Shown: one piece after another, positions 1-64,000 of the stretch | How the letters are laid out: each line of letters opens with the position of its first letter | How positions within the stretch are numbered: the stretch's first letter is position 1 | From: Torpedo marmorata | Taxonomy: Eukaryota | Direction: 5' to 3' | DNA: 64,000 nucleotides | Assembly (NCBI GenBank): GCA_977017645.1 | Contig: OZ360220.1 | Span: forward strand, 120,714,001-120,778,000 | Notes under the pieces: model-generated | Database searches by the model: none | Seen by the model: only the letters and a program-made list of their open reading frames with translations | What the model was told of the DNA's origin: nothing | Position numbers and translations under genes: made by a program

Positions 1-139
1 TTAGTGGAATCTGTAATGAGAGGTAGTTGATGGTTGGAATGGATGCGATAGGCAGAAGGACCTGTTTCTCTGCTATGTGTCAAGGAGGAACAGAAGACTC
101 CTCTTAGGAACTGGTGAATAAAGAATTGAAAGAAAAAAA

Positions 140-1010
140 AATGCTGGAGAAACTCAGCAGGTGAAACAGTGTACTTTATATTAGCAAAGATAAAGATACA
201 TAACCAACGTTTCAGGCTTTGAGCCCTTTATCAAGTTATGAGTAAAATGTAGGCAGGTGCCTGAATAAAATGGTGGGGGAAGGGGAAGGAGCACAGGTCC
301 ACAGGAAGGAGGTAATAGGTAGATAAGGAAGGGAGGGCACAACAGCAAACAGGGGGAGGGGGGATGGCTCTGTGAATGGATAGGGAAGGGGGTGGAGAGC
401 TGGAGGAAAGGAGACAGGGATGGGGAAGAGAGGGAGAACGTGGAGTAGGCTAGCAGAAACTGGAGAAGTCGATGTTAATGCCATCCAGTTGGAGAGTGCC
501 CAGACAGAATATTAGGTGTTGCTCCTCCAATTTATGGGTTGCACTGGTTTGTCAGTGCTTGAGGCCATGGACAGACAAGTCAGCAAGGGAACAGGGCGCA
601 GAATTGAAATGGTTGGCCACTGGAGATCCCTGTCATTGATGCGGACAGAGCGAAGATGCTCAGTGAAGCGATCTCCCAGTCTGCATCCAGTCTCTCTGAT
701 GTAGAGAAGGCCACAATGGGAGTACTGGATGCAGTAAATGACTCCCGCAGATTCACAAGTGAAGTGTTGCTTCACTTGAAAGGACTGTTTGGGGCCCCGA
801 GGGAGGAGGTGTGGGCGCATGTGTGGCACTTCCTGCAGCCGCAGGGGAATGTGCCAACAAGGCGATTAGTGGGAAGGGATGAGTGGACGAGCGAATCACG
901 GAGGGAGTGGTCCCTTCGGAAGGCAGAGAGGGGAGGACAGGGGAAGATGTGTCTGGTGGTGGGATCATGTTGTAGGTGACGGACGTTGTGGAGGATTGAG
1001 TTGGCTAAAG
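140..1010 (-). mobile_element. 5'-truncated Penelope-like retroelement: GIY-YIG endonuclease remnant plus 3' region with hammerhead motif
   Basis: Frameshifted ORFs 772..1017 and 512..829 give FPCGCRKCHTC...FTCESAGVIYCIQYSHCGLLYIRETGCRLGDRFTEH (GIY-YIG type); hammerhead-like motif at ~199-240 on the same strand; boundaries approximate. Confidence 0.85.
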
Positions 1011-1096
1011 GATACAAATTTCAGGAGAGTCATAATGGCTTGAGAGACATCCTCTGGAAGTAAACTGGAAAGGAGTGTGGCAAACAGGAAAGTAGT

Positions 1097-1292
1097 GAAG
1101 CATGAAAGTCTGCAGACACTGTGATTGAAGTAAAAACACAAGAATGCTGGAGGAACTCAGCAGGTCTCGCACCGGCGTCCATTGGAGGTAAAAGTACCTT
1201 GAAGAAGGGCCCAGGCCCGAACGGTTATATATCTTTACCTCCTATGGATGTTGTGAGGCCTGCTGAGTTCCTCCAGCACTTTGTGTTTTTAC
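1097..1292. mobile_element. Fold-back pair of Penelope-like 3'-end fragments
   Basis: aaaaacacaagaatgctggaggaactcagcagg... is the reverse complement of ...cctgctgagttcctccagcactttgtgttttt; degenerate hammerhead core TTGAAGA in between. Confidence 0.75.
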
Positions 1293-1805
1293 AAACAAGA
1301 AACTATGTCAGAGGAGAAAAGATGGATGCAAGGCTAAAGGTTATTCCTTCAGATCCTGTTTCCTCACTAAAGGTTAATTGATGTTTTACTGATCTAAAAA
1401 TTCTCACATCTGTGAGCTCTATCCTTGTGCAATTCCTTCCACCTTTGAAGAACAGAATGAAGGATTAATTTGGAAAGATGGGTGTTGATTTGGAATAACT
1501 GATGCATCAAATTACATTGAGAAGCTTGAAGGCATGGGTGAGGCAATGATTTATTTTTAACTTTAATATCAGAGGACAATCAATGTTATTGTTTAAGTTG
1601 CATGGCCATAGATCAAATGTCAAGTTAAGATGTCTGGCTGAAATGCATATAACAAAGTTGGAAAGTACCGGCATTGTTAGTGGATCAACAGTTGTGTTGT
1701 TTACCACTGACTTAATTTGGACAGTTGTCTGTCAAGCTTGACTTTGTGGCTGAGATGAAATTATTTGAGGATATTAATCTGTAAAAGATCTCCATGGGAA
1801 AAAAG

Positions 1806-2030
1806 TGGCATGGTTAGTGTAGTGGTTAGCGCAACACTAATAACAGCCCAAGCGACTTGGGTTTGAATCTGGCGCTGTCTGTAAGGAGTTTTTGCGTAGG
1901 TTTCCTCCAGGCGCTCTGGTTTCCTCCCACCCTCCAAAATCGTATGGGGTTTGTAGGTGAATTGGAGTATTTGGGTGGCACGGGATTGTGGGCTGGAAGG
2001 GCCTGTTACCATGCTGAATGTCCAAATATG
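1806..2030 (+). mobile_element. tRNA-derived SINE
   Basis: A/B-box-like head (tagtgtagtggttagcgc...gggtttgaatc) followed by ctgtctgtaaggagttt body; related copies at ~46765-46950(-), ~57466-57635(+), ~57826-58235(-). Confidence 0.7.
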
Positions 2031-2464
2031 TATGTAAAATTTACATTTTTTTAAAAATTAAATTTATATCTGGAATTCATATCTTGAAGACCATAAAATA
2101 AATGGCAAAGAGGTTGAGATGTTGGCTAAAGAATTGTATGTTTTGGTTCAAAGTCAGTTTGCTATTTTCACATGTGAATGAAGGTGAAATAATTGCAGAT
2201 ATGATCTGTTATTCCAAGTAGTTGAAATTGTTTATAAACTTTATTCCCCTTTTAACTGGAGTTTTGTGCTCTGTTTTGATTCCAAATATAGAAAAGGTGG
2301 AACTTTATTGGAGGAACACTGCACAAAAACTGAGAAAAAATGAACAGATATTGTCCATCCTGCAAAGCAGTGGTGTAATCATTTAATTGGCAATAGAACA
2401 TGGAAATTCAGGAGATTTCTTCTGTCAACCAATGGACTTGAGGAATGGAATTTAAATGTCATGG

Positions 2465-2844
2465 TGTAGCCGAATGCTACGAAGAAACACACACACGCAG
2501 TGTGGAAGGTTAAGCTGTCTGCTTTATTGAGGCTGGAAATGCTTATTTTATACAATTGGAGTTCCCGCCATTTGGTTGATTGGTTGACATCAGCCGCATG
2601 AATAACAATATCGGGCAGGAACGTTCTTGCATATGAATACCCTTCTTCCCCAGCCTGGTATTGATTTGTTAGCTGGGCAGCTTGGCCAGCGCCATTTTAG
2701 GGCTGCTGGTCTTGTACTGCTCCAACTTTCAACCGCACTGGTTCGCTATGCTAAGGGGCGCGTTACAGTGTGTTATGCCGCTGTTTACTACCACGCGCGT
2801 CGCGCGATGTGCCGGCTCGATCTCCGCGGTGGCTGGCCACCACA
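2465..2844 (-). repeat. 3' LTR (380 bp) of CsRn1-like element 1
   Basis: Direct repeat of 6583-7075 once the 113-bp insertion+TSD is removed (493-113=380). Confidence 0.95.
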
Positions 2845-5800
2845 TGACCCCCCCCCAGAACCGGCACTACAGTTCATAGTGTCTGTGGATGTAGTCCCCA
2901 ATGTCTTTGGTGGTCTGCCTCTGCGCCGAGGTGCTGGCTTCTCCATGGGTTGTATCGGGTCCATGTGTGCCGGCTTGAGCTTGTCTGCGGTGAAGACCTC
3001 TGGTTTGCCACCGATGTCCAGTTCGAAGGTGGCCCCGTTGTTCTGGATGACTCGGAAGGGGTCTTCGTAGGGCTTCTGTAGCGGTGGATGGTGTGGCCCT
3101 CTGCGTACGAACACATACTCACAGTCTTGGGGTTCTTTAGGGATGTTGAACTTGGCTTGCCCGTGTCTGCAGGGTGGGATCGGAGCCAGGTTACCCACCT
3201 TTTCCCGCAGCCTGTCCAGGAAGGTGGTTGTATCCTCCTGTTGACCTCTGGCCGGTGGGACGAAATCCCCGGGGACCATGAGTGGAGCTCCGTAGACGAG
3301 CTCGGCGGAGGATGTGTGGAGGTCTTCCTTCAGGGCTGTATGAATCTCCAGCAGTGCCCATGGTAGTTTGTCAACCCAGTTGGGGCCCTTGAGTCTGGTC
3401 ATAAGGGCGGCCTTGAGGTGCCTGTGGAAGCGCTCAACCAGCCCGTTAGACTGCGGGTGGTATGCTGTCGTGTGGTGTAGCTGGGCGTCCCACAGGTTGG
3501 CAATGTCGGTCCACAGGCTGGAGGTAAATTGTGCGCCTCTGTCGGAGGTTATGTGGTGTGGTAGCCCGAAACTTGCTACCCAGGACGAGACGAGTGCCTT
3601 GGCGCTGGACCTGGTGGATGTGTCCGCCAGGGGGATTGCTTCTGGCCACCGGGTGAAATGGTCGACCACCGTGAACAGGTAGCGGAAACCCTGTGAGACT
3701 GGTAAGGGTCCCACTATGTCCATGTGAATGTGGTCAAACCTTCGCTCCGTTGGCTCGAAAGGCTGCGGGGGGACCTTGATGTGCCGCTGTACCTTGGCTG
3801 CTTGGCACTGTGTGCATGTCTTGGCTCACCCGCTGACTTGTTTCCGCAATCCATGCCACGCGTACTTCCTGGCCACCAACCGGACCGTGGTCCTGATTGA
3901 TGGATGTGCCAGCCCGTGGATGGAGTCGAAAACTCGTCGCCTCCATGCCGTTGGGACGATAGGTCGAACCTGCCCGGTGGCCACGTCGCACAGAAGGGTA
4001 GTGTTACCTGTGCCGACTGGGATGTCCTGAAGCTACAGCCCTGTGACAGCGGTCCTGTACTGAGGCATCTCGTCGTCCTGATGCTGTGCCTCCGCCAGTG
4101 CCACAAAATCCAGTCCGTTAGCCAGAGAGTGGATGCTCTGTCTCGACAAGGTGTCCGCGACCATGTTGTCTTTTCCTGTGATGTGTCTTACGTCGGTGGT
4201 GTACTCCGAGATGTTAGTCAAGTGTCTCTGCTGGCGGGCTGACCAGGGATCGGAGATCTTGGCCAGGGCGAACGACAGTGGCTTGTGGTCCGTGAAAGCT
4301 CTTCCCTCTTCGAAGTACCGGAAGTAGCGGATGGCTAAGTACAGCGCCAGTAGCTCTCTGTCGAAAGCGCTGTACTTTAGCTCAGGGGGCCACAGATGTT
4401 TGCTGAAGAAAGCTAGTGGACACCAACTTCCTTCTATCTGCTGCTCCAGAACTCTACCAATCGCCGTTCCTGAGGCATCGACCGTGAGGGCTGTGGGTGC
4501 GTCTGACCTGGGGTGGGCCAGGAGTGCGGCATTAGCCAGGGCTTCCTTCGTTTCCATGAACACTCGTGCGGAGTCATCGTCCCAGGTCAAGTCCTTCGGG
4601 CGCATGGTTCGAGCAGCTGCGTGGATGAATCTGCGATAAAAGTTGACCATCCCCACGAACCCCTGCAGTCCTTTGGTCGTACTGGGCCTCAGGAAGTTGC
4701 GGATAGCCTCCACCTTGCTGGGTAGTGGCGTGGCACCTCATTTGGTAATCCTGTGGCCCAGGAAGTCAATCGTGCTCAGCTCGAACTGGCAGTTAGCCAG
4801 GTTGATAGTAAGGCCGAAATTACGTAGGCGACTGTAGAGGCTTCGGAGTTGTTGTAGATGTTCCTGCCGGGTTCTGCTCGCCACCAGGATATTGTCTAAG
4901 TAGACGAAGGTGCCGTCCAGGTCTCGGCCCACCGCGTCCATCAGTTACTGGAAGGTCTGTGCCACGTTCTTGAGCCTGAATGGCATCCTCAGGAACTCGA
5001 ACAGCCCGAATGGAGTGATGATGGCCGTCTTGGGGATGTCATCAGGTTGCACCGCGATTTGGTGGTACCCTCACACCAAGTCCACTTTGGAGAAGATTGT
5101 CGCTCCGTGCAGGTTTGCCGCAAAGTCCTGGATATGCGGCACGGGGTAGCGATCTGGAGTGGTGGCCTCGTTAAGCTGGTGGTAGTCGCTGCACAGTCTC
5201 CAGCCCCCAGATGCTTTGGACACCATGTGCAGGGGAGAAGCCCATGGACTGTCCGACCGCCGAACGATGCCTAACTCCTCCTCCTTGACCAGTTGAAGCT
5301 TCTCCGGGGTAAGTCGTCTCGCCCTTGCGTGGAGAGGTGGACCCTTGGTAAGTATGTGATGCCTGATGCCGTGTCGGAGCACCTCCACGATGAACTGAGG
5401 GGAAAGGATTGCCGGGAACTCAGCCAGCACTTTGGAAAACTCATCGTCCAAGCTGTGGATGGAGTCCAGGTGCAGTGCCGGGAGCACGGCGCCCCTCAGT
5501 GCGATGGTTTGGAAAGTTTCCGCGTGCACGACTCTTGCTCTTGAGGTCCACTAGGAGGCTGTGGGCCTGCAGGAAGTCCGCTCCGAGGAGTGGCTGTTCC
5601 ATTGCTGCCAGCGTGAACTCCCACAAGAAGTGACTGCCTCTGAACTGCAGCTCGGCCCTACGCTTGCCATAGGTCCGTATACTGCTGTTGTTGGCAGCCC
5701 TCAACGTGGGGCCCGCTTGCCTGCATCTAGTGTCCAAACCTGTCGGAGCATCACGCTGACCTCCGCTCCTGTATCTACCAAGAATCGTCAACCGGAAAGG

Positions 5801-6541
5801 CGATCCCATACATACAGGAGGCTCCCTTGATGGCCAGCCGCCGTGGCCATCAGCGACGACTGGCCTTGTCGTTTCCTTGGAACTCGCAAGGTGACTGGCA
5901 TCGACAGGCCTCAGAGCCCCATCTTTGGTGGTAGAAGCACCATCTCTCCTTGGACTCGTCCCTGCCTCTTGTCTGCTGCTCCTTTCCAGGGCCTACCTTG
6001 GTCTGGTTGCGAGACTTTGTGACGAGCCTCACGGTAGCCGAGCATTCTGTTTCTGCTTCTACAGAATATCTGCCTGTGCTGCGACTTTCCGGTGGTTGCT
6101 GAAATCCGCGTCAGCCAGGAGCAGATGGATGTCCTCGGGCAGCTGCTCCAAGAACGCCTGCTCGAACATGACGCTGGGCTCGTGGTCTCCCAGGAGGGCT
6201 AGCATCTCGTTCATGAGCGCTGACGGGGATTTGTCCCCTAGCCCATCCAGTTGGAGCAGCCATGCCCCTCTCTCTCGCCGCGAGAGCCCGTAGGTCTCAG
6301 TCAATAGCTCTTTGAAGGCAGTGTAAGTGCCTTCCGATGGTGGCCTCTGGATGAAGTTGGCCACCCTGTCTGCAGTCTCTGGATCCAGGGCGCTGACCAC
6401 ATGGTAGTACCGTGTGGTCTCAGCTGTGATGCCCCGAAGCTGGAACTGAGCCTCAGCCTGGTCGAACCACAGGCCGGGTCGAACTGTCCAGAAGGTCGGG
6501 AGCTTGAGGCCGACTGCGCTGATCGCTGCTTCGCTATCCAT
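2788..6541 (-). pseudogene. Disrupted gag and pol of CsRn1-like element 1
   Basis: ORF pieces 6059..6541 (gag LKLPTFW), 5071..5529 (SPWASPLHMV), 4738..4941 (YLDNILV), 4033..4713 (RNase H, VDASG), 2788..3723 (integrase core, DIVGPLP/SDRG/NGLVERFH). Confidence 0.92.
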
Positions 6542-6582
6542 CGCTGGGTTTAGATGCCGTCTAAACCATCAGGGTCACCAAT

Positions 6583-7075
6583 TGTAGCCGACTGCTACGA
6601 AGAAGCACACACACGCAGTGTGGAAGGTTAAGCTCTCTGCTTTATTGAGGCTGGAAATGCTTCTTTTATACAGTTGGAATTCCCGCCGTTTGGTTGATTG
6701 GTTGACATCAGCCGCATGAATACTTTGATGAAGGGCTCAAGCCTGAAACGTCGGTTATGTATTTCTACCTTTGCTACATAAAAGACACTGTTTGACCTGC
6801 TGAGTTCTCCAGCTTTTGTGTTTTTTGCATGAATAACATTAGCAGGCGGGAACGTTCTTGCATATGAACACCCTTCTTCCCCAGCCTGGTATTGATCTAT
6901 TAGCTGGGCAGCTTGGCCAGGGCCATTTTAGGGCTGCTGGTCTTGTACTGCTCCAGCTTTCAACTGCACCGGTTCGCTATGCTAAGGGTCGCGTTACAGC
7001 GTGTTATGCCGCTGTTTACTACCGCGCACGCCGCGCGATGTGCCGGCTCGATCTCCGCGATGGCGGGCCGCCACA
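6583..7075 (-). repeat. 5' LTR of CsRn1-like element 1, with nested insertion
   Basis: Direct repeat of 2465-2844; adjacent to the PBS. Confidence 0.95.
6723..6826 (+). mobile_element. 104-bp hammerhead-bearing Penelope-derived insertion in the LTR
   Basis: Absent from the partner LTR; 9-bp TSD GCATGAATA (6714-6722, 6827-6835). Confidence 0.9.
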
Positions 7076-10000
7076 ATGGAGTCAATTGATGATGGGAAAC
7101 AGGAACCATTTTTTTATGTTTGGAAAGATAGAATATGGAAGAGAACAGTACATTTTTTTAGAAATATCATGGATAAGTCACGAACAGAAAAAGGTGTATC
7201 TTCCAAAATGTTCCAAAATGACATATCGTGTTTTTCAAGAGTCTGTTGGATGATGTGATAATCTTCTGGTAAGAATATTAGTATGTTTCTGCAGTGATAA
7301 AACTCCTTCTTTAGTATTCGCGGTCTTTTTGCTAGTATGCTTCTGGGTTGCAGTGAACGCAATGCAGTGTGCATTCAGCTCTGAGCGCTATGTAAACGTG
7401 CACACTGCTCCAATGGGCCACAGCTGTGTTCCACTCTGTAATTCAAGGGGTATTTAGAAACAACCTGTCTAAGCAAAAACTCTGAATTACTTCTGGGAAT
7501 CTTTCAGAATAAGTCGGTGTTTATCTATGAAAAATATTTAAGGCAAGTATTTGTGGCTTTTTTTTTTGAAGATCGAGAATCCACGCCAACTAATTTTGAA
7601 TATTCACTGTAACTAAAGCAAGGTTTTGGAAAAGTACAATCAAAATTTTCATTTCACTTTTCACACTGCCAAAGCAATTGACCACAATCCATGAACAGTT
7701 GAAATTGGCACAGTTGCATGAATAATGTCTCATCTCTGGTTTCCAAAGCACCTCAAAATTGAATCTTATTACAGACCATGTTACTCAGAGCTCCATGTCT
7801 AAAACAAACAGTCTTGTGTCAACAGGAAGATAATAGCCATTGCCCATTTATGCTGTCACTTTTATAGATCCTAATTCTAGCATCTTAATGGGCAACACGA
7901 ATGGATCAGAAACAACAAGATTTTTTCACTTGTTAGTGCATTGTTAAGGTGCATTGCAAATGAGACCAAATACAACATCTTCCTTATTAATGGCATAATA
8001 TTGTAGATTCTGGAATTTGGAACTTAGAACTGAATGTTCAAGAAATAGTCAAAGGTCAGACAGCATCCGTGGAGAAAGAAGCAGATTTAACAAGTCAGGT
8101 GGCTTAGCCTTGATCTGCTGCCTGGTGTTACTACCGTCCACATGCACAAATATTACCCAGGGATATTAGGTCTAAAGCAGAGCCCTTTCATTGTGGTTCT
8201 CTACATCTAAGGTCCAACAGCGGCTTTGGCACGGAGTGGCGTGGTGCAGAAACTGATCCCACAGAGTGTGGCCCTCAGAGAGTCTCTGATGGACATTGAC
8301 CAAAGGCCAAGTGAACAGCAAAACTTCCTTTCACCAAAGCTAGAAATTAATTGACAAGCTTTTAAATATCTGATGGTGAGATATTTTTAAAGTCTGTAGT
8401 ACAATGGAGGAAAATATTTCAAATAACGATAAACAAAAAAAATTATAGAAACGTTTTAAAGTAACACAAAATAACGCACCTTCCCTTTTACTTCTGAATT
8501 CACTCATCCAGAATTCCATTTGAATTAATGGGATTTTGGACCCTGCTGAACCCTGGGTTTGTTTGTGACAGAACAATTTGATGGCCCAATGTTTCAGGTC
8601 AATGACCTATGATCAATATCACTTGCTGTTCCCCTTTAACAAATGAACCTTACTAATATCAAGTTAGAAAGCTTCCAGGGCAGTACCTGTGTTATTTGTA
8701 TGAGTGACGGACGTGTGATAAAACACACTTTTGTTTGGTTCAAAAGTGTCCGGGGTTGATTCAGCTGGCAGGTTTGCTTTTTCCTGTGCTCGGGGACTTG
8801 TTGACATGCTCTACATGGTACCAGCTTACTTTTGAATGCCAAGTCTTCCTCCCTGCTCCTCCTGTGTTGCGATAAGTGCGGCCAGGGTGAGGATGGCTTT
8901 GTGCAGCTCATGGTCCTTGGTCAAGTCTGGGATCCGACAGTAAGGATGTTTGTTCAGGGAGCTGTGGATGCTGATGAGCGATGACAACATTCTTGTTATA
9001 GAGCGCTGCCACGTTATACTGGCCATGCGTTCATGTGAACGCACCTGCTTTAAGTAGTGGGGATTATACAAGTGTGTTCAGAGAAAGGACAATTTGCACT
9101 TTTATATTCCAGTGACATCCTGCAGCATTTTTCATGTGCAATTATCTACAGTGAAACCCCCAGTATCTGGCTCCTATGGGGATTGGTAGAAACTGGATAA
9201 GTGAATTTTCCGTTTGCTTGAGATTGTGTGTTGCATAATTGGTAAATTAACTATTAAGGGGTGTTAATTTTAAACTTTCATATTTTTTACCTATTTATTT
9301 TCTGTGATTTTTTTTGCCGGTTCCTCTAATTAGGCAGAAAAAGATAGAAAGATTGTTTTTGAAAATGACAAGAGTTTGAAGGTTGGTGGTGTTCAGAGAT
9401 ATTTGGGTGTCCTTGATTATGAATGACTGAAAGTTAAGATAGAGGTATGGAGCAATGAGGAAGAAAATTAGTATGTTCGCCATCATTTGAATTCAATAGG
9501 AGAGACATTTTTCTCCATCTGCTTCAATGAAACTGTATCTGGAATATCATCTGGTGTCTGGCCACCCCTCCAAAGGCAGGACATCCTTGCAATGGAGAGC
9601 GTGGAGCAAAGGGTCACAGGGCTTGACAGGGTAAATGCAGGAAAGGTAGTTCACTTGGTTGGGGTTTCAAGAGCCAGAGATCTCGAGTCACAAAATAAAG
9701 AGTTGGCCAATCAGGACATAAATGCAAAGAGATGCCTTGACCTGGTGGGTTGTAAATATTGAGAATTTTCTGTCATAACTCAGCTGTCTAATACTGGGAT
9801 CAGTGGGTTTCAGGGGAATGTTAAGAGATGATAGGGTTAGTGAAGGAGAGCAGTACTGAAAACAGCCATGATCGTATTAAGTGACACAAATAGTGTAAGG
9901 AGCTATTTGGCCTACTCCCGCTTTTATTCACAAAGCAATTTGATGCACACTTCAGATTCTGTGCAGTTGAATTCATTATGTTTCTAGCCTGAAGTAACCC

Positions 10001-10786
10001 TCATTTCATTTTCCCAAAATTCATTCTGGATTGAAATGATTCAAATTGTTAAACGCAGAAAGGAGAATTATCAAAGTAAATAAAAGATACAAGAGGAACA
10101 ATAAGAGCTGCATACAGTACATTCAAAGGTCAGGCAGCAAGATGTAGTCAAGTCTGCTGAACGCTTTCAGGATGTGCTTTTAATTTCAGGTTTTTACCAT
10201 CCATGTTTTGATGTTGTACAGGTACGGTAATTAAATAGCTCTATCGCGGAATGTATCAAGTTGAGATGGCGCAGAGACTTGGCTGAGGTGCTTCCTATAT
10301 CATAACCGGCTTATTCTGGGGTAGGATTGCAAAGCATTAATTGATCAGGCATTCACTGAGAGCAGGAAAGATCAGAAAAAGGAATCGTCTCTGGCCCCTA
10401 TCGATCCTTTTTCCACAGGAAAGAATCTTTGCAGATCTTTCTGACTAATTTAATTGAGGTTTCTTCAAAGTTGCTGAATACATGTTGAAAGCAGATTCCT
10501 TGTTTTATTCTGGTTTCAAATAAGGGATTAATTTCCAAACACCTATTCCACAAGCAGTAGACCCTTCCACAATTTATCTTTTGTACTTTTCACTGAGAGT
10601 ATGGATAGTTTCCCAAGGTTCATTTGTACCAGTGAAACACTGTGAGACACTGTGATTGAAGTAAAAACACAGAAGTGCTGGAGGAACTCATCAGGTCTCG
10701 CAGCATCCATAGGAGGTAAAGATATATAATCATCCTTTTGGGCCTGAGCCCTTCTTCAAGGATCATGAAATCTTCTGAAATCAATG

Positions 10787-11620
10787 AATGGCGGCGCTGC
10801 CGCTGGTGCGGACCCGCGGGGAGTGTGGGAGCGGAGATTCAGCGCTCCCGCGGGGTCCAGCCGCCCAGTCGACTGCCGTCGGTTCTGCACGGGCTTTGAA
10901 CGGCCTGTTAAAGGAGCCGACGGTGGTTTTATTTAAGATCCCGCGACCGCGGGGTCTGCGCCCAAGATGGCAGCGCCTTTTAATCGGCAGCAGCCACGAG
11001 GGGCTGCAGACTCCGGGGAAGCGGAGGACTGGAGCAGGGCACCAGAGGACGGGAAGATCACCCCCGTCTGAGAAGGAGAAGCGGAGGAGACGACCCACGG
11101 GACGGTGACCAGGGCGGCAGACCGGTGAGGGGATCTGAGGCTGAAGGACCAGTGCATGCGGCGGGCTGCTGGCGACTCGAGGCGAGGAACCCGCGGAGGC
11201 TGTGGGCTGCTGGAGACTGCTGTCGGGGGACTCACGCCGGGCTGCGGACTGCTGGAGGCTGGCTCGAACTGGCTGGAGGACTACCAGGTATCGGAACCGG
11301 GATGCAAGGGGGTGCCGAGGGTGACCTGACCGTGTTGGAGGTTCAGATCTGGAGCTCGGGATGCCGATGGTTTGGACTGGACTCTGTGTGGCTGCGGAGG
11401 CTGCGGAAGCGCTGGAGGCGAAACTATGGACACTTGGTGACTCTGGAGGGACTCTCTTTTGCTTCTCTTTCTCTGACTGTAAGGAATGTTAGAGGCGCTT
11501 AGGCAATTTCTGCCGGTGGTGAATCTGTCTGCCTTGCAGCAGGCAAAAAGAAATTTCATGGAATATGACACTGTTTTATTACTATGACAATAAATTGAAT
11601 CTTAAATCTTGAATCTTGAA
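10787..11620 (+). mobile_element. GC-rich non-autonomous retroposon, copy 1
   Basis: Colinear with 31274-32057(-) and 33238-34174(+); ends in acaataaa plus (gaatctt)n tail; inserted between inverted Penelope fragments (~10650-10762 and ~11621-11665). Confidence 0.75.
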
Positions 11621-12311
11621 TGCTGCGAGACCTGCTGAGTTCCTCCAGCACTTCTGTGCTTTTATTGGTACCATTCTCAGCTCTACCCAAGATAAACTGT
11701 CCCCCTCGCTTCATTGTAGCTGACATTGTATTGATGGTTGCTCAGCTGAGGCACTTGTGTGACGTACTTATGTCCAGACATGAACTGTTCTGCTGTCTTT
11801 GGAAAAAAGCAGAAAGTTTTCCAGGTGCCTTGAAGATCCTGTTCTGTATATTTCCAGAGCAAGAACAGGGTGAATGAAACTTATGACATTTGCGATATTA
11901 CAAAGAACATGGGAACATTGTGCTGAAATGATGCAAACCCCATCTTCTATGGTGTGCGTGTGGTGGATCTGGGTTGGTTGTGCATTGATACCTTGAGCTT
12001 TGCGCATTCCAGCCAGGCTGAATCATAGTGTAATGGAAACGTACTGCACAGAAACAGGCCCAGCTCATTAATGCCAGCCATGATGCGCATCTACATTAAT
12101 CCCATTTGCCTGCATTAGGCCTGTATCCCTCCACACCTTTCCAATCAAAGTACTGTCCAAATGACTTGTAAACATTGCAGGTGTAGCTGCCTCCACCACC
12201 TCTTCTGGCAACTTATTCCAAATACTCACCATCCCGTGTAGAAAATCATTCCACAGATCGCCTTTAAATTTCTCAACTGAAACCTAGGCACAGTATTTCT
12301 AAACTCATCTG

Positions 12312-12463
12312 NNNNNNNNNNNNNNNNNNNNNNNNNNNNNNNNNNNNNNNNNNNNNNNNNNNNNNNNNNNNNNNNNNNNNNNNNNNNNNNNNNNNNNNNN
12401 NNNNNNNNNNNNNNNNNNNNNNNNNNNNNNNNNNNNNNNNNNNNNNNNNNNNNNNNNNNNNNN
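12312..12463. other. Assembly gap (152 N)
   Basis: Run of n characters. Confidence 1.
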
Positions 12464-12559
12464 CTGTAAGTGATCTTACAAAAGTTTATAAAATTAAGGA
12501 GAGTATTTTAATTTTATATATATACACAGGTGTGTGTGTATATATATATATTAATATAT

Positions 12560-12850
12560 ATAAAATTAAAATACTCTCCTTAATTTTGTAAACTTTGGTA
12601 AGATCTCTCTTCAGCCTCCTATGTTAGCGAAAGAATAAATCCATCCTATCCAATCTCTCCTTCTGAATACAGCCCTCCATCCATTCCAGCAATATCCTAG
12701 CGAATCTCTTCTGCCGTCTGTCCATTTCCACCACAATCCTCCTGCAGTGCGATGACCAGAACGTTGCACGTTACTCCAACTGCAGTCTAACCAATGTTTT
12801 GTACAACTGCAGCACGATGTTCCAACTCAATGTCTTGGCTTGAAAGCAAG
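12560..12850 (-). mobile_element. CR1/L2-type LINE fragment, probably continuing left of the gap to ~12040
   Basis: Minus strand reads like the CR1 ORF2 C-terminus (...LYKTLVRLQLE*RATFWSSHCRRI...LKRDLTKVYKI); boundaries approximate. Confidence 0.6.
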
Positions 12851-13796
12851 CATATCAAATGCTTTTTTAAAACTTATATGCATTGCCACTTTCAGGATGC
12901 TGCTGGAAATGTAATTGGGATAAAAGCTTTTTATTCGTTTTACAAAACTATTTAATTTGTCAATGAGTTTGTTAATGTGCATGAGGAGTGGTCGGTGACC
13001 AGAGGCCTCTGTCGATGCCAGTTTTCCTCTAATCACATTGGAGCATTGTTCTTTGCCCCTCTCTGCTTTCTGGAGAGTGGGTCTGAAGGTCTGTTCAGCA
13101 CACTCCAGTTTTCCTCCCCATCCAAAAACCTGGTGTCACATCTCAAGTCCAGTGTTATTCTGCTGTTTACACATGACCCCATTCAGATAAAAGAGGACAG
13201 CAGGCAAAAATATAAACGCTGTCTTCACTGGGGTTGGTCCTCCTCCAAAGAATCTCCTGCTCTGTACCCGAGTTGAGCTTCGCCTGATTATATCTTGTGC
13301 ATCCAATCTTCTGCTGCGTGGGAATTCCAAAATATCTGTCAGTTTGTTGAAGAATAATTTTTAAGAGGTGAACATGGGTGGGGAAAGCATTTGTGTGTGG
13401 GAGCAGAGAGAGATCTAAGTCCAGAGCAGAAAAATTTATGGTGCTTCTGTTCTACATACAGTATTTATGAAATGTAATGGCCCACTTATCTCATGGGAGC
13501 CAGGTAAAATATTATGGGAGTTGGCTTGTTTTTCCCCTCTCTAAGTTGCTATAGATCTTTGTGATAACTTAAAGGCTCTTTGGGAACACACAGATTTGCC
13601 CTAATTATGCACCATCAATTTCTTACCTGTATCAATAAAATTTAATGAGGACATGTGGCCACACTGTGAAATATAGCTAATGGTGACTCGTTAATATCTT
13701 TTGTCTGTATGGGTCACAGGGCACAACGCACAAGAACACTGCAGTTCAAACATGGGCGAAAATAACTTTTATGAAGCAATTTTGAAGGATTCTAAC

Positions 13797-13895
13797 CTTT
13801 TTAGTTATGACAGTTGAAGCACAGCAGTCCCCTCCATCATAACTGCAGTACGCTCTGTTGTTATTTCCATCGCAATAGCTGTCCCCCACGAACGG
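13797..13895 (-). CDS. PAPPA: PAPPA penultimate coding exon (LNR3, Lin-12/Notch repeat)
   Basis: tagcag|CCG...AAA AAG|gttaga; 99 nt; [33 protein letters not shown] with the LNR C-x-Y-DGGDCC motif. Confidence 0.93.
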
Positions 13896-15249
13896 CTGCT
13901 ATGGCAATAAAAACAAGAGGAATTAAAATTGGTAGCGATTGCAAAGAAGTAGCTCCCGTCTTTCAGAATTCTGCGTTTATGAAAGTAAGGGATGACGTGG
14001 CAGGCAAATTAACCCCAGGTCATGTCACTGAGACGTACATTTGCACTTCCCCAGTGAGATGTGAAGTTTAATGCAAAGCTCTGTGCAAAATTATGGACAG
14101 GCGGGGCTCCATCAATTAGTGTAAGTTATTTTCTCTTAAACTTTAAGAGATCTGCCCTTTCGCTGTTTCTGACTAGTTCAAACTTAAACCACTCATTTGG
14201 GTGTATCCTTGTGCTTTAGGTAAATTTTAATTGGCAGCATTCAATCCAGTCTGAATTTTAAATGAATCTATTATCTTTTTTTTTTGTCAAGAAGCTTCCT
14301 GATATGCAGTTTTCACTTCTCACACTGGATTTTTTAAAAGTTGAATTAAAAACAACTATTTCAGGTGATACCTGTTGGATCGTTGGATGTTAAATCATTG
14401 ACAAGTATTTTATCAAGTATATTGTCATCTGCATTTAACTGCAGAGTCTAAATATCAAGTTGGAGATTGGAGAAATTTGAATGCAGAAATTGATGTGCAC
14501 ATAGATCTCAACCAACTTTGATTGGAATGAAGGACATTTGCAGTGGCTTTCACTCTGCTCTCTCGAATGGGGGATATTGAATGGGGATTGCTTCCCTTGT
14601 CAGTTGCACAACTTATCTCCCCCCTCCCCCCAATAAAAGTAACACTATCAAAAAATTAGCTTCCCCATCTTGCATTTCACAGTCTTTTTTGGTAAGATGC
14701 CTATTGTGCTTATTCTTATTTGTTCACATTGCCTCCCAGTCCAAATTTCAAAGTTGCATTTAGTGCCATCTCTCGCTTTAAAATCAATAAACTACCATCT
14801 GAATTCCTCCAATCTTGGACTTCCCTGACATCCTATTGCCAAAATCACTGAGCCTTCCTTTAGTCATCCAGTTTGTTGATGTGAACTTGCTTCCCAAACT
14901 CTCCAACTCTCAGCTCTCAAGGTACAGCTTAAACATAGTCCGTTTGACAGAGAGTTTTTTTTTAATCACCTGTTCTGATGTTGGCTCAGTCTGAACTATT
15001 ATTTGTCTGGTTCTGATCCTGTGAAGCAACTTGTGATCTTTAGTCATGTAGTCATTAGTAGATGGAGACTATCCCAGCTAACAGCAAAAAAGTATCCTTT
15101 TCCACAGCCATGATGTGTAATGCATCTCTTTTCTTGATTGGGTGTTATCCTTTCTGTCTTTGTGTTAGATTCTTGCTGAACTCCCATCAGCTAAGACTAT
15201 ACTTAGATGAGGGAATAGCAGGATGATGCATTTTTTTAAGGTCCAGGGA

Positions 15250-16400
15250 GTTGGGGCACAAGGTGTTTTGCCAATTGGCTAAATTAGCTTAGTAACTGGG
15301 AGCAGAAAGCAGTGATGGAGGGTTTTAAACAAGAACGACTGCAGATGCTGGGATCAAATACCATACCTGACGAAAGGCTGCAGCCTGAAATGGTTGCTAT
15401 TTACTTCCCATGGATGCTGCGTGAGTGACCTGCTTTGTTTCCCCAGCACGTTTGTGTGTTGCTGTGATGGAGGTTTGTTTTCCTGAATGGAAGTCTGTAA
15501 TCAATGCTGGGACCTTTGTGATTTGTCACATGTACAATGACTTGGATGAGAATGTCTGTGGTATGAGAAATGTGGTGCAGACAACACAAAGATTGGTGGA
15601 GTTGGAGGCAGTGACGGTGATTGCCTTAGGTTACAGAGGGGCATAGATCAGCTGAAAAGTTGGGTGGAGTGGTGCCAGATGGAAGTTAAACTATCTGGCA
15701 CCACTGCAGATGTGTGAGGTTGTGCATTATGGGAGGTCTAAGACTGGTTGGACATGTACAGTAAATGGCAAGGATCTTGGAAACATTGAAGGACGAGGTG
15801 CCAGTTCAGAGCCCCCTGAAAATAGCGATGCAGGAGAATAGGGTCGTGAAAAGGGCATTTACCTTGAGCAAACCATGTTAAGCAGGAGGGACTCAGCAGG
15901 TCAGGCAGCATCCAGAGATAGAAATGATCAATATTTCAGGTCAGGACCCTTTCTCAAGATTAAGGAGGGAAGGGGATACCGCAAGCTTTAAAAGTAGGGG
16001 GGAAAGGGCTTGGGAGTGGCCAAGAGCTAATGGGATACTGCACAGATGAAGGTGGAAGAGGTGAAGTTGGCAGACAAGTCGTTTAGTTTGCTTCTCCGCC
16101 ATTGGCAAGCATATTGAGTATTGAGTATAACAGCTACGACATCATGTTGCAACTACACAAAACCTTGGTTCAACCGTGCTTGGTATATTGCATGTAGTTC
16201 TAGTCACTGCATTATAGAAAGGATGTGGTAGTGTTAGAGAGTGAAGCAGAAATTTACCAAGATGTTGCATGAAATTAAGGGCTTAGTTACAAGAAGGGAT
16301 CTGGTAGGCTGAATTTTTTCTCAATGCAGCGCAGAATGCTGGGCTGGGGAGGGAAATCTTTAGAAATGTTCATAAAATTCTGAGGGGCAGAGATAGGATA
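15250..16400 (+). mobile_element. Old CR1-type LINE fragments interrupted by Penelope-like pieces
   Basis: Degenerate RT and C-terminal segments (tacaatgacttggatgag...gcagacaacacaaagattggtgga; ctacacaaaaccttggtt); hammerhead motif at ~15362-15400. Confidence 0.55.
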
Positions 16401-16507
16401 GATAGTTTTGTTGACACAGCCACACAGAAAAGCTGTTCTATTTGAGAAGAGAATAACTTGATAATTCTCTGACAGTGAGGGGCATTGCCCATTGATATCT
16501 TAAACCA

Positions 16508-16636
16508 GAGAGTGAAGCACAAAAGTCTGCAGATGATGTGATGTAGTAAAAACACACAGCCGGTCTCACAGCGTCCATAGGAGGTAAAGATATATTATCG
16601 ACTTTTCAGGCGTGAGCCCTTCTTCAAGGTATGCTG
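16508..16636 (-). mobile_element. 129-bp hammerhead-bearing Penelope-derived insertion
   Basis: 10-bp TSD TCTTAAACCA (16498-16507, 16637-16646); minus strand begins cagcatacc-TTGAAGA-agggctcacgcct-GAAAA-GTC. Confidence 0.8.
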
Positions 16637-18099
16637 TCTTAAACCAAAACATTACTTCTTGTGGGTCCCCTAATCTCCTATTGATTGCTTATCCTGGTCA
16701 TGACTCCCCACTGAGATTGGGGCCCCATGATTCATCTCCTGGGTCTTGCCTTCCTTCTGTAACGTGAGAAAGTTCAGGCAATATTTTTTGTTTTGAGAAT
16801 TGTACTTGAGATTTTCATTGCCAGAAGAGGTGAAGATGAGGTGACAAAGTGCAGAATGCATCATAATTATTTTTAACCATCTTATGTTAATATTATTAGG
16901 TGCAAGTTTTGGATGTGGTTTGTCTGAATTAATGTTTCTGATTAAAATATAATTTTCTTCCATGTAAACCAAATGTAGTTCCTCAGCTTCTGTGAGGTAA
17001 GAAAAATAAACAGCTCAAAGAATACTTTGATGTTGCTCCTGTGTCACTGAAGGTTCATTCAATCCTTATTTATGTCCGTTCTCAAGGAAAACTGTTCATG
17101 TGCTGGGAGATAGAATCCAGAAGCTTTTCAGACCTACATTTAGCATGTTGGCGGGGTATGTGTGAGAACAGAAGCTGACAGCTGAAATTCAGAAGCCATG
17201 CAGTTAAGACATGTCACCCTCAATTCCCTGACTTTTCCTCTTATCTACTTAAGAACCAGAATGATCTTGCCTCCATAACCCTCCCAAGTAGAGCTTCACT
17301 TCTCTCTCAATGAAGATGTTCCAAAGCACCTCATTTTAAAGACTGCCCCTTTATCTTGTGACCATGTCCCATTGTTCAAGTTTCTCCCACTTGTGGAAAT
17401 GTCTCGCCCCCTCCCTTTTTATGTCCCAGAGGATGTTATATATTTCAATAAGCTTTTCCATCATTCTTTCAAACTCTAAAGCATATAGAATTTTTTACCC
17501 ATCTGATGGGTTATGACATGAGGCAAAAAAATGCTGTTTTCTCATGTTATTCCTAACAATTTCATTCCTTTTGACTTAATTTGTTGACATGATTTCTCCC
17601 TGTTTTCTTTCAACTGGACCTCTCAACTGAGGTTGGTTGATTTGTTAATTTACATATGTCCTCTTCTGAACCGTGCTTGTATCTTATTTTTCATGTTTCG
17701 TTCCAACATTTTTTTTCCATTTTCTTCCTTTTCGAAGGTAGTGAATGTGATTGGAAGTGCAGTGGTGTAAGCTGTTAGCATCCTCTTGTATTTTGGCTGA
17801 GGACCACTTTTTTACACCATGGACAAAGCCTTCAGTTTATTTGAGCAGAGTTCAGTCCTGGTAGTATTGCTGAATCTGAATGCAGTTCCCATTTTAGTCA
17901 CCTGAGCACATTACCTGGAGTGACAACCAACCTTCTGTTGTTCTGCAAAAGCATGACACCATCAGGGTTACTGCCTCTTGCATAATCTTCTGTTCCTATT
18001 CCAGTACTTGTAGCATTTATCAATGGAAGTACTAGTGCTTCCAGAATTCAAACAGGTGATGGCATCTTGTGTCATTGGCTGCTTCTGCATCACTTGTAG

Positions 18100-19325
18100 A
18101 ATCCTACAGGAGTCCTTCACTCACTCCATGGATTTCATCCATTTATCCCACTGCTCAGGAAAGGCAGCCAATATACTGAAGGACTCATCATACCTGAGCA
18201 CATTCTCTTCTCCCTCCTCCCAATGGGGAGAAGGCTCAAGGGTGTGAAGGAATGCACCAACAAGCTTAAAGGCAGCTTTTCTCCACAGCCATCAGGCTCT
18301 GAATGAACCCACAACAGAGCTCTCATGCTGCCCTTGAACCCACAACAGAGCTCTCATGCTGCCCTTGAACCTACAACAGAGCTCTCATGCTGCCCTTGAA
18401 CCTACAACAGAGCTCTCATGCTGCCCTTGAACCCACAACAGAGCTCTCATGCTGCCCTTGAACCTACAACAGAGCTCTCATGCTACCCTTGAACCCACAA
18501 CAGAGCTCTCATGCTGCCCTTGAACCCACAACAGAGCTCTCATGCTGCCCTTGAACCCACAACAGAGCTCTCATGCTGCCCTTGAACCTACAACAGAGCT
18601 CTCATGCTGCCCTTGAACCACAACAGAGCTCTCATGCTGCCCTTGAACCCACAACAGAGCTCTCATGCTGCCCTTGAACCTACAACAGAGCTCTCATGCT
18701 GCCCTTGAACCACAACAGAGCTCTCATGCTGCCCTTGAACCCACAACAGAGCTCTCATGCTGCCCTTGAACCTACAACAGAGCTCTCATGCTGCCCTTGA
18801 ACCACAACAGAGCTCTCATGCTGCCCTTGAACCCACAACAGAGCTCTCATGCTGCCCTTGAACCTACAACAGAGCTCTCATGCTGCCCTTGAACCACAAC
18901 AGAGCTCTCATGCTGCCCTTGAACCCACAACAGAGCTCTCATGCTGCCCTTGAACCTACAACAGAGCTCTCATGCTGCCCTTGAACCACAACAGAGCTCT
19001 CATGCTGCCCTTGAACCCACAACAGAGCTCTCATGCTGCCCTTGAACCTACAACAGAGCTCTCATGCTGCCCTTGAACCACAACAGAGCTCTCATGCTGC
19101 CCTTGAACCCACAACAGAGCTCTCATGCTGCCCTTGAACCTACAACAGAGCTCTCATGCTGCCCTTGATTGGTACTAATTGATTTTTTTTTTTGTTCATT
19201 GTAAATCCATACTCTGCAAATTGTGCTCTTCCACTTTGTATGTCTGCATGAGCTAACCTGTTGGACTGCTAGACGAAGAACCCTTTTCTCTGCATGAGGT
19301 ATAATGTGACAAATAAACTGGACCG
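18100..19325 (+). mobile_element. Rex1/Babar LINE 3' end with an expanded minisatellite at the ORF end
   Basis: RKAANILKDSSY...gcagctttttctccacagccatcaggctc (ORF C-terminus); 3' UTR resumes after the array and ends gacaaataaact. Confidence 0.6.
18304..19168. repeat. Minisatellite, 28 copies of a 30-31 bp unit (TGAACCCACAACAGAGCTCTCATGCTGCCCT)
   Basis: Head-to-tail copies with no spacers; three unit variants counted by eye. Confidence 0.97.
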
Positions 19326-20344
19326 GATGAACTTCTGCAAACTTCCAGCCTTCAGGCTGACAAAATTATTGGCTGAGACTACTCTGTTATCTTCAGCTGG
19401 ATAAAAGGTAATTGACCCAAATAAAATGAACGGGAAATGTTAACTGCCAGGAAAAAGATAATTAAAGCTCTTTTTATTTCACTTAATTGTTTAACAGATT
19501 TTTAATTTGTTTTCAAGTGTGTGTATAAATGTGTCTTTTTTATGTATTTGTTTGCTTCAGTCTATTAACTTTAAGGAAGTTAAAGTTCTGAGACAAAAAC
19601 ATTAAAAAGCATTTATTTTAAGTCAAGATTTGATAGCTCTTGAGCCTGCCTGGGATAGGGAGGTGGGGAGCACCTCACTGGCTGTCAAAACCATTCTGTG
19701 AATGCAGTCACCTGCCTGCACTGTGACAGCTCCATGAAGCATTCAGTTGTGCCAAAGTACCTTGAAATAGGTTCCCTGCAAATGAACATGCAGGAGCCAT
19801 TCGGAGAAACAGTGCATCATCTGGTGCCCTTGAACAACAGTAGACCTGTCCTGAAAACTTGAGTCCCCTCCTGCTGAATGTAAGTGATTTCCCCAATGAG
19901 AGCTCAGCTGCCTTGGTCAATATTTATCCCTTAACCATCAAAGGTCAACTGTTATTTCGCTACTGTCTGCAGGACTTCACTGCAGACTGATTGCTGAGGT
20001 CTGTAAAAAGTCACTGGCAGCGAAGTGCTTTTTCATCTGCTGTGGTCATAGAAAGGTTCCACATGACAAGAAGGACCTGGAAATACCACTGTATAATACA
20101 ACATGTTTGTGTGTTACGTGAAGAAATTTAATCAAATTGTCTTGATGTCACTTGCACAAAATTCTTGTGTCTCCCTTTCCCAGGAATTAGGCCTTCATTA
20201 GATGGCTAAGACTTGCTTAGGATGGACCAGCCTGACTTGGTCTGCAGTTTTGAAGATTGTCATAGAACCCTCCTAGAAAAAAACTCCTTCAAAGACTTTT
20301 ATTTATCCTGGGTTCCAGCAACCCGACCTAGCATTTTGAATTCC

Positions 20345-20704
20345 AAATGTATAAAATTATGGAAGGCATAGATAAGATAGAGGTAGGCAAGATGTTGGTG
20401 GGGGAGACCAGAACTAGGGGACATAGCCTCAAGATTCAGGGTAGTAGATTTTGGACGGAGATGAGGAGGAACTACTTTTCCCAGAGGGTGGTGAATCTGT
20501 GGAATTTGCTGCCCATTGAATCAGTGTAGGCTACCTCAGTAAATATATTTAAGACAAGGTTGGATAGACTTTTAAGGGATATGGAGAAAAGGCAGATAGG
20601 TGGAGATGAGCCTATCATCAAATCAGTCATGATCTCATTGAATGGCGGAGCAGGCTCGATGGGCTGGATGGCCTTCTCCTGCTCCTATTTCTTATGTTCT
20701 TATG
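20345..20704 (+). mobile_element. CR1-type LINE 3' end
   Basis: MYKIMEGIDK...TRTRGHSLK...RRNYFSQRVVNLWNLLP; (ttcttatg)n tail. Confidence 0.85.
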
Positions 20705-21544
20705 AACCAACTGCATACTCGACCACAGGTATCCCAATCCAAACCCTGAGGTCCTAATATTTTTTAAAACCCCTTCTCTATCCTCTTTTGACCTTCTCCC
20801 CATTCCCCTTCCCACAACATTATTGATCTGAAGTTCTGACTTTCCCCACAGACCCTGCCTATCCCATGATCTACAAACTGCAACCTTAATCTTTCCCATT
20901 CCAAACTCGGTATTAGTGGAGCGAACTCAGGAATGGGATTATGCATATTTACGTATGCAAGGCCAACTCTATTCCCCAAGGTGCCTTGCACCTGGTGTAA
21001 TAGAATATTGCTGGGGTACCAGCTTAAAAGTGTGTGTTGTCTGTGCATGTGCATGACCTGTTTAATGGTCATGAGGGGAGCATCGTATTTTAATTTAATT
21101 ACTGGCTTCCCAGCAGGGGTCTTAAGTATTTTGGAAAGGAAAGCTAGGTTCTAATTTTCCTGTCTGGCTTGTTGGAGACTGTGGGAGAGGGAAAGGGAGG
21201 AGTTGATGGTGAGCTTAAGGGGCAGGAGGCTGGCTTGTGATGGGAGCGGGAAAGTCACTGTTGAGGCCAGTTTTAATGCTTTGGTGTTGAAACCAACATT
21301 GTAATTTTGACTGAATTTGAGGACCGTTTCTTTCCCACAATCAGACTACTGAATGAACTGCAGAGTAGTACCAAATGATCTCTGTATCTCTGCACAATTG
21401 TTCCGTCTTACTTGTCGTACCAGGTACAAGACGTCCAACTGGTCTGCTCGCAAAACAATCTCTGTCACTGCATCTTGGTACATGTGATAATAAACTGGAA
21501 CTTGCTGGACCTAATGGCTTAGAAGTTACTGAAAAAGTTAACTA

Positions 21545-21794
21545 CAGTAAAAGTCCTAAAATCCAGACTGCTCGGGGATTGGGTCGGTCCTGATTTTTGT
21601 ATTTTCGTACATCTGTGGTGCTTACACAATGCACGCATGCACACACGCACACATTGCACGCACGCATGCAAAAGCCTAGTGTTTTTGAGAAGTTCGGATT
21701 TTCTGGTGGTCCAGATTTCAGGTGAGAGTTTTCGAGAAGTCTGGATTCTTGGGTAGTCCGGATTTCTGGCATCTGGATTTTCAAACTTTTATTG
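21545..21794. mobile_element. Tc1/pogo (Tigger-like) MITE
   Basis: TA flanks; imperfect TIR cagtaaaagtcctaaaatccaga / tctggattttcaaacttttattg. Confidence 0.7.
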
Positions 21795-24700
21795 TATCGC
21801 CATTAAGGAGCTTTGAAATTATATCCTTGGAGAGAAAAATACAGTAATACTGCTCAAACCCAGCAGGACAGAATATACCTCTGTCCAATTTAATATGTGT
21901 TAGATGTATCTATGAAGGACTAATTCAATACTCGGTTAAGTTAAAACGTAATATCAGGACCAAACTATAATTGTCATGAATACCCATGGGCTTGAAGGAA
22001 AGATTCACACTAGGTTTCTACTGCTGTTTGTTATTGAATATGGAGCATAGAAAGCTACAGCACAGTACAGGCCCTTCTGCCCATAATGCTGTGCCGACCT
22101 AATAACCTGCTAGGAGCTTGGTATAAACTGCTGGTATTGATGTGAGGGATAGGGTAACGATTTCCCCCGCCCATTCTATCGAAAAAACAATCAGAGCTTT
22201 GGGTGGGAATTGGATGTTAGTGCTTTGATAAAAGTGTGGTAATGGCTTTTAAACTGTGCCTCAGATGAGGCGGAAAGTAATGGAGGGGAGGGAGAATGTA
22301 AATTTTAAAAGGTGTTGAATTTTTCCCATTTCATTCCATCACCTCTAATAGCATGTAAACAGACACCATTTTTAACAAAGAATGTATGGTGCCAATATTT
22401 TGAAAGGATCTCTGTGTGAGTGACCTGATATTTTTTTGCCTATGATTTTATTTGTCTAGAATGTGCCAAGGCAGCTGAAACAGGCCCCAAAAAATTATAA
22501 ATTCTATTCTAACTCTATTGGCTCTGGGGTTTTTTTGAGCATGGTGAATGTGCCAGGTTTGCAATTAGTATATAATTTTATTTCTGGGTGTAGCAGGTAG
22601 TGCAAAGGTTGGGTCCGAGCCTATAGTTGAGTGGGTTCTTGGACTTTTGCCATAGGACCGATTGCCAATCATGCTATCGCAATCATATTTGTAAAATGTA
22701 AATTTACTGTCACTGCCCCGACAGAGAAAAAAAATCCATGTGTGCAATTACTTTTCTGCCTCTCATCCCTGGTACTGTATTCCTTCAGGGACATGAATGG
22801 AGAAATGCTCTTAGCTATGTTTCCTATGAGGAAACCCTGGTGAAACATTCCCTTTCCCCCTCCCCCCCCTACCCTAACAGGGTCAATGGAGAGATCTTTT
22901 CCCTCTGCATATCTCATCAGGAAGGTCGAATATGATCTGACATGTTTCCTGTCTCGCTGTAAATGCGTTCATTTAATACTGAAAGTTAATGGATTTCATT
23001 ATTTTGTCATTAAAATTTAAAGCAAAAGTAGCCTCTTATTGCCTTGAGAATACATAACCTTGGCTCGCATGCTATTTATATCTAATCATTACTTACATTC
23101 ATGAAGGATTTTATTACTACGTGAGCTCTCCCAATGGATAAGATGGACCATTCCTGTGTTGAATACATGTACTGCATTTCTAGAGAGAGCTTGTATGTTA
23201 ATTCAATTCTAGCTGGAAATAGCTGCTGATTTTTATTTAGATGGAACATTGAGGGCCACACCTGCGAAGCTCACAATTACATGCCAGCGCACTGCACTGG
23301 ACACTTCCTTTCACCTTCCAGATGTTCAAAGTTTCTGCTTTTTTATCATTGTGCCATATCAGAGAAAAAATAAAAATAGTTGATGATGAGAATGCATTTA
23401 TTGCAACAAAGATAGCAAGACAGGTTTACCCAAGAATTCTATTCCAGAGATAACTGATTTTACTAATGCAGAGTTTGGGACAGTGCAGTCAATTTTGCAT
23501 TGTGAGTGAGGTATGAAGATACTTGCCCAAACACCTCTGCTAAGAATTTGGTTGATAACCAGATATCCCTGGATGAGTGCACAGGCAAGCACACTCACAA
23601 GCATGAGGATTTCCATCAAATTCCCATCGAATGATGATTCAACAAATTTCTGAACATTCACGACCAAGACTTGTAATAGCCACATCGACAAGTTGCCGGC
23701 AGAGCACAACGGAGACATATTGGAGCTGTATTCCAGAATGGAATCAGTTTTTGCAAAGGGGGGAAGGGGTAGCAGGGAGATGTTAGAATGGCTAAAGTAG
23801 AAAATATGCAAATGTACTGTCCACGAACTATGTAGTATCAGTAACCTGTCTCTCTCCTATGTTAACGACAAAGGACCTGAAGAGATTGGATTAAATTTAT
23901 GCACACTGCACTGGGTAAATTGAGTCTCAAAGCAATTAAGAAAAGCAGAGTATAATTAAAATCACAAAATAAATGTACTAATCCGTATTGAAGGCAGAAA
24001 AGCTGAATTTAATTTATGACCCTGCATTGTAAATCATCACATTACCCTAAATCCCTTCCATAGGTCTTTCTCTAGCAATTGTACAAAATAATGTTATAGC
24101 AAAGTGCTTCATGACTCCACTTATGGAGATCCCGTATAAATCCATGAATGGTGACCGCGTATGGCCTTTAGCATGCTGGTGATAACAAATCACATCAGAA
24201 ATTGTGGCATTAACCATCACAGAACCAAGCTACATTTTTACCCAATCATGTACAACTAGTGTCTAGGAAGAAATGTGGAACCAAGTCAATTGGATTGGAA
24301 TATAATACTGTATGTCGGAGGTAAAGGTTTTGGGTGAGAATCAAATATAGAAGAGCAGATCTTGACGAGCAACTTCTGAACAAAAAATCCAAGGTTCCTT
24401 CACACTATTCTGGGTTTGCTTTTTGATAAAAAGGAGCCTCCAAAGTATTGAGGAATGTAATTTTCTGCTGATGGAACAGTGCTAAATTTGTGTACAATTT
24501 ACTGCTCCTTGAACTTTGCACTTTGGTTTCAAATATTTTACAGGAAGATTTAACTTATCTGCATTAAGTAAATTATTCATTATCAGAAAGATACAAAAAT
24601 CCAGCAATAATGTTTTAAAAGTCTGAAGGCAAACCTTGATAGTTGGATATTGTAAACTGGACAATTGTAATTTTGTAGCTTATTTTATATAGCTTTCCTA

Positions 24701-27700
24701 ACTTTTGTTTCATTGAACTGAAGTAAATAAAACTGATATAAATTGGGTCCCAACTCAATATATTAATTGCATATGAGCAATAAATACCCCTTTCCATTGT
24801 AAAGATATTCAATATGGCAAAAATAAAACTCAATTAGAAGAAAGTGTAGCCCAGTTGATGAAGGATAGCAATTGTCTTCCACTTCTGTAGAGAATCTTTA
24901 AGCTTAACACCAGGGTGGTGATATGTGACTTTCAACATTAGAGCAGAGTTTTCCATTCTTTAATGGCATACCACTTGGTTTAAATGTTGTTCACATGCTC
25001 TTAGTCATACAACTTTTATTATTTAACCATTTAATTTCCAAATATCCTTTTTATCTACTCACTTCCTGCATTGTCTCCTACCATGCCAGTCACACCACCC
25101 AACCACCAATCATCCACTGGACTCTCTTGGAGGCCATTGGTCTAATTGCTTCCACAGCTATGATTAAAGTGTACTACTGCCTTATTTCTCCGAACTTCCC
25201 TCTGTCCTTCTTCCCCGCATCCTCAAAACTAGATATTTCATGCATATCCCTCAGGAAGCTGCTGCAGTTGTGAATAGGAAGTCCCAAACTATATTTCATC
25301 CCTTCAGTTTCTGAGCTGAATAGTGCAGCTCTTTGGGGATGTTGCATTTCCTTCTGAGGACAAGGGCTTTTTCTGTGAGTTTCATGAAAGCTGGTTTGGC
25401 ACCTGGCAGCGTTATCGTTGTTGAAGCACGTGGACCTTTGGGATCTTACAGTATGAGAATGGGAGCTGAGTGCGGCCTGGTGAGTCAAGCAATGGATCTC
25501 CAGAGGAAACTGTGAAAGTGGGCACAATTTTGACTCTTAAAACTCATTTAAACAGTTGTATGGATAGCAATGACTTTGAAGGTTATGGACCAAGCAAGTG
25601 GGATGACCCCAGAATGACGACTTGGTTGGCATGGACAAGTTGGGCTGAAGGACATGCTTCATGCCGTATGACTTTATCTTGTCACAACAATGGAAATCTG
25701 GGCTTGTGCAGAGAGAAGGTCTAATTTTCTGCACAGGGAAGAAGAGGAAGTAGTAGGTACCTGACTTCAAAGGAATATTTACGTACGATTTGGAGAGGAT
25801 TTCCAGAAGAACAAATTGGATGGATTTGTTTTCCAGTGCTCTAATTTATAAGAGATTTACATTTGTACTTCTTTTCAGTGTTGAGATAAAAAGAGTAATT
25901 AAGATTGAAGGGGCTGTAAAACTTTGACCATAGCTGTCAAACTAATATAAAATTAAGGAAACTCAAAGCTGCAAAAATATACATTTTTAAAATATGTTAT
26001 GCCATGGAAAATTAGAGCAAGTATTTTCATGTGTAAAATAATTTAATTTTGATATTGAACTGCAAAAAAAGAACTGGACAGATATTTGGTTAGGAATGAA
26101 ATTCTGATGAAGAATTGGTCAATATGATTGAGAGCTCTGTGGAATGTGACGCGTTTGATGCTATGGTGAATACCATCACAAGAAATATCCTATTGATATT
26201 TACTTCTGACAATGAAATTCCATCTGTGAAAACCCTGAATTGGTGAATCAAGGGATAAATAAATGGACTTGCACTTTACGGCTCGGCCACATTCTGCAAA
26301 TTCTGCATGCTGGGGTTTTGATTTCCTTTTGTCTGACGTTAGATACTTGTTTTCTTTTCTGGTTTTCAGTCTTGCTAATAATGATTTGGGGGGAAATTTC
26401 AGAACATCTAGAATGGAAGTGGCGGTGAGGTTGTGTTGAATGTTGTGCACAGGCATGCTCATATATCCACGGTTGTTTGTGAATGAGAAATAGGAGGGAC
26501 TAATGTTTGATCCTTTGGGGTAGGACGGGGAGCTGGTGTAGAAGCAGGAAGAGAAAACATTGCAGGTCATTCCATGGCTTTAATACGAATGGTAGCCGAG
26601 TGGATTCCCACTCTGGTGCAGTAATTTTGGAAAAGAGCGGTGTGATTGACATGATAAAGTCTGTGGACACGTTGAGAAGGATGAATGAGAACAATTGCAT
26701 ACTTCAGTCATAGCTACCGTCAACCCCTAATCTCTAAAGATTTCTTGAAGATAATGCAATTCAGTGCATCCTAAACTTTTCTATTTTGCTCTCTTCATTC
26801 TTTATTTCCACATCTAAGTTCCTTCTAATTGTTAGCCACTTTTGCTCCTCATTACATTACCTGGTATTTTGAAAGCAAAAAAAAATCAAAAAATACATGT
26901 TCAAAATCTCGAACAAAAACACAAAATGCTGGGAATACTGTGTGGGTTAGGCAGCATCTGTAGTGAGAGAACACTGATCTTTCTGTTTTCCTCATCACAG
27001 GTGCTGTCCGACCCTACATTTTCTGATTATATATCTGAGGTTTTAGTTGTGTAAGAAGAGGAAATGAAGTTCAGTAGAAATTTATAGAAGAGAGAAATTT
27101 CCGAAAGCCATAGGGCCATTTATTCACGATCAGCCCTGAGCAGGTGTGAGAATTGGAGGGGGTTGGTGATGATGTTTTTACGATGCACCTGCTGCACCTC
27201 ATGTTTGTTGCTGGTTGTCTACCAAAAATTAATTGGGAACTTGCTACCCTGTGTCCAGAGATAGCAGGCAGTGCAGACATACTACACCAGTATTGGAAAG
27301 ATTGGATATTTGAACTGCTTGGTGGAGTGGCAATCAAGCCAACAGCTTTGTGTAGCTTCACACTGTTCTTCAGCAGAAACATTCAGAAGAGCAATAATAA
27401 TATGACATTAGGTAGCCTGGAAATCTTACCAGCTGACAAACTTATCTTCAAAAAGGGTATTAGGTGTTTAAGCAAAGTAAAACAGCTTTTCTTTATAACA
27501 AAGCACAGACCATTAATGGTAGCATGCAAAGTGTATCTGATGGCAAATAGAAGATCTGAATTCTTACCACAACCCAAAGAATTATTTATTACATTAAACT
27601 CCCTGTTAACCATATATACTCTTGCTTGCATTTTATGTTCTGTAGGTTTTGATTACATTTAAAATTATTCAATTCGACATTTACCTAACCACACCAAGTG

Positions 27701-28157
27701 AAAATCTGTGCTGTAAAATTTAAAATATTCCACAGCATTCCAATTCTCATGTGTCACACTTTTTCTTCCCCTCAAGGTCACATTATTATGTCACATTAGA
27801 TATGCCATGTTATCACATAATTCAGAAGCAGTTTAGACTTGAATAAATGTTTCAAACAAGCAATCAGCTAACATTGCTCTGGCAAATGAAGCACAGTTTT
27901 ACAATTACTGTTTTATTTTTGTCAGCTGGGTCCGTCAGGTGGACTTCCACATTCAAGCTCAATGGATTTCCAACTTTCGCAGATGGATTATCATGTACTG
28001 CTTACATAAAGGTAACAACAATATTCTGAGACCTGGACACAAGTCCACATGTATAAGTTTGAACACTCAAAGAAAACTTGCTGTCACCATATCAATAAAT
28101 TGTCATGCAAGACTCATTATTTTTGATGCCTGGCAGTGAAAACGTAAAGGATCTTAC

Positions 28158-28229
28158 CTCACACGATTTAATGCATTGAATCATTTCAGGGGGAGGGTGC
28201 CACTTTAGTCCTGCCGTACAAACTATATT
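28158..28229 (-). CDS. PAPPA: PAPPA internal exon (end of CCP5)
   Basis: ctcttcacag|AAT...GAG|gtaaga; 72 nt; NIVCTAGLKWHPPPEMIQCIKSCE. Confidence 0.92.
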
Positions 28230-31200
28230 CTGTGAAGAGAAAATCAATTGATCATTGTTCTGCTGTCAGTATGGTGTCTACTTTTATAATTGGAATCTTT
28301 GGCTATTCTGCCCATGCTCGTTTACAATACCAATGCGTGAGAGGAAAATAAGCTGTCCAGATTTCTTATTGTGACAGTAGACTAAGCAACAATCAAGATT
28401 TAGGCACTGATTTGTTCAGGGCATTTGCAAATTCTCCATCCAATACTTTGTTTATGTTGGCAGTCTCAGTCAATCACAATTGAGAGTACATTTGACATTT
28501 TAACATTTGCTGCCTTATTTTCATCACCATAAAAGCAAACTGCTGAATGTGAGAATGTAATAGAAAGCATTGGTTATTTTGGAATAATTAACAGCCAGCA
28601 ATCTTACCAAAGGCTACAGGTGATCTTATGTTTCCAATATTGAATAACTAAGTGAACACCAAAGAATAAGAATAAACCAGTAGTCAAAGGGATCAGATCC
28701 AGAAGCAAAGTTTTACTTCGCACCTGAGCCCCTAAAGTGAGATTTATTAATTCCTACTTTGTGAATGATAATATGCTGTGATTTATTTTTGATTAGCTGT
28801 GATTGTGGAGAAAGAGTATGATTAATACTGATATCAAAATGTAAACTTGAATCCTCTGATTATAGGACAGACTCTTCACTTTGCTCTTGCAAAGCAATTC
28901 CAAAAATGTCACATCCACGTTGCCTCTGACGATTGACCAATGGTCAAATTAGAACAACGGTCAATGTAGCACAAAATAAATACATGGTATACTCAGCAGG
29001 TTAGGTAGTGTCTGTGGAGAGAGACACTGGGTGAATATTTCATCCATGGCCTTTCACAACAACTTTAAAATGTAAAAATGAAGCATCTTTTCAGTTACAG
29101 ACTAAGAAGGAAGGGAAAAAGAGCAGAAAGAAAGGTATTTGATCAGATGGAGACGAGGATAGAGTGACAGGTGGCAATGGTGTTGGCTAAAACTGGGTAG
29201 TAGAGGCATGCCTAAGAGAGGTGTAAATAGGGGAGGATAAATCGAATCTGAAATACAAGAAGAGAAAGGGGGAAAAATGAATGCTAGAAATGTTAGATAA
29301 AGACTGGAACCATACCCATGAAAAATCATCAACCTTAAATGTTAACTGCTTTCCTCTTCGCAGACTTGCCTGGACCTGCCGAGTCCTTCCAGTCTTCCTA
29401 GCTCAGAGCATAATAAATAAAACCAGTGTTGTAAACATCACTCCTTCAGTGCTGGATAGAAACATTGTGGCCTAATGTAAAACTTTTTCATTGGTGTGTG
29501 ATATTATCACTGCAATAATGCTTAGATGTTTTAATTCTATTCCTTTTATAAAAATAAGTTGCTTGACAAACATCCTTTCTTACCAGATGTTGCCCTTTTA
29601 ATATTCTGTTACCTTGCATCCTGTGCATATTCATTTGTTAAATGCTGAGAATCACACAATTATTTAAATTAGCTGCTAAATAGAGCACTTCTTGTCCACA
29701 AGATGTACATTGCCAAAGTGTATCTTTATCAGAACTCTAGGTCATAGGTTAAGTCTTCATCCAGGAGCTCAGTCAAGAATAACATGAGAGCGAAATAATA
29801 TCAAAGCTGTTGAAAAGTTTAACATCGTACACAATGTTTAATTGGTCCTCCAAGTCCTTTTGAATTTTAAGAATCAAGTGGGCAAAAAAAATTGAAGAGA
29901 GATTTTAATTCCTGTAAATTCCATTGCCATCAGTGATTAAATTATGCCCTCTGTTAACATGTGCCTTCCAGTTAACTCCAAGTGTTTCTGTACATGATAT
30001 GTGTGACTCCATTCAATGAAGATGTTCTTATCTGCTCAAATGCACATTCAGATGGCAATGTATGATTTGAAATTTCAGATTCTCCAAAAGCTCCATTTTG
30101 GGGAAAAGAAAATAAATTCAGAAGAAGTGTTCCTGGCTGGATGCTGTTAGTGACCACTTTGTTTCCTGAACAAGGCATTCCAACACAGAAATCTCAGCTA
30201 TGACATGGCCTTAACTGGTTAAAATACTTTGCTGCTGCCTTCAGAGAGTTCCATGTTAGTATTTGAACCCCACTCTGGGTCCGACCCAACTAAATTTTTA
30301 AAGACTTTGTGAGTGTCAAAATAAAAAAAATGAAGACCTCCCAATGTACCAATTATCAGTAATGGCTAGGATGCTTATATTTATGGCATACTAAACTGCA
30401 ACTTTTATTCAATGAATCTTTATTTTCATCAAAAGGACATATTGTAATCAAAAATAAATCAGAGAAAGTGTAGGCTTTCTACCATTGGTGTCAATATCTG
30501 TGGCACTATAAGTCAATAAAAGACACGGGAGCCAAAGCAGTCCTTAGGGGGAGCCCTGGACCAGAAAGAGAGTTCTCTGTCAATCAAGTTTCCGATCTTT
30601 CAGCCTTCAGCGCTGATTCAGTCAGGGGCATCGAGGAGTAATGGTGAAACCAGGATTTTCAGCAACATCTGTACAGCAGAATTGCAGCCCAAACATATCT
30701 GGATGCTCATATTCTAGAAACCCACCCACATTTACTCAATGTGCACTTGAAAAGAAACATTACCTGCATGAGAGCCAGCAGATTAATACAGATCGGCAAC
30801 AGGAGAATGCAGAAAGCCAGAAACCTGTACAAGATCTGATGACAAGCCTGCAGCTAGCCTTTGCTCAGATCAATGCTTTTGTCATTGTTTAAGCATGGTT
30901 AACTATTTTCACTTGGGTTGTTTCAAGCTTCCCCATCTCAAACCTGCTCACATTAAAACTGTGGCTGTGACTCAGATGAAAAGTGAAATATTTTGAACTT
31001 ATTTATGAGTATAAACAGTACATTTTGTTCCATGTTGCACAGAAGCTACAAACCAGGTAGCTAAAAGGTTGCAGCAACAGACAGTTGCTTTCTTGCACCT
31101 TGATGGGTGACCTGTTGATGCTTCAAAGTGTAGTTATTGAACTGGTGAACCCACTTAAACTGTAATCGTTCAGGTTTAGACTTTTGATTTCTGAATCGAG

Positions 31201-31273
31201 TCAGCAAAATGGGGAACGAGGAGGGGGTGGGAAAGAAACAAAAGAATTTTGCTCCAACCCTATTATGTTGGAA

Positions 31274-32057
31274 TTCAGGGTTTAGGGTTCCTTTTTTTGT
31301 CATGTAATAAAACATTTAAAATGTAATATACATGATATAATTCAACTTTTTTCTGCGTAAGGCAAGCAAAGAGTCGCCATGAGCATTGCCCGGCACCCCT
31401 AACAATAGAGAAAGAGAAGCAAAAGAGAGTCCCCTCAGTCACTGAGTGTCCATGGATTCGTCTCCAGAGCTCCTGCAGCCTCTGCAGCCACACAGACTCC
31501 TGTTCAATCCATTGGCAACCCGAGCTCTAGATCCAAACTTCTGACACGATCAGGAAGCTTTCAGCACCCGAGGCCCTTCGGGAGCCCTGCGTGCCGTCAG
31601 CACCTTCTCAAATCCTGGTTCCGATTCCTGGTTCCCATGAGCCAGTCTCCAGCAACCTGCAGCCTGTGTGAGTCCTTCGACGGCAAGTCACTAACCGCCA
31701 GCAGCTTCTGTGGGTCCTTCAGCCACTGAGATCCTCGCTAGTCCGATGCCGTGGTCACCTTCCCTGTAGGGTCATCTCCCAGGCTTCTCCTTCTCAACGG
31801 GCGGTGTTCCTCCTATTTCTGGTGAAATCTGCGTGAGTCCGCTGCACGCCGGAGTCTGCAACCCCTCGTGGTACTCTACCCAGAACAGGCGGCGCCATCT
31901 TCAGCACAAGATTTTTTTTAAAAACACTGTTGGCTACTTTAACAGGCCGTGTAAAGCTTGTATCATGACCGGGCAGTAGGACCCTGCAGAGCAGTGCTAT
32001 GTCTAGGCTCCCCAATCTCCCAGGTCCACGCCAGCGGCAGCTCCGGCAGCACCACAA
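31274..32057 (-). mobile_element. GC-rich non-autonomous retroposon, copy 2
   Basis: Shares blocks acggcctgttaaag, aagatggcg, ccacgaggggttgcagactccgg, gagaaggagaagc and gggactctcttttgcttctctttctct with copy 1; tail gaaccctaaaccctgaa. Confidence 0.75.
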
Positions 32058-33237
32058 TTTTTTTTTTGATACTTTCTCAATATTTATTGACTAAAAACTA
32101 CTGAAGGAGCATTTCAAGAATCCCTTGTGTCTCCTCATTTCTGGACCAACTAATTTGGTGCAGTGAGCCAACTCGTAAATTATGATTTTGCAAGGTTGGA
32201 TGTGTAGGCACCAAATCAATCAAAAGTTAGACCAGGGAATGAAAACCTTGCTTTGTGAAAGGTAATAGGCAAGTTGGTGCAAACGTACACTTCCACAAGT
32301 CAACACAAAAGGTTAAAAACTTAAAGATTGCAACTGGAATTTCCCTATTCTGTAGGAAATAAAAAGTAGACCAATTTCAGTAATCCCCAGTTAATCAACT
32401 ACCTTTTGCAGGTTTTGATAATGGATCAAAATCCAATATTTCCATGCTGATTTCAGGAAACCAATCTTTCATTGGTTTGAATCTATCATTTCATGGTAAA
32501 GTGGCAGTACAGCCCACCAACCTTCAAAGAAGATACACATGAAGATCTAATGAACTCTGTGGCATGAGCTTCTTCTTTTCCAATGGAGGTTAAAGTCAGA
32601 TGTCAGTGCATAGTGATTGCTGGTGTCCAGCATCACAAAAGACATTGAGTTGATTGAACAACCAATCACATTTAATGTCACTCAGCAATAAAATCTGAAA
32701 TGGGAAAATTTGTAAGATGCATTTGAAATCTTCACAAAATCTGCAAGGAACTTGAACTTTTGAATTTACTTTTCTTTTTTAAAGAAAAAGTGTAATTGCC
32801 AAGCTCGTGGCAGTCTCTGAAAAATAATGTTCTCACTGCTCATTGGTCAAGTCTGTGACTGCCCTAACGATGAAATGTATGATTTAAATGTATGAGTTAA
32901 GGTCATGTGTTGATTCTCTTAAATGTACTATATTTTAATTATTTTTTGATATTTTGGTGGATCCTGCACCTTTTATAAAATACCAGAAGAGTTGAATAGT
33001 TTCTAAAATAGTTTTCAAAAGATTTTTGACTATCAGTTCTTGACGTTGTGAGTTAATTCTTGGTTGTGATAGGTCAGCTTGTCTGACCTTCAACATCTAG
33101 GAAAGGTAATGGTTGGCAGGCTGGCAAAATAGATGTAGTTCAGACTGTCCAGTATGATCCAGACCTTTGTAATGCATGGAATCAATAATGCTGATATCTT
33201 CTCAGCTAAAATGGACAAAAATGTCTTTGATAAAAAA

Positions 33238-34174
33238 ATTGGCGGCACTGCCAGAGCTGTTGTAACGGCAGCGCTGTCACTGGTACGGACCCAGGAAAGC
33301 AGGGGATCAGAGGTACAGCGCTACTGCCCAGTTCTATTGCCGATGGCTCCAAACAAGTTTTAAACAGCCTGTTCAAGGATCTGACGGTGTTTTTCTTTAA
33401 ATCCTGCAACCACGGAGGTCTGTGCCAAAGATGGTGGTGCCTATGCTGGGCAGCGTACCATGAGGGGTTCCAGACTTCAGCATAGGGCACCAAAAATGGG
33501 GAGAACATGCCCCGCCCCCCCCTTCCCGGTTGAGAAAGAGAAGCATAGGAGATGACCCTACAGTACAGTGACCACGGCAGTGGACCAGCGAGGAGCTCAG
33601 CGCCTGAAGAACCCACACAGGCTGTGGGCTTTTGGCGACTTGCAGTTGAAGGGCTCGCGCAGGCTGCGGTCTGCTAGCTACTTGCGGTCGAAGGACTCAC
33701 ACATGCTGCGGGCTGCTGGAGACTTGCAGTCGAAGGATTTGCACTAGGCTGCTGGCGACTTGCAGTTGAAGGGCCCACACAGACTGCGGGCTGTTGGAGA
33801 CTGGCTCACAGGAACCGTGTATCGGAACTGGGATTCGAGAGGGTTCTGAGGACAAGAACGGCTCCAGAAGGGCCCCTGGGTGCTGAAGGCTTCCTGATTG
33901 TATCAGAGGTTTGGATCTGGAGCTTGGGTTGCTGATGGTTTGAATGGGTCTGTACAGCTGCAGAGGCTGTGGGAGGGCTGGAGGCAAATCCACAGACACT
34001 CAGTGACTCTGAAGGGACTCTCTTATGCTTCTCTTTCTCTGATTGTTAGAGGCGCTGGGTAATGCTCATGCGATCCTTTGTTGGCTTTGCGGCTGACAAA
34101 AGTTGAAGTATATCATGTATGTTACATTTTAAATGTATTATTACGTGACAATAAAAGGAACCTTTGAAACCTTT
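33238..34174 (+). mobile_element. GC-rich non-autonomous retroposon, copy 3
   Basis: Same blocks; internal tandem ggctgcgggctgctggcgacttgcagtcgaagg-like repeats (~33620-33805); tail acaataaaaggaacctttgaaaccttt. Confidence 0.75.
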
Positions 34175-34588
34175 TGTTTCGTGGTCAGCTTTGGTTCCAG
34201 AATGAACTGCAGAATCAAATTTCTGCTTGTGTGTTCTCAAAGCATTTTCTTTTGTCTTGGATGTAGAACACTGCATAATATTTTGTGTTGTATCACTTGA
34301 GATCCCTTGAAATGCATCATCTGCCATTGTAATCAGCCCCTTGGGAGCAAATTACCTTGTTTATAATGGTTTCACACTGGTTACTCATTGTCATGGTGAT
34401 ATCTCTTCAGAAGACCCTTTTTCCTGCTCATTGTACTTGGGGAGGTCAGCAATATTACAGCAGCAAAACAGCCTTAATAAAGTTTGTACCACCAAAAAAA
34501 GCATAACTTACTCTACTGTGAGTATGAGCCAAATATTAAGCTTGATGAACTGCAACAATTGCTGTCTAAAGTTTTTAAAAAATCTAAC

Positions 34589-34698
34589 CTTTGCCTTTGG
34601 AGGGCTCATCCAGTACTTCACATCATCCGAAGTCATGTTACTTGGTAAAATCACAGGGTCGTTTTGATGAGACAAGCAGAAAGCATTACATTCTGCAC
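34589..34698 (-). CDS. PAPPA: PAPPA internal exon (CCP5)
   Basis: cttttcag|GT GCA...GCA AAG|gttaga; 110 nt; (G)AECNAFCLSHQNDPVILPSNMTSDDVKYWMSPPKAK. Confidence 0.92.
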
Positions 34699-37090
34699 CT
34701 GAAAAGAAAGGAAAGGGAGATTGCACTTATCTCTGTTAGTCCTATAGTTGAAAGAAGCCTTTCGAGTACAGTGCTGGAAGGTGGATATTTTAGTGGCAAA
34801 AACTGAAAAGTGGGAGATTGCTTTGTTATTATCAGCATATGTGTAGGTTCTAATCCCACTGTAATGTTAGCAAGAACTTTTGTGTAGTCTAATGCCATTG
34901 TGGGATTTCTCTTATGAATGGATATTCTGGTGAATAAACATGTTCAATTTTAGCTCAAAATGCTTTTGAGTGACGACGAGAAACACTTTGAACAGGAAGA
35001 TTCCAGAAAGCACTTTGTGCATTAATTTTCCATACAATGTTTTTCCTGTTGGAATATACTGTGTTAAAAAGTAATGTATGTTACTTTATGTGAAACTGAT
35101 AACATTGATTGACTTGGTGAAACTATTAGCAGGCTCAGTCAAAACATTGTCCATTTTAATGATGTTCCAATGAAAAACCTTACTGATTTTTCAGGTTAAC
35201 ATTATGAAAGTCACTTACACCATTGAACTTAGTACTTCCTAAATGGTAGACTTTTCACAACCTTGATTTTTCCGAGAAACAATTATGAACCTCAGCAAGA
35301 TTCTGTTTCAATTGTGCCTGTTAATTCAGCATCTCAAACTACCCTGCACAGTGACTCACTCAGCTCTCTGGCTCTGAATGTGTACCTAACTCGCAGAAAT
35401 ATTCAGCAAAAGTGCAGAGAAAATATTAATTCTAGATATTGTATTTTTATGTTTCAAAAGAAGCCATTTCTGACCTTCCGGTAGTTTATCTGACCAACTA
35501 AGATGGAGATTTTGTGTTCAGAGTCCAATCTTGCAGGGTTGTATATTGGTCTGTGTCTGGTATGGATTTCCACTCCGAACACCTATACTAGCACAATTTG
35601 AGTTAAAGTTTGTCGTTGAGCTCAGATTTTGTCTGGTTTAGGCAGCTGTGCTTGGTGATCCTACTCAGTAATGACTTCATCCATTTAGTATTTGTAACAG
35701 AATAATGATAGGGAGGAAAAGAGTTAATTTGGATGAAAAAAGTAATTATAATTCTTTGACAGTTAACCGCCAGTGATGGTGCTTCCTTATTCAATATTTT
35801 GTGAACAGGCATTTATTTTAGTGCTTTATGCAAATTAAATATATTTAAATTATTTAAAAATGCATAGATTTTGCATTAATTTATTATTTCTCCTCTTTTG
35901 GAAATACCAGAATAATTTATTTGCAATGGAGACCTTGGCAATGGAAGTTCCTCCACATTCTGACAGTACAGCAGTTCCACTATTGATTGGCCAAAATATT
36001 TAAGAACTATGGATAGCTCCGTATCCAAACACTCACACTGGTCTGTTTCTCTCTCTCCTCTATCTTTAACAAATCAGGCATCAGTCTTGCCAGACATTCA
36101 CTCATCGCTGTATTTTATACTAATTAATTTTACGTTTCTGGACTTGAGATTTCAATGATTTAGTTTGGCCCAATCAGGACCCAGTGTTTAACAGGGTGTT
36201 CATGCTAGAGTTTACAAGTTGTACAGAATGTTTTACTTAAACAATACAAAGGACAATTATGAGCCTTTATTACATCGCATTCAGAACTCAAAGAACGATA
36301 AAGAGGAGACAATGAACAGCCAGATCCAGAGTCATTGCAAATGTAGAAAAAATTTAAATATCTGAAGGTGGAGGGTCATGTTATGAACTAGACAAAGGAC
36401 AGTGAAGTGACTTTGCAGTCTAGATTTTGTGCAGTGTTATGGAAGCGTCATCAGAAAGTGCCAATAAATGAACTTTGTATCTTCCCTTATTCAAATAATA
36501 TTGGAATTGAAGTGACAAGCACCCATTTTAAATAGTGCTTAGGATGCCTAGAATTCCTCAGCCTTGTTTCAGTTTGATATTTTTTAAATAATACATTTTA
36601 TGCAACTTGACATTAAACTCCAAGATTTTTCTGAATATTCCCAGTGCACTTAAAACCTTTCAGAACTCAGCTCTGACCAAGATTCATTCTGACTTTTTTT
36701 GTACAAAAACAAGATTTCATGAGAAAAATACGGGTTGACAGGTTTCCATTTTTTTTGAGAAATTGGTCAAAGGCTTATTCGGGAAAAGATTCCTGTAACT
36801 TTAACACGTGGTGTAAAACAGGAAACCTGGAGAGAGAATTTTCATCTGAACAGCCAAGGGTCAATCTAAGAATGTTTTTTGTTCATCGAGCTGTATGTAC
36901 TCCATTATGTAATTTTCCAAACTCTGGAGACTTTTTAAAATGAAACAATGAAATAATTAATGACATAACCAGGAGTAGGATTTCAACAATAGTTGAGAGG
37001 TATTCTCCAAGATTCTGGAGGGCAGGGTGTTATGATATATTTTATGCATTGTCTGGGAAGTATAGGAAATGATCTTCTTTAATATTAACG

Positions 37091-38996
37091 TGTAGCGGGA
37101 CTGTCCGGCTCCTCACACAATGGGCCGAATCGCCGCGAGATGCAGACGGCGCAAGATGGCGCAGGGACTTTCTCCCGGTTGAGAAGAAGCGCCAGGATCC
37201 AAGAACGCGTTGTTAGGGGGTGACGTTTTGTTCCTATGTAGCGCGCTGACGTCACTTCCGTGACCCAGCGCGTGAGGACAGGAAGTGGGCGATACCCTTA
37301 TAAGTGCGCGCGTTGTTTTAAATAAAGGAGTTACTAGTTCACCTACTCGGTGTATAGACATGTCTCTGTTCTTACAGTGCTGCCGTTAAGCAGGCGCTAC
37401 AGTGGTGACCCCGAACAGGTTCCAATGTTTTGGAAACTGCAACATACGCAGCGACATGAGCCTGACCGACGCTTCAGCAGCCTCTGGGGCTGCCGGCAAC
37501 GAGCCTCCCTCAGCTGTCGCGACTAACTCTGCTTCCGTCCAGGCCATGATAAATGCCGTGGGCGTCCACCTGCCGCCATTTTGAGCAAACAAGCCACGCA
37601 GTTGGCTGCAACTCGCCGAGTCCCCGTTTTCACTACGGGGTATAATGGCTGAAGATACAAAATTCTGGCACGTGGGCAACGCCCTGGGCCCCTCCACAGC
37701 AGCGAAGGTTGGCCCTTTTGTGAATAACCCGCCCATGGATCGCAAGTATACCATGTTTAAACAGTTTCTGTTGGACTCTTTTGAACTTAGCCAGTACGAG
37801 AGGGCCGTTCGTGTGCTTAATACACAAGGTCTTGGGGATCGCAACCCCTTGGAGTTGATGCAGGAATTAGTGGCGTTGGCAGAAGGACACACTAAGTGTT
37901 TTCTTTTTGAAGCCCTATTCCTGTCAAAGTTGCCAATCCATGTTGCTTCCGCCATTTCCAATATGGATTTTGCTCAACCACATCTTGTGGTGAAAGAAGC
38001 GGACAGGCTTTTCCATATTCCGCAGAGAGACTCCATTCCTGTACAGCCAATTGGCGCAGTAGGAACAACCACAGCCACCTCGTACTGTTCGCCAGCGGCC
38101 ATTACAGCCATCCAGTCACAGCGTGGTGACCGCCCCGACAAAACTACTGGGTACTGCTACTACCACCGTCGATGGGGCCATAATGCCTGACGGTGCGTGC
38201 CTCCCTGTACTTTCCCCAGCACCAGAACTCACACGATGTCGGGAAACGAGCAAGCCAGCCGCCGTTAGTGGCCTACTCTATCTGCGCGACCAGAAGACTA
38301 GACGGGATTTTTTGGTGGACACTGGTGCAGAAATCAGTTTAGTTCTGCCCACGTTTTTCGAGCGGAAGAACAACGCCTAAAGCATTGGACATTGGGGGTC
38401 GGCATGATATGTTTACTATGGACCGCCTCAAACGAGCTCATTTGGACTTGGCTGAGCCTTTTCCTGCTCCATTATTGTGGCGCCGGGGCCGCCCTCCTAA
38501 AGACGCTGGGCAACACACTGCCAAAAGTGACTGCGATTCTGGGGGGGGGGGGTGTAGCGGGCCTGTCCGGCTCCTCACACAATGGGCCGAATCGCCGCGA
38601 GATGCAGACGGCGCAAGATGGCGCAGGGACTTCCTCCCGGTTTAGGAGAAGCGCCAGGATCCAAGAACTTGGCTGGGTTAACGATTAACGATTAACCCAA
38701 ATGTCTGTAGCTTGGCAAACAGGTGTCGTAGATGTTCTCTGTGTGTTCTGACGTCTGGGCTGGCAATTAGGATATCGTCTAAATAGACGAATGTACCCTC
38801 CAGGTCTCGTACTACCACATCCATGAGATGCTGAAATGTCTGGGCCGCGTTCTTGAGCCCAAATGGCATCCTAAGAAATTCAAAAAGACGAAACGGAGTA
38901 ATTATGGCTGTTTTAAATAAAGGAGTTACTAGTTCACCTACTCGGTGTATAGACGTGTCTCTGTTCTTACAGTGCCGCCGTTAAGCGGGCGCTACA
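37091..38996 (+). mobile_element. Internally deleted CsRn1-like Gypsy element 2
   Basis: 5' LTR 37091-37401 (311 bp); tRNA-Trp PBS TGGTGACCCCGA 37403-37414; gag with CYYHRRWGHNA*RCVPPC; protease start FLVDTGAEIS joined to the integrase C-terminus; poly-G PPT 38541-38552; 3' LTR 38553-38996; TSD AACG/AATG (one CpG-type mismatch). Confidence 0.92.
38669..38908 (-). pseudogene. Inverted 240-bp Gypsy reverse transcriptase fragment inside the 3' LTR
   Basis: AIITPFRLFEFLRMPFGLKNAAQTFQHLMD...FVYLDDILIAS; absent from the 5' LTR. Confidence 0.9.
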
Positions 38997-39079
38997 AATG
39001 TACAATTAAATTCACTTCAGGCATTAGGCCTCTCACTCCATCGGTCCACCCTGAGTACATCATTCTTTGGATGAAAAAC

Positions 39080-39252
39080 TAACTGCTGGTGGAACTTAGT
39101 AGGTCAGGCAGTATCTGTGGAGGAAAAAGAACAGTCAATGTTTTTGTTTGAGACCCTTCATCTGGACAAGGTGAAGGGTCTCGGCCCAAAACGTTGATTG
39201 TACTTTTCCCTCCACAGAGGCTGCCTGATCTGTTGATTTTCTCCAGCAGTTT
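39080..39252. mobile_element. Fold-back Penelope-like 3'-end remnant
   Basis: Two diverged inverted arms meeting at ~39165; hammerhead-like tgaagggtctcggcccaaaacgttg. Confidence 0.65.
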
Positions 39253-39799
39253 ATCCTTTGCTCCAGATTCTATCATCTGCATTCTTTTGTGCTTCTTTTC
39301 TTTAGATAAATCTTGCTCTGCCAATAACACTGGTGAAAGGAACATCTCAAAGCAATAAACAGCTTGCCCTGTTTCTTTGGTTCGCCTCTGTTCCCAATGG
39401 AAAGGACTTTGTCACCTCAACCTGTCTCTGCATGATACCCTGACAAGGCTACCACATTAGGAGTTTACAAACATTACTTTCTGGCCATGCATGAAGTCAA
39501 CTCTGCACCATTGTATCACCACAATTTTAAGCTCCATATTGTCATCACCCAGCTCATGAGCAACAGAATCTGTGTTGACTACCATGAGGGTGAGATGGAG
39601 TTGGGAAGTCAGAGCTGGTTAACCTACCAGAAATGAGTTCTGATTGGTTGTGTGAGCTTTGAGTGGAACATGGAGTTATGTTGGACTGAAAGACCAATCT
39701 CTGTGCGGTGAATTTGTTCATGCAGAGGACAGCTCAGTGGCACAGATGACCTGTTACCATGCTGTATGTCTAAATAAATAATAAAAAAATAAGAGAGCT

Positions 39800-40100
39800 G
39801 CCACCTCACAGCACCAGAGACCTCAGTTCAACCCTGACCTTGGAAGTTGTGTCTGTGGAGTTTGCACATTCTCCCTGTGACTGCATGAGTTTCCTCTGGG
39901 AGTTTGGGTTTCCACCCACATCCCAAAGATGTACAGGTTGGGAGGTTAGTTGGCCACTGCAAATTGGCCACCATGTTTGAGTAGAGTCCAGGGAAGTTGC
40001 TGATAACGTGGGAACTAATATAGGATTAATGCAAGTATGGGAGGTGTTCAATGGTTGATGCAGACTTGGTAGGCTGAAGAGATGGTGTCTTTGTGTGACT
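39800..40100 (+). mobile_element. Old tRNA-derived SINE (V-SINE/HE1-like); similar copy at ~44975-45315
   Basis: ctcacagcaccagagacc...tgtggagtttgcacattctccctgtgactgcatgagtttcctctggg body. Confidence 0.55.
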
Positions 40101-40165
40101 CTAGAAATTGGTAAAGCCCTCATTGAGTTTGAAAATCTCTCCTATTCCTTCAGTGCATTACCTAC

Positions 40166-40313
40166 CTATGCCATAACCATCTTTGCAGAGCAACCTGATG
40201 TGTGTGCTCAGGTGATGTGGCGGTGCACACTCTCCCTTCATTGAGCTGCAGATCTGGAGTGAGCCGTTCCAGGTTCCGTCCTTGCGGCAGCGAATTATGT
40301 TGTTCGTTGGTTC
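40166..40313 (-). CDS. PAPPA: PAPPA internal exon (CCP4/CCP5)
   Basis: attccag|GAA...ATA G|gtaggt; 148 nt; EPTNNIIRCRKDGTWNGSLQICSSMKGECAPPHHLSTHIRLLCKDGYGI(G). Confidence 0.93.
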
Positions 40314-40668
40314 CTGGAATATATGACATCAGAATTACCTTAATTCATGATGTAGATCCTCCATGAAAACTTAAAGAGTACGTGGCCCAGCTCCATATGT
40401 GCTGCATTGAGGCGCCATTAACTGCCTCAGTCTGTTTTCGCTGTGGTACTGTGTCTTACTGTGTTAAGTGTGTGTATGTATAACCCTGCTCTGGTCTTCA
40501 CTGATTTCAGAGTTCTGGTCGAGGTCGAGAATGACTGTGGGCAAGGGAATGTAAATAACCTCCGTACCATATTTCACTTATTTGCATGTAGCTTTAATTT
40601 TTCCAACCAGCAGTGTTCTGATTTATTGATCCACCAATCTCTGTTTTTGTGAACTACAAACACATTAA

Positions 40669-40909
40669 CCCTTTGTTCTCCGAGTCCTGGTTTTCAGGGA
40701 CTACCAAGAAGCACATATACTCCTGAGTCCCGGTTTTGCGGGACTACCAACAAGCGCATATACTCCGTGTCCCAGTTTTCCGGGACTGATTTTATACCCA
40801 ACCACTAGCTAGTTCATACTGGTGTTCGTATTTTAAAGGTTTACCCATGGACCCAGTCCGGAGTACGGTATATATTATGAAAGGTTAAAAATGGCCGGAG
40901 TCCAAAGGG
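40669..40909. mobile_element. piggyBac-like MITE
   Basis: TTAA on both sides (40665-40668, 40910-40913); TIR ccctttgttctccg / cggagtccaaaggg; about three internal ~43-bp tandem repeats. Confidence 0.8.
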
Positions 40910-42122
40910 TTAAGTCAGTACGTTAGAAAGATAAAAGCAGGAAAAATAAAGTTCAGTAATGAGCTGAGCTGACAGGGTTTTAAGATCTTGGCTTGGAAGC
41001 CACATTAGAGGTGGGCTAAAAACAAAGCCAATATCTGGGACCTCCGCCACAAATTCCATTCCCTCACCTTTGTTTCCGATGCCTCTGCAATCCCCTTTGT
41101 TTTCCCTTATTCATTCCATTACATGAGACTACTGACTTCCACATTCAGCCTTCTCTTGACTGATCTGCCATTGACCACCCAATGTTAAGAGAATTTAGAT
41201 CTATTGATAGTGAAGGAATGATGATGTATTTCAAAGTCGGGATGGTTTGTGACTCAGAGCGCAACTTCTATGTGATAGTGTTTCAATGTATTCGTTCCAC
41301 TTGTCGTTCTGGTGTGTAGAAGGTGAGGATTTGGAAGGTGCTGTCAAAAGAACAGCATTGTAAACAGGACATGCTATGGCCACAGTGTACTGATTTATGG
41401 TAAAAGCAAATATTGGTGCAGTCAGGGGATCTGCTTGTCCTGGATAATTGTGCCACAGATGATGAAATCAATTAATTCTGGTAAAGATCTGTGTGTGTTT
41501 TCTGAAGGAATAAATGAACTCTGGTCGTTGCATAGGTGCTTTGTTATTGCACTGTCTCAAATCTTTCCCCACATACAGTTCAGTCACGGCTACTCTGGTT
41601 GATTCTTCCACAACCAATTTGCCAGCTGGCTACTTTGGTGGGCAGCTTTTTTCTGCTAGATTTAAACAAGGTCAGCACCTCAAGATTCCGAAGACATTTG
41701 CTCTGCTGGAAGGTGCAGAAAAACATTACTTACTTTCTATGGATCAGTTCAATCAATGATTGAAATAGATGCACGGTTGGAGCAATTCAGGAATACTAAA
41801 CCAAGAAGTGTACTTTGTTTCCATGTTCCTTTAAAGCTAATGAGCATTTAAAATCAACCAAAAAGTGTTTTCTTTCGTTGAGGGTATGTTTGTAAAATGA
41901 AAAATGCTGAGGAATTTCAGAATCCAGAATAAAGATCCTGAGCGTTAAGTGACTGGCTTTCTCTATTTTAAAAGGACTGTTCTTCATTTCTAAGTGTGAC
42001 ATTCCAGCACACAGATGCAACATTCTGCAGATCTTGCCTGTTTTTAAATCTGTTGGATTTATTATTTTCGATGCAGAGCTCTGCAGAAGTACCTGGACAA
42101 ATGGGGTCCCTGGGTTCCCACT

Positions 42123-42607
42123 AGGACGCTAAGACTCTCAAAAACTTCTACAGGTGTACCGTGGAGAGCATTCTGGCTGGTTGCATCACTGCCTGGTATG
42201 GAGGCGCCAACTCTCAGGACACGAATAAACTCCAGAGGGTTGTTAACTCAGCCTGTGACATCACAGGCACCAAACTTCACTCCATCGAGGACATCTACAT
42301 GAGGTGGTGTCTTAAAAAAGCAGCCTCTATCCTCAAAGACCCCCACCACCCAGTCCATGCCCTCTTCACTCTGCTACCATCGGGAAAAAGATACAGGAGC
42401 CTAAAGACGAGCACTCAACAGCACAAGGACAGCTTCTTCCCCACTGCCATCAGATTCCTGAATAATCAATGAACCAAAGACACTGCCTTACTTTTTTATA
42501 GTAATGTTGTAAGATGGTTATAATATGAATGTTTGTACTATGATGCTGCCTCAAAACACCGAATTTTATGACTTGTTCATAACAATAAATTCTGATTCTG
42601 ATTCTGA
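42123..42607 (+). mobile_element. Rex1/Babar LINE 3' fragment
   Basis: ESILAGCITAWYG...DPHHPVHALFTLLPSGKRYRSLKT...SFFPTAIRFLN; aataaa plus (ttctga)n tail. Confidence 0.88.
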
Positions 42608-43032
42608 TATGCTCCCAAATGGATCTCCGCAGTGGGACCGCTACATCGTAAAGTTAACCTCAAAGTCTTGTCTGAGATGTCATTTTGAGCCACTGGAAAT
42701 AAAATTATTCCTTTGACCGGGTCATCCTCAAAGCTACTGATAAAAAAATCATCCCTCATTAACCACTTCTCCATGAACTGGCACCCATCTGCACTAAAAA
42801 AAATGTTTGCATTGCACGTTAGAAAGTCTCAGACAGTGATGTGAGTCAGTCTGTTGAGAGAAATCCTCATAAAACAAGCAAAAAAAACTTGTTAAATTTT
42901 TGTGAGGTAAAATTAGAAAGGAAGTGTTCCTTTCTCCAAAAGGCAGTAATGTTTCGCCTTTACAGTTTTCCTACTTAAAATCTAATTTTCTAACTTTCCA
43001 CACATAAAGTGTTTGCAATTCTTGTTACTTAC

Positions 43033-43204
43033 AGTCTGATTGCTGGCATCACTGCAGTTTATCCAGCAGGCACTGTTGAACTGGAAGCCATTTGTACAAT
43101 GGTAAAGCCCATGAAATTTTGCTGGGACTGCCTCACACATGACAGGAGCACATATTCCTGGCTGCCAGCTCCCGTCCTCTGTGCATTTTCTCTTGAAAGT
43201 CCGT
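43033..43204 (-). CDS. PAPPA: PAPPA internal exon (CCP3/CCP4)
   Basis: ttttcaag|A CGG...CAG ACT|gtaagt; 172 nt; hand translation RTFKRKCTEDGSWQPGICAPVMCEAVPAKFHGLYHCTNGFQFNSACWINCSDASNQT; this frame is not in the ORF track. Confidence 0.93.
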
Positions 43205-43446
43205 CTTGAAAATTAAAATCAGGTAAATGGTCACATTGAAGATTTGGCCCTTTCAAAACCTCTTAATTAACCTCACAAAAAAAAAGTTTCAAACAATTCA
43301 CTTTCAAATGTGTTTTCTCACAGAATAACAGCATATTCAGAACGTAATCCACAAAAGTGCTGGAGAAACTCAGCAGGTCACACAGCATCGATAGGAAATA
43401 AAGGGTAACCAACGTTTCAGGCCTGAACCCTCCATCAAGGGTCATG

Positions 43447-44126
43447 GTTAAGTTCTTGGGAGTCACTATCTCACAGGATCTTTCCTGGACCCAACACACT
43501 AATGGCATCATGAAGAAAGCACGTCAGTGCCTCAACTTCCTCAGGAGTTTGCGGAGGTTTGGTATGACATCGGAAACCTTGGCAAATTTCTTAAAATGTG
43601 TCGTGGAAAGTGTGTTGACCAGGTGCATCACGGTCTGGTATAGGGACATCAATACCCATGAGCGGAAAGCTCTGAAAAAGGTAGTGGACACAACCCAGGA
43701 CATCACAGGCAAAACCCTCCCCACCATCGAGAACAGCTGCAGGGAACGTTGCCGTTGGAGAGCAGCAGCAATCAAGAAGGATTCACATCGTCCAGCACAC
43801 GCTCTGTTCTCGCTGCTGCCATCAGGAAAGAGGTATAGGTGCCACAAGACTCGCACCACTGGGTTCAGGAACAGCTGTTACCCCTCCACCATCAGACTCC
43901 TCAACAACAAACTCAATCAGAGACTCTTACTTTTGCACTTTATTGATTTTTTTTCTCTCTGTATTGCGCAGTCAGTTGGTTTACTTTTATTTATTTGCTT
44001 ACATGTTTCCGTTGAGTACGGTTTTTTTTGCATTACCAATAAGTGGTAATTCTGCCTCGCCCACAGGAAAAAGAATCTCAGGGTTGTGTATGATTGTGTG
44101 TACTCTGACAATAAATCTGAAATCTG
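43447..44126 (+). mobile_element. Rex1/Babar LINE 3' fragment, preceded by a Penelope-like piece (~43345-43443, minus)
   Basis: KFLGVTISQDLSWTQHTN...LFSLLPSGKRYR...STIRLLN; tail gacaataaatctgaaatctg. Confidence 0.88.
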
Positions 44127-44382
44127 TATGCTGCTTTGAAGATATTCCCAGGCTCTTCATTTAGGAGAGGGATGGAGGGGACCCTGAGAATGTTCGTACT
44201 GACCAAGAGAAGAATGTTGTGTGAAACCCATAGAATAATACTGTAGATTTGAGGGGGGTTTTGAAAAGTAAGGAGAGTAATGGCAATACTGAACTAAGCT
44301 TACAGAGTTCAGCTGCAACTGAGGGAAGAAAGAAGGACGTGAGAGGTAGAGGCTGAGTTGAGAAAAATGTTGTAAATTAGTA

Positions 44383-44882
44383 CAGGTTGTACCTCTTTAA
44401 TCGGTGACCTTGGGGCCTGGCCATTGCCGGACCACAGAAAATGCCGGAAAACAGAAATTGACCCCTAAGGGAACCCCCTATGTAAACATATCAAAGGTAG
44501 AACAAAGCTTAAAACAGGAAATAATACTGTGAGGCGGCACGGTTAGCGTAGCGGTTAGCGCAACGCCTTTACAGCACCAGCGATCGGGACCGGGGTTCAA
44601 GCATTGTACACACCAATTTATAATTTGATTGAAGAATGCAGAGATAACATGAGTATTTATAAAGGAGATGGCAAACCATATTTGCAATATATACTTATAA
44701 CTAAGTGGGCAGCACGGTTAGCATAGCGGTTAGTGCAACTCCTTTACAGCGCCAACAATCGGGACCGGGGTTCGATTCCCGCGCTGTCTGTAAGGAGTTT
44801 GTACTAACGGCGGCAGATTCAAACGTGCCGGACCATGGGAGTTGCCGGACCACAGAGCGCCGGATAAGAGAGGTACAACCTG
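44383..44882. mobile_element. Tc1/pogo-type MITE containing two SINE heads
   Basis: Perfect 14-bp TIR CAGGTTGTACCTCT / AGAGGTACAACCTG with TA flanks. Confidence 0.8.
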
Positions 44883-47800
44883 TATAAGTTCAAGGGTTAG
44901 CAAATTGTGTGCAGTTCTTGCCCTTAACATGGTGAAACCAATGAGACCAGATTTTGAAAGGAATCAGCACAGCTGTGCAGCTGGTTGTCCTACTGTCTCA
45001 CAGCTTTGGCAGATCGGGTTCAAATCTGACCTCTGGTGCCATTTGTGTGGGGTTTGCACGATCTCTCTTTGACCTCATGGGTTTCCTTTGGAGGCTGCAG
45101 TTTCCTCCCACATGTCAAAGACGTGGAGGTTTGTCTGGTTAATTGGGCACTGTAAATTGCTCCTGGTGTGTAGGTGAGTGGCAGAATCAGCGTGGAGTTG
45201 ATGGGAATGTGGGGAGAATAAAGTGGGTTTCCTTGGGATTGCTGCAAATGAGTGCTATGTGGTTGACGAGCACTTAGTGGGCCCGTCATGTTTCCATGCA
45301 GAATGGCTTCATGACTCTCCCATGCATGGTGTTGCACAGTGAGTGAATTCTGTCCCCAAGTGGCTGAGAAGTGTGGAATGTAGGAAGTATGATGAGGTTC
45401 TGGGTTGAGGTTTGGGTGAATTTCCTTCAACGGGGAGACAACAGTAAGCCTGGGCTTCAACATAATAAGAATACATCTTGCCAAGATTATATTACAACCT
45501 TTCTTGCAAACTGCGTTCACATTTTTGAATAACATGTCCTCTGGATCTTTGCATTTTTTAAACCAGAATTTTAATCAGCATTTTCAAGTATTGAATAGAA
45601 ATAGATGAAAGTCCACAATGATTGTATGGTTTAAAACTGAACAATTTAAATTGAAATTTATGCTTTCTGTTGATGAAATATTTTGGCAGAACTATTGTCA
45701 CATTTTAGAGTAGGATGTAAATACTGAATCAAATTACAGTCCTAAAGCAGAATTCTCGGTGAAATAAGAGGTCAGTAGAGATATTATGACAATATTATGC
45801 AAAATATTATTGCTGTCAATTAGTGTGCATCAGCAGACTTGCATTGTTGCGTTTCACTCTTCTATCGTTTGTTTATTTTTCAATGATACATTTAAACTTG
45901 GTGTAACTCCGGTTTAAAATGGTATTCTTCCTTAGTTTATGCAACAAATCCAGCTCCCCTCTAAAATGTGGCAAAAGTGCCAAGGATTGTTTCCTTTCTT
46001 GTCAAATCTAATGAGCATGGATCCTGACAGAAAGTGGACCTGGCTGACAAATGCTTGATTGGGCATCCTAGTCAGTTGTTTCCAAAGGGCAGCTATTGGA
46101 TAATGAATGGAATTGATTTCCAACAGGGTGTCCAACTCTAAACTGAAGGTAGTAAGAAGTGCATTCAGCTCATCATTATTTTTTAATCCTGCTGAACCAT
46201 CTGCGTGATGCTTTAGATTGTTTTCCTTCAGTTTGTACAATGGAAAGATCAACTATGCCATTATAAAGTTACAATGAAATATAAGATCTTGGACTAAATG
46301 AAAATTTGGTGTTTCAACCCATTGTAATCTTTCATAACATCTCAGCAGGGGTTGCCCTGAAGGAACTGATATATCCACCTCTCCTCACCCACCATAGTTT
46401 CTTTGACATAAGACAGTGTAAACATTGTAGAGTTTGTGTAACACGGTGACAAAAGCCCCAAATGCAAGATCATTTTTGTTTTCAAACTTAACAGAAATGG
46501 CTAAATAAATGTACGTCATCATTCTAAATTGTATATTCAGCAGAACTGGACCCATTAAGGAGGACATCTTGATTGTGTACACCCATTTCCAAAGATTAGG
46601 GTTCACTTATTCAAAACTGCAGAAAAATAAATATTTCTCTCACATTCTACCACTCTCAATTTTCATCTTTGCAGACGGGTATGAATGTACACTTCAGTTC
46701 ATGCATAGGAATTAAAATTTAGGTAATTTAAAAAGTAATCATTCTTAATTTTTTTTAAAAATTAGATGTACAGCGCAGTAACAGGCCCTTCCGGCCCATG
46801 AGCCTGTGCTGCCCAATTACACCCAATTAACCTCCAACCCTGTAGATTTTGAAGGATGGGAGGATACCAGAGCACCCGGCGAAAACCCACACAGCCACGG
46901 GGAGAACGTACAAACTCCTTGCAGACAGTGCCGGATTGGAACCCAGGTTGAAATATCTGTCTGTTGCTCTATTCCCAGAAATCCTGTGGAGTAAATGTTG
47001 TGACTTTCTATTCCTCCTAGTGGTCTACCAGCCTCCTTTATGGAAAGGATAAACATTTTGGAGAAACGATGTAGATGCAAAATCATTTGATGACAAACAT
47101 CAATGTATGGTCGCAGCGTCACAGAGTCTTGGAGCACATAACAGGCCCTTTGGCTCACCACATCAATGCTGACCACCAAGTGCTTAGCTATCTTAATCCT
47201 AACTAAATAAAATTTGTTTTCTTGAGTTTTTCTGGTTTGAAGAGGGATCGTTGGCCAATTTTAAAGGTTGGTTTCTCATTGTCCATTCTGAACAGGGTGT
47301 TGATAAAACAATACTTTGTGCCCCAAAGGCAGTTAGAATTGATTATTTGTTTTCAAAATATTGAATGCTATAGTCAAAGAGATGGAAAAATAAAATTGTA
47401 CATCAGTGCAGGTGGTGGTGGGGAGGGCAAGGGGGTGGTAATGGAGGGAATGGGTTTTGATTTAAGGTAATCTATCAGTTTCATTACAAACATACATTTG
47501 ATTAAATATGCATGAAGTTTCTTAAGTGCTCGCCACCACTAAAAGTCAGTGCAAAACAGCTGCCAGTAGACAGTCAGCTCCTGGAGGATTCAGTACATTG
47601 TGCAGCAATGCTATTAGCATGCTGAATTAACTTTAATAATTTTAAACAATGGGAATAAGTATTTCATGGGCTTTACCATTGTACAGAATTTGTGTGGAGC
47701 GATTGGTTGGGAAATGTGGAAATGTTTTCGCTGCCTCTCTATGTAGCTAGACATTGTAACAATCTCACAGCTCTCCTCAGACTAATGACTGATATTAATT

Positions 47801-48501
47801 AACACAGAATTTAGCATCAAAGAAGTTTGTGGTGAATGCACAAGCCTAATAAGGTAATGTCATTGGAGTCTGGCATCTAGCTGCAAAAAACAGTGTGATT
47901 TCCCTGTAATAGTTTTAACATTACAACTCTAGGCAGAGCAAGGAAATATTTTTCTGCATTCTTGTGGTGCAGCTTTAGAGGAAAGCCCTAATTATTTGTT
48001 AGTTCATAACTCCAACACCTTTAACCAGTTTCTGAGCTCGTTATTAGATATAAACACTATCACCAGGGATCCACTTCGTAGATATAAAAAAATTAATATA
48101 ATTATGCAACAGAGGTCAATCACATATGGAATACAAAGTTCATCTTGGGTTGTTGCACTTAAAGGTTAAGAGGGTATCACCAGCCTTTTATATCGCCTCT
48201 TCAGGCTATTTTTCATCATTGGAATTGAAGGCAAAAAAAAAATCAGTCTTGAGCGCCAAGATGATTAACCAGAGGCCATTTTGCATGATCTCCCCATACA
48301 TATTTTATATCCCGTGATGGCTTTGCGAGTTTGTCTTCACTAGTCTCATTAGAAACACTTAATCATGTTGCTGCATGAAGAGCACCACACACAGTATGCA
48401 CACATGCACAATCGACGACACACAAGCATCTGCATATTCACCATCTCACATGTACACATACACACATACCTACAAATGCATGTCACAATGGTTTCACTTA
48501 C

Positions 48502-48712
48502 TTCCTGATCTTTCTTGAAACATTGGGGACGTAGTATCCTGGCCTGCACTTGTATTTGCATGCGGCCCCAACTTTGTGCCCGTCTTGTTGACAATGCAAG
48601 CTCTGAAGCATGGCATTGGGCACAGGAGGAGGTGCGAGGCACAGCAGTTCACAGAGTGCTTCAGGGAAAGACCACAGTCCATCGTCTAGGCAGGTCAGAG
48701 TGTTATTGGTCC
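48502..48712 (-). CDS. PAPPA: PAPPA internal exon (CCP2/CCP3)
   Basis: ttctgcag|GG ACC...AGG AA|gtaagt; 211 nt; (G)TNNTLTCLDDGLWSFPEALCELLCLAPPPVPNAMLQSLHCQQDGHKVGAACKYKCRPGYYVPNVSRKIR(K); phases 1 and 2 match both neighbours. Confidence 0.95.
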
Positions 48713-51114
48713 CTGCAGAACAGTATACCACATTAGTCCAGATGGAAGACTTGGTTTTGGCATAGTCCAAAACCTTCATTGACAAGAAACTAAAGCAACC
48801 TTGTTGGAATTGCTGGCACATGAGTTTGGAAAGCAAATTGTTCACATCTCCCCAGAATTGAGTATCCTGTACACGCTCTTACAAACCACAACTAAACACT
48901 GTTTTATAGCACAAAATATTTTTAAAGACATTTACTTACACAAACTCTATTCCATTTTCTACCCTTGAACCTCAGGCTGTTTATTTTTGTTGGCAGAACC
49001 TTCCTACAACTTTCTTAAAGTGACTCATGATTAAAAAAAACTATTATTACTGCTCTAGGCTGACTGGTTCCAAGAAGTAACTTGTCGGCTTGACGCATTT
49101 GGCTCTTCACAGACAGGAGTATAAAATGGGTGGATGTGGGGTAGGAAAGGGGGCAGGAGGGGAAACTTTTACTTAACATACTTTTATCAGCAAGTTAAAT
49201 GGGATTTTACGATTCCAAGGAACAAGTTAAATGTTCCATTCGCACGGTGAAGAACCATCACATCATTGCTGTGAGAATGTGATTGTCGGAACATCGTTCT
49301 TAATTCCCCATTCTGCATGTGGGCCTTTGATCTCCTGGTAATATTCTGAATTTGTTTTCCAATCTCTGCCACTGCAGCTGATTAATTAAGAAGCAAAGCA
49401 CTGCAGATGTAGGAACGTTTTATTCCTTCACTCTCTCTTCACTTGCCTCATTTGCCTTTTCACTCCTCTCTCAGCTTATGATATTCTGCCTGGTTTGCAC
49501 AATTCGCTTAAGACGTGTCACTTCCCTCCTTTTTCTCTTTCTTCATCTTATCTGCCTTTTTTGGGAACTAGGGAACTTGAACTTGAGTTCCTTTCCCTTC
49601 CTCATTTGTGGGAACATTCCTATCCTGTACCCGAAACATCTCCTCTTGAAAAGTCATTGACCATTCTTTCATCGATTTGGCTCCACGTTGATGTACTGAG
49701 ATCCCTTCTCATTCCATTAACATTAACCCACCTCCAGTTTGTCAATTCTACATTGGGTTTCTCCTTGCCCACCCCCATTTATTTAAACTTTTTGTCCTGA
49801 TGATTGATGCTGCCCAAGTGTTCTCCCAAAAACATGTGGCCAACTTGGCTCACTTTGCTCCCCCAGATACAAGACCAGCAAATCCTCTTTCCTTATCAAG
49901 TGAAGAACATCCATCATCATACAGTCATAGAGTTGCAGAGCAGAGAAACAGGCCCCTTGGCCCAACTCAATCAATGCTAGCAAAGGATGTTCTCTTGCAG
50001 ACATTTCAGAATGTCCACCCATCTTGTTTCTTTGCTCCAGCAATTTTGCAGTAAACAGTGGATAACTGAAATTACCCACTCTACAGTGCTTGTGCATATT
50101 TCTGTCACATCTTTGCAGAATTGATCCACGCTAATCATTTTCCAGGCCAGGAGGCAATTTCATCTCATCAAATGAAAATATTGCAAACTGCTATTGATAT
50201 GAAAGTAAAATTGTTGAAGTCGAGATTACTCAGGAGATGAGACATCATCTGAGGAGAGATCTGAGTAAATCTTTCAAAATCTCAAAGCAAAATCCTGCAA
50301 ACTATTTGTAATTGCATCACATTCTGATGAACATATATTGATCTGAAACATTAACTCTGCTTGCCTCTCGACAGATGGCATTTGGTATCACCAAAAATTT
50401 CTGTTTTCAGCTTCATTTTTCACCAGATAGTGCACATATTTTCAACTTGGAAGTTGAGGTTGGTTTGACAATTGGAGATGTCATGGCTGAGACGTGGTTT
50501 GGTGAGTTAACAATTTCAAGGGTGATGAAGCTAACTGGGACCATTCAACTTGTATTCAAAATAATTGGCACAGGTGTCTGGTGGGACAGAATTATCATAC
50601 CCCTTGGTTCTTATCACTGATCTGTCAGTTCCCAAATCTGCAAACTAACTGATGGTATTTCCTGTCATTCTGTTGATAGCCAATAAATTATTATGAAAAC
50701 AGGTTTTGAATATATGTTGCACTAGCTGTTGTTCATTTCATCCTTTTGGTGGCACACTCCTGCTTTGAGCTGTTGCTTTATTAGCTGACTGATCTTGGCC
50801 AGCCTGCTATTTACCCATTGCCTGTTTCTGCAGTAGAGTTTTGTGATTTCAAGATTATCTGCTTTGCCCTCTTGCTCCTGACCCACAAAGTTCTGTGCAA
50901 GCAAACAACACCTTGCGGGGAGTATCAAAAAGCTTCCAGGAAATCTAAACCAAAACAGGAAAATGCTAGAATTACTCCATGGGTCAAACTGAAGCTGTGG
51001 GAAGAGAAACCGTTAAGATTTCAGGTCGAAGACCCTTCATCAGTCCTTGGTTTTGCCTCCTTCCTAGTTCTGACGAGAGATCTTTCCACTAATTTTAACC
51101 TCGTTCCCCTCACA

Positions 51115-52290
51115 TCCCCTCTCCACCTTCCGTAGGGACAGCACCCTTCCTCGTCCACACATCCCTTCCCACTAATCGCCCCCTTGGCACGTTCCCCTGT
51201 GGCCGCAGGAAGTGCCACACATGCACCCACACCTTCTCCGTCACCACCATTCGGGGCCCTAAGCAGCCCTTCCAAGTGAAGCAACACTTCACTTGTGAAT
51301 CTGCAGGGGTCATCTACTGCATCCAGTACTCCCGTTGTGGCCATCTCTACATTGGAGAGACTGGACGCAGACTGGAGATCGCTTCGCTGAACACCTTCGC
51401 TCTGTCCGCATCAAAGACAGGGACCAGGGATCTCCTAGTGGCCAACTATTTTAATTCTGCTCCCCACTCCCGCACTGACATGTCTGTCCATGGTCTCATG
51501 GACAGACTGTCAAACCAAGGCCACCCGTAAATTGGAGGAGCAACACGTAATATTCCCTCTGGGCACTCTCCAACTGGAAGGCATTAACATCGACTTCTCC
51601 GGTTCCTGTAGCCCATCCCTATTCTCCCTCTTTACCCCATCCCTCTGTCTCCTTTCCTCCAGCTCTCCAACCTCTTCCCTCTCCATTCACAGAGCCATCC
51701 CCCTCCCCCTGTTTGCTGTTGCACCCTCCCTCCCTTATCCACCTATTACCTCCTGCCTGTGGGCCTGTACTCCTCCCCCTGTCCCTCCCCCCCAGAACCG
51801 GTGCCAGACTATTTTGCGCCCTAGGTCGGGTTGAGCACGGTGGGGTGGGGGGGGGGGGTTTGCTGACCGGGCTGAGCGGTGGGTGCAATACATAATGCTG
51901 ATGTGACATTTGACGTGCGCCGTACCACTTCCTCCCTCCACGTTACCAGACTAACGCGCGTGCTTATAGCGCGTTAGTCAGAACCAAGTCATTCATGTCG
52001 CAGAGGTGCCGGAGCTGTTGGAATCTCTCTTCAACAGCACCCCTCTGAGGTCTGGGCCCGAGGCGGCAGCCTAGTTGGCCTAATGGTAGTGCCGGCCCTG
52101 CCTCCCCCCCCACAATTTTATTCAGGCGCCTGCCTACATTTTGCTCATACATTGAAGAAGGGCTCAAGCCCGAAATATTGGTTATGTATCTTTATTTTTG
52201 TTATAACAAATACGCTGTTTGATCTGTTGAGTTTCTCCAGCATTGTGTTTTTACTTCAATGACGGTGGGTGCAGACTTTTGTGTTTTACT
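51115..52290 (+). mobile_element. 5'-truncated Penelope-like element (GIY-YIG plus 3' hammerhead), interrupted by a MITE
   Basis: KQHFTCESAGVIYCIQYSRCGHLYIGETGRRL; colinear with 140-1010; hammerhead motif at ~52146-52187. Confidence 0.85.
51793..52100. mobile_element. Probable hAT-type MITE nested in the Penelope-like element
   Basis: Segment missing from the 140-1010 copy; ends cagaaccggtgc / gtgccggccctg (CAGGGCCGGC-like TIR); C-rich ~8-bp duplicated flank. Confidence 0.6.
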
Positions 52291-53335
52291 GTTGAGTATT
52301 TCCAACATTTTCTGTTTCAATTATCCTGGAATCCATGCTTCTGTGTACCTCTGTATTGACAATTCTCCGGTTTTGAAGTTCATTTTCAAATCTTGTTGCC
52401 TCAGTTGAATTTTTCTAACAGAGCCACAATCATTAATACTTTCCAAACACAGCAACATAAATGCAAATACTCTTATGCCTGTAATTTAGACTATCTACAA
52501 GGTTGCAAATAGTGTGTGTGTGCTTGTGTGCATGCATGTGTGTGTGTCTCTCTGCTTCTCAGCTGTTTATTTTACTGTTTTCCACATCTGTGTGTGACCA
52601 TGACAGATGTGTAGCCCTGTTAGTGCCTCATGAAAGGAAATAGTCTTTGCTTAATTCAAACTCTGGCAAATATCATGTTTTCACTTTCTTCTCCTGGTTT
52701 AATTCTGATGGGAGCATCAAGATTAAAAATATTGAAATTTAACTATGTGTAAAACCTTCAAACATCAGTGAGAGATTCTTGGACTTCAGTACTGGGTAGT
52801 GAAGGTGTGAGCACAGAGACCTAATGGGCCGTAACACTTACATTGTGCTGTTGACTAATGGACCAGTTGATGCCAAAAATAATTATCTGTTCAACCCTAC
52901 CCTCCCTCCCCAAATCTGGAACATGACATTAAAAGGATGTCATTGTCTGGATCCACAGTTGTATATCAGTTTTATAGACTGTGCAGAGTTTTGCAGATGT
53001 AGTGTTCTTTTTATTCCAGTGGGGAGGTAAGACCTTGTCATTCACATGCATAAATCCACACACATTCTGTGCAGTGCATCAATCAGAGTGAGTTCAGTGC
53101 TTCTAGGCACATGGTTTACTCTGACACTTATCCCTGAGAGGTGTGGTGACAGCACTTACGAGTTGGGCCATTGCCTCAGGCATCCATAATGAATGGATTT
53201 TCTGACTGCAGAGTTTTCTCTCTGGAGATTCTGGCTATTTAGCTGTTGGTTCATGGTGAAAATGGTAACAATGAAGTCTACTTTTTTGATGGAGGTAGGA
53301 AAAGAGTTGATTTGCGTACAGCAGTGTTTTCTTAC

Positions 53336-53519
53336 CTCGGAACTGGGCAGGAGGTCGACACAGAAAGGTGCACTGTTTCCCAAAGGTAGTCCCGTCAGGG
53401 CAGGAGAAGGCAGCAGGGTAGATGTGATACTGGTCAGGGATCCCACAGTCTACTGGTTCGCACAGAACTTGCTGGTTCCATTTTCCATCTGTGCAAGTGA
53501 CTGTCATTTCCAATTTAGA
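53336..53519 (-). CDS. PAPPA: PAPPA internal exon (end of CCP1 and most of CCP2)
   Basis: ttttcag|TCT...CGA G|gtaag; 184 nt; SKLEMTVTCTDGKWNQQVLCEPVDCGIPDQYHIYPAAFSCPDGTTFGKQCTFLCRPPAQFR(G), resembling vertebrate pappalysin-1 (VTCTEGKWNKQVACEPVDC, recalled); phase 1 fits the next exon. Confidence 0.95.
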
Positions 53520-53717
53520 CTGAAAACAAACCACAATATTTTAGGGTATAGAATTATTCAGTGTTGAATCTAGAAGCACCAATCATGGTCGGATTAGAGC
53601 TTCGAGTTTTTGTAAACTGAAACAAAGCCAGATGATTCCCATTTTACTGAGGATCAGCTTCCAATGCTTCCAGCTTTCAGTTATTCCCTGTTATTGGTAT
53701 GGAAAACTGGAACAGGT

Positions 53718-54938
53718 CCAGTTCAGGCAACCTTCCAGGGAAATTGGACCCATTCCAGTTTTCCTACTGTCCAAACCGGTCCACAGAAGATGCAATAGCC
53801 TTCATCCTCCAACCTGTCCTGACCCACCTAGAGGACAATGCCTCGTACACCAGGCTGTTGTTCATTGACCAGCTTGGCATTCAACATGATCATACCTCAG
53901 AGGCTGGTGGATAAACTGTCCTCGGTGCAACCCAATACCCCTCGCTGCAACTGCATTCTGGACTACTTGACGCAAAGTCCACAGTCTCTCCGGACTGACA
54001 GCAAAACCTCAAGCCTCATCATGCTGAGCACTGGTGCATCTCAGGGCTGCGTGCTCAGCTTGCTACTGTTCACGCTGCTGACTCACGATTGCACTGCTGG
54101 ATTCGGTTCTAACAGAATCATCAAATTTGCAGATGACACAACAGTAGTTGTCCTCATCAGCAACAATGATGAGTCGCATTACAGAGAGGAGGTTGAAAGG
54201 CTCGTAAAATGGTGCGAGAACAACAACCTGAGTCTCAATATGGACAAGACACAGGAGATGATTGTAGACTTTGGGAGGATGAAGGTTGACCATTCTCCAC
54301 TACACATCAACGGTTCAGTCGTGGAGAGCACAAAGTTCCTTGGTGTGCATATAAAGGACTACCTATCCTGAACCCACAACACCTCCTCATTAGTCAGGGA
54401 GGCGCAGCAGCGCCTACTCTTCATAATAAGGTTGAGGAGGACAAGGCTACCGGCCCCCATCATTACAACCTTTTGCAGGAGCACAGTTAAGAGTGTCCTG
54501 TCTGGCTGCATCATTGTGTGGTACGGCAGCTGCAAAGCATCAGACTGGAAGTCAGCACAGAGGATCATTAAAACAGCCGAGAGGATCACTGGAGTCTCCC
54601 TTTCCTCTATTGACAACATTTACTGGGAGTGTTGTCTAAATAGGGCTCAAGGAATTATAGAAGACCCTTTCCATCCAGCACACAGTATATTTAACAAGAT
54701 GGAGGTACTGGAGCATCAAAATTAGGACTGCCAGGCTTGGGAGTAGCTTCTTCCCACAGGCTGTGATATTGATGAACAGTATTATGTAACCTTGCAAATC
54801 ATCCCAAATATTTATATATATTTATTTTGATTATTTATGTGTATTGTGTGTTTTTGTGTGCACCATGGTCCAGAGAATGTTGTTCCCTCGGTTTGTACAT
54901 GTACAATCAGATGATAATAAACTTGAACTTGAACTTGA
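53718..54938 (+). mobile_element. Rex1/Babar LINE, 5'-truncated, degenerate RT
   Basis: [18 protein letters not shown]; STGASQGCVLS; KFADDTTVV; aataaa plus (cttgaa)n tail. Confidence 0.92.
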
Positions 54939-56265
54939 GAAGGCTTGAAAGACTTGCTTCATGATGCTATTTACTTCCTCATTAGCCTTTCCTGAATCTA
55001 CACAAAGTGTAGACTACAGACCCATTTCAACACCACTATTTGCTGACAACTGAGATTGACACTGCAATGACCTTTCCAGTTTTGTTGGTTTGCCACACTC
55101 CAGATGGTGCATTTGGCTCTGGGCAATTGGAAGGACAGAGGTGAATGGTTTTCATACCACATAAAGTGCAGTACTTTGTTTTGTTGGTTAAAGGAATGTT
55201 TTGAACCACATTCGGGCAACAGCTTGGTTGTTGGTTAAATCACTCCTTCTCATTGGTTACATTGACTCCAAATATGGTCACTACATAGTGAACATCCTTT
55301 AGGAAAAGAACACCAACATGCATTTATATAATACCGGTAAATTTTCAAGCAAGATGTTGCCAACTGCTTCAGAAAATCCTAATTGGATATATCTAAGCTA
55401 AATAAGGGGATTTAGGGCTTGATGAATGAGGTAGGAGTATTGTAGATTTTGCAATGACACTGTTGCTTTTTGTCGTGCTGAATAACGAGGCAAGTCAGTA
55501 GGTGATGTTAACCAAACAGTTTACTGAACATAGCCAAAGAGAGAGAGAGCCCAGCAGGCGGGCGTGTGCTCTCTGGAAGTACTTGATTCAACTAACGCGC
55601 CCTCACCGAGCTCGCGCATGCGCAATGCGCTGTTGCGAGTATGGTGGCTGCAACGCGATTGCAGAGGGTGCAGAGCAGCCGATGGGAGCGGCTGTCTACA
55701 GACACTCTCCCCAGGTTACCATTGATCCTAGATACACTGCTACAGAGAGTGGATTATACATGATATTAGCCATACCCATTTTGTTTGTGGCAGTAGATCT
55801 CATTGGCAAGGTAAACAATCAATTGCTACCTCTGAATATATTTGAGAAGGAGGCGAAGGCCCATCTTGTTCTGCTGCAGATTGGGTGGTGAAGAAGTGTT
55901 AAAAGACATTTAGACAGGCACATGGATGGGAAAAGTTTAGTGGGATATGGGCTGAATGCAAGCAAATGGACAAGCTTGGGTGGAGAACTTGGACAAGTTG
56001 GAAGTAAGGGCCTGTTTCTATGTTGTAAAACTCTTGCATCTCTGCTCTGTCAGTGTTGCTTTGTTCATGATTTCAAATCAAATATTTTTTTCTCTGAAAG
56101 GTTGACAGCAAGACATTTCTGGTTTAATCTGTCCTGCAGCAACGTTGCATTATAAAGATACTGCAAATCAATCTTTTAGCAGGAAGCCTTCCTGTTTGTA
56201 TAGTTGTTGGAACAGCACTCTCGTGATTACTTTTCTCCTGGAAAGCATGATGTAAAAATCACCCT

Positions 56266-56733
56266 AGTAAAAACACAATGCTGGAAAATCTCAGCTGGTC
56301 AAACAGTGCACTTTGTATAGCAAAGATAAAGATACATAACCAATGTTTCGGGCTTGAGACCTTCATCAAGTATGAGCAAAATGTAAGCAGGCGCCCGAAC
56401 AAAATGGTAGGGGGCAGGAGGTGGAGCACAATCGCACAGGCATGAGATAATAGGTGGATAAGGGAGGGAGGGTTCCCACAGGCAGGAGGTAATAGGTGCA
56501 TAAGGGAGGGAAGGGTCCTCCTGCCTGTGGGGCTGTGCTCCTCCCCCTGCCCCAACCCCCCACCATTTTGTGGTGCCTACATTTTGCTCATACCTTGATG
56601 AAGGGCTCAAGTCCGAAACGTTGGTTATGTTTCTTTATCTTTGCAATATAAGGTACATTGTTTGACCTGCTGAGTTTCTCCAGCATTGTGTTTTCACTTC
56701 AATCACGGTGTCTGCAGACTTTTGTGTTTTACT
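56266..56733. mobile_element. Inverted pair of Penelope-like 3' regions (~470-bp fold-back, one hammerhead motif per arm)
   Basis: Minus arm ~56266-56515 and plus arm ~56517-56733 are reverse complements with several mismatches. Confidence 0.8.
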
Positions 56734-57886
56734 TCTTAAAAAAAAATCACCCTGCCCAGTTCAGTTCTGGCTGGATATATGAATGCACAAAACAGCAAGA
56801 GTGGCAGAAATTGGTTAAGCCTACAAGTGGAGCATCTCCCTACTTTCATGTAATGAGTGACACTTATTAAACTCATGCATTATATCTCTCCTTTGATGCT
56901 GCTGTTAGACCTAATTCAATTCAGAAAAATGATTCCTTTCCACCCTATTGAAACTACATAATTTGAGCTGTCATTCACAATACAATTTGTGATTCAAAAT
57001 GCAAGTTCATTCGCACCCAAATGTGGACAGTAGATTTTCACAGCGATGATTCGCTGATGACCATTTTGACCTCTGCTTCTCTTCTGCTTTTCATAAGAGC
57101 CCAGGAATAAATGCTGCCCTTGTGCTGGCAGCTCAGGCTCCAAGTCCTGATGGAGATGGAGTAGTGGAAGCTGAGGGAAAGGGAGGTAGAGTAGTAACTC
57201 GAGGTTCAGAGCAGGTGAGCAAGGTCATGGCTGTGGGGGAAAGGAGGAAGGGACGATTTCAGAGTTCAGATTTATTGTCAGAGTACATACATGACATCAC
57301 ATACAACCCTGAGATTCTATTTCCTGTGGGCGAGGCAGAATTACCACTTATTTTTATTGTAGTGCAAAAGAAACTGTGCACAGTGTATACATGTAAACAA
57401 ATAAAGAACTGTATACAGATAACGAATGTAAACAAACTGCAATACAGAGAGAATAAAAAAAATCAATCTGTAAGGAGTTGGTACATTTTTCCCGTGTCTG
57501 CGTGGGTTTTCCCCGGGGGCTCCGGTTTCCTCCCACCGTTCGAAACGTACCAGGGGTGTAGGTTAATTGGGTGTAAATTGGGCGGCACGGACTCGTGGGC
57601 CGAAATGGCCTGTTACCGTGCTGTATGTCTAAATTTATTTAATTTTTAAAAAATTTAGAAGTGCACAAGTAAGAGTCCTTAAATGAGTTCCTGAGAGTCA
57701 CTATTGTATCTGCTTCCACTACCCTCACAGTGATCCAGGCACCTGTCACTCTGCGTAAAACCAAACTTGACTCACAGACCTTTTAAACCTTCAACTTCTC
57801 CCCTTAAAACTATTTAATTTTAAATTTAGACACACAGCACAGTAACAGCCCCTTCTGGCCCATGAGCCTGTGCCCCCCAAATACAC

Positions 57887-58063
57887 TGAGTGAAACACGT
57901 AAATCTGCAGATGCTGTGATTGTGGTTTTGTGATTGTGCCTGCTTTTTGCTTTTACCTTGAAGAAGGGCTCGGGTCCAAAACATCGGTAATATATCTTTA
58001 CCTCCTATGGACGCTGCAAGACCAGCTGAGTTCGTTCCTCCAGCATTTATTGTGTGTTTTTCT
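57887..58063 (+). mobile_element. 177-bp hammerhead-bearing Penelope-derived insertion inside a minus-strand SINE
   Basis: 11-bp TSD CCCAAATACAC (57876-57886, 58064-58074); the 5' part is an inverted copy of the element's 3' extension. Confidence 0.8.
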
Positions 58064-61000
58064 CCCAAATACACCAATTAACCTACAATCCCCGTGAGTT
58101 TTTGAAGGGTGGGAAGAAACCGGAGCACCCGGAGGAAACCCACGCAGACACGGGGAGAACGTACAAACTCCTTACAGGCAGCGCCAGATTCAAACCCGTG
58201 TCGCTGGCGCTGTAATAGTGTTGCGCTAACCACCACATTTGTCTAGTTTGTGACATTACCAACCTGGGAAAAAGGATCTGATCACCTACCCTGTCTATGC
58301 CTTTCATAATTCAAAAATTTGTTCGTCAATAATATGAATGTTGTCTTACACCTACCCAGCAGGAATAGAAACATGAGGATTGAATCATCCATGATTGGAA
58401 TAAAAGGAAAGTAACATGAAGCGAGACTATAAACGGTAAACTTTTCCCTTCTTCTCCACCTTATCTACCTGTGTTGCAACTATCACAGCACACAACTTTT
58501 CCATTGAGGAATGGAGATGGCATCTTTCAGGAATTTGACACCAGCACATTTACAATTGTAAGGTTCGGACTTGCTGTATAGTTCAATGACAAAGCATGGG
58601 TGGTTCACTGCAAGGAGGAAATTCAACACTTCAAGTTTGAAACGGCTCGGCACAAACTGTTCATTTGGAGAAATTGACAAAAGAGAAAAAGAACAATTTC
58701 TTTTGCATTTCTCATAATGTGAGAGTTTACTGGCAAGGCCCTTCCTAAATGCCCTGAAGAAGGCAGTGGTGAGCCTCTGTCTTAAACCTCTGCAAATCCT
58801 TTTGGTGAAGGCATTCCCTCAGATCTCCTTCAGGACTTCCTAATTTAGATCCAATGATGATGAAGTCAGGATGATGTGTGTCCTGGAGGGAATTTTAAGT
58901 GGTTGTTTTTCCAAATGCCTGCTGCCTGCTCGGGAATTTTTTGGAAAATTAAGACATTCATATAATGTCTGCACAATGCGTTTTATCTGTTTTGATTTTT
59001 TTTTAAAAAACACTCTTTGTTTGGGAAAATTCAAATCACAAAATATGTTTCCATGCTGACTGTGCCGAAGAAAGCAAACTGCCGCTAGTTTGTGCTCAAG
59101 TCACATCTTGACTCTTCACTTACTATAGATGCTGCGTGACTTGCTCCAGCACTTTTGTGTATTGATAGAAGCAGTTTTTCAGGTTCTGCCTTCCCTCACT
59201 CCTCAACCCTTCTCTTCCCAATTGATGAGCCCATCAATAACCCCAAAAGACTAGAAGTTACACAAGAACTGAAAGGCTTTTATTAGCAAAAGAATGGAGC
59301 TACATTCGTGCTGATGATCTGTCCCGGACTGGGGGAGGAGCAGTGGCACAATGGCCTTTATTCAAGGGGATCTGTGGGAGGAGCCACCGGGACAGTCAGC
59401 AGGGGCATGTCCAGACTTATCACCCAGCCCACAATCCATACACAGTGGTTTACCACATTCACCCCTCCTTTTTAAAAGAGTCCAGCGGGGTGAAGTGTAT
59501 AACAATATTTACAAGAGATTAAAATTACAAATCGAGTCGATCAGGCGGTCGAGTCCGCCGCTGTGATCGGCGCAGTACTTGTGGTGATAGCGGTGATGGG
59601 GCAGGTGGCGGAGCTACCTCCTGCCTGATCTGGGGTACCGGCACGTCTGGCGAAACCTCAGATGAATATGCTGGTGCGTGTGGTGTCGTGTTTGAATTGG
59701 GTGGTGCCTCTTGTGTGTCCTTAATGGTAGGTAAGGGGGTAACCGTAACTACGGGGTGTTCGAGGGCAGCGGCGGGTTCCAGTGCTCCTGCGGGCGCCAG
59801 GTCCCGGATGGAGACCGTGTCTTCCCGCCCATGAGGAAAAACCACGTAGGCGTACTGGGGGTTCGCGTGTAATAATTGGACCCTCTCGACCATCGGGCCG
59901 TATTTATTGCTCCTGACATGTTTCCGGAGCAGCACTGGCCCTGAGGACGTCAGCCATGCTGGTAGGGTAGTCCCGGTGGTCGACTTCCTGGGGAAGGAAA
60001 AGAGTCTCTCATGGGGTGTAGCATTGGTGGATGTACATAGCAGGGATCGGATAGAGTGGAGTGCCTCGGGAAGGACTTCTTGCCAGTGGGAGACTGGTAA
60101 TCCCTTAGACCTGAGGGCTAAGAGTGTGGCTTTCCAGATCGTGGCGTTCTCCCTCTCCACTTGTCCATTACCCCGTGGGTTATAGCTCGTGGTCCTGCTA
60201 GTCGCGATACCCTTGGCCAGCAGATATTGTCGCAGCTCGTCACTCATAAATGAGGACCCTCGGTCGCTATGGATATAGCAGGGGTATCCAAACAACGTGA
60301 AGAGTTTGCGGAGGGCCTTTATGACTGAGGTGGTCGTGGTATTGGGGCAGGGAATGGCGAAAGGGAACCGCGAGTACTCATCAATAACGTTGAGGAAGTA
60401 CACATTGCGGTCGGTGGAGGGAAGGGGGCCCTTAAAGTCGACGCTGAGTCGCTCAAATGGGCGGGTAGCTTTTATTAACTGCGCCTTATCAGGAAGGTAG
60501 AAGTGCGGTTTGCACTCTGCGCAGACTTGGCAGCTGCTGGTCATCGTCCTGACCTCTTCCAGGGAGTACAGTAGATTACGGGCTTTCACAAAGTGAAAAA
60601 GCCTGGTGACTCCGGGGTGGCAGAGGTCACAGTGGAGGGCATATAACCGGTTGATCTGTGCGCTAGCGCACGTCCCCCGGGATAGAGCGTCGGAGGGCTC
60701 ATTGAGCTTCCCGGGCCGGTACATTATATCGTAGTTGTAGGTGGAGAGTTCGATTCTCCACCTCAGGATTTTATCATTTTTGATTTTACCCCGCTGCTGG
60801 TTGCTGAACAGGAATGCGACTGAGCGTTGGTCAGTCAGCAGGGTGAACCTTGTTCTGGCGAGATAGTGCCTCCAGTGCCTGATAGCTTCCACTATGGCTT
60901 GGGCCTCTTTCTCCACTGCTGAGTGCCGAATTTCTGGGCCTTGAAGGGTATGGGAGAAGAACGCCACCGGTCTTCACGCCTGGTTGAGGGTAGCAGCCAG

Positions 61001-61918
61001 TGCGAAGTCGGACGCGTCACTCTCTACCTGGAAAGGAGTGGACTCTTCCACCGCGTGCATTGCTGCTCTGGCAATGTCCCCTTTTATGAGGCTGAAAGCC
61101 TCACGTGCCTCCGTTGCAAGGGGAAAAGTGGTGGACTTGACAAGGGTGCGGGCCTTGTCCGCATAATTAGGGACCCATTGAGCATAGTAAGAAAAGAAGC
61201 CCAAGCACCTTTTGAGGGCTTTGAGGGTGTGGGGAAGCGGTAGTTCCAACAGGGGGCGCATGCGGTCGGGGTCGGGGCCGATGACCCCGTTCTCCACAAC
61301 ACACCCCAGGATAGCGAGTCGGGTGGTTCCGAACACGCACTTATCCTTGTTATAGGTTAGGTTAAGCGCTTTGGCCGCCTGGAGGAACTTCCGAAGATTG
61401 TTATCGTGGTCCTGGCGGTCGTGACCGCAGATGGTGATGTTATCTAAGTATGGAAAAGTGGCCTTTAATTTGTATTGGTCCACCATCCTGTCCATCTTCC
61501 TCTGGAAGACGGATACCCCATTTGTGACCCCAAAGGGAACGTGCAGGAAATTATAGAGTCTGCCGTCCGCCTCGAAGGCGGTGTAGGGGCGGTCCTCCCG
61601 GGGAATGGGGAGCTGGTGGTAGGCAGATTTGAGGTCTATGGTGGAGAAGAGCTTGTACTGAGCTATCTGGTTTACCATATCTGCAATGCGTGGTAGAGGG
61701 TACGCGCAAGCTGCGTGAACCTATTGACGGTCTGACTATAATCTACCACCATCCTGTTTTTGTCCCCGTTCTTGACGACAACCACCTGGGCCCTCCAGGG
61801 ACTTGTGCTCGCCTCGATGATCCCTTCCCCAAGTAACCGCTGCACCTCTGACTTAATGAATGCCCTGTCCCCTGCGCTATATCTCCTGCTTTTGGTTGCC
61901 ACAGGTTTACAATCAGGG

Positions 61919-62081
61919 ACGCCTGCCGGCATTTTCTCATACTTTGATGAAGGGCTCAAGCCCGAAACGTCGGTTATGTATTTCTACCTTTGCTACATAA
62001 AAGACACTGTTTGACCTGCTGAGTTCTCCAGCTTTTGTGTTTTTTACTTCATCCACGGTGTCTACAGATTTTCGTGTTTAC
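61919..62081 (+). mobile_element. 163-bp hammerhead-bearing Penelope-derived insertion in pol
   Basis: 13-bp TSD TTTACAATCAGGG (61906-61918, 62082-62094); removing it restores LTPDCKPVATKSRR. Confidence 0.92.
61938..61978 (+). ncRNA. Minimal type-I hammerhead ribozyme motif (U3 variant), best-preserved copy
   Basis: catact-TTGATGA-a-GGGC tcaa GCCC-GAAAC-GTC-ggttatg: stem I, core, stem II, palindromic ACGT in place of stem III, GUC triplet; activity untested. Confidence 0.65.
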
Positions 62082-64000
62082 TTTACAATCAGGGGTCAGG
62101 TTGGCGAATAGCGATGGGGGCGGGATCTTGAGGGTGGATAGACCGCAAGTAGTGTGGGGTGACAAAATATTCTTGCTGTTTTGAAGGAATTGGTGATTAC
62201 CGACAGTAATCGGTGGGAGGGGCCCGTCATACTCCATAGTCACACTTTGGAGGTGACTCTGGAAGTCGAGCACTTGTAGTACAGGTGCACACAGTCGGGG
62301 CATGACCAATAGCGCGAAGTCCCAGTATTCCATGCCCTGTACCACTATCGTCGCTACACAACCCCCCCGGATGTCTGTTGTGTGCGACCCGGAAGCCATG
62401 GCAACCCTCTGGCTTACCGGCTGTATCGTGAGGCCGCATCGCTGTACCATGTCAGGGTGGATGAAGCTCTCTGTGCTGCCTGTGTCGAACAGGCAGTTTG
62501 TCCTGTGTCCCTCGACCAGAATGTCCATCATCGACCTCGCGAGTTGGTGGGATGCACTCTGGTCGAGTGTAACTGACGCCAACGTTGGGTCGCTGTCTTG
62601 ATCCGACGTTGCGATGGAGTGCCCGCTGTCCCGGGATAGTGGCACCCTGTGTCGGCTCGTCGGCGTGGAACAAAATGGCCGCTCCCATGACTAGCACGTG
62701 TTGGCGGCGGGTAGGTAAGATGGCGGCGACGGAAGTGACGAAACACAAGATGGCCACCCCCATACCTCGCACGTGTTGGCTGCGGCGGCGGGTAGGTAAG
62801 ATGGCGGAGACGGAAGTGACGACACACAAGATGGCCGCCCCCGAGTCTCGCACGCGGCGCTGCTCGATCCCGCTCGCGGTTTAGATCAACAGACCTTAGC
62901 GAAGTGGCCTTTCTTCCCGCAGCTGGAGCAGGTCGCTTCTCGGGCCGGGCAACGTTTCCCGGGGTGCTTCTCAAGCCTGCAGAAATAGCATTTCTCGGGT
63001 TCGCGGCTGATGGCCGCAGTGGTCGATTCACTGGCATGGTGGCGGGTCGGCGGCATTCACGGGGCCTGCTGGAGATCGCGCACCTGGATAGCATCCGAGT
63101 TCTGTAGCGCAGCCTCCAGCGTGTCGGCCAGTTCGATCGCGTAACGGAAGGTAAGGTCAGCTTGTTCCAGCAGCCGCTGGCGCACATACACTGAACTGGT
63201 CCCCGTAACGAAAGCGTCTCTCACTAGGAGCTCTGCATGCTGTTCAGCCGTCAGTCCCCGACAGTCGCACGCCCGCACGAGTGTTTGTAGGGCCCGTACG
63301 AACTCCGCGCTCGACTCCCCGGGCCGCTGCTGCCGCGTCGCTAGCCTGTGTCTTGCGTACACGGTATTCACAGGCCGTATGTACTGTCTTTTAAGGGTAT
63401 TCATCGTGTCCTCATAAGTCTGTAGATCTCGGATCATAGAGTAGACTCGTGGGCTTACCCTGGAGAGGAGGACCTTGCGTTTTGCTGCGTCTTCTTGCAC
63501 TTTGATCTTCTCCAGGAACGATTCAAAACAGACTAGCCAGAGTTCAAAGACATTGCCAGCGTCCGGTGTTTGTGGGTCAATGTCCAGTTTGTCTGGTCTC
63601 AAGATGTTCTCCATGTTTACAATTTTGCCAATAAAATTGATGAGCCCATCAATAACCCCAAAAGACTAGAAGTTACACAAGAACTGAAAGGCTTTTATTA
63701 GCAAAAGAATGGAGCTACATTCGTGCTGATGATCTGTCCCGGACTGGGGGAGGAGCAGTGGCACAATGGCCTTTATTCAAGGGGATCTGTGGGAGGAGCC
63801 ACCGGGACAGTCAGCAGAGGCATGTCCAGACTTATCACCCAGCCCACAATCCATACACAGTGGTTTACCACACCAATAACTTGAGTTTGACCATTAACTT
63901 GATATTTGTAGATGCTCCCTGACTTTCTCCGTTATGTTACATAAGACCATAAGATATTCAGATTCAAATTTATTGTCAGAGTACATACCTGTCATCACAT

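What the first reader, a model, noticed from the sequence alone, without database searches (positions are those of the whole stretch)
43093..47685. Perfect 25-nt intronic complement of a PAPPA coding exon, 4.5 kb away
Seen: plus-strand 47661-47685 (ATTTCATGGGCTTTACCATTGTACA) is the exact reverse complement of plus-strand 43093-43117, which lies inside exon 43033-43204 (codons for K-FHGLYHCT). Three more bases pair after a 1-nt bulge. Neither site sits in a repeat I can recognise. Rough chance expectation is 64000^2/4^25, about 4e-6. In the minus-strand pre-mRNA the complement lies ~820 nt after the preceding donor, so pairing would loop out the exon's 3' splice site. Inference: either an editing-complementary sequence for ADAR (possible recodings CAU H>R, UAC Y>C, ACA T>A in CCP4), a long-range duplex controlling skipping of a 172-nt frameshifting exon, or a neutral inverted templated insertion from DNA repair.
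Basis: partly seen in the sequence, partly recalled or inferred. Interest (0 to 1): 0.72.

Follow-up and report, generated by a model that had tools for sequence, protein, structure and literature searches.

The report
Recent backwards exon copy in intron
A 25-base piece of a PAPP-A coding exon sits backwards in the intron 4.5 kb before it in this cartilaginous fish but is missing from two relatives, so it is likely a recent DNA-copying accident rather than an evolved RNA-editing or splicing switch.

Summary
The match is real: 47661-47685 is the exact reverse complement of 43093-43117 in PAPPA exon 17, with only these two copies in 6.2 Gb. A near-identical public contig carries it unchanged. 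Contigs of two relatives align across the site but lack it: both have an 11-nt core where the window has 17 nt, between shared 4-nt ends. One templated replacement, primed by microhomology, explains this; the relatives' allele has no nearby template. Perfect identity needs no selection at about 1.5% branch divergence (P about 0.7). Two-copy inverted pairs 0.7-4.8 kb apart also turned up in 1.2 Mb of arbitrary sequence (3 of 3 checked), though none as short and sharp. A duplex could still form in the pre-mRNA (predicted), and editing and exon skipping were not tested. The scan noted similar cases before on other DNA (elephant-shark PRAG1; GSE1 in this genome). New member of a known mutation class, with a longer jump than genome-wide surveys search. 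Interest 0.2.

The parts
43033..43204 (-). PAPPA coding exon 17 of 22 (172 nt; end of one sushi/CCP module and start of the next; the number CCP4 is recalled)
43093..43117 (-). Template arm inside the exon (last base of the Lys codon, then F-H-G-L-Y-H-C-T), exon nt 88-112
43205..48501 (-). Intron 16, which holds the copy
47661..47685 (+). Intronic 25-nt copy; antisense to the exon in the pre-mRNA
47665..47681 (+). Lineage-specific 17-nt core; organisms B and C have 11 nt here (three deletions and two shared substitutions relative to the window)
47661..47664 (+). Left 4-nt microhomology (ATTT), present in B and C
47682..47689 (+). Right microhomology: 4 nt exact (TACA), 7 of 8 with the one-base bulge; unchanged in B and C
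48502..48712 (-). PAPPA exon 16 (211 nt), upstream donor
40152..40313 (-). PAPPA exon 18 (lower end approximate, from tblastn)

Best explanation
The intronic 25-mer is an exact inverted copy of part of PAPPA exon 17 that two relatives lack, and it likely arose in one germline template-switch or break-repair event in this lineage and likely has no selected function. Inferred mechanism: a free 3' DNA end at about 47682-47689 (or at 47661-47664 on the other strand) paired by 4-7 bases with single-stranded exon-17 DNA 4.5 kb away, copied 17 new bases, and returned to its own template at the second 4-nt microhomology, replacing 11 ancestral bases. Shown: the match, its uniqueness, its absence in B and C, the shared ends. 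Inferred: direction of change, single event, polymerase and pathway, neutrality. Predicted only: an RNA duplex in the pre-mRNA.
For:: X2 (organism B) and X3 (organism C) each span the site in one contig and share five differences inside 17 nt (left out 2 at 47665, 3 at 47668, 1 at 47681; 47674 T>C; 47676 C>A); in the table's other rows for this stretch they share one change (47631). Five independent events in 17 nt at 1.5% divergence have P about 7e-6, at 5% about 2e-3. The window allele has a 25-nt perfect template; the B and C alleles have longest matches of 11-13 nt in the window and in 664 kb, i.e. chance level. B is closer to the window (74 other letters in 1.6 kb) than C is (132 in 1.8 kb), which puts the root on C's branch under a rough clock. 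25 unchanged bases are expected with P 0.69 at 1.5% and 0.83 at 0.73%. Only 1 of 22 exon hits of this gene has an inverted match above 16 nt in 664 kb. In 1.2 Mb of arbitrary sequence, 3 of 3 checked inverted pairs (0.7, 2.1, 4.8 kb apart) have only two copies genome-wide. Junction lengths fit MMB-TI microhomology (2-12 bp, mean 3.7; PMC8421209).
Against: Only two relatives cover the site; X12 and X10 gave no cover, so there is no distant outgroup and the root rests on distances from a truncated table (40 rows shown, 145 hidden). The 4.5-kb jump is far beyond the 100-nt search range of PMC7954356 and PMC8421209. None of the 8 inverted pairs in the arbitrary 1.2 Mb is a short perfect copy with unrelated flanks more than 2 kb apart, so this exact shape is rarer than 'common'. 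The donor is a coding exon, about 2% of the unique sequence of the region (5.2 of 267 kb), although the finding was picked for that reason. The duplex is predicted to be stable enough to form. No RNA was examined.
Confidence: 0.75

Rival explanations
1. Same one-step replacement, but the template was the gene's own transcript (reverse transcription at a break by a repair polymerase) rather than DNA.
For: The donor is exonic. The longer primer (7 of 8 bases, right side) belongs to the direction in which the template has mRNA sense (inference). RNA-templated repair and RNA-derived patches are described (PMC12065846 passages; PMC5110952 parts 1-2).
Against: The copied part lies inside one exon, so there is no exon-exon junction to mark RNA; the non-template DNA strand gives the same sequence. 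The comparable 4.8-kb pair on C30 shows no sign of coding (no Pfam match above cut-off in 7 frames; no homologue for 2 frames).
Confidence: 0.08
2. A newly born editing-complementary sequence: however it arose, the 25-bp duplex now recruits ADAR and recodes H, Y or T codons of the sushi module to a degree that matters.
For: Predicted duplex -43.0 kcal/mol against -12.4 and -9.6 for the B and C alleles; still about -12 after rough opening (8.2 + 9.6) and loop (about 13) costs. PMC8897444 searches for such sequences within 10 kb and describes a primate ASNS exon-intron duplex that became edited.
Against: Absent in B and C. 25 + 3 pairs fall short of that paper's 30-nt threshold, there is no A:C mismatch, and its perfect 50-bp ASNS duplex was barely edited until one appeared. 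None of the 5 cartilaginous-fish proteins that show the motif, nor human PAPP-A, encodes R, C or A at the proposed positions (P0006 did not show the motif).
Confidence: 0.07
3. A long-range duplex that loops out the exon-17 acceptor and promotes skipping of a frameshifting exon.
For: Geometry fits: the arms enclose the branch region and acceptor, and 172 nt is not a multiple of three.
Against: Not conserved. The exonic arm starts 88 nt inside the exon, so neither splice site is paired. Skipping would likely only destroy the message.
Confidence: 0.03
4. The 25-mer is older and was lost once in a common ancestor of B and C.
For: Three taxa give an unrooted tree; B and C share the same allele.
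Against: It needs the window's lineage (about 1.5-1.8% to the node) to evolve at least three times more slowly than C (about 5.5%), and an untemplated 11-nt patch.
Confidence: 0.05
5. Chance match or assembly error.
For: About 0.5 such matches are expected over the whole scan (1.9e-6 per window, times some 250,000 windows). X1 may share the assembly's source.
Against: X1 is a different haplotype with the identical 25-mer; the differences to B and C fall exactly inside the match.
Confidence: 0.02

Closest known systems
Four-point template-switch mutations (PMC5453318 and PMC7954356; passages read)
   Same: A mutation cluster explained by one reverse-complement fragment copied from another template and a return; net length gain; fragment length in range (median 12, maximum 128 nt).
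   Different: Those surveys require the template within 100 nt and exclude long-range switches by design; here it is 4.5 kb away.
MMB-TI, templated insertions linked to microhomology-mediated break-induced replication (PMC8421209; passages and section 10 part 1 read)
   Same: Inverted template, insertion with replacement, 2-12 bp microhomology or microhomeology with one gap, germline variants of 25 bp or more.
   Different: Their tool searches 100 bp; no further switch or rearrangement is seen here.
Polymerase-theta templated insertions (PMC7165422; passages read)
   Same: 3-30 bp templated patch, short microhomologies, inverted class exists.
   Different: Defined as locally templated, and first synthesis tracts are rarely over 10 bp; here 17-25 nt from 4.5 kb.
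Class 2 templated sequence insertion polymorphisms (PMC5110952; parts 1-2 of 4 read)
   Same: Patch from a distant intact donor, microdeletion and microhomology, no target-site duplication or poly(A).
   Different: The experimental insertions there are 73-414 bp and from distant regions without chromosomal preference; this one is 25 nt from the same gene.
Intronic editing-complementary sequences, e.g. primate ASNS (PMC8897444; passages and section 12 read)
   Same: Intronic antisense match to a coding exon within 10 kb; lineage-restricted origin is possible.
   Different: Shorter than 30 nt, no A:C mismatch, not shared with the nearest sampled relatives, editing not shown.

Membership tests
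Templated insertion / template-switch mutation | Derived cluster of differences against relatives at an orthologous site | tested here: met
   2 of 2 covering relatives lack it; five shared differences in 17 nt
Templated insertion / template-switch mutation | Cluster explained perfectly by one reverse-complement template, donor intact | tested here: met
   25 of 25; exon intact
Templated insertion / template-switch mutation | Microhomology at both junctions in the ancestral allele | tested here: met
   4 nt left; 4 nt right, 7 of 8 with one bulge
Templated insertion / template-switch mutation | Direction of change fixed by a distant outgroup | tested here: inconclusive
   Only distances among three lineages and the lack of a template for the B/C allele
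Short-range template switch / classical MMB-TI as surveyed | Template within 100 nt | tested here: not met
   4543 nt between arms; works like one, is not a member by that definition
Polymerase-theta templated insertion | Dependence on POLQ | not testable with these tools
   A fixed historical event
Editing-complementary sequence | Antisense match of 30 nt or more at 70% or more within 10 kb (criterion of PMC8897444) | tested here: not met
   25 nt plus 3 after a bulge; a near miss
Editing-complementary sequence | Conservation or compensatory change across species | tested here: not met
   Absent in B and C; the relatives' exon DNA was not read
Editing-complementary sequence | A-to-I editing in the paired exon | not tested
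   No RNA of this organism was laid
Long-range splicing duplex | Exon skipping that depends on the pairing | not tested
   No RNA, no minigene
Transposon terminal inverted repeat or dispersed repeat | Multiple genomic copies | tested here: not met
   Two copies only; exon and intron neighbourhood single-copy

The most novel reading that the evidence does not exclude
A one-step birth of an exon-intron RNA duplex: a single repair event, possibly copying the gene's own transcript, wrote a ready-made 25-bp partner for a PAPP-A exon into the upstream intron, and this lineage now edits or skips that exon. It would show how editing-complementary sequences can arise at once and give a dated before/after pair in living species.
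Probability: 0.08. Interest if true: 0.65.

Novelty: new member of a known kind. Interest (0 to 1): 0.2.

Why it matters
As it most likely stands it is a clean, base-resolved example of a germline template switch over 4.5 kb in a cartilaginous fish, a distance that the genome-wide surveys read here leave out for lack of statistical power. It also warns that a perfect exon-intron complement can be a young mutation scar. If RNA showed editing or skipping in this lineage only, it would be a natural experiment on how RNA regulatory duplexes originate.

Tried and rejected
No RNA holder was listed for 43000-48800; this says nothing on expression or editing. Runs X12 and X10 did not cover the intronic site. 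Rfam on 47200-48500 gave 2 weak hits, both far under their gathering scores. A dispersed repeat or paralogue as source was rejected. The only rival isolated inverted match of 19 nt or more in 664 kb, a 23-mer, is a repeat with 8 exact copies. I looked for a template for the other lineage-specific changes at 47555-47660 within 10 kb: nothing above 10 nt. Five of 9 stem substitutions lie in the 100 nt before the copy (post-hoc P 0.008), but B's own changes also cluster near the site (13 of 21, P 0.006), so I do not count this as an error-prone repair tract. I tested whether the C30 pair also has an exonic donor: no support. Literature on PAPPA editing: search (41 papers, 15 listed); the two listed papers with the word were an author name and an m6A passage; PMC8897444 has no occurrence in its main text or in 5 searched supplements, 2 files not searched, and these may hold the site lists. 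I recall that Abyzov et al. 2015 report micro-insertion templates at 20-60 bp and 2-6 kb from human deletion breakpoints; the paper is not held and searches found no quotation, so this is recalled only. One search returned nothing. PMC9069542, PMC7615360 and PMC4937565 (passages) added nothing decisive.

Full report
Observation. The plus-strand stretch 47661-47685 is the exact reverse complement of 43093-43117. Three more bases pair after a one-base bulge at 47686. The other long exact inverted matches in the window mostly fall within longer repeat pairs or a local hairpin listed; after masking repeats this one is the longest left. A pattern search of the 6.2-Gb assembly finds the 25-mer twice, at these two places, allowing one mismatch. 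The surrounding intron (47400-47900) and the exon are single-copy.

Gene context. The exon 43033-43204 (minus strand, 172 nt, AG/GT) encodes a stretch that matches human pappalysin-1 (E 1.6e-21) better than pappalysin-2 (1.3e-12). Its nearest protein is a sawfish PAPP-A at 89%. tblastn of that protein on 664 kb around the window gives 22 exon-like hits over about 455 kb, which makes this exon 17 and the host intron 16. The exon is the old partner: the motif around F-H-G-x-Y-[HQ]-C-T is present in 5 of the 6 fish proteins returned and in human. Of the 22 exon hits, 1 has an inverted match above 16 nt anywhere in the 664 kb, so the gene has no general system of intronic complements.

Is it more than chance? 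With the window's base composition the expectation is 1.9e-6 per window. Extrapolating the observed tail of isolated 16-18-nt matches gives 1-5e-4 in 664 kb and 2-8e-6 within 5 kb. Over a scan of some 250,000 windows about 0.5 chance cases would be expected, so the number alone does not settle it. The relatives do.

Relatives. Sixteen public runs were listed; five were laid. X1 (organism A) differs from the window by 12 letters and one 10-nt indel over 1.64 kb and is identical across 47590-47770. It may be the assembly's source but is a different haplotype. X2 (organism B; 74 other letters and 64 gap letters in 1.6 kb) and X3 (organism C; 132 and 108 in 1.8 kb) each span the site in one contig. 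Both show the same five differences inside 47665-47681: two, three and one letters left out at 47665, 47668 and 47681, and 47674 T>C, 47676 C>A; C has one more at 47677. X10 and X12 did not cover the site. Read as one event, B and C have an 11-nt core where the window has 17 nt, between a shared ATTT on the left and a shared TACA on the right; the three extra pairing bases are also present in B and C. Five independent changes in 17 nt have P about 7e-6 at 1.5% divergence and 2e-3 at 5%, before asking that they all match the exon.

Direction. From the rows visible for 47200-47835, 9 substitutions are shared by B and C against the window and X1 (1.5%) and 21 are private to B (3.4%) (the table shows 40 rows and hides 145, and I assumed B's rows complete over this stretch). 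C is 7.3% from the window overall. A rough clock puts the root on C's branch, so the window's allele is derived. Independently, the window's allele has a perfect template and the B and C alleles have none (longest matches 11-13 nt). A distant outgroup is missing.

Mechanism (inferred). A nascent or resected 3' end paired with exon 17 by a few bases, copied 17 nt, and came back 11 nt further on. If the growing strand was the minus strand, the primer had 7 of 8 pairs and the template was the exon's sense strand, exposed ahead of a fork or in a transcription bubble, or the transcript itself. If it was the plus strand, the primer had 4 pairs and folded back on its own strand. The sequence cannot choose between these, nor between DNA and RNA, since the copy lies within one exon. 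The anatomy fits the four-point template-switch model (PMC5453318, PMC7954356; passages) and MMB-TI insertions with replacement and microhomeology (PMC8421209; passages and section 10 part 1), except that both surveys look only within 100 nt; PMC5453318 states that long-range switches over thousands of bases are known but outside its model. Polymerase-theta patches (PMC7165422; passages) and class 2 templated insertion polymorphisms (PMC5110952; parts 1-2 of 4) are the other near kin.

Base rate. I took six arbitrary 200-kb stretches (371 kb unique after self-BLAST). They hold 8 inverted pairs more than 100 nt apart whose arms match nothing else in the 1.86 Mb. Three were checked genome-wide and all three have two copies only: 40 nt at 93% 0.7 kb apart, 197 nt at 94% 2.1 kb apart, and 69 nt at 83% with a 27-nt exact core 4.8 kb apart (the DNA search skips common words, and only the last was confirmed by pattern search). 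Three others look like ends of small DNA transposons (recalled resemblance, untested) and two were not checked. So local inverted copying at kilobase range is ordinary in this genome, a few cases per megabase at most. None of the 8 is as short, perfect and sharp-edged as the PAPPA case, which is therefore an uncommon shape of a common process.

Function. Perfect identity needs no selection: 25 bases stay unchanged with P 0.69 over 1.5% and 0.83 over the X1-window distance. The predicted RNA duplex is -43.0 kcal/mol (B and C alleles against the window's exon: -12.4, -9.6); after rough costs for opening both arms and closing a 4.5-kb loop about -12 remains, so pairing in the pre-mRNA is possible. 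It falls just short of the 30-nt criterion for editing-complementary sequences in PMC8897444, has no A:C mismatch, and that paper's perfect 50-bp ASNS duplex was barely edited until such a mismatch arose (passages and section 12). None of the proposed recodings is genome-encoded in the five fish proteins showing the motif or in human. The exonic arm begins 88 nt inside the exon, so no splice site is paired. Editing and skipping were not tested. I found no report of PAPPA recoding in search and reads 72, 73, 76 and 77; two supplementary files of PMC8897444 were not searched and could bear on this.

Earlier notes of the scan describe like cases on other DNA (e1-7931843, e1-9908957). I had reached my reading before looking; the second gave me the MMB-TI paper. 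They are not support.

Verdict. Observation confirmed; a lineage-specific, microhomology-flanked templated replacement from 4.5 kb away, most likely neutral (0.75, or 0.83 counting an RNA template). New member of a known kind. Interest 0.2. The bold reading, a one-step birth of a working editing or splicing duplex, keeps about 0.08.

Noticed in passing
G000:C30:100136230-100136298 (+) and 100140999-100141063 (-); L117/L118: Two-copy inverted pair 4.8 kb apart, 27 nt exact within about 70-100 nt at about 83%; no sign of coding.
   Followed up: partly
G000:C53:30126311-30126350 / 30127060-30127099 and 30008513-30008709 / 30010683-30010876; L176, L164-L165: Two more two-copy inverted pairs, 40 nt at 93% and 197 nt at 94%.
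   Followed up: partly
window 47566-47631: Five substitutions and an apparent 5-nt deletion at 47593 on the window's lineage within 100 nt of the copy; B's changes also cluster here, so the stretch may simply be mutable.
   Followed up: partly
window 47937: A 10-nt stretch present in X1 and X2 is missing in the window: a young deletion or polymorphism.
   Followed up: no
window 12469-12608: Near-perfect local hairpin, 55-nt arms at 95%, 30 nt apart, next to the N stretch.
   Followed up: no
window 18304-19168: Highly homogeneous minisatellite with a unit of about 31 nt.
   Followed up: no
window about 2800-6600 and 59200-63800: Frames that look like LTR-retrotransposon gag/pol (resemblance recalled, not searched); a 183-nt exact direct repeat at 59220 and 63635 suggests a young element.
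   Followed up: no
window 13794 to about 76.7 kb below the window start: The last PAPPA intron appears to be about 90 kb long; the gene spans about 455 kb in 22 exon hits.
   Followed up: no
window 43105-43107 (Leu codon inside the template arm): This residue varies among cartilaginous fishes (F, T, S, V; L here and in human), so exon DNA of close relatives could date the copy.
   Followed up: no

Follow-up and report, generated by a model that had tools for sequence, protein, structure and literature searches.

The primer-binding position of a widespread clade of animal Gypsy retrotransposons pairs with the element's own LTR and is very likely served by a piece cut from the element's own RNA

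The question raised by this locus is what primes reverse transcription in a Gypsy LTR retrotransposon that carries no TGG-initiated primer-binding site (PBS) at the junction of its 5' LTR with the leader, an absence noted in the sequence-only reading and borne out here. The element lies on the minus strand at positions 63872-59223 of the window, the whole 64,000-nt stretch of Torpedo marmorata DNA analysed. It is recognised as Gypsy by its TG...CA LTRs, target-site duplication (TSD), polypurine tract (PPT) and the order PR-RT-RNase H-IN, with gag, protease, reverse transcriptase (RT), RNase H and integrase being detected by Pfam. Its main parts are the following.

63638..63872, minus strand: 5' LTR, 235 nt, TG...CA, with one difference from the 3' LTR of equal length
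59223..59457, minus strand: 3' LTR, from comparison with the 5' LTR
63873..63877, minus strand, second copy at 59218-59222: 5-bp TSD ATTGG, from the sequence
59462..59473, minus strand: PPT, 4 nt ahead of the 3' LTR, from the sequence
59525..63614, minus strand: gag-pol, comprising gag with two zinc knuckles, protease, RT with YLDN, RNase H and integrase, from translation and Pfam
61906..62081, no strand assigned: host repeat of 176 nt inserted later into pol, from host-genome comparison

The window copy is dead, its gag-pol being broken by several stops in both gag and pol as well as by a frameshift and an insertion; searches of host contigs confirmed the 176-nt insertion in pol as secondary. 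Its family, designated A, is represented in the 6.2-Gb host genome by at least 1258 copies with the LTR-gag junction kept. The nearest named proteins are from rays and sharks, and relatives at 55-65% RT identity occur in cnidarians, a mollusc, nematodes and an insect. Three imperfect repeats of 75-81 nt (62670-62866) are located between the zinc knuckles and the protease. Elsewhere in the window, an open frame with a Cys-rich stretch (53235-53540, minus strand, thus in the same orientation as the element) gave no Pfam match; it resembles an exon from a gene with CCP/sushi domains, for instance pappalysin.

Past the 5' LTR end CATCA, the element continues with a single A and a 14-mer (63636-63623); after another 8 nt, the gag ATG follows at 63614, 23 nt from the LTR. 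All coordinates given for this junction in the sequence-only reading check. The features relevant to pairing are listed here.

63623..63636, minus strand: self-complementary PBS, 14 nt, with G at 63629 (G-U pair) in the window copy, from pairing and family comparison
63693..63706, minus strand: putative primer segment, RNA nt 40-53, partner of the PBS position, from pairing and covariation
63637, minus strand: 1-nt spacer (A), the base that would be copied first; A in 13/15 families, T in 2/15
63644..63692, minus strand: inner stem of GCCU (63692-63689) with GGGC (63647-63644), adjoining the primer duplex, from folding
63609..63714, minus strand: second helix of CUCCAU (63714-63709) with gag AUGGAG (63614-63609), family A only, from folding
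63636..63653, minus strand: U5-end inverted repeat, alternative to the inner stem, from folding

Between the 14-mer and 63706-63693, 13 Watson-Crick pairs and one G-U are formed; a pairing run of 14 was equalled in 6 of 5000 shuffled LTRs and in 49 of 5000 shuffled spacers. In six folds, the inner pairs of this duplex have a probability of 0.93-1.0. The adjoining inner stem reaches 0.7-0.8 in the window element and 0.88-1.0 in the sister family C, and its length summed over 15 families was equalled in 14 of 2000 shuffles. Two further structures had been proposed. The helix between the gag start and CUCCAU does form in the window element (probability 0.6-1.0) but is absent from the host families B and C, ruling it out as a conserved feature and leaving the suggested masking of the gag AUG unsupported as a general one. 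The inverted repeat of the proposed U5-end hairpin likewise exists, in family C too, but the hairpin drops to a probability of 0.00-0.03 in the six folds once the long duplex forms and, being out-competed, is ruled out as working structure. A search of Rfam gave no match.

Within the host genome, the pairing is maintained by compensated changes. The G-U pair is particular to the window copy and does not describe the family, for which U-A is the norm, or C-G in an older subfamily; among exact 76-nt matches, U-A outnumbers U-G by 396 to 12. At the 34-nt junction of family A, G is present in 923 copies and A in 223. The variable pair was scored in 98 distinct family-A copies from four combined searches, in which U-G was deliberately over-represented, as U-A 46, C-G 28, U-G 14 and C-A 5, with 5 unscored. 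The step from C-G in older copies to U-A in the young subfamily represents one compensated change. An excess of U-G intermediates was also considered as proof of templated copying and found uninformative, as 12 versus 396 is near the mutation background (A>G 0.33%, C>T 0.75%) and about half of the U-G copies are on old backgrounds. Family B pairs over 17-18 nt of different sequence with a segment ending in AGTAAA, and a PBS variant recurs at position 17 without compensation. In family C, the first 12 nt are fully paired in 39/39 copies despite four variants, including one position occurring as G-C, A-U or U-A and a change from AATAAA to ATTAAA mirrored in the PBS; a fifth variant is compensated in 6/6 PBS-bearing loci. 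As a separate observation, the 5' LTR breaks of three family-B loci (L262, L263 and L264) almost coincide at GTAG, about 35 nt ahead of the segment, and are flanked differently; the idea of a B subfamily with short LTRs was rejected, as the visible 3' LTRs are full length.

Outside families A, B and C, the same geometry recurs with different sequences, and altogether 15/16 families examined (the three host families, eight from metagenomes and five from genome contigs) pair in the same register, in line with the primer geometry with a 1-nt spacer that had been read from the window copy. Among the metagenome loci, a gag start was found in 9/11, belonging to the eight families, seven of which pair while L069 does not; among the genome-contig loci, 6/8 had a usable gag start, and all five families pair over 10-17 nt. 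For the covariation suggested as a check on the window copy, the register was fixed by the spacer and the AAA end. Across ten families, 71/80 pairs are formed between the own LTR and PBS at positions 5-12 compared with a mean of 40.6 in swaps, a value reached in 0 of 100000 swapped-partner permutations. The five genome-contig families, found after this test, keep the register. Duplex energy was not significant for L070/L071 (196 and 297 of 1000). Pairing extends to position 14 in 12/15 families, and the base after the segment is G in 12/15, where the short inner stem begins more often than in shuffles. No relatives were found among viral contigs or in the first genome-contig scan.

This base-for-base tracking of the own LTR by the post-LTR sequence across families makes it highly improbable that priming there relies on the 3' end or a half of a host tRNA, with the LTR match being secondary. 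A TGG does stand 8 nt beyond the LTR in the window copy and the older subfamily, but the young subfamily has TAG instead, and B, C and 12 other families lack it. In a screen of 27 host tRNA sequences covering 9 anticodon types, the longest run complementary to the post-LTR sequence was 5-7 nt.

Some further regularities accompany the segment. Counted from its 3' end over 15 families, position 10 is G in 14/15 and position 13 is T in 14/15; T-N-A-G-T occurs in 10 families and may be an initiator or recognition site. At segment positions 13-9, this initiator-like motif is present in 8/8 families outside A/C but in 2/5 later families. A primer of 11 nt at the RNA 5' end, as in Tf1, was not adopted, with pairing reaching position 14 in most families and family B over-copying 24 nt; for the invertebrate families, it may still apply. 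A pyrimidine run followed by AG, resembling a splice acceptor, precedes the pairing segment by 0-17 nt or falls within it in L061, L065, L066, L067, L070/L071 and the family-B loci L045, L047 and L060, and is absent in A, C and L062. The latter is a tandem of two elements sharing one LTR, which pairs perfectly with the next PBS over 18 nt. Eight animal-type Gypsy elements (L224-L231) were encountered in bacterial MAGs of GTDB, probably as eukaryotic contamination. The RT active site reads YxDN, not YxDD, in 124/167 relatives, recently amplified families included, and YLDN in the window element (region 61394-61383). No paper mentioning YLDN or YXDN in connection with RT and a retrotransposon came up in the literature search; YVDN is reported in some BEL/Pao Cer elements in the accessible text of PMC554778.

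For locating the segment within the RNA, retrocopies of family-A transcripts in the host genome are informative, providing the following landmarks.

63745, minus strand: likely cap site, A of CCAGT, initiator-like, from the start of retrocopy L272 and the arms of L313 and L321
63772..63777, minus strand: TATA-like AATAAA in U3, 32 nt upstream of the cap site, putative promoter element, from the sequence
63694..63699, minus strand: poly(A) signal AATAAA inside the primer segment, with poly(A) 19-21 nt downstream in L272 and L274
63673..63692, minus strand: R remainder, 18-20 nt, from the cut to the poly(A) site, possibly used in minus-strand transfer, from retrocopies

L272, a LINE-type retrocopy, is a 72-nt LTR copy running from an extra G plus AGUCC, whose A is that of CCAGT (63745), to UGUGU with an A9 tail, and it is flanked by a 13-nt TSD within an L1-type RT frame. 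L274, which starts in U3, shares this poly(A) site. Searching the host for the signal followed by poly(A) yielded 9 matches belonging to 6 loci, of which the remaining four were not used, their ends lying 3-9 nt beyond the fixed part of the pattern in A-rich sequence; a search for further cap-marked retrocopies yielded 32 matches (control 16), and among the 30 read only L272 qualified. These ends put the poly(A) site at about 63675. The cap is likely at 63745, judging from this one retrocopy together with two to three fold-back arms in family A and L327 in family C (see below), and the TATA-like word stands 32 nt from the cap A in both families. Hence, R comprises about 72 nt, the AAUAAA is used and the pairing segment, starting 39 nt downstream of the cap, corresponds to RNA nt 40-53.

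With the signal thus functional, the duplex may have a second role. In folds starting from the 63745 cap, the hexamer is at least 97% paired, while the copy in the 3' LTR is mostly open in 3/4 folds, the remaining fold pairing half of it with host flank. The sequence-only reading had proposed that the 5' poly(A) signal may be masked, and such masking is therefore supported as a likely additional function of the primer duplex; the 3' copy, having no partner, is predicted to remain usable. Hiding of a 5' poly(A) signal is known from the HIV poly(A) hairpin. It is nevertheless very improbable that the duplex only masks the signal and a separate primer is used. Such a function would agree with the occurrence of AATAAA, ATTAAA or AGTAAA in the segment or the PBS complement in 13/15 families and with a working signal predicted to be paired in the 5' context alone. 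However, it leaves unexplained the fixed 1-nt spacer and the missing tRNA site as well as arms ending at the cap, junctions at AAAA/GCC and over-extended PBS copies, all three found in fossil insertions.

These fossils were recovered by searching the host genome for the pattern LTR end, A, PBS and LTR complement, for which control matches were zero. Pattern loci amounted to 15 in family A, 16 in family C (four representing one event, leaving 13 independent) and 4 in family B. In the fold-back structure, U5, A and PBS are followed by the in-register complement of the LTR leader. In family B, one of the four loci is of this type; the other three are ordinary elements, the PBS being lengthened to 24 nt of LTR complement and followed by gag, which argues for a PBS written from the LTR. 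Read on the opposite strand, a fold-back consists of leader, segment and the complement of U5 and the R remainder to the cut, which would be the expected shape of primer plus minus strong-stop DNA. For Tf1, the accessible text of PMC11042837 describes cDNA retaining a PBS tail copied from the primer, an intermediate that would fold back.

In family A, the arms of L313 and L321 end at nt 52 followed by C, the cap corresponding to nt 53, and the arm of L312 breaks within a microhomology covering nt 53-61. A further arm has 129 nt, one has 31 nt and 10/15 reach the U3 start; these full-length arms could stem from DNA fold-back of any PBS-ending plus strand. In family C, 15/16 arms pass through U3, one ends at nt 41 and none at the cap. 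On the left side of the A and C fold-backs, the whole LTR is present in 11/31 loci. Of the 20 truncated left pieces, 8 start between -10 and +1 of AAAA/GCC, five of them (L317, L324, L328, L329 and L333) being joined to element-internal or other LTR sequence as found by BLAST. Without the 5 loci joined via the PBS side or inverted U5, the share is 8/15 with a binomial chance near 2e-7, a figure to be read with the A-run at the cut favouring junctions through microhomology and the start of L317 having been placed by eye. The left flank of L317 is an LTR of a fourth host family with the same AATAAAA/GCC layout, joined to the family-A piece. The clustering points to the following site.

63692..63693, minus strand: predicted cut AAAA/GCC that would free the primer 3' end, putatively by RNase H, from left-piece clustering

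The same primer sequence might also come from another source, namely in trans from a capped R-only RNA of a solo or 3' LTR, from the second genome copy or from the copy of the segment at the RNA 3' end. L272 attests that a capped and polyadenylated R-only RNA existed. Moreover, the arms of L318 and L336-L339 extend further into the PPT and pol, consistent with a primer or template derived from the 3' end of the RNA or with priming in trans, and the left piece of L327 begins at the family-C cap, as from an uncut template. These cases are a minority, however; the 8 left pieces ending at the cut are expected if the template itself is cut, and the probability of the intramolecular duplex is near 1. 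Such a source is therefore regarded as improbable.

The self-priming by an AAUAAA-bearing R segment put forward in the sequence-only reading is hence supported both by covariation across families and by fossil reverse-transcription products. Taking together the conserved and compensated pairing, its fixed register, the working poly(A) signal and the fossil junctions, we consider it very likely that in this widespread animal Gypsy clade the PBS position pairs with the own LTR rather than a tRNA and the primer is a piece cut from the own RNA. The RNA would start at 63745, the position mapped by the fossils, and its nt 40-53, including the AAUAAA, are predicted by folding to pair with the 14 nt one base beyond the LTR. 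Cleavage would then occur at AAAA/GCC (63693/63692), the junction of primer duplex and inner stem, a site deduced from the clustered fossil junctions; by analogy with Tf1, the nuclease might be the RNase H of the RT (PMC7175516, accessible text). RT would extend the capped 53-nt fragment over the spacer, U5 and the R remainder, 56 nt in total, and may subsequently jump to the RNA 3' end via the 18-20 nt between the cut and the poly(A) site. Finally, the plus strand would copy the primer, so that the PBS is rewritten from the LTR segment, with occasional overrun as suggested by the fossils.

In several respects, this scheme is reminiscent of the Tf1/sushi group of chromoviruses, to which the literature, in the accessible parts of PMC7175516, PMC10085805, PMC4600332 and PMC11042837, ascribes self-priming as a trait. 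According to the same sources, Tf1/Tf2 of S. pombe, Tj1, Tosmo and the Tf1/sushi elements likewise use no tRNA, have an LTR-adjacent PBS pairing with their own R, free the primer by a cut, flank the primer duplex with helices and copy the primer as a PBS tail on the cDNA. The primer there lies at the RNA 5' end within a three-duplex structure or 'pretzel' (PMC10085805, PMC4600332); in the leader studied here, the primer duplex and one inner stem are predicted. Whereas the Tf1 primer is the first 11 nt of the RNA, the segment found here is internal (nt 40-53), overlaps the poly(A) signal and has a length of about 14 nt (10-18). Differences extend to the absence of a chromodomain, an RT motif that is mostly YxDN and animal hosts ranging from cnidarians to cartilaginous fish. 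Pfam detected no chromodomain in the window integrase and in 8/8 full-length relatives, and GPY/GPF is absent from the last 260 aa in 88/88 proteins. Because no chromodomain was found, the element is considered to work like Tf1 but is not classed as a Tf1/sushi member.

Two Cys-His boxes (zinc knuckles) in gag are a Mag trait, and two are present in the translated gag of the window element. The Mag lineage (A/B/C clades, SURL, Jule) and the unnamed MolGy clades are non-chromovirus animal Gypsy elements as well, Mag sharing the wide host range and the two zinc knuckles; in the accessible text of this survey, no mention of primer sites was found (PMC6238403). The supplements searched contained no match to the clade motifs. 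Saci2 and lennie of flatworms are also animal Gypsy elements with a single gag-pol frame but are reported to have tRNA primers and 4-bp TSDs, in contrast to the 5-bp TSD and missing tRNA site of the window element (PMC12471100, accessible text). A description of self-priming in non-chromovirus animal Gypsy elements was not found, while Repbase, GyDB and subscription journals, lying outside the search, may hold one.

The findings point to a second, widespread animal lineage independent of host tRNAs, which might consequently be beyond silencing by tRNA fragments at the PBS. Annotation tools requiring a tRNA PBS will miss or mislabel such elements, and the fossils assign the cap, the cut and the poly(A) site to precise positions that can be tested. 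We favour, with some reserve, the more specific reading that a large non-chromovirus Gypsy clade, spread across animals, evolved self-priming independently of Tf1/sushi with a new layout, in which one internal helix would act as primer duplex and 5' poly(A) switch, the primer would be capped and 50-75 nt long, the PBS would be rewritten in each cycle and the RT would be of the YxDN type. In retroviruses, the AAUAAA of the 5' R is hidden by pairing in the poly(A) hairpin, and a U5-IR stem stands beside the priming site. The window element is similar in concealing AAUAAA in 5' R and in placing a stem next to the priming site, but here the PBS itself, located outside the LTR, serves as the partner. 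Masking would thereby be confined to the 5' end, a compact answer to how an LTR element may ignore its own 5' poly(A) signal.
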